NCBI GenBank assembly: GCA_963575745.1
Contig: CAUYUJ010000176.1
Location: 1 to 64,000, forward strand
Origin: Prorocentrum cordatum
Lineage: Eukaryota
DNA: 64,000 nucleotides
Direction of reading: 5' to 3'
Shown here: piece by piece, positions 1 to 64,000 of the stretch
Numbering within the stretch: position 1 is the first letter of the stretch
Layout of the letters: every line of letters starts with the position of its first letter
Notes under the pieces: model-generated
What the model saw: the letters and a program-made list of their open reading frames with translations, nothing else
Told to the model about the DNA's origin: nothing
Databases searched by the model: none
Program-made: the position numbers and the translations under genes

Positions 1-14633: not shown

Positions 14634-14873
14634 GACTACTACTACTACTACTACTTACTTAACTAACTACCTAACCAACTAACTAACACTACACACTACC
14701 ACTGCTACTTCGGACTACTTACTGCTACTACGACTACTACTACTACTCTACTACTACTACTACTACGACTACGGACATTACTACTACTGCTACTACTTAT
14801 ACGACTATACTACTATATACTACTACTACACGACACTACCACTACGACTACGACTACGACGAACTACTATTAT

Positions 14874-14966
<93 letters not shown>

Positions 14967-15302
14967 GAACCAGGTCGCGGGCGCTGAAGAAATCCCATCG
15001 CCGGGTGTCTGAGTGCGTGAGCACCGATGATGGCCTACGACGGGCCCGTTAAGGGCCGATGAACATGTGCAGAAGGTTCGTGTCGCGGCGACGCGGCCGG
15101 CGTCTCCGGCGCGTACGTCCAAGGTTATATTGTGCGCGAGTTGATTGTGGGCGTGAGGCCAAGGAATGATTGACGATGATGCCGATGTTGATGCTGATGA
15201 TGGCGCTGGTGGTGATGATGAGGTTGGTGATGATGCTGATGATGCTGATGATGATGATGGTAGTTGTGGTGGTGGTGGCGGTGATGGTACTGATGGAGAC
15301 GG

Positions 15303-15349
<47 letters not shown>

Positions 15350-16027
15350 TTAATGAGTATGACAAGGATTATGGTCATACTGATGATGATAAGGAGTAGG
15401 AGGAGGAGGAGGGGGAGGAGGATTGTGATGGTGATGGTGGTGCTGGTGCTTGTGATTATTGTGGTGGTGTGGACGAGGAGGAGGAGCAGGAGGAAGAGGA
15501 GGATGCCCGCCCTCCTCGATCGGCCCTCGATCCTCGATCCTCGATCGATCCTCGTGATCGATCCTCGATCGATCCCCGATCCTCGACTGATCCTTCATAC
15601 ACGATTGATCCTCGATTTTCGATTCGCGATCGATCCTCGATCCTCGATTGATCTTCCGCTTCCGACTTCTGTCTCCTCCTGCTTCCCTCTTTTGCCCTCG
15701 CTTGATGTCTCCTCCGCCTGCTCGTTCTCCTCTGCCTCCTCCTATACCTGCTGCTCTTCTTGCTTCTCCTCCTCTTCCTCCTCGTCGTAGTCCTCCTCCT
15801 CCTCCTCCCTTCCGGAAGTGGAAATAGACACAGGCACAATGGAACGTCGCTCCCCAGGAACATATGGGCAAAGAGGGGAAGTGAATGGGGATACCGAAGC
15901 TCCAGACAATGTGGGGGAAACCGGGGGGAGATCCTGGGACCCGTGTCTACGACAAGGGGGAGAATGGGGAACGGACGGACATCCTTGGCTCCTTGGCTCG
16001 GGCATCTCAGGATCCTGGGATCCGAAG

Positions 16028-16134
16028 GTGCGGGGGGAGCTCCCGGCCTCGGCGGCGCCTCCGCCCCGCCCCTCCCCGAGGAGGGCGGCCCGGACGCGCT
16101 GGGGGAGCGGCTGCGGGCCGCGCTGCTGGACGAG
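16028..16134 (+). CDS. Putative exon of host gene (GAGGAPGLGGASAPPLPEEGGPDALGERLRAALLDE), copy 1
   Basis: AAG|G acceptor, GAG|GC donor, strongly GC3-biased codons. Confidence 0.5.
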
Positions 16135-16433
16135 GCGCCCACGCGCTGCGAGGCGGAGGACGCCGCCGCCGCGCCTCGGCGGCCCCATCGGCGGGCCCTC
16201 GGCGGGCCTCGGATAGCGCCCTCGGGGCGGGACCTCGGCGGGCCCCTCGCACGGGCGAGCGGTGCTCCCCCAGAGCCCCGACGTCTCGACGAGAAGGAAC
16301 ACCGCTCAGGGAAGGACGACCTCCTCCTCCTCGTTCTCCTCCTCCTCCTCCTCCTCCTCCGTACTCCTCCTCCTCCTCCTCCTCCTCCTCCTCCTCCTCC
16401 TCCTCCTCCTCCTCCTCCCCCTCCTCCTCCTCC

Positions 16434-16533
16434 NNNNNNNNNNNNNNNNNNNNNNNNNNNNNNNNNNNNNNNNNNNNNNNNNNNNNNNNNNNNNNNNNNN
16501 NNNNNNNNNNNNNNNNNNNNNNNNNNNNNNNNN
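16434..16533. other. Assembly gap (100 N)
   Basis: Run of N. Confidence 1.
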
Positions 16534-18077
16534 GGGGGGGGGGGGGGGGGGGGGGGAGGGGCAAGCTAGGTGCGCTCGCGTCATATCTGACGTCCTACCC
16601 CTCCCTCCCATCCCTTACCATGGCGCTGATTTTCTCTATCCGCGGACGCGTGTCGTAGCGGACCTGTGGCTCCGCGCGCGCGTGCGTAACTAGTTGGTGG
16701 TGGTGCGCGTGCGTGCGTGCGTGCGTGTGTGCGTGGTTGTGGTGGTGGTGCTGGTGCTGGTGCTGGTGCTGGTGCTGGTGCTGGTGCTGGTGCTGGTGCT
16801 GGTGCTGGTGCTGGTGCTGGTGCTGGTGCTGGTGCTGGTGTTGGTGCTGGTGTTGGTGCTGGTGCTGGTGCTGGTGCTGGTGCTGGTGCTGGTGCTGGTG
16901 CTGGTGCTGGTGCTGGTGCTGGTGCTGGTGCTGGTGCTGGTGCTGGTGTTGGTGGTGGTGGTGGTGGTGGTGGTGGTGGTGGTGGTGGTGGTGGTGGTGG
17001 TGGTGCGGCGCGGTGGTGGCGGGCGGATGGGCGCGCGAGAAAGAGGCCCGCGCTGGGGCGAGAACGCCATCCTCAACGACGGAAGCCAAACACCGATCCG
17101 AAAATGAGGCCCACGCTGGAGCGGGAGCACGATTCGGAACGATTCGGGAGCAGAAATGAGGCCGTCGCCTCAGCGAGAGCAGCATTTTAGAAAAAAACAC
17201 AAGCGAAAACCCAACTCCGGGGAATCCTGTGTGTAAAAAACAGTACGCGGGGGGGTGCCGAATATCTTCCGGACGGCCATCAGGGGAAGTGGGAGAGTAT
17301 TTCATATTGTGTAATTGGTGGAGGGCGGGGAGGGGGGGAGGGGAGAGGGGGGAGAGGGTGAGGGGACAGGGGGGAGGGGAGAGGGAGGGAGGAGGGGGGA
17401 GTGTGAAGGGGGGATGGATGGGGGGAAGGGGGAGGAGGAGGGGGAGGAGTAGGCGGAGGAGGAGGGGGAGGATGAGGATGAGGAGGATGATGCTGATGAT
17501 GGTGATGATGATGAGGAGGAGAAGGACGAGGAGGAATAGGAGGAGGTTGAGGAGGAGGAGGAGGAGGAGGAGGGATGAGGGATGAGGAGGAGGAGGAAGA
17601 GGAGGAGGAGGAGGAGGAGGAGGGAGAGGACGACGAAGAAGAAGAAGAATAATAACCATAATAAGCAGAAACAGAAACATCTTAGTACTGAGACGAAGGC
17701 GCAGAAGAAGAGGAGGATGAGGAGAACGATGGAGGAGGATGAGGAGGGTGGAGGAGGAGGGGAGGACGGAGAAGGAGGATAAGCAGGAGGATATGTTGAA
17801 TAAGGTTTGGCGATTTGCTCCCACCCCCCTCGATTGGCGCGCGGGCAGTGAGTCGAAGCGAACGCGGCCCGTCAGGGTTCAAGGCGCGGCGGTGCCCGAA
17901 CCTCTGATGTGCATAGTGAGCTTGGCAGGGCGACGTGTGGCCCTCCCTCGATGTCGCGATCGTGCAGGATGCATCACCGCCACCACCACGACGACTGATA
18001 ATACGACGAATTGCATTACTACCACTACTGCGACGACGACGTCGGCGACGACGACGACGACGTTGACGACGACGACG

Positions 18078-18112
<35 letters not shown>

Positions 18113-18138
18113 GACTACTACGACTACTATTGCGACTA

Positions 18139-18194
<56 letters not shown>

Positions 18195-18229
18195 GACTAC
18201 TGCTACTACTACTACTACCACCACTACCG

Positions 18230-18269
<40 letters not shown>

Positions 18270-18390
18270 CACTACTACTACTACTCTTTTTGCTACAACA
18301 GCGACTACGATTACGACGGCGACGACGACGGCCACTGCAATTACGAGAGCTACGAGAATTATTACTATTATGACAGTTGCTACTACTACG

Positions 18391-18424
<34 letters not shown>

Positions 18425-18431
18425 GTACTAG

Positions 18432-18503
<72 letters not shown>

Positions 18504-18855
18504 CTACTACTACCTACTACTACTAATACTACTACTAATAATATTAACAATCATGAAACTAATAAGAATAATAATAGTAATACCTCGGCTGCAAGTAGTA
18601 CTGCTACTACTACAACTACCACTGCTACAAATACGACGATTACTATTCTCGCTTTTGCGATTACTAGTACTACCACTTCTACTGCTATTACTACGACTGA
18701 GACGACGACGACGACTACTATTACTACAGCTACTACTACTACTATTACTACTACTACTACTACTACGAGTAAGCTTACTGATCTTATTATTACTAGTACT
18801 ACTACTGCAACTGCGACTGCGATTAGTACGACTGACACTAGTACGCATATGACTG

Positions 18856-18892
<37 letters not shown>

Positions 18893-18893
18893 G

Positions 18894-18931
<38 letters not shown>

Positions 18932-19427
18932 GATTACTACTACTACTACTACTACTACTACTACGTCAACTCCTCCTCCTACTACTACTACTGCTACCAC
19001 GACTGGCACTACCACTAAGAATACAATTACGACTACCAGTATTATCGCTACTACTATTACCACGGGTACGATTACGATTACGACTATTGCTATTGCTTCT
19101 GCTACTACGGCTGCGACTACTACGACTTCGGCTACTACGACTACTACTCCGACCACCAACGACTATTATTTTCATAGTGGCTCCTTCTTTGGAGACGAAA
19201 AGGGTCGCGCGCCGAAATCCATTCCAGACGAAATTGCGGTTTTTCCTAGAGTTTCAGTGTGCAGGCGCGCCCTGCCGCGCGGTGGTTTCCAGTCGCACCT
19301 TAGAGCGTGCTGACGCATAATGCAATTCATTTGTATTGCACGTTGCGCATGCTATCGCGTCACGCATGGCTTGAGCTACTTCGCAGACACTTTCTGGCGA
19401 GGGTTTTCGGGGGCCCTCTCAGGGCCC

Positions 19428-20125
19428 GCTGGGGTCGCCGAGTGCCGAGAGCTCCCGGCAACCATTGTCGACTGTTGGCAAAGGCAACGTCGCCGAAATG
19501 GCCGCCGATAGAGCCGCCGAAAGGGCCGCCGAGATTGCCGCCGAAGGGGCCGCCGAAACAGCCGTCGGAAGGGCCGCCGGAATTGCCGCCGAAATTGCCG
19601 CCGAAATTGCCACCGAAATCGCCGCCGAAATTGCCGCCGAAATTGCCGCCGAAATTGCCGCCGAAATGTCCGCCGAAATTCCAGATGGCTCCGCCGAAAA
19701 CAGGCCGAATTTGACCTTGGCTGTTACTCTATGCCTGTGTCTGCGGCGTCATCGTGCTTACTGGAACAGCGATTTCGCTTGCGACGGGGCAGTGAAAATT
19801 TCGGCGGCTGAATTTCGGCGGCGACTTCGGCGGCTGAGTTGCGGCGGCTATTTTGGCGGAATTCGCAGGTATTTCGGCGGCAATTTCGGCGGTGAGTTCG
19901 GCGGCAAGTTCGGCGGAACGTTCGGCGGCAATTTCGGTGGCAATTTCGGCGGCGATTTCGGCGGCAATTTTGGCGGCAATTTCGGCGGCGATTTCGGCGA
20001 CGATTTCGGCTTCCGTTTCGGCGGCCCTCCTGGCGGCCCTTTCAATGACCATTTCGGCGGTTTTGCTTTTGACAGCTGCCGACGAATGCTGCTGGGAGTT
20101 CGCAGCACTCAGCTGCGGCAAAGAG
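19428..20125. mobile_element. Foldback-like element with modular 12-bp inverted arms
   Basis: Left arm gccgagtgccgagagctcccggca...cgccgaaatgg plus (GCCGCCGAAATT)n; ~100-bp loop; right arm (AATTTCGGCGGC)n plus ccatttcggcgg...tgctgggagttcgcagcactcagc. Confidence 0.65.
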
Positions 20126-20536
20126 TCGATGTGCGGCGAGGCAGGCTGACCTGACCTCAGCCCGACGATGATTGTAACTTGTGTTCTCTTGTGGTTTTGG
20201 CGGTGATGATGGCGACGGCCGCGGTAGTGTTTGGTTCAACATGGATGCTCGTCCGGGGGCAGTGCAGGCTGGCCTACGCGCCCAGCACTGCATGCTTTCA
20301 AACAAGAAAAAATTGCCGCGCAACTCCTTTGGAATTCGGCGGCAATTTGGGGGGTCGTGGTGGTTCCAAAGGATTGTCCTCGGTGATTATTTATACATGT
20401 GCTATTATTATTATTGCGACGACTACTACAACGACGATTATTGCTACTATTGTCGTTAGTACACTTACTGCTTCTACGACGGTTACTATTACTACTACTG
20501 CGACTCCTACTACTACCACTACCATTACCACTACCA

Positions 20537-20578
<42 letters not shown>

Positions 20579-20627
20579 TTACTACTACTACTACTACTAC
20601 GACGACTAGGACTACGACTACGACTAT

Positions 20628-20677
<50 letters not shown>

Positions 20678-20686
20678 TTACTACTT

Positions 20687-20736
<50 letters not shown>

Positions 20737-21134
20737 GCGATTACTACTACGACTACTGCTTCTATTACTATTATTGCCACTACTACTACAGCTAGTACTC
20801 GTAGGAGTAGTAGTCGTAGTGCTAGGAGTAGTAGTAGTAGTACTACAACTACGACTACAACTACTGGTACTGCTGCTACTATTACTATTACTACTACTAC
20901 TACTACTACTGGTACGATTTCCTCCTACGACTAAAAATACAAAAGGGTACTGCGAGTAGGACTACGGCTACTACTATCACTCGCACTCCCCATACCTATT
21001 CTACTTCTACTGCGACGAGTCCTACTACTACCTCGAGTCCTACTACTACACCGACTGCTACTACTATTACTACTACTACTATTACTAATACTACTACTAC
21101 TATCACTACTATTACTACTACTACTACGACTACG

Positions 21135-21169
<35 letters not shown>

Positions 21170-21216
21170 GACTACTACTACGACTACTACTACTACTATT
21201 TCTACTACTACTACTA

Positions 21217-21248
<32 letters not shown>

Positions 21249-21291
21249 GCGACTACGACTACGACTACGACTACGACTACGTCGACGACTC

Positions 21292-21322
<31 letters not shown>

Positions 21323-21379
21323 TACTACTACTACTACTACTACTACTGGTATTACTACTACGACTACTACTACTACTAG

Positions 21380-21423
<44 letters not shown>

Positions 21424-21624
21424 TCGAACTTGGACTATAAGACTGCGCACGACGACCTTCCTCTTGAACCCATTATTCTACTACTACTACTACTACTACT
21501 ACTATTACGACTACCACTACTATACTCTATACAACGACTACTACCTACTATTTTGTACTACTACTACTACTACTACTACTACTATCGACTACTACTACTA
21601 CTACTACTACTATTACTATGCGAT

Positions 21625-21692
<68 letters not shown>

Positions 21693-21941
21693 ACTACTAC
21701 TACTACTGCTACTACTACGACTACGACTACAACTACGACTACGACGTTTCGTTTTTTATTAGGACGACGGTGACTACTACGACTGCTGCTGCTATTACCA
21801 CTTCTACTACTACTACTACTACTACTACCACGACTACTACTACTACTTTTCCGACGACTACTACTACTTTTACTACTACTACTACTGTTACTACCACTAC
21901 TACCACGGCTACTACTACTACTACTACTACCACTACTACTA

Positions 21942-22013
<72 letters not shown>

Positions 22014-22060
22014 ACTACTACTACTACTACCACGACTACCACGGCTACTACCACTACTAT

Positions 22061-22207
<147 letters not shown>

Positions 22208-22208
22208 T

Positions 22209-22380
<172 letters not shown>

Positions 22381-22716
22381 GAACCAGGTCGCGGGCGCTG
22401 AAGAAATCCCATCGCCGGGTGTCTGAGTGCGTGAGCACCGATGATGGCCTACGACGGGCCCGTTAAGGGCCGATGAACATGTGCAGAAGGTTCGTGTCGC
22501 GGCGACGCGGCCGGCGTCTCCGGCGCGTACGTCCAAGGTTATATTGTGCGCGAGTTGATTGTGGGCGTGAGGCCAAGGAATGATTGACGATGATGCCGAT
22601 GTTGATGCTGATGATGGCGCTGGTGGTGATGATGAGGTTGGTGATGATGCTGATGATGCTGATGATGATGATGGTAGTTGTGGTGGTGGTGGCGGTGATG
22701 GTACTGATGGAGACGG

Positions 22717-22763
<47 letters not shown>

Positions 22764-23441
22764 TTAATGAGTATGACAAGGATTATGGTCATACTGATGA
22801 TGATAAGGAGTAGGAGGAGGAGGAGGGGGAGGAGGATTGTGATGGTGATGGTGGTGCTGGTGCTTGTGATTATTGTGGTGGTGTGGACGAGGAGGAGGAG
22901 CAGGAGGAAGAGGAGGATGCCCGCCCTCCTCGATCGGCCCTCGATCCTCGATCCTCGATCGATCCTCGTGATCGATCCTCGATCGATCCCCGATCCTCGA
23001 CTGATCCTTCATACACGATTGATCCTCGATTTTCGATTCGCGATCGATCCTCGATCCTCGATTGATCTTCCGCTTCCGACTTCTGTCTCCTCCTGCTTCC
23101 CTCTTTTGCCCTCGCTTGATGTCTCCTCCGCCTGCTCGTTCTCCTCTGCCTCCTCCTATACCTGCTGCTCTTCTTGCTTCTCCTCCTCTTCCTCCTCGTC
23201 GTAGTCCTCCTCCTCCTCCTCCCTTCCGGAAGTGGAAATAGACACAGGCACAATGGAACGTCGCTCCCCAGGAACATATGGGCAAAGAGGGGAAGTGAAT
23301 GGGGATACCGAAGCTCCAGACAATGTGGGGGAAACCGGGGGGAGATCCTGGGACCCGTGTCTACGACAAGGGGGAGAATGGGGAACGGACGGACATCCTT
23401 GGCTCCTTGGCTCGGGCATCTCAGGATCCTGGGATCCGAAG

Positions 23442-23548
23442 GTGCGGGGGGAGCTCCCGGCCTCGGCGGCGCCTCCGCCCCGCCCCTCCCCGAGGAGGGC
23501 GGCCCGGACGCGCTGGGGGAGCGGCTGCGGGCCGCGCTGCTGGACGAG
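23442..23548 (+). CDS. Putative exon of host gene, duplicate of 16028-16134
   Basis: Identical sequence and splice signals. Confidence 0.5.
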
Positions 23549-24032
23549 GCGCCCACGCGCTGCGAGGCGGAGGACGCCGCCGCCGCGCCTCGGCGGCCCC
23601 ATCGGCGGGCCCTCGGCGGGCCTCGGATAGCGCCCTCGGGGCGGGACCTCGGCGGGCCCCTCGCACGGGCGAGCGGTGCTCCCCCAGAGCCCCGACGTCT
23701 CGACGAGAAGGAACACCGCTCAGGGAAGGACGACCTCCTCCTCCTCGTTCTCCTCCTCCTCCTCCTCCTCCTCCGTACTCCTCCTCCTCCTCCTCCTCCT
23801 CCTCCTCCTCCTCCTCCTCCTCCTCTCCTCCTCCTCCTCCTCCTCCTCCTCCTCCTCCTCCTCCTCCTCCTCCTCCTCCTCCTCATGCTACCCCCTCTCG
23901 AGGGTGGACGCAGCCCCGTCGAGGATGGACGCCCCCCCACCTTGCATCCCGGGGGGTGGGGCCCCAGATGTCTGGCCCGCTCGAGCGCTCCACGAAGCCT
24001 GGGGTAGGGGCCGGCATGCAGTCGGACCGAGG

Positions 24033-24211
24033 TGCAATCGGGGGAGAAAAAGATACGGATACGTGTTGTCCCCCGTCGTTTTTGGCCTTTCCTGGTCCTC
24101 CTGGGGAATCCTCGTCGTCACCGCTGGATTCGCCTCGAAATTCTGGTCAGAACGCACCCCAAGAGAGGTCCGGGGACAACACGTATCCGTATCTTTCCGC
24201 CCCCAAATGCA
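24033..24211. mobile_element. MITE-like palindromic element
   Basis: TIRs aaagatacggatacgtgttgtcccc / ggggacaacacgtatccgtatcttt (perfect 25 bp) with imperfect outer extension. Confidence 0.75.
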
Positions 24212-24702
24212 AGGCCGAGGCCGAGGCCGGTTCGGCCAGGGCACCCTGGTGTTCTGCGCGCTCGATGGATGCTCTTGTGCATCCTGGGGAGGGTGCCCTT
24301 GGATGTTCTGCCTGTTTTGGCCCTGCGGAGAGCCTCGCGTTCTCGGGGGCATGTCCTTCTGGCCTCGGCCCGGCGGTCGCCCCCGGAGGATCCTCGGCGG
24401 GCTTCGGAGGGCCTCGCTGCTCCCTCGGGCGGCCCCTCGGCGGGCCTTGCGGCAGCCTCCTCGCGGCCGTTGTGGCGGTGAGGCGATGCAGCGGTGCGCC
24501 GCCGCCGCCGCCGCCCGTCGTCGTCGTCTTCGCCCTCGTCGTCGTCTTCGCCCTCGTCGTCGTCGTCGTCGGCGCAGTCCTCCTGATCCTCCTCCTCCCG
24601 AACCTCCTCCTCCTCCTCCGGCTCCTCCTCCTCCTCCTGCTCCTCCTCGCCTCCTGCTGCTGCTCCTCCTCCTCCGCCCCGTTGTCTCCGTCGTCGCCGT
24701 CG

Positions 24703-24733
<31 letters not shown>

Positions 24734-25591
24734 TGTCGCCGTCGTCGCCGTCGTCGCCTTCATCGCCGCCGCCATCGGCGCTGCCGGCGGCGGCGGCGTC
24801 GTCGCCGTCGTCGTCGTCGTCGCCCGCATAGGTTTTTGGATACCCTAGACATTCTCGTCGCCGTGGCTGGGCGCGGTTCGTGAAACTGGCCAGGAAGGAC
24901 CCTGGCAGTGAAGGTGGGGTCTGCGAACGGAGGTCGAGAGGACGTTTGTTGCTGCTGTCGTCGTCGGAAACATCGCGGCGACCAGTTCTCCCCGTTTAAG
25001 GGTTTGAGCTCAGGGTTCTCTTTGTGTTGTCTGGCCACTGGCTCTAGTAGGCCATGTGGGTGTAAAGCAAGTGAACAGCAGTGAATGTCGGACCCACCAT
25101 ACGCAACAAGTACTTGCGCAGATTGGGGTATCGATCGAACCTGCGTTCGGTGCGTGCTCACTTGACACGTGCTTTCATGTGTGTAAGCGCCAAGGCGGAT
25201 GGTTTAACGTGCAGTATTGTATGCAGCGGACTCGGCAGCGCACAGACTCCGTGACGGCGTGACAGAAATACCGCAGAATGTTGCGCTGGTCAGCCCCCTC
25301 TGTCTGCGACCGTTCAGATTGCCACCGCGATGCTCCCATCTTTGAAGCCGTGCACGTGTCTGCCGACATTTGATTCCCAGGCTCGCAATGTTACCGCTGT
25401 CCGCACATCCCTGTTCTGTCGCCGCTGTAACACATCTTCTGCTCCGCGTCGCTCGTGGAGGCAACTCTAATTGATCCCGCTGGCCGCTTCATTGAGTTGG
25501 CTGAGATGGCCAGCCTCCTCGTTCTCCCTCCCCCCCGTCAAGATCTAGGCATCACCTGACTCGGGGGCCCCGAACGCTGTGGTAATCTCAT

Positions 25592-25791
25592 TCGGCGGCG
25601 AGCGAAGGGGGGAAGTGAGAAGGAGATGGCCTTCTCAGTAGGCGGCGGGACTTCCCGCAAGCCCTCGCGCCTTCTGAGACGTTTTCTATGTCTTTGGGGA
25701 CGGTTTAGCAAGCTTCTCAGACGGCCTGAGGACTCCCAAGCCTTCTGAGAAGGCCGTCTCCTTCTCACTTCCCCCCTGGACTCGCCGCCGA
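25592..25791. mobile_element. MITE-like element, TCGGCGGCGAG-TIR family, copy 2
   Basis: TIRs tcggcggcgagcgaaggggggaagtgagaaggag / ctccttctcacttcccccctggactcgccgccga. Confidence 0.75.
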
Positions 25792-26652
25792 CACACAGTA
25801 TGGATTCGGGGTCACCGAACGGTTTTGGGACTCGGGTCGTTGTCGGAGGATGTCTCGGGCGACGGGGGCCTCCAGGGTCCCAAGACCGTGCCGTGTCGGA
25901 CCGTGCGGTGAGGTCTCTTGGGATTCCGAGGTCACCGCGCAGTCTGCCACATCCACAGCTGACGGGGGCTGATCGTTGACAAGCTAGACCTGGCCGGCCG
26001 AACGCGCTGGATCTCAGCGGGTCTGCGGATGACGATATGGACCATCCCGCCCCCGAGCCACCCGCAGCCCCCGCCCTCTCGATCGGCCGCTGTCGCTGTT
26101 AGCCTCCCACTTCGCCTGCGATGGCGCCCAGCGCAGAGAATATGAAGGGCTGCCAGCTGGAAAGTGGTACAGTCAGGGCGCTGAGAGAAGGACCCCTTTG
26201 GGCTCAGAAAAGGGGCTCTGGTGGACATCGGGCAGGGGTCCGAGTCGAAGCCTAGGCTTGCCGTGGCCAGAGAAGCCCCTTCGTTCCTTGTTCATTGTTC
26301 CTGACGCGAGTGCAATGCCTGTACCCATCGGTCGTTGAAAGTAGGTATTTCTGGATTCCCAGATTCCAATCTTCTTTTGGCGCCTTCCTACTTCAAGGAT
26401 CGACTGGCTTCATTCTTCCCTCCACATCAGGGAGCGGGCGGAGGCCCAATCTACTTCAAGTGCCTTCGTACTTCATGGTTCTACCTACTTCGTCCGACCG
26501 ATGGGTATCGCAACGCCGTGGTGTGATGCCAGCGTGTGCCGCTGCTGGGGCTTTCGGGGCCGGCGTTTCGGGCAGACCCGGCAGGCGTTGCCGGGCACTT
26601 TGCCCTCTGCGAGGGGGGCGAGGAGCACGCGACAGGGGTGATTCAGCGTGGT

Positions 26653-26798
26653 CTTTGGTCGGGCATGTCCTCCTACAGGAGGATTTGGGACGAAAAACTG
26701 AACATACTCCAAACATATTTTCAAACATATCCACAGAATACTAGAAACACCTGTAGAGGGACATGCCCCCCCTGTAGAGGGACATGCCCGACTGAAAG
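26653..26798. mobile_element. MITE-like element, GTCGGGCATGTCC-TIR family
   Basis: gtcgggcatgtcctcctacagg / cctgtagagggacatgcccgac; related copy at 38068-38235. Confidence 0.7.
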
Positions 26799-27160
26799 TG
26801 TGGTCGAGACGGCGGAGGCCCCAGCAGTATGAGGGGGCGTCTTGGAAGGGTCCGCCTTCGCCTGTTGCGCAGGACATCCGCCTGAGCTTCGTGGTGCGGG
26901 TCTCGGCAAAGTATTGGATCGGCAAGGCCTCTCCTCGGGGAAACGAGCAGTGACATACACAGACAAACTCGGAGGTCCGCGCGGATTTCTCGGATCGGCG
27001 CTGGGGCCCCTGGCGGCGCCTCCAGCGCCGCCCCTGGCGCGCTCCGCGCGCCAGGGAGGGGGGTCCAGCGCCGATCCGAGCCCCGTGCCGCTCCCCTATC
27101 CCTATCTTCCCTCTGCCGCTGCCCCGTGCCCCGTGCCCCCTCCACTGCGAGCGCGTTCCA

Positions 27161-27269
27161 CTACTCGCAACGTGCCTGCCCGCAAACGCCAGAAAAAAGC
27201 ACACATGTCTGCTCTGATGTCATTCATCGTGGATCCCTCGCGGGGGATCGAAAGGCCATCTGCGAGTAG
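27161..27269. mobile_element. Mini-element, CTACTCGCA-TIR family
   Basis: ctactcgca...tgcgagtag termini; relatives at 37575, 42602 and 43669. Confidence 0.6.
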
Positions 27270-28019
27270 GTATTGGGCTGGCCTCCGGCCAGTGCCGCCG
27301 ATCCGGGGGGGGCGGGGTGAGACCGAAAAACGTCGGAAATGACGTCGGCAAGAATCCCAGGTACAGAAAACCGTCGGAAATGACGCCGGAAATAACGCAC
27401 GCCCCCCCCCCCCTGCAGAGCGAAGCTTGAGCGAGCTCAAGTCCACGCCCTCAGAAACTCTTTCGCTTGCCCGCTTGTCAGGGTACCCCTGGGGTTCTCG
27501 TCGCCCGCCGCCCCAAAAGTCCCAACTTCGGCTTCCAAGGGTCTCGCGTCCTTACCGCGCGTCCTCCTTAGGGTTTCTGACTGCAGTTCCTTTGCGGGGC
27601 GCGCAACGCGCTCGTCTCCCTGCTGCCGCCCCTCGCCCCTCTCGCCGCTCGCCCCGCGGCGCGCTGCGGGCACGACCCCGAGGCCGCGCCCCCTGCGCCG
27701 GCCGCCCGCCCCTCGTGCCCTGCGCGTGCCCTCCCCCTCGGCGGCTCCTTGGCATCGCTCGGGCGCGCGCCGGCTTCCTTCGGCCCGCTTCCTTCGGCGA
27801 GGACCATCGAAGAGCACATGGGATCATCCATCCCCCAGAGAAAAACGCCCACGGAACCGAACCCGAGGAGGGGGAGGACGAGGAGGGGGAGGAGGGGGGG
27901 GAGGATTCTGCTATGAGGGTTCTGCTATCCTGATCTGCCGCGCCATGAGCAAGAGAGCGCGACCGACGACGATGAGACAGCACCATCCCCCAGGCCTCTC
28001 CTGGGCGACATGGGGCTGC

Positions 28020-29790
28020 ATCAGAGAAGGCGGTTGGTGGTCGGGTGTCGCCCTTCCCCCAATCGATTCAAACGCCCAGAGATTTTCCGAGGATCGCCCC
28101 CAGGACACTGAGACACGCCGTGGCAGCACGCTGCCACTGCCTGCTTGCTTCCCCCTTTTCGCACGAGTGGATTTCCTCCACTCCTGCTCTCGCACAACGG
28201 GCTGATCTCTGCACTGTAACTGAGGGTAGCTCGTCCGTGCCCTGCCATTTCGCGCCGGAGCCCGTTCGTTGGCCCCTGCACTTCTCGCACGCGCTGCTTC
28301 TAGCGAGCGTAGCTAGATAGAGTCGGGCTCCAACTTTGCTTCCCGCTTCTCCCAGCGCGCGGTGGTGGCTAGGAAGGGGACGTTTGGCTCCAGCATTGCT
28401 TCCCTCTTCTCGCAGCGGCTTGCCCAGATCCCAACGCTGTAGCAGACGACGTCGGGCTCTGCCTTCGCCTCCCGCTTCTCGCAGGATGGCGCTCTTCTCG
28501 CACACACTGTTCCCAGAGATGTTAGCTCTGCCTTCGCCTCCCACTTCTCGCAGGGTTGCGCTCTTCTCGCACACACTGTTCCCAGAGATGTTAGCTATAC
28601 GACGTGTGGTTCCAGCTTTGCCTCCCTCTCCTCGCAGCGGCTTGCCCCGATCCCAACGTTGTAATTGTCGACATCGGGCTCTGCCTTCGCCTCCCACTTC
28701 TCGCAGGATGGCCGCGGCAGAACATTACTCGCTTTTCTCGAAAGCGCTGTTCCCAGAGGCGTTAGCTAGAAGGGACACTCGGGCTCCAGCTTCGCCTCCT
28801 TCTTCTCGCAGCGGCTTGCCCCGATCCCAACGCTGTAGCTGTCGGCGTCGGGCTCTGCCTTCGCCTCTCACTTCTCGCAGGATTGCCGCGGCAGAACATT
28901 GCTCGCTTTTCTCGCACGCGCTGTTCCCAGAGGCTTTAGCTAGAAGAGACACTCGGGCTCCAGCTTCGCCTCCCTCTTCTCGCAGCGGCATGCCCCGATC
29001 CCAACGCTGTAGCTGTCGACATCGGGCTCTGCCTTCGCCTCCCAGTTCTCGCAGGATGGCCGCGGCAGAACATTGCTCGTTTTTCTCGCACGCGCTGTTC
29101 CCAGAGGCGTTGGCTAGTAGAGACACTCGGGCTCCAGCTTCGCCTCCCTCTTTTCGCAGCGGCTTGCCCCGATCCCAACGCTGTAGCTGTCGGCGTCGGG
29201 CTCTGTCTTCGCCTCCCACTTTTCGCAGGATGGCCGCGGCAGAACATTGCTCGCTTTTCTCACCCGCGGTGCTCCCAGAGACGTTAGCTAGAAGAGACGG
29301 TCGGGTTCCAGCTTCGCCTCCCGCTTCTCGCAGGCCCTCCTTCTCGCACGGACGACTCCCAGCGTTGCAGCTGATCGTGGCCCACCCGCGCATTTTGCAC
29401 AGCGCCAGCGTCCGCTGCCACTGCGCGCTCCCTTTCTCGCACGGATTGCTCCCAGCGTTGTAGCTGATCGTGGCCCACCCGCGCCTTCGTCCCTGTCGCA
29501 GCGCCAGCTCTGGCTGCCACTGCCTGCTTTCTCGCAGCGTCAGCTCTGCCTGCCACTGCTGGTCTTCTCTCACGGCATGATCCCTACGCTGTTGCTGATC
29601 ACGACTCTGCTGTCCCCGCACTCTGCCCGCGGCGCCGCATCGGCTGGCGCCCCGGTCTGCCAGGAGGTGGCGGAGGGTGGAGACGGAGAGGAGGAGGAGG
29701 GGGCGGGAGGGGGCGGGCATCCTGGCAGCTGCGCTTTCGCCTGATCTCAACGTTGTAGCTGATGACGTGGGGCTCCGCGCTGCTTCTTCA
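28020..29790 (-). pseudogene. Decayed pentatricopeptide-repeat (PPR) array
   Basis: Minus-strand translations give PPR-type fragments: EAKLEPD, EPDVVCYSVGI, ISYNAGSNPCEKGSAQWQRTLAL, CEKGEASRQWQRA, EPHVISYN; many frameshifts. Confidence 0.75.
28600..29335. repeat. 174-bp tandem repeat (4+ copies) within the PPR relic
   Basis: gccgcggcagaacatt at 28711, 28885, 29059 and 29233. Confidence 0.92.
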
Positions 29791-29963
29791 TGACTCGGGC
29801 GCGCAGCGCCACTTCGAAGTTTGCGCGCCGCATCGTCCAAGGGGCCCGGTGCAGGGGGGGGCCGCTCGGACGCGAAATGGCTAGGGAGAGGAGGAGGAGG
29901 AGGAGGAGGAGGAGGAGGAGGAGGAGGAGGAGGAGGAGGAGGAGGAGGAGGAGGATAAAGTGG

Positions 29964-30131
29964 CATAAACATTTAAAAAAAACTCGGAGGTCCGCGCGGA
30001 TTTCTCGGATCGGCGCTGGACCCCCCTCCCTGGCGCGCGGAGCGCGCCAGGGGCGGCGCCGGAGGCGTCGCCAGGGGGGCCCAGCGCGGATCCGAAAAAT
30101 CCGCGCGGACCTCCGAGTTTTTATGTTTATG
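29964..30131. mobile_element. MITE-like element, ACTCGGAGGTCCGCGCGG-TIR family (complete copy)
   Basis: aaaaactcggaggtccgcgcggattt / aaatccgcgcggacctccgagttttt; other copies at 37401-37542 (complete), 26952-27080 and 51905-52020 (one arm). Confidence 0.8.
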
Positions 30132-31199
30132 TTCTCCTAACCTGGGATCATCGATCCCCCCAAGAAAAAACACCCACGAAGCCGACGGGTGCACGGGGGC
30201 TGGGCGTCCGAGCGGTGGCGGGCGGCCTCACTTCTTGCCTCCGCGGCCGTCTCGCCCTCTCTCCCGGCGGTCTGCCGGGCAAAGCCTGGGCTAGCCATGT
30301 CCCGGCTGCCGCTCCGAGCGCGGCGTGATCTTTTTCACCGCTGCCAGTCTTGATTATCGCGCGGCGGAGGCTCGTGTTGTGACCGCACCGTTCCGCGCTC
30401 GTCGTCGGCCAGCCAAGGCTACCGCCCGTGTGCCTGGTCTCGGGGCTTCGGGCTCAAAGCCATACGGCGCCACCTTGCAGCGCTTCTCGGTGAAATGAAA
30501 CACTGTTCGTTAACGTCTTGTCAAATCCGAAGTGTCCAATCGCGCGATTGTGTCTGCGGGTGCCATCCACCGTTGTGCGGATCTCGCCGTCGTCCTTGTC
30601 CTCGGGTTTTTCGCGTGATCGGGCTTTTGTCGCCGATTTGATTTCAACACTTGCGCTTGGCAGTATTTAGCTTGTGACACCGCGGAGCGTTTCCTGGCAG
30701 TTCCTGCGATGACATATGTGATCGCGAGTTGTCTTCATCTTTGTCTCGTGCAAACTGATGTCCCGCCTGGGGCGTCTTAGAGCCTTACGCCATTCCGCCG
30801 ACCCTAAGAAGAGGTCAGGAGCTGACGGTTCGCCATTGCGCCTGATTGAAGCTTTTGTTGGCAGTGCAGTGGCTTTCGGCCCATCCCGCCACCGTGCCTG
30901 GCTTGTGGGTCAGTGGCTTCTTGGCCGCCAGCAGGGGTCTCTTGGGAAGCCTCTCAAGGGGCATCTTGGAGGCAGTTCTGACGCCTCTTAGGGGACTGTT
31001 AGGGGTTTTCTTGGGGGCCTCTTGTGGGCATCTTGGGGGCCTCTGGGGGCTTCTTGGTGGTCTCTTGGGCGCCTGCTGGCGGTCTCGGGTCTCCTCTTGG
31101 GGCGGACAATGCCATATCGATTTCCCCTCTTGTTCCCTCCTTGGGGCCTTTTTGGGCCCCTCTTAGGCCGTCTTGGGCGCCTCTTGGGCTGCCTTGTAC

Positions 31200-32140
<941 letters not shown>

Positions 32141-33374
32141 ATTTTGTGGGCACCCCAACATGCGAGAGGATGCGTAAGCATCTTCTCATGAGGATTGCAA
32201 AAGGAATCCGTGTTCATGGTTGTAGTCGCGATTACAGTCGCGATTGTAGCCGTAATACCTCGTCGTGGTTTTAGTTGTAATCGTAATCGTCGTTTTCGTC
32301 TTAGTCGAGAGCCTAGCAGTCGTCGCGTAGAGTCGTTGGGCGAGAGGTATAATGCTTGGGCTTTTCTCCCAGGGACAATCCTCCCTGGGCGACCCTGCAC
32401 GATAGAGTAATTTTGAGCACGTTTGTAAGAGGATTGCAATATAGATGGACACATTATTCGCCGAAGTCGTTGCTCACAATCTCCTCTTTCATCTCGTCGT
32501 CGTCGTTCTTGTATGGTGGGTGCCGCGGTTGACTAATTATATTCCGCTATTGGTTGGGCCCCAGCTCGTCCGTCGGGTCGCCGAGAAAAAAGGATGTGTT
32601 TCCATTGTTGGGGGGGTCTGAAGACCTGTCACGATTACCGTGTCGCCGGGGAGCCCCCACGAGGTTTGGACCCCAGGTGTGGGGGGGATACGTATGCGAT
32701 CCAGAGGGGGCCCTTGATTCAAGAAACTATACTGGCCAGCACTTGGCCTCTTGAGTTCTGCTCGCCACTCGCTTCTCTGCGCCCTCCTCGTTCTCCCCCT
32801 CCCCCCCGCTCGTATTCCTCGTCCTCCTCGTCGTGCTTCTGCTTCTCCCTCCTCGCGCCTCCCCTTCCCGCTCCTTGTCTTCCTCCATCTTCCCCCCTCC
32901 CCTTCTCCCTCCTCGCTCCTTTCTCCATGCTCCCTCATCCTTCTTCCTCCCTCCTCCCTCATCCTCCCATCTCCCTCCTCCCTCCCTCCTCCCTTCTCCC
33001 TCTCCTCCTCGTCATCCCTCCTTTTTCTCAATCCTTTCCCTCTTCCTCCTCCTCCTTCTCCTCCTCGTCCTTCTCCTCCTCTCCTCCTCCTCCTCCTCCT
33101 CCTCCTTCTCCTCCTTCTCTTCTCTCCTCCTCTTCTCCTCCTCGTTTTCGCCGGCACCTCATTCTCTTGCAGTGTTGTTCCGTGGTGTCTCCGTGCTCGT
33201 GCTCGTCGGGTTCGGCTCGGAGGGGCCCCTGGGAGTGTTAATCCGCGTCTTCTGACGTGCCTCTCAGTCTTGACTCATCACTGCGTGGTTTTGCAGAATC
33301 CCTAGACTCTCTCCTCGTTTCCCCTCCCTCCCTCCTCCATTTCCTCCCTCCTCGTTCGGCCCCGTCTGCAGCAG

Positions 33375-33439
33375 GGCCTCGCCACGCCGCGGTTCCCGGC
33401 GGCGCCGGCGGGTGTCTCGGAGGGCCTGCGGGCGTGGAG
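33375..33439 (+). CDS. Host gene exon A (GLATPRFPAAPAGVSEGLRAW-R), protein of unknown function
   Basis: CAG|G acceptor; GAG|GC donor; ends in phase 2, matching exon B. Confidence 0.65.
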
Positions 33440-33829
33440 GCGCGGCCCGAGGGCAGAAAGAGGAGGAGGAGGAGGAGGAGGAGGAGGAGGAGGGAGGAGG
33501 AGGAGGAGGAGAGGAGGAGGAGGAGGAGGAGGAAAGGAAAAAAGGGAAGGAATGGGAAGGAGGAGGGAGGGAGGAGGAGGAGGAGGAGGAGGAGGAGGAG
33601 GAGGGGGAGGGGATGCGGGAGGCGCGAGGAGGAGTGAGGACGAGGAGGAGGGGAGGAGGAGGAGGAGGAGGAGGAGGAGGAGGAGGAGGAGGAGAGGGAG
33701 GAGGAGGAGGCGGGAGGCGGGAGGCGGGAGGAGGAGTGAGGAGTGAGGACGAGGAGGAGGAGGAGGAGGAGGAGGAGGGGGAGGAGGAGGTGGTGGGCGC
33801 CGACCGAGAGCGCCGATAGCCGAGACTAA

Positions 33830-34200
33830 CACCGACGGGGTATGCCCACAGGGAATATGATCGGGCACAAGGGAGGCAGGCGCCGCCAATGAGTGAAGCA
33901 CCCGCCACCCGCCACGTGTGACCGTTATCAATCCAGGGAGGCCCCTGGAGATGGGTGCAGGCCTGGTTGGGCCCTACTCTGCTTCCTCTCCTGTCCCGAG
34001 TGGAGGGAACCACAGACGCCCCGAGGCAGGGGCCCAGGAGCGACCGCGGCACCCCACGGGGCACAATGAAGAAGCCAGAACCAACGGTGCAGATGTAGAC
34101 CCGATCGATCTGGGTCATGGTATGACCGCGATCGCGGAATTCCTGGAACACCGAGTCCCCCCCCACAGGAGTCAGAAGCCTGGCGAAGGTTGGCAAACCC
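33830..34200 (-). pseudogene. LINE endonuclease fragment
   Basis: Minus-strand HTMTQIDRVYI resembles the S/T-x-IDR-x-Y motif of APE-type LINE endonucleases. Confidence 0.4.
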
Positions 34201-35051
34201 GTGGCTGCTAAAACGGAGCTCCAGGATCTTGTTTTTTGGTTTTCCTGGAATCAGCTTGCTTACTACTTCGCGCGCTGAGCTTTCTTCCAGGAATTCGTTG
34301 TTGTTCGTTCGGGATGGCCGTTTTAGCAGCCACTGATGTGCCAGCCCTCGCCGAGCTTCCGAAAGAGGATGAGGGGGGGAAGCAGGAGGAGGAGGAGGAG
34401 GAGGAGAAGGACGACGAGGCGGAGGAGGCGGAGGCGGAGGCGGAGGCGGAGGAGGAGGAGGGGGAGGAGGGAGGAGGAGGAGGAGGAGGAGGAGGAGGAG
34501 GAGGAGGAGGAGGAGAGGAGGAGGAGGAGGAGGAGGAGGAGGAGGAGAAGGAGGGGAGGGAAGGAGGAGGAGGGAGGAGGAGGGCGGAGGGAGGAGGGAA
34601 TGATGAGGAGGAGGAGAGGAGGAGGAGGAGGGAGGAGGAGGAGAGGGGGAGGAGGAGGAGGAGGAGGAGGAGGAGGAGGAGGAGGAGGAGGAGGAGAGGA
34701 GGCTTCGACGGGGCGGCAAGAGGAGGGGTAATGTCAGCGTCGGCCGCGGCCGGTGCAGTCTCGACCGCCCGGGACTGAGAAGGGCCTGGGCCTGCGGCCA
34801 ACACGCGGAGCCACTCCTCAGCCTGCCGGGCGGATATGGATCGGAATCGTTTAACCAATCCCCATCCCCATCCCCATCCCCTTCGAGACCCCCGCCCAAT
34901 TACCACCCCACCCCTCCTCCTGCTCCTCCTCCTCCTCCTGCTCCTCCTCCTCCTTCTGCTCCTCCTCCTCCTAGTCAGACGGCACCCTCAGGCTCCTGAG
35001 CTCCTGATTTCCTCCTCCTCCTCCTCCCTCCCATCCTGGCCTGGAACTTAT

Positions 35052-35225
35052 GTTTAACCAATCCCCATCCCCATCCCCATCCCCTTCGAGACCCCCACCA
35101 TATTACCACCCCAGTTGGGGATACACCCCTCGAAACCCGAAGTGAACGGCCTATATCCCCACCTAGGGGGGCAGATCGGCCAGTGGGGCCCAGGCCACGC
35201 CGCTGGGGATGGGGATCGGTCAAAC
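35052..35225. mobile_element. MITE-like element (GTTTAACCAATCCCCATCCCCA TIR)
   Basis: Imperfect inverted end tggggatggggatcggtcaaac; left end duplicated at 34846-34910. Confidence 0.55.
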
Positions 35226-35439
35226 GATACTCAATGGAATTGTGCGTGCAACACCTTTGGCTTCCATTACACAGGTGGGCCAGGGTGCTGGGGGGGAACA
35301 GCCCCGACGAACGACGAAACACCGCCTACATCGAACCTCGCGCCGAATGGGCGCTAGAAGCTGCTTGACGGGCAAAGGGGGTCGGAGGGATGTTGGTCCA
35401 CCGCCCTAACCTGGCAAGCCTAGCGACTGCCCACGAAAC

Positions 35440-35990
35440 ATACTGGATCGTAGTTTTATGGAACTGCAGCTTGGCCTCGTCAGCTTTACAACAACCCTGG
35501 GATACCATGGCACGTCGAGAGGCTACCACAGCAAAACAGTCGGCCCAAGCGTTGCCTACCCACGCTGCAAGATCGCACCCCCGCTCGTGGGCCTGCTCGA
35601 CAAAGAGGTGGGCAGGGGTCCACACGCAGGAGAACCACGGCTTCCGCACTGGGCAAACTGGCCTTCCAGACGGCAGCATAGTTCTGCATCCCTTGGGAAC
35701 GCTCAGGGTCCCAACTCTGCCTCTCCCTAACAAGGGAGAGCAGGTCGGACACAAGGACCTTCAAATCGGGGGTGACTCGTACGGCCTGCAGGGCAGCCGT
35801 GCACTCCGCAAGTCCAGCTATTTGGAGAGGTTCAACCAGGTTCCCAAAGAACGCTCGCACCGGGAGACGTTCAGTGCCTGACTGGACAATGGCCCAGCCA
35901 GCTCTACGCACCTCAGGCACCGAAGATCCCTGGGCACTTCCGTCGCTCGACGCCGCAGGACCCCACACACACCCCGCACGCCACCCCACT
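35440..35990 (-). pseudogene. Non-LTR retrotransposon RNase H domain fragment
   Basis: SDGSA...RRAGWAIV...AE..AALQA...SD and, after a frameshift, WTPAH...GNAWAD match RNase H1 catalytic motifs. Confidence 0.75.
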
Positions 35991-36053
35991 TCTAGACCTC
36001 AGTTACCTCAGGTGGCCGAGGGGCGCTCACAGACAAAACAGGCAGGGCATATT

Positions 36054-36215
36054 CAAGAGGGAAAAAACACAACAGACACAATTAATCGTCGACTCCCCAG
36101 AAAATATTTGAAAATATGGGCAATGGGGGGGAAGACAAAAACCTTGAAAATATGGGAACATATGGGGAATCCTTGTATTTGTGTGTGTATTTATTTGTGT
36201 GTCCCAGGGCCCCTT
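36054..36215 (+). mobile_element. CAGGAGGG...GGGGCCCCTT element, copy 2
   Basis: Shared termini and core. Confidence 0.75.
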
Positions 36216-37114
36216 TATATATGACAGATACATGGTGTCCCCAGACTGGGCTGCCATGGGACCGCGCCAGCACGCGAAGCGCATTTCAATGAGGAAGACA
36301 CCGCTCCGACAGCACGTCCGAGTCGATCATCTGCTCTCTCTCATCGGACACGAGAGGAGCTTCGCAGTCGCACCAGACATGGCCGTACGAGCCGTCTGGT
36401 GCCGAGCAGGCGGCGCACGGCGGCTCCACCTGTCGCCCCCCCCCCCGGCCAGCCTCGGCGACGTCGGGAAGCGGTCAGCCCAGAGCGCCCTCAGTGCGCC
36501 AAGCTGCTGGGGCGGCACGGCTGGCCGCTCATGCCGTCCCCGAGCGCCCTCTCCCAGACTTTGGTGAAGGCCTTCCCCACCTCGGGGATGGCATTCAGCA
36601 GCTTCCGCATCTGCCACCTCCTGATGCTATCCTCCAGGTGCCCCTTCGTGTCGGCGGGGAGGAGAAACGACGTAGGCCTCGCTTTCAGTTCTGCTCTCTG
36701 CTTCCTCCTTCCATCGTTCATCCTCCTCCTCGTGCTTCCTCTGTCATCCCTCCTTCTTCACTCCTCCTCCTCCCCCCTCTTTCCTCATCGTTACCCCTTC
36801 CTCCTCCTCCTCCTCCTCCTCCTCCTCCTCCTCCTCCTCCTCCTCCTCCTCCTCCTCCTCCTCCTCGTCCTCGTCCTCCTGATCCTCCCACTGCTCCTCC
36901 CTCATCCCCCTCCTCCTCCTCCTCCTCCTCCTCCTCCTCCTCCTCCTCCTGCTGCTCCGCCTCCTTCTCCTCCTCCTCCTCCTCCTCCTCCTCCTCCTCC
37001 GCGGGCGCTCCCTTTCTGCTGCTCTCCCTCCCCGCCTGCTCGGTTTCCCCCGCGCCCCCTCTCTTCCCCCGGGCCCTGCCTCCGCGCCCTTGCCCCGTCT
37101 CCCCCCCCGCCGAG

Positions 37115-37208
37115 GCGCCTCAGCGGCGCCCGCGCCCTCGTGCACTGCGGCCACACCAACCGCCACACCTCCCTGGGCCTGCGCCACAGCGGCGCCGAGC
37201 TCGACCAG
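37115..37208 (+). CDS. Host gene exon B (RLSGARALVHCGHTNRHTSLGLRHSGAELDQ)
   Basis: GAG|G acceptor, CAG|GC donor, all 31 codons end in G/C, phases match exons A and C. Confidence 0.8.
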
Positions 37209-37400
37209 GCGCCCTTGCGCGCGCGGCCCGCGCCCCCGCGGGCCGGCAGCGCCCGTGGGCAGGCAGGCGCTGCAGCCTGGCGAGCCGCGGCGCCGGCGCG
37301 CGGGACTGCACCGACCGAAGTCTCTAGGACTATGTGAGGTGTCCTCACCGAGGGCGCTCCACTGCTTCTTAGGGGAACGAACGATGACAGAAGCATAATG

Positions 37401-37542
37401 ACTCGGAGGTCCGCGCAGATTTTTCGGATCGGCGCTGGGGCCCCGTGGCGGCGCCTCCGGCGCCGCCCCTGGCGCGCTCCGCGCGCCGGGTCCAGCGCGG
37501 ATCCAAGAGATCCACGCGGACCTCCGAGTTTTTATGTTTATG
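37401..37542. mobile_element. ACTCGGAGGTCCGCG-TIR element
   Basis: actcggaggtccgcgc / cgcggacctccgagt. Confidence 0.75.
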
Positions 37543-37880
37543 TCATTCTTCGTTTCCCTATACTTGCAAAGTGCCTACTCGCAAACGCCCCGAGCACACA
37601 TGGTCGCCTCGATGTAGTGGATCGGAGTCCCCCGCGGCGGATCCGGGCCGTTTGCGGGTAGTAGCGAGTAGTGGCCCTGCGCGTGATTTGTGGAGCGTCG
37701 TCGTCTGTTTCCCGGGCCCGGGGCCACCAGAGTCTCCGACGACCTGCCACTCCTATGCAGTTTCGGCGTCGGGGCCATCGACAAGACCCGGGGCCACCAA
37801 CCAAAGGAGCCCGGGGTCTGGGCCGCGGAAGCCGGCCGGCGTTCGGCACGACTCGTGCTGACGCTCTTCCGGGCGGCTTT

Positions 37881-38040
37881 CAGGAGGGGAAAAAACACAC
37901 AGGCACAATTGATCGTCCACTCCCAGGAAAATATGGGAAAATATGAGAAGTGGGGGGGAAAACAAAAACCCAGAGAATATAGGAAAATATGGGGAATCAT
38001 TTTATTTGTGTGTATTTATTTGTGTGCCCTGGGGCCCCTT
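37881..38040 (+). mobile_element. CAGGAGGG...GGGGCCCCTT element, copy 3
   Basis: Shared termini and core. Confidence 0.75.
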
Positions 38041-38067
38041 CAGGCTCAGGCTCAGGCGGCCCTAAGA

Positions 38068-38235
38068 TTAAGTCGGGCGTGTTCCTCTACAGGGAGAGTG
38101 TTCAAGAATAGTCAACGACTAGTCGTGGGACGATGTTTCTCCTCTTTGCTTATTTTTAAAGCTGTGTTTGAATATGTTTGACTGTTCTTACTTTGTCGTC
38201 TGAAATCCGCCTGTAGGGGGACATGCCCGACCTAA
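38068..38235. mobile_element. GTCGGGCATGTCC-TIR element, copy 2
   Basis: ttaagtcgggcgtgttcctctacagg / cctgtagggggacatgcccgacctaa. Confidence 0.7.
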
Positions 38236-40174
38236 GCCTAAGAGGACCAGGAGTCGCCGACTGATCGATCCAGGCCGTCCAAGATGGCCTCTCGACGACC
38301 CCCGAAGCCCCGAAGAATTTCCAAGGAGGCTCCAAGAGGGCCTCCAGGAGGGCCCCGAGAGGCACGGTGAGTGGACCCCCTTTCTGGCTTTTCACTGTTC
38401 TTCGTGTCCCCGACGCCCCAAAACGGCCCCAGATGTGCCAAGGATCGCCCCCAAGACGGCCGCAGAGGCACCCGAAAAGGGCGCCCAAACGGCCCAAGCG
38501 TCCCCCAGGATGGGCCAAGAGGCTTCAAGACGGCCCAGAAAGGGCCCCAAAAACAACCCAAGAAGGGTCCCAGAGGCGGAGCACGGACAGACATTTTGAG
38601 TTTGCCGCCCACAGGAGGCCCCCAGGAGACCCCAGGAGACCCTGGGAGACGCCGAAGAGGCCCCCGAGAGGCCCCAACGAGGGCCCCCAGACTACCCGCG
38701 AGGGCCCCAGGATGGCTGGAGACGCCACCGCAGAGCGTCGCAGCGTCAAGCCCAGCGGCGGGCCCCAAGCGGCGAGCTGTCCTGTCATCCTCGCCACCCG
38801 CCTCCATGCTCGAGGTCTCCATCGCTGTCCCTACCGGCCAGCCTCCCCCCAACGCCCTTCCCCCCTCCGTCTCCCCCCCCTTCCTGCTTCCTCCTTCCCC
38901 CCCCCCTGTTGCTCACGCGAGAGTCCCACCACGGCCCCAGAAGCCTTCAAGAAGCCCCAGGACGACGCCTCCGGAATCACCGTCGCCGTCGTTGCTCTCT
39001 TGAAGGAAACTTCACTACCCTTCTCCTCTGCCCATCCTTCTGCCTCTCCCCCTATCGTGCTTCTACCCTCCTCGTCTTGCTCCTCCCTCTTGCACGCCGG
39101 ACAATTCGCCTTTCAGTTGACCCGACCAGCCACACGCTAGAGCGGACTGCCTCTGCCTCGCCGCCGACGAACAAGTTTCTACCCTCCTCCGTGGTCTCGC
39201 TTCCGAGCTGAATCGGTCCTTCTCCTCTCACGGTGTCCTGCACCTCCTCGGGAAGCCCCGAACAGGCAGTCCGTGGGAAGCGGACAGCCTGGGAACCGCA
39301 CTGGGCCGCTTTGCGTGCGTCCCCTTCCCCTGCGTATTCCATGGAGTCTCGCCAGTCCTGTCCGCGTGCGCTCAGCGGTCGAGAGAGCTCGTGACCGCCC
39401 AAAACGGCCGTGAAAGAGCCACAAGACGGCCCAACACAATCGCAATAATTAAGAGCCTTACAAATCTGCCCAAACGCGGCCGACGAAACCCCCATGACAG
39501 CCGTAAAGGGCCCCCCGGGAGCTCGAAGACAACTCAGAGTCACACCACCATAACAGTTTTGGAAGGTGGTTGGGGGAGTGCTAGATGGCGAGGGAGAACC
39601 CAGAGACGGCCCAGGAGCTTTGAAGAGGTCACGAGAACACCCTCAGACGCCCACAAGAGGCCCCGGAATGCCCCGGAAAAACTTCCAGGTGCGCCTCAGA
39701 GGACCCAGCGAAACCCTACAACGCGAATGTTCTGCGCGTTCTGGACGCGCATTTTGTGAGGCGACTGGAATCCAAACGAGTCCCCCACAGAGCACACGTG
39801 CTTCCAAGACAATCCAAGAGAGCTCCCAGGAGCAACATAAGATGAGCACAATGATTAACGCATATTTCTTCGTCGGAGCTCTTCCCCGTCGTCAAGTCAA
39901 GCCCCCAAGAGGCAGACCCTTCTCATAAATCATCCCCACATAAATTTCAATGTCGTGGTTTGCAAAATCATTTGCTTGATTCCCCATATCCTAGGATGGG
40001 GTTCTTGTTATTACTTGGACGCCTCCTACTCCTTCCTCTTCTTCTCCTCCTCCTCCTCCTCCTCATACCTAGACTTACTCGGACCTACTCATCCCCAGAC
40101 TTCCTCATGCCGAGACTCACTCATACCCAGACTTACTCATGCTCAGACCTTCTCATTGTTTGACTTACTCGACG

Positions 40175-41045
40175 CAGCAGACTGTGAGGATGTCTGAGGC
40201 GGGGAGCTGGTTTCAGCACCCCTTAAGGGGAGCCGCCGAAGGGTATTGCACGGTCCCGTTCGCAGCCGTTTTGTAGGGATGTCTCAAACGGTTTCCCCGT
40301 TTTCTGTCTCAACATCTTTCGCTTGGAGAGCAGATTGTGAGGATGTCTCAGGCGGGGCGCTGGTTCCAGCACCCCTAAGGGGAGCCGCCGAGGGGTGTTG
40401 CACGGTCCCGTTCGCGGCCGTTTTATGGGGATGTCTCAAGCGGTTTGCCCGTTTTCTGTCTCAACATCTTTCGCTTGGAGAGCAGATTGTGAGGATGTCT
40501 CAGGCAGGGCGCTGGTTTCAGCACCCCTAAGGGGAGCCGCCGAGGGGTAGTGCACGGTCCCGTTCGCGGCCGTTTTGCGGGGATGTCTCAAGCGGTTTGC
40601 TTGTTTTTTGTATCAACGTCCTTCGCTTGGAGAGCAGATTGTGAGGATGTCTCAGGCGGGGCGCAAGTTTCAGCACCCCTAATGGTAGCCGCCGAGGAGT
40701 ATTGCACGGTCCCGTTCGCGGCCGTTTTGTGGGGATGTCTCAAGCGGTTTGTCTGTTTTCTGTCTCAACATCCTTCGCTTGGAGAGCAGATTGTGAGGAT
40801 GTCTGAGGCGGGGCGCTGGTTTCAGCACCCCTAAGGGGAGCCGCCGAGGGGTACTGCGCGGTCCCGTTCGCGGCCGTTTTGCGGGGATGTCTCAAGCGGT
40901 TTGCCCGTTTTCTGTCTCAACATCTTTCGCTTGGAGAGCAGATTGTGAGGATGTTTCAGGCGGGGCGCTGGTTTCAGCTACCTAAGGGGAGCCGCCAAGG
41001 GTGCTTCCACGGCTCCGTTCGTTGCCGTTTTGTGGGGATGTCTCT
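40175..41045. repeat. 152-bp tandem repeat, ~5.7 copies
   Basis: gcagattgtgaggatgt recurs about every 152 bp. Confidence 0.93.
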
Positions 41046-42229
41046 AGTGTTTTGCAAGTGTTAAGTTTTTGCGTTGTGCCCCATTGTGTGTTTCTGCTTT
41101 TGCTGTGCACCGTATGAGATGCACATGTGGATCATCTGGCTAGACGCTCATTTACAGATCCCAAATACAATCTTACATTTAAAACAGGATGCACATATGG
41201 GGAGCTCCACGCACTGAGTAATTGTTATATCTGTATATATGATTTCGTCATGTGCGTGCGCGTGTGGGTGTTGTGCATTGCTGTTGTCATTGATTTATGA
41301 AGATTCTAGATTGAGGTACACGGGTGTGCGCGAATACTACTATCTGAAAAAAGCGTAAGGGGGATGGCGATATTTGGCCTAGCCTGGATGGTATAGATAC
41401 TTATGGGTCAGGGTCATGAACGATCGGGTCGAGTCACATGTAATTTGCAGTGTCCCAGGGGGACCGAGTACCCCGGGAGGGGGGATTGTAGAGTGTATTC
41501 TTCTTTTGACAGGAGACTGGGTATTCCGGACTGGGCTTGAGATTTCAGGGCCCCCTCTTTCTCTTCCCATACATGCTCGCGTGGTAAAGCAAACTACGAC
41601 AGGAGTTTTTTGGTCGCTTTCGGCCTCTGGGGGTCTTCACCGGGCCCCAGGACCGTCGAATAACGGTAGGTTTTCCATAACGAGTCGATTCGGGATGAAA
41701 ATCCGGCCCCAGGAAAAAGGGTACTTTGGGCTGGGGTCCCCTTCCCCCACCCCAGGTTCGAATCCCCCCCCCTGCAGCTCAGGGGGGGGGGCCTTCCACT
41801 GGTTCGAACTCCCCCCCTTGAGGTGGGGGGAACGCCCCCAGGCCCCCCCCCGTGCATCTCAAGGGGGGGCGCCCTGTTCGACCCCCCCTCACTTCCCAGT
41901 GTCCAAAGAACGCGCTCTGTCATACGTCTAAGGCCTCCTCCCATCTTCATCCTCTGCAGCATCCCTCCTCTCTTCCACTCGTCGCAGTGTGCCCAGGACC
42001 GGGCGCCACCCGCGCCGGCTACTTGAAGGCCTTGGCGACCGCTCTCGCCGATGACCAACAAGCGTGAAGACATGGGCGTATCAGGGAGGGCCTCGCTCGC
42101 GTTCCAGGGCCGAAGGAGATGCCATGCTCTCCCTGACGGAGCTTGGCGGAGTCGCGGCGGAAGCCAAAGGGGGGCGGAGCCGCCAGCGGGAGCCAGCGGA
42201 AGGGCCGGCGGAAGACGTCGGAGGTAAAT

Positions 42230-42363
42230 CAGGAGGAGAAAAAACACACAGACATAATTAATCGTCGATCCCCCAGAAAATATGGCAAAAACCCAGAAAA
42301 TATAGGAAAATATGGGGAATCATTTTATTTGTGTGTATTTATTTGTGTGTCCTGGGGCCCCTT
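42230..42363 (+). mobile_element. CAGGAGGG...GGGGCCCCTT element, copy 4
   Basis: Shared termini and core. Confidence 0.75.
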
Positions 42364-42601
42364 GAGTAAAGTGCGTTCCCCCATGAGATGACAACAATTT
42401 TGTGTTCATGGTTTCCGGAACCCTCCATCTGGTCTTTTGGCGAGCACGTCGGCATGGCGACGCTATCTTTGGTTGCGATATCTGCGTTCTCATTCGTGTG
42501 CGTTCGTGCGCCCGAGCGGATCCGGTACGGAGGCATGAGGCACGGGGAGGACGGCGGGTGTTGCTAGAATCACCGAGCGCGTTTCATTTCTCGCAAAGTG
42601 C

Positions 42602-42690
42602 CTACTCGCAAACGTCCGAAGAAACATGTGTTTGCCTCGATGTAGTGGATCGCCGATCCCCCGCGGCGGATCCAGGCCATTTGCGAGTAG
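42602..42690. mobile_element. CTACTCGCAAA-TIR mini-element
   Basis: Perfect 11-bp TIR ctactcgcaaa / tttgcgagtag. Confidence 0.65.
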
Positions 42691-42990
42691 TTTCTTTGCG
42701 AGTAGTTCAACGCGCTCGTCTAGTCGGGTGTTGCTAGAAGCAACCCCTGGCCCAAGGTGCCCCCAGGATTTCCAAGGAGGCCCGCACGGCCTCCAGACCA
42801 CCCCACCACGAGGGCCCGATCTTCTCCCCGGGGGCTCCCAACAGGGCGCGAGAGGCTGCGGGCACCTTGCGCCAAGGGCACCTTTGAGCAGCCCATGGGA
42901 GGATGGAGCAGTCGAGGGAGCGAGGAGGAGGAGGAGGAGAAGGAGGAGGAGATGGGATGTCGGGGCAAGGCGAGGCACGCGCCCGCGCAG

Positions 42991-43035
42991 GCTTGGCGCC
43001 AGCTGCGCGACACCTACCTGGACATCTGGGCCGAG
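42991..43035 (+). CDS. Host gene exon C (AWRQLRDTYLDIWAE)
   Basis: CAG|G acceptor, GAG|GC donor, 45 nt, phase 0/0, GC3-rich. Confidence 0.8.
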
Positions 43036-43066
43036 GCCCCGTCCGCGGTCTGCGGCTGCCGTTCGT

Positions 43067-43438
43067 CAGGAGGGGAAAGAACACACAGACACAAGTAATC
43101 GTCGACTCCAAGGAGAATATGGGAAAATATAGGAAGTGGGGGGGAAGACAAAAACCCAGAAAAGATTGGAAAATATGGCAAACCCTGTTCTTTGTGTGAA
43201 TGTGTGTGTGTGTGTGTGAATGTGTGTGCGCGTGTGTGTGTGTGTGTGTGTGTGCGTGTGTGCGTGTGCGTGTGCGTGTGCGTGTGCGTGTGCGTGTGCG
43301 TGTGCGTGTGCGTGTGCGTGTGCGTGTGCGTGTGCGTGTGCTTGTGCGTGTGCGTGTGCGTGTGCGTGTGCGTGTGCGTGTGCGTGTGCGTGTGCGTGTG
43401 CGTGTGCGTGTGCGTGTGCGTGTGCGTGTGCGTGTGCG

Positions 43439-43470
<32 letters not shown>

Positions 43471-43492
43471 GGTGTGTGTGTTTGGGCCCCTT
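43067..43492 (+). mobile_element. CAGGAGGG...GGGGCCCCTT element, copy 5, with internal (GCGTGT)n expansion
   Basis: Same termini; the TG tract is expanded to ~290 bp. Confidence 0.75.
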
Positions 43493-43942
43493 CAGTTCGG
43501 GCGCTCTCTCGCTGCAGAGGGGCGCCTCGGCGACCCGGGGTGCAGACCAGCGGTCAAGCCTTGGGAGCTCTGCGTTGTGCCAGTTTTCGGTTCGAGAGCA
43601 GCCTTCACGTTGGAGGGTTGCGCTGAGGATCTTCCTGGTCGGACTCTCCACTCATCGAGTGCGTCCCACTACTCGCAAAGTGCCCACCTCGAATACGTTC
43701 GAACAAACGCACACATGCTTGCCTCTAAGTAGCTGATCGTAAATGCCCCGCGGTGGATCCAGGCCATTTGCGAACAGTGACTTCGCGAGCAGCGAAACGC
43801 GCTTGTCACTGTCTACCCACCGTGGCGTTGCCCTGGGCACCTCCATGGGGCCTGGCCCTCGCTGAAGGAGCTCATGTTCCTGACCCACGTTCCAGTGACC
43901 ATGCTTCGGCTGTCGTGGCAGACATGCCGCCCAATGGGTTCC

Positions 43943-43960
43943 AAACCTTGAAGCAAGGGC
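43943..43960 (+). repeat. Target-site duplication, left (aaaccttgaagcaagggc)
   Basis: Exact match to 49289-49306. Confidence 0.9.
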
Positions 43961-43982
43961 GCCGTGGCAATTTTGGCTCGAG
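43961..43982 (+). other. Relic dinoflagellate spliced leader (DinoSL)
   Basis: GCCGTGGCAATTTTGGCTCGAG vs DCCGTAGCCATTTTGGCTCAAG: 19/22, ungapped, abutting the TSD. Confidence 0.85.
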
Positions 43983-44046
43983 TTCAAACCGCGGGACCTC
44001 GGCGGCTTGAGCTTGTTCGCAGCCGAGAGGTCTGGGCCAAGGCTGC

Positions 44047-45256
44047 GTGCCTTCAGGGTGGTTTTTAGCATGGTGCCAGGTTGAAGGGTCACCAAGGGTC
44101 CGCCCAGCTGGCACCTCTCTTCGCCTGCACAGCACTTTGGCAAGGATAGGGCGCAAGGGCGTCAGAAGGACTGGGAAGAGTGTCGCACGACGTGAGCACC
44201 GTCATCGCGAGAGCTCGCACTCTTCTTCGTCAGATAGCTCTAACAGCAGGAGCCGAGGGACACGTTCCCTCACACGATCGAGGTCGACATCGGCACCGTC
44301 GACGAGTGACAGAACAGATCAGCCGCGTGCGCCAGATTCTGCGCCAGAGTGGGTGACAGGGCTGATCACGAACACCAGAGATAGCAACACGAGGCTTGAA
44401 CAGATGGAGATGACTATGGTGGCTCAGATCAGCACGATGATGGCGACCATGGAAGTGCAGGACAGCAACATCCCGCAGATGGGGGGCAGGCTCCAGGCGC
44501 TGGAGCAAATGCAGAATGGGGTGCTTACAGAGGCGGTGCTGACGGCGATCGGGTGCACTATGAATGCGAAGTTGGAGGTGTCCAAGTGCAGCTTGACGAC
44601 CTGCAGAAGGCGACAGTGCCGACCACAGGTGTCCATCAGAGGGTCGTCTCGACCGAGAAGAAGTTGGCGGGTGAGAAGGGTCGGCCGTCCAGGCCGGGCT
44701 CTGGTGCTGCTAGTGGTTCAGCCACGGAGCAGGAAGGCGCTTGCAGGCTGATTCTTGTCGGGTTCCTTGCCCGTTGATGGGCAAGATACTGAGGAGGGCG
44801 GCGGAAGCGTTTCGGGATGCACGCTCGCCTGAGCACGAGAGGAGTAGCATAATGACCACGGCCTCCGACATGTCCAGGAAGGCAGTCCTCGAGTTCAACA
44901 GCCCGAGCCGATGCTCGGACTTCATCGCGAAGTTTCGCGCCCTGGATGGGTTTCGGTTCCAGAGCCCGGTAGACTCGGAGGCGAAGTACACTCCGAGGCG
45001 GAAGCGGGGCAGCAGCCAGCAGGGAAGGAGGCTCTTCTTCATCATGGGCCCCGTGCGCAAAGTGATCAGTGAGGCCCTGGGGGGCAGGTGCGAATGCGAC
45101 TCGAACGGGTTCGGAGGGGCCATATATTCGCTGCTCAAGCAGAGTGCCCGACGACGCTTGTGCAGCTCAAGCTGGAGGGTGAGGAGGTGCAACATGCGGC
45201 CCATGAGCAGGGTTTCGGTAGCTTCGGCATCCAGGATGCGATTCCTGCGGCGCTAG
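44047..45256 (+). pseudogene. LINE ORF1-like (basic/Ser-rich, coiled-coil-like, then possible RRM-like region), frameshifted
   Basis: RLEQMEMTMVAQISTM...RLQALEQMQ heptad-like segment, followed by RLILVGF and KAVLEFNSPSRCSDFI; lies upstream of EN. Confidence 0.55.
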
Positions 45257-45599
45257 CTGCCCTCACTGTGCCCATTCAGCCCGTTCTCAATCGGCGTTGA
45301 CGGTCAGTCAGAGACGCGTGCCGAGGCCCGCGCGCTGCCGGGGCGCCTGCGCGAAGATGCGCGCGAAGGCGGCAGGCTTTATCAGCGCGTCCAAACTGTG
45401 ATTGCTTCGCATAGCGCTTTCTTAGATAGCGGCCCGTCGGCGGGGTCTCCTGGCGGGTTAACTTCTCCCCCCGCCGCTGGCTCGCCCCCTCTGGGAGCGT
45501 CCAGGACTTCTGCTGAATCCCTGAAGCCTTCGTTTCGGAATATTGGCCTTAGGTTCTTTCCTTTGGCGGACCCCGCGGGGCGTCCGGGCGCTGTCCCTG

Positions 45600-48500
45600 C
45601 GGTTAGAGGTGTCTCGTATAGTCCACCCTTCGGTGTGCGCTTGGAACGCCCATGGGCTATTTGGGAGGATGCGGGGTGGGAGTTGCACTTGCGCGAGGAA
45701 ATGCGGTTGCGGTCTTGGTCATTGTGCCAGGCGATGTTGTGCGTCTGCAAGTGTGCCGCGGACATGTAGGGGATGCGGCTGCGTTGCTTCGTCGGTTGAA
45801 ATCCGTAGCGATTGGAGCCAGCTTCTTAGATCTCAATGCAGCAGGGGGAGTTGTCGCCATCATCCGCGAGCGCCTCAGGAGAGAGTTTTCTTGCATTTGA
45901 CATCCGCTTCTGGGGGGCGGGAGGGCCATTGCCACGTGGATGGATGGAAGGAAGTGGTCGATGACCATGTGCCCAATGCCAATATGGGCGCGCCTATCTA
46001 CGCTGCCTGTTTGCGCAGAGTCCGCGACAATTTGCCATGGGGCGCCCGCTCTCTCAACCTTATTGTTGTGGATTGGAATTTCACCATGTGGGGGGGGGTG
46101 GATGACTGAAGATGGGCTGCGGTGGGGCGAGGGGGGTCGGGTGCATCTCGGGCTCTTCGATTCTCCGCGCGCCGACAGGTTTGAACGTGCGCAGTATGAA
46201 CCGACGCGGCTTGGATGGAGCGCTGACCGCTCGACCCGGCACACAGCTAGGCTGGGCAGGGTGTATTCTGATGCGCCGTCGGCGGCGCCGGCGGATGCGA
46301 CTGTGCGCGCCTCAGTCCACGGCTCATTTCAACGCTGCTCATCAGATCATAGGCCGATGGTCGTCGTTCTGGAGGCATTCAACCCGGGGGGGGGTCGTTG
46401 CGTCCCTGCGCGGTTGCGACGCACGGACGAGCATCGCCGAGCTGCGTCGGATACGTTAGCTGCCACTCCGACTGGTCTACACCAACCGCGCGGCTCACGC
46501 TCGCCAAGGCGCGCCTGGGGGAGCTCGTCGCTGCAGCTAGGGAGGCGGCGCGCGGGCGGCCTGCAAAGTGCCCTCAGGAATAGCACTATTGGATTATGAA
46601 TGCTCTTAGGGAGGGCGCGGCTTGGGCGATTCATTGCGTGCGCGCGCGGTCGTTGCGCACCCTGCCGCGCTACGATTCTTCGATTAGGGGCGGATGTACC
46701 GCGCGGACCTGGAGGGGCCATGTCAGCACGCTAGACAGTTACAGCTCGAGCACATTGTTAACCGGGAGAGGGAGATTCAGCGTGGAGGGACGCCGGGAAT
46801 TACGGAGGAGAAGGAGGCTGCGCGAGAACCTGAAGAGCAAGCTGCGTCGAACGCGGCAGTTCTGGCAGCAGTTTAAGAGACGTGTTTTTCTCGATGGAGC
46901 GCGGGGCCAGGATGGCAGCGCGCGTGCGTCGACCGACGCTGCCAGCAATGCGCTCGCGGAGCATTTTTCTGGAGGGGTCTTTCGCTAGATGCAGGAAGAT
47001 CGAGCGCTTTGACCTGGAGCTTGAGCACTGTCTGCACGTTGATGGGCTCGAGCCCGGACGCCGCCCAGAGCGGCGGTTTGCGCGTGAGGAGCTTGGCCGT
47101 GAGATTCGGAAGGGGGGGGGGCGCCGTCCCTGGGGGGGATGGGACGCCGCGTGCTGCTTGGCAGGCGGGCTGCTTTACGATGCGCGCGCCGAGTTGTTTG
47201 ACAGTGGGAGCGAGACGCCCCTTGCGAACATGCGCGAGATGCTGCTCTGTTTGTTGCCAGAAGGTGCTCGTGCCGAGGACAGGGCAAGCGGTGTCTCCCG
47301 AGCTCCTGGGGCCGCGCGGCCTTTAGCCCTCTGCGACGCAGACGCCAAGGTCACGCCATTGGCCTTTGGAGCGCCGCTTGGTGCCATCGCGCCGCGCGCA
47401 GCTTATGTGGATCAACGGAGGGGGGGGTGCGCGGTCGGTCTATTGCGCCCAACATCGCGGTTGCAGACAGGCGGGGGGGGGGGGGGGATGCAACGACATG
47501 TGGGTGGGTGCCGGAACGGTGTTCAGATATTTACGGACTCTGCGGCAGCGTTTCCCTCGATCCACCTTGCTTGGATCCTGAGAGTGCTCGAGTGCATGGG
47601 CGCCCCCGAGCAGATCGGTTTATGCTTGTGCTCTGTATGCCGACAATACCGGAACCAACATGTTGAGGGGGGGATGATTTCTGAACATGCGATTGAGGTC
47701 GGAAGGAGGGTTCGGCAGGGTGGCCTTTCGAGCGTGCGCCTGTTTGCCGCGGCGACAGATCCAGCCCCACGGTGGCTCGCGTGGAACGGTAGTGAGCGCG
47801 TGGACAGAATGTCTGCGCATTGTGATGACCTTATTTTTTTATCCCTAATGCCGAGTGCGGGCTTCGGCCGATTCTTGGGCTCCTCGGGGATTTGGAGGGC
47901 GCGGTTGGATTGCGCCTCAACTTTCGGGAATGCGTTGTGCTTGTGGTGGGGGGCGCTTCTCTGGAGGCTATCGCTACCCTCGCGGGTCGATTGGGGGCCA
48001 GTTGTGGGCGCGTGGCGGTTGCGCGCGCGGTCAAATATTTTGGGGCGGTGATCGGGCCAGAGGGCCCAGCCAGAGCTGAGGGCGAGGCTATCCCCGAGCT
48101 GCTGGATGGGACGATGGCCGCACGGCATGCTGGGCTTGGCCTTCCGTTGGGCATGCGCACATTTCATGTCCTCCGCTTGTCTCTCCTGCAGTACATCTTC
48201 CAAGTCTATGTCCCACCTCGCGCGCTCCTCGTTGCCTATCGGCAATGCGCCCAATTGTTGACGAATGGGCCGTGGAACGCCATGTCCACGGGGTTGTTGG
48301 AAGGCCTTCGTATGTGTGGTGGTGGGGTCAGTTCGACGCACTTCCCGTGCGCGAGCATTACGGCGCGTGCACGGCGCGCGGCACAGTGCCACGAGCATCC
48401 TGCAGAGCTTGGGCAGGTGCGAGCCTCTATTCGTTCAGATGAATGTTGCATTGTACGTGGGATGTGGGGATGATGGAAGGAATGCATCACTTACCAGATG

Positions 48501-49140
48501 GGGGAAGCCAGGAGGGGGGGGCGATGCCTGCGTTGCTTGTGCTTGATCCGCCGCCGCGCACGCCGAGGAAAACAATGCAGATCGCAAACTTTATGCTCAC
48601 CTGTTGAGGATGTATCGTCGTCCTTGCCGTAGTGCACTCGATATTCTGAAAGCCCGCGTCGATCGGTGGCTCCCCGAAGTAGACATTGATGATCTTACCA
48701 GCATTTCGTATCGTCTTTTGTGTGTGTGTGTCGTGTTGCGAACCCCTACTTTGCGATGACATAAGTACGGTTCGCGTGTCGGGGACTGTGCGGCGGCGCT
48801 CTTGCAGACGGTGGCGAGGAGGTGCATGTTCGGGCGCCGAGGGAACCAGGCCAGAAACTGCCTCAGACACTACTCAGTATGCCTTCGGCTTCGCGAGATG
48901 ATCGACCGATGGCTGCACGATGAAATACTTGCCCATGGGCATGATTGATTTTCCCCCCTCTGTTTTTGACACGCCTCAGTCAGGAAGCCGACGTTAGGCT
49001 TACCTCAGTATGTGATGCGTTGTATTTCGCGCGCAATGCCTGGAGGTGCGGTGCCACTGTTGCTCCGAAGTTGCTGTTTGAAGGCAGGCTGAGAGTTCGC
49101 TGCCGCTTGCATCCTGCGGTGCAGGCCGCCTGGAACCAGA
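45600..49140 (+). pseudogene. LINE ORF2 (endonuclease-reverse transcriptase), multiple frameshifts and stops
   Basis: EN: WNAHGL (45642), DWNF (46071), SDHRP (46342). RT: RPLALCDADAK, TDSAAAFPSI, VRQGG (47713), HCDDL (47821), VKYFG (48030). C-term: CMFG...CLRHYSVC (~48824-48883). Confidence 0.88.
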
Positions 49141-49288
49141 CGCCAGAGGTCGGGCAAGCTGGCGGCGGAAGTGGCAGTGGAAGAAACAGACCGCGAACGC
49201 CACCCAGCCTTGTCCCAGAGCGTACGCTCTCGGTTGTGTATTTTTTTCATTGTTGGGCCACCGCTGGGGAGGTGGTGGCAGGGGAAAA

Positions 49289-49306
49289 AAACCTTGAAGC
49301 AAGGGC
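49289..49306 (+). repeat. Target-site duplication, right
   Basis: aaaccttgaagcaagggc preceded by extra As (49285-49288). Confidence 0.9.
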
Positions 49307-51781
49307 GCGCGAAATTGTTCGCTCTGCACGCTGCGCGGTCCGGGCTCCGATTCCCCCTCGTCCTCCTCTTCCCCCCTTTGGGTGCGGCGCGAGAGCAGGA
49401 AGTTATTCGCGCTTCGCGCAGCGCGAAGCCAGAAACCAGGCGCCCGCGTGTTTCGACTGTCGTGCCAGAGGTGCCGTCAGACGGGGTCAAAACCTTGAAG
49501 CGGGGACCACGGCCGGCACGACGCGCACAGCCGCCGGTGTGCCTGCAGCGACTCACGCCCACGGGTCTTGACACTGTCGCGCACGGCACATTCACGACCG
49601 CATCTTCCTCTGCCTCTTTTCTCTCGGTCGCTCGTTCTCAACCTCCTTCTTTCGCACACAGGACCTCCTCTTTCTCGTGGCGCAGGGAGGAGTCGGACTG
49701 GGAAGTGAAGAGGAGGAAGGGAGGAGAGAGAATGATGATAATCATGAGGAGGAGGAGGAGGAGGAGGAGGAGGAGGAGGACGATGCGGAGAAAAACGGTA
49801 GTTGCGATGGCGTGCTATCTGGTGAGACTAAGAGTGGCATTCGTGCAATTTTTGTTTGCAGCCAACTGGAAGCCAACGGTGCCAATAACGGCGAGGTCAC
49901 CGCTGGTCCTGGCCGGCGACGCCAAGATGCGTTCCGTACCGTAGACCCCCTCCTTGTTTTTCTCCACCCGGTTTCTGATTACAGAAGCATGAGAATCCAG
50001 CGAATGTGCCCCTCTCCTCCACCTTCTCGGCCTCCTGCTCGCCATCCTTTTCGTCTAGACCCCTTATTCGCCCTTCTCCACATCGTTTTGCCCTTCCTCG
50101 TCCTTCTCCGCCTCCGCTTTCTCCTTGTCGTCCTCCTCCTTTTCCCTTTCCTCCTCCTCCTCCTCCTCCTCCTCCTCCTCCTCCTCCTCCAGCCTGACTC
50201 CCGCATAGATCTGGCCACCTTGATGCAGCACATGCGTGCTCTGTGGGTGCCTCGGTGGACAGTCGAGGCGTCTCTGCAGCGCTTCGCTGCAATGCATGAG
50301 AGACACGTCACGCACAGGCGAAGATTGGCAGCCGATGACCAGTGAGGATACGGTTCAGGCGTTCGTTGAGGAATGTGCCCAGGAGGCTGCAGACCCTGGA
50401 GGATTCCTTATCTGATGAAGGTGGCTGTGATATCCCTTGCCTATCCACTGTTGGATTTCCACAAGCTTCAGACCCTGTGTTCCTTTATCTGAGGGTTCTT
50501 TGTCCAATGCCCACACCGTATCTCGCGCTGCCTCCGCGGGGCCCGAGCCTCCACAGGCAGAGGCTCGATCAACCGACCTAGGCCCCTTGGACCTGCGCGC
50601 CTCCCACCCCCCGCCTCTCGATCGGAGCTCCTGATTCTGGCTCCAGGCCTGCGAGGAGGACGTCTCCTGGTCATGGCTCCTCCTCCCCCTCCCCCTCCTC
50701 CTCCTCCTCATCCTTCTTCTCCTCTTCCTCCTTCTCAATGGCCGCCGGTCCTCGAGGGGCTCCTCCCAAAGCCCGACACCGGGGGCGAGCGCGGCGTGGC
50801 CCTTCGCCCTTGGCCCATCCGCTTTGTTCTTGGGGGGGGGGGCCGGCTTCGTGGGAGCCCCGTGGGTGCGGCGGCGTGAGGCGCGAGCTGGGCCCCGGGA
50901 TGACGAGAGGCCGTCCGCGGGAGCTCGGCCCTCCACGTGTGCCCCGGCCCGCCGGCTCCGTGCCGAGCAGGGGTGGGCCTCAGCGGTGTTTGGGCGATTT
51001 CGTGGGCCGTTTTCGTTTCGATCTCGTTCTGCGTTCCAGGCGGACGGAAGGCAAGGCGAGGGAAAACGGAAGCAGAACGAAAACGAAGAGCGCCGCTTGG
51101 TGACAGCCCTGGTGCCGAGTCGCTGGCGGCCATGGGCTTCAGCAGCGGCAGCGTGCTCTGGGAGGGCGCAGCATTTGCGGACTCGCTCGACCCGCTACGG
51201 CCTTGCTCGCCTCCGCCCTCGAGCTTGGGTGCCGGGCTCGGACGGTCGGACCCTCGCGGACGAGTTGCCTCGCCCCTTGGTTCTCTCCGCACAGGGTGGA
51301 GGGGGGGCACTTCCGAGGCCATCGTGCCCACTGGGCCCCTCCTCACGGGGGAGGGAAGGGCCACCAATTAGGCACGTGCAGTCCTATATGACGTCTCGGT
51401 AGCGAATCAGGGGAGCCTGGTATACCCTCTTAATGCCGTCTTCAGCGTCGATTAGCGTCTGGGAGTCGATGAGATGTCGGCGATTTCGCGTCGATATGCG
51501 TCGCTTCAGCGTCGACTGGCGTCGGTTGGCGTCGATTCGCAAGAGCCGACAAGGTGGTATAGGAGACTCCCATGAGTCGCCACCGAAGGGGAGGGAAGGG
51601 CCAACAGTCTCGCACGTGCCGTCCCATATGACGTGCTGCAGGCTGTCCATGATGAGCAATTTCCCCCGCGCTGTGGTCAAGCAGTGGGCTGATGATGCGA
51701 ACACCGGAGGGGCCGAGGGCACGGCCCGACAGGTTCTCGATCTCCTCCCCCCAGGCCGCGGGCCGCTTTTGATCGCGAGGC

Positions 51782-52124
51782 CACGACAGTGGGCACTGAC
51801 GTCAGGTGTTTGAGGACTGCTCAGAAGGCCCAGGGACTTCCGAGCCTTGAGAAGGCTCGCCCATCCTCTTTTCCCCCCGGGCTGGCTTAGGGGAACAAGC
51901 AATGATATAAACGAAAACTCGGAGGTCCGCGCGGATTTCTCGGATCGGCGCTGGACCCCCCCTCCCTGGCGCGCGGAGCGCGCCAGGGGCGGCGCCGGAG
52001 GCGCCGCCGGGGGGCTCCAGCGAGCCCGGGGGGAAAAGAGGATGGGCGAGCCTTCTCAAGGCTCGGAAGTCCCCGGGCCTTCTGAGCAGTCCTCAAAACC
52101 CTGACGTCAGTGCCCACTGTCGTG
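51782..52124. mobile_element. Palindromic element with ~105-bp arms enclosing a partial ACTCGGAGG element
   Basis: cacgacagtgggcactgacgtcagg...ccccccgggct is mirrored by agcccggggggg...cctgacgtcagtgcccactgtcgtg. Confidence 0.85.
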
Positions 52125-52241
52125 TCATTGTCATTGTTCGTTCCCCCATGGCCGCCGCTCCCCGGGTCCCCGGGACACGACTCCGCGGCAGTCGGTGTGG
52201 ACCTGCTCTCCCGACCCCTCGGCTGCCACCCGCGCCGCCAG

Positions 52242-52295
52242 GCCGGCCTGAGCCGCTCCGCGGCCTCGGCCCGCCTGTCCGCCCTGGAGCGCAAG
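52242..52295 (+). CDS. Host gene exon D (AGLSRSAASARLSALERK); donor tentative
   Basis: CAG|G acceptor, AAG|GC donor, phase 0, all codons end in G/C. Confidence 0.7.

Positions 52296-64000: not shown

Follow-up and report, generated by a model that had tools for sequence, protein, structure and literature searches.

Introduction

Retrogenes, or recycled cDNAs, that carry relics of the spliced leader DinoSL were reportedly described in dinoflagellates by Slamovits and Keeling in 2008. In some dinoflagellate genomes about one gene in five is a leader-tagged retrogene; the enzyme behind these retrogenes is called unknown in a review that favours LTR elements (PMC6050394). Tandems of leader relics have been explained by a model of repeated trans-splicing (PMC7245778). 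In Song et al. 2017, genes with leader relics were enriched in the GO class 'RNA-dependent DNA replication', and the available text of that paper describes no leader-capped LINE with a duplication (PMC5585692).

Here we analyze a 64-kb stretch of Prorocentrum cordatum DNA (the window) that holds a 5.3-kb LINE-like insert with a leader relic at its 5′ end. As in the retrogenes, a DNA-encoded 5′ leader would mark a reverse-transcribed, trans-spliced mRNA, and tandems of an exact and a worn leader, which mark repeated rounds, occur at metagenome loci (L008, L059 and L020). Unlike in the retrogenes, the retroposed RNA would be the retrotransposon's own, and both insertion boundaries are visible (duplication and A's). 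LINEs of the L1 type share with the insert the order ORF1-like region, APE endonuclease, reverse transcriptase (RT) and Cys/His tail, as well as a duplication of 18-20 nt that begins with A's, a 2-nt 5′ microhomology and A's at the 3′ end, which in the insert are few. L1 has an internal promoter in its 5′ untranslated region, whereas the 5′ end of the present element is the trans-spliced leader of the host. A physical tie between a non-LTR element and leader sequence is also seen in SLACS, CZAR and CRE of trypanosomatids and NeSL-1 of nematodes, which insert into SL RNA genes by means of a restriction-like endonuclease. In our case, in contrast, the leader appears to have come in with the RNA copy, the target sequence is unrelated and the endonuclease is of the APE type.

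A LINE in a host that trans-splices a leader to all mRNAs must set its own 5′ end within co-transcripts. L1Tc/ingi elements of trypanosomatids have the internal promoter Pr77 and an HDV-like ribozyme, and L1Tc gives unspliced transcripts whose 5′ end is cut by the ribozyme (PMC1874656, PMC3185411). The 5′ end of our element is a leader instead, and no Rfam family, ribozymes included, was found in the window at the gathering score. Transposable element RNAs also use host trans-splicing in Hydra, where ∼30% of the Iso-Seq reads from such elements carry the host leader; this is RNA-level evidence in an animal, and genomic leader-first copies are unmentioned in the available text of the report (PMC12220107). 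Our literature search found no description of a leader-capped LINE of the kind reported here.

Results

Boundaries of the insert and the relic leader

The features of the locus, in window coordinates, are as follows.

43943 to 43962, + strand: 5′ copy of the target-site duplication (exact repeat; its last 2 nt, GC, are common to the leader start)
43961 to 43982, + strand: relic DinoSL, GCCGTGGCAATTTTGGCTCGAG, 19/22 (pattern match to the 21-nt core)
43983 to 44403, + strand: inferred 5′ untranslated region (the helical ORF1-like frame has its first in-frame ATG near 44404)
44011 to 45256, + strand: ORF1-like region in three frames (44011-44751, 44400-44777 and 44714-45256; from the ORF list, position and composition)
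45730 to 46551, + strand: remnant of an APE (Exo_endo_phos-type) endonuclease (tblastn with APE+RT relatives; in-frame TGA at 45898)
47149 to 48593, + strand: reverse transcriptase domain (frame change near 47845-47870; in-frame TGA at 48471)
48604 to 48945, + strand: C-terminal region of ORF2, carrying a Cys/His motif (aligned to P0005; interrupted by an in-frame TGA at 48757)
48946 to 49284, + strand: inferred 3′ untranslated region
49285 to 49288, + strand: A-tract remnant of 4 A (7 when the AAA that opens the duplication is counted)
49289 to 49308, + strand: 3′ copy of the target-site duplication (exact repeat)
49449 to 49501, + strand: context only, a 53-nt local duplicate of 43902-43954 (repeat family D6, 79% identity)

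The window contains just two exact copies of the direct repeat AAACCTTGAAGCAAGGGCGC, one at 43943-43962 and one at 49289-49308, with 5.3 kb between them. No extra copy was found in the window with 3 mismatches allowed, and none of 100 shuffles gave two matches. The first-pass annotation had given this repeat as 18 bp: the exact repeat stands, but its length is 20 nt. The annotation had also raised the objection that the repeat could be a common dispersed motif, which the 20-mer, present only twice in the window, is not. The first 12 nt of the duplication have three occurrences in the window, the third of them within the local duplicate at 49449-49501, whose source (43902-43954) ends in this 12-mer. 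Between 43000 and 50500 no terminal repeats other than the target-site duplication, and no long terminal repeats, were found. At the 3′ end there are 7 A at 49285-49291; 3 belong to the duplication and 4 remain. The probability of AAAA at that spot by chance is ∼0.0016 (at 20% A). The claimed terminal A-tract is thus present directly before the 3′ duplication, but at 4-7 nt it is a weak one.

The segment 43962-43982 matches the 21-nt DinoSL core (reference sequence from PMC7245778) at all but 3 positions, and the 64 kb contain no other site of this kind; a comparable match was seen in 0 of 100 shuffles. When the G at 43961 is added the match is 19/22, the changes falling at leader positions 6 (A>G), 9 (C>A) and 20 (A>G). 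The match begins at the first base inside the duplication, or overlaps it by 2 nt, since the last 2 nt of the duplication (GC) could equally be the first 2 nt of the leader. A match of this quality at one given position has a chance of ∼9×10⁻⁹. The earlier claim of a 19/22 DinoSL match at the 5′ end of the insert holds. Of the 22 nt of the leader 3 are changed, against none of the 40 nt in the two copies of the duplication (p∼0.04 if the rates were equal); because of this difference, the source RNA may have carried a variant leader or one that was already worn. The bases directly after the leader are TT, whereas GT follows 36 of 141 DinoSL matches in metagenomes (see below), which we interpret as SL RNA genes; because of this, the element holds only the exon part of the leader. 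No SL RNA gene was found in the 64-kb window, which, having no Rfam match and no Pfam match in its other ORFs either, offers no independent sign of a dinoflagellate or of trans-splicing.

The element is a coding-dead LINE copy

Relatives map onto the element in the order APE (45730-46551), RT (47149-48593) and C-terminus (48604-48882), all on the + strand. The RT is firm: 93 protein-library matches were obtained at E≤1e-3, tblastn with relatives reaches E 1.6e-32, and the alignments keep F-D-AAFPS, RQG and the DD motif 'CDDL', although Pfam RVT_1 stays below threshold (E 0.0016) when the window ORF is scanned by itself. For the APE domain the Pfam scan of the window ORFs gave no match; tblastn with the APE parts of P0087 (E 9e-5) and P0007 (E 8e-4) gave weak but significant matches. 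Residues 1001-1092 of P0005, with their C...C...C..H...C, can be aligned to the Cys/His tail. The ORF1-like label of the first-pass annotation comes from position, composition and a helical heptad stretch only, and the one Pfam match in that region, at E 0.11, is of the coiled-coil type.

The relatives of the element are APE+RT proteins of 1000-1250 amino acids. A Pfam scan of ten of them found RVT_1 in 10/10 and Exo_endo_phos in 6/10, and the nearest solved structure to P0005 is human LINE-1 ORF2p (E 2.5e-21), with R2 proteins near (E 4.8e-19, RT part). A non-LTR-type RT, an upstream APE domain (weak), a duplication and no long terminal repeats were found. Judged by its sequence, the element is a LINE-type (APE+RT) unit.

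ORF2 is interrupted by in-frame TGA codons at 45898, 48471 and 48757 and by further stops between 46597 and 46831, and its frame changes near 47845 and 48600. An autonomous copy with open ORF1 and ORF2 was ruled out by these at least three in-frame TGA codons and at least two frameshifts. The copy is coding-dead and cannot move by itself, and the element, which had been called full-length, is so in layout only. The damage would reflect either decay by a few per cent once the copy was inserted or copying in trans from an already defective transcript.

The element lies in satellite-rich, gene-poor DNA, in a window that is a draft with two N gaps; the 124 other ORFs of the window had no Pfam matches. 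No second copy of this LINE family was found elsewhere in the 64-kb window, nor at close range in the protein libraries. One metagenome run holds the element at ∼2× depth. Over 43970-44043 the element has 86% identity with a 218-nt contig of run X1, which is only a hint of dispersed copies.

Leader-bearing loci in metagenomes

A scan of metagenomes gave 141 DinoSL matches and 126 loci with an exact DinoSL. Four of these 126 loci (L059, L008, L020 and L037) share one ORF1-like family, located 0.2-0.5 kb downstream on the strand of the leader. L059 and L008 match each other at E 3e-11, and a profile built without L037 and L020 finds these two at E 1.4e-8 and E 1.5e-8, respectively. In three of the four (L008, L059 and L020) a worn second leader lies right behind the exact one. 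Contig L059 reads, in order, (TG)n, exact DinoSL, worn second leader, an intact ORF1-like gene and the start of an APE domain. Past the ORF1 stop its translation '...LSLCWWNARALL...' can be aligned with three proteins (residues 4-34, 38-77 and 10-49, respectively), all of them relatives of the window's RT; P0023, with APE and RT, is among them. An ORF1 protein of the L1 kind consists of a coiled coil, an RRM and a C-terminal domain. The structure model of the L059 ORF1 has a long helix (63-142) followed by strand-helix-strand units, with a mean pLDDT of 48.9 that is too poor for a fold search.

No homology was found between this ORF1-like family and the ORF1-like region of the window. None of the 126 loci had an RT match at E<1e-5, and only 18 of the 141 leader matches are followed by at least 3.5 kb of DNA. 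Because an exact leader is followed by a worn one in L008, L059 and L020, these sequences point to repeated rounds of transcription, trans-splicing and re-insertion in a LINE family of other dinoflagellates.

Discussion

The 5.3-kb insert is probably a cDNA copy of a spliced-leader-capped LINE mRNA, put in by target-primed reverse transcription. The first-pass annotation had read it as a LINE RNA that was trans-spliced to the leader and then fully reverse-transcribed. The core of that proposal holds, because an RNA so copied would leave exactly a leader-first, A-last insert: the leader follows the duplication and A's stand at the end. Outside support comes from the four metagenomic loci, where an ORF1-like family stands behind an exact leader. 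The copy itself is coding-dead, and the leader need not have been fresh and canonical.

Starting from the observed boundaries, leader match, domain order and broken frames, the following pathway can be proposed. A source LINE with a 5′ untranslated region, an ORF1-like gene, an ORF2 with APE, RT and Cys/His tail, and a 3′ untranslated region would be transcribed. The 22-nt DinoSL would be trans-spliced to the 5′ end of the LINE RNA, which would also be polyadenylated. A LINE endonuclease would then nick the bottom strand at ...GGTTT/GG, so that T's could pair with the A tail, and RT would copy the RNA up to its very first base. A break in the second strand 18-20 nt away would give rise to the duplication, and a 2-nt microhomology (GC) would join the 5′ end.

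It is also conceivable, although unlikely, that the insert is a one-off processed pseudogene: a host or read-through RNA containing an already dead LINE would have been trans-spliced and retroposed in trans, and the leader would say nothing about the normal life of the family. The perfect duplication next to an ORF2 with at least three stops and at least two frameshifts fits damage that preceded insertion, and the worn leader (3/22 positions) and the failure to find a further copy in the window or at close range in the protein libraries agree with it. However, by a rough estimate, post-insertion decay of a few per cent would also give this damage, while a fair proportion of 20-nt duplications would come through unchanged. 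Moreover, the ORF1-like/APE element of other dinoflagellates, with its exact and worn leaders and an intact ORF1, argues for repeated leader-capped rounds.

Mammalian U6/L1 chimeric pseudogenes are a precedent for template switching at the 5′ end, and here RT at the 5′ end of the LINE RNA could have switched onto an SL donor RNA, which is abundant in the nucleus; the join does sit at the very 5′ end of the insert. A jump onto the 3′ end of the donor would have included intron sequence, but only the 22-nt exon part is present, followed by TT and not by the GT-intron of the presumed SL RNA genes. Since tandems of an exact and a worn leader are, in addition, a known signature of repeated trans-splicing (PMC7245778), we consider such a chimera very improbable. 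The adjacency of leader sequence and a non-LTR element might also recall a site-specific element in an SL RNA gene, like SLACS/CZAR/CRE or NeSL-1. But the leader is confined to the 5′ end, inside the duplication, the target that was duplicated is not leader sequence, beyond the 3′ end there is neither leader nor SL intron, and the APE-type endonuclease is not of the restriction-like type, which leaves this explanation with hardly any probability. Equally far-fetched is that the repeat and the leader-like word coincide by chance, or that the insert was mis-joined. The draft state of the window, and the 8 of its 30 G-runs of at least 7 that lie in the element and could hint at sequencing trouble, speak for an artefact; the shuffle controls for both repeat and leader speak against it. 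Parts of the element also recur in contigs of X1, which show 0-2 differences per 151 nt and extend over the G-run at 46386 as well, although X1 may be a source sample, so that these matches are not independent support.

Leader capping may be the element's way of life, and its RT might be the maker of the leader-tagged retrogenes of the host. We tentatively propose, as a possibility, a broader scheme in which dinoflagellate LINEs are promoterless and leader-capped. They would be transcribed by read-through and freed by trans-splicing at the remains of old leaders, and full-length reverse transcription would renew leader and acceptor in each round; the same APE/RT, acting on any leader-capped poly(A) RNA, would be the source of the thousands of leader-tagged retrogenes.

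A leader-first LINE with A's and a clean duplication suggests that target-primed, LINE-type insertion acts on leader-capped RNA. The question of which enzyme makes the leader-tagged retrogenes thereby becomes directly testable. The element also points to a promoter-free route for a LINE. Such a dinoflagellate route would differ from the internal promoter and ribozyme of trypanosome LINEs; trypanosomes are the other large group in which trans-splicing is universal.

Boundaries of the insert

A LINE-type unit of 5.3 kb lies between two copies of a direct repeat, at 43943-43962 and 49289-49308. Read directly from the window, its left end is ...GGGTTCC AAACCTTGAAGCAAGGGCGC CGTGGCAATTTTGGCTCGAG TTCAAACC..., and its right end is ...GGCAGGGG AAAA AAACCTTGAAGCAAGGGCGC GCGAAATT... 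The first-pass annotation had described an exact repeat of 18 bp; the repeat is real, and is exact over 20 nt. Just these two copies are present in the window when three mismatches are permitted, so the 20-mer is not a common dispersed motif, and none of 100 shuffles contained two matches. A third occurrence of the 12 nt that open the repeat is found at 49490, inside a 53-nt local duplicate of the target-flanking sequence (43902-43954 and 49449-49501, 79% alike), which indicates that the target was within a small local duplication.

At the start of the insert, positions 43962-43982 match the 21-nt core of the spliced leader of dinoflagellates (DinoSL) with three mismatches. No other such site exists in the 64 kb, and none was found in 100 shuffles. 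With the G at 43961 the match is 19/22, exactly as had been claimed; by chance it would be expected with a probability of ∼9e-9 per position, or ∼1e-3 across the whole window. Since the final GC of the repeat is also the first two bases of the leader, 18 nt can be assigned to the duplication with certainty, and the other 2 nt are microhomology. The terminal A-tract of the earlier description is present before the 3′ repeat, but it is short (seven A at 49285-49291, three of them part of the repeat).

Coding content of the element

An ORF scan showed that the reading frames inside the element are fragmented, and Pfam analysis of the window's own ORFs returned RVT_1 alone, at a sub-threshold level (E 0.0016). 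With the 405-aa ORF at 46834-48051 as query, an exhaustive HMMER search gave 93 proteins at E≤1e-3, five of which reach 1e-10; the best of them is 46% identical. Pfam detected RVT_1 in all ten relatives submitted and an N-terminal Exo_endo_phos domain in six of them, and the relatives of the window's RT are ORF2 proteins of APE-type LINEs. The closest solved structure to one of them, P0005, is human LINE-1 ORF2p (E 2.5e-21), with R2 proteins next on the RT part. When the relatives were aligned to the window by tblastn, the following parts of ORF2 were located:

45730-46551, plus strand, frame 3: APE (E 9e-5 and 8e-4)
47149-47916, plus strand, frame 3: RT, first part
47862-48593, plus strand, frame 2: RT, continuation
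48604-48882, plus strand, frame 3: C-terminal part

The alignments retain the RT motifs …FTDSAAAFPS…, …RQG… and …CDDL…, and the Cys/His pattern of the element aligns with the C…C…C..H…C of a relative. The reading frame changes twice in ORF2, near 47845 and 48600, and four further stops are found in frame 3 at 46597-46831. In-frame stops also interrupt the homology-supported parts, at 45898, 48471 and 48757. The window's copy is dead as a coding element. All three stops within the aligned parts are TGA, the pattern expected of putative CGA>TGA decay at methylated CpG.

Across three frames, the region 44011-45256 encodes a stretch of helical, heptad-like character and what may be an RNA-binding-like part; no homology of this region to any ORF1 was demonstrable by Pfam, BLASTP, HMM or hhalign. 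In the order ORF1-like, APE, RT and Cys/His proposed at first, the last three are borne out by alignment, but the term ORF1-like is, for this copy, a reading from position.

Of the 30 G-runs of at least 7 nt in the window, 8 are in the element (46090-48521), the longest being 15 G at 47473-47487, as against 0 of the window's 18 C-runs (binomial p ∼0.003). Several of these G-runs occupy positions of ordinary conserved residues in the RT alignment with the relatives, and the one at 46386 is also present, with one G>A, in a contig of X1, a DNA metagenome run that shares words with the window. The G-runs could be either real biology or a sequencing artefact.

Genomic surroundings and search for other copies

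Outside the element, the window consists of satellites and microsatellites, with arrays of TAC/ACT/GTA 1-3 kb long, a satellite of 117 nt and (GTGTGC)n immediately 5′ of the insert; it has two N gaps. None of the 124 other window ORFs of at least 180 aa matched a Pfam family at E≤1e-5, no Rfam family was found anywhere in the window, and no second LINE RT was found elsewhere in it. Judged from these scans, the insert is not visibly within a gene.

The satellite (∼20 copies) and the kilobase trinucleotide arrays cover 1-2341, 7839-8520, 10357-14966, 18078-22380, 31263-32136 and 61110-64000. The arrays read TAC/ACT/TGA; at the far end, in the opposite orientation, they read GTA. The blocks have a GC content of 0.37-0.42 and a strong strand skew, and a large duplication is suggested by those at ∼10-15 kb and ∼18-22 kb. 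A ∼150-nt dispersed repeat (74-76% alike) lies just 5′ of the insertion site, at 43652-43807, with further copies at 42570-42720, 27140-27265 and 37555-37656. X1 depth is high over parts of this repeat and of 49380-49429 (38x and 132x), compared with ∼2x for the element.

Neither blastn nor tblastn, with the three frames of the element or with the 93 relatives, detected other copies in the window outside 43900-49400. A word-indexed search of the near-length class gave no close protein relatives of the 405-aa RT ORF at E≤1e-5. Among the public runs searched, one, X1, contains a tenth (0.10) of the sampled words, and no RNA run was found to contain them. At 80% likeness X1 yielded scattered 151-nt contigs over the element, at ∼2x depth and with 0-2 differences; at this depth, no X1 contig bridged the ends of the insert as an empty site would. 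One 218-nt X1 contig is 86% alike over 43970-44043 (74 nt, i.e., the last 13 of the leader and the next 61), and may represent a second copy with the same leader junction.

Leader-bearing loci in metagenomes and viral bins

A scan of metagenomes with the exact 21-nt DinoSL recovered at least 126 loci with at least 141 matches, and flanking DNA was taken for 80 loci. Among the matches listed, the leader is followed by GT in 36 of 141, as in an SL RNA gene. No RT or APE was detected at E<1e-5 in the 126 loci, among the matches listed, where just 18 of 141 leaders have at least 3.5 kb downstream; the RT of the window's element begins 3.2 kb 3′ of its leader. Pfam analysis of the longest ORF downstream of 54 leader matches identified a family in nine (HSP70, scramblase, Pol beta, DUF4116 twice, HMG, EF-hand, RING and inositol-phosphate synthase), and neither RVT nor APE was among them. 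Around 93 metagenome leader relics, a search for duplications and A tails gave nothing convincing. Two protein-based scans of IMG/VR were empty; a leader scan of IMG/VR produced 119 stretches with the exact 21-nt DinoSL, mostly in giant-virus bins; a contig often carries several, and none of the stretches has a LINE match at E≤1e-3.

Downstream of many metagenome leaders lies a long ORF (380-800 aa) without a Pfam family at E≤1e-4, for example at loci L005, L019, L020, L021, L025, L027, L066, L070 and L074; of the 54 ORFs scanned, 45 lacked a family. Locus L033 carries a weak antisense RT fragment (31-399, minus strand; E 0.001 to the relative P0017) whose end falls within an exact DinoSL at 396-416; this could be a retrocopy with a leader tag that entered an older LINE or landed beside it.

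A leader-capped ORF1-like family

Weak matches in the metagenome leader scan led to L059, a contig of 1528 nt. Its layout on the minus strand is, in order:

(TG)n
A and an exact leader
a second leader, worn (GCCATTAACACTCTCAAG)
∼200 nt of 5′UTR
an intact 347-aa ORF (a long helix, then strand-helix units)
a tail, 'MGMHLPIPIFDGALSLCWWNARALLHSN…IIG', overlapping the ORF end and extending to the contig end

Within the 93-sequence set, the tail aligns to the extreme N-termini of three relatives, P0023 (residues 4-34, 48%), P0024 (38-77) and P0076 (10-49), with E-values of 0.005, 0.006 and 0.21, respectively; Exo_endo_phos begins at residue 2 of P0023. The L059 ORF is homologous to the ORF directly behind the exact leader of a second locus, L008 (E 3e-11). 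A profile of both added L037 (E 1.4e-8) and L020 (E 1.5e-8) from 4315 six-frame ORFs, and a second check agreed. L008 reads T, leader and AGCGATTTTGGCTCGAG, and L020 reads leader and CCATTTGCTCTTG. Only L059 of these contigs extends into ORF2. The leader change CTCAAG>CTCGAG is common to window positions 43970-43982 and to a worn leader of L008 (1318-1334, minus strand), the sole case in 144 distinct ATTTTGGCTNNAG sites among the matches listed (at least 126 metagenome loci).

In a published model (PMC7245778), an RNA that was reverse transcribed, re-expressed and again trans-spliced is recognised by a complete leader with a shortened, worn one behind it. The tandems of exact and worn leaders before an ORF1-like gene therefore suggest that a LINE-like family in other dinoflagellates underwent repeated leader-capped rounds. 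This putative family, with its ORF1-like gene and the APE start in L059, matches what had been proposed for the window's element, but it is a different family. Its ORF1-like proteins gave BLASTP E-values of 75 and 0.035 against the window's ORF1 region, no HMM match, and an hhalign probability of 0.05%. The AlphaFold model of the L059 ORF1 (mean pLDDT 48.9) is of poor quality for fold comparison.

Mechanism and implications

The boundaries of the insert are consistent with target-primed reverse transcription. The duplication starts with AAA, hence the nicked bottom strand ends in TTT and is able to pair with an A tail. The cDNA would then extend to the first base of the RNA, and the 2 nt of microhomology would serve for the 5′ join. 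Of the leader, the element carries just the exon part, followed by TT and not GT; this favours trans-splicing and speaks against a switch of the RT to the SL donor RNA as template.

The leader has three changes and the 40 duplicated sites have none (p ∼0.04 under one common rate). This mismatch could reflect a variant leader, a worn DNA-encoded leader already in the source transcript, or chance. Together with the broken ORF2, the leader changes allow for an origin in trans, with a defective source as template, rather than a once-competent copy that decayed in place; we regard such an origin in trans as the main rival reading, though an unlikely one. Both are versions of one event, the LINE-type insertion of a leader-capped LINE RNA. 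The core of the original claim, that an SL-trans-spliced LINE RNA was fully reverse transcribed, is supported, and the independent leader-capped LINE 5′ ends found elsewhere strengthen it.

A review regards what mediates retroposition in dinoflagellates as unknown and favours LTR elements (PMC6050394). Song et al. 2017 (PMC5585692) hold the same view, and report that 'RNA-dependent DNA replication' is enriched in leader-relic genes; RT genes with relics are thereby implied, not described, in the part available. In Symbiodinium and Polarella, LINEs are reported to be both abundant and old (PMC8045281). In Hydra the leader is found on ∼30% of TE long reads (PMC12220107), and in trypanosomes L1Tc relies on a ribozyme and an internal promoter and produces RNA that is unspliced (PMC1874656, PMC3185411). 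In the available portions of this literature, supplements aside, we found no description of a LINE with genomic copies that start in a spliced leader; RT genes that carry leader relics may well be among those listed in the supplements to Song 2017 and Gonzalez-Pech 2021. What is new here is that LINE insertion and leader-tagged retroposition, each known, are combined in one element. A promoter-free life cycle of the element, and an origin of the host's retrogenes in LINE machinery, are plausible proposals that can now be put to the test.
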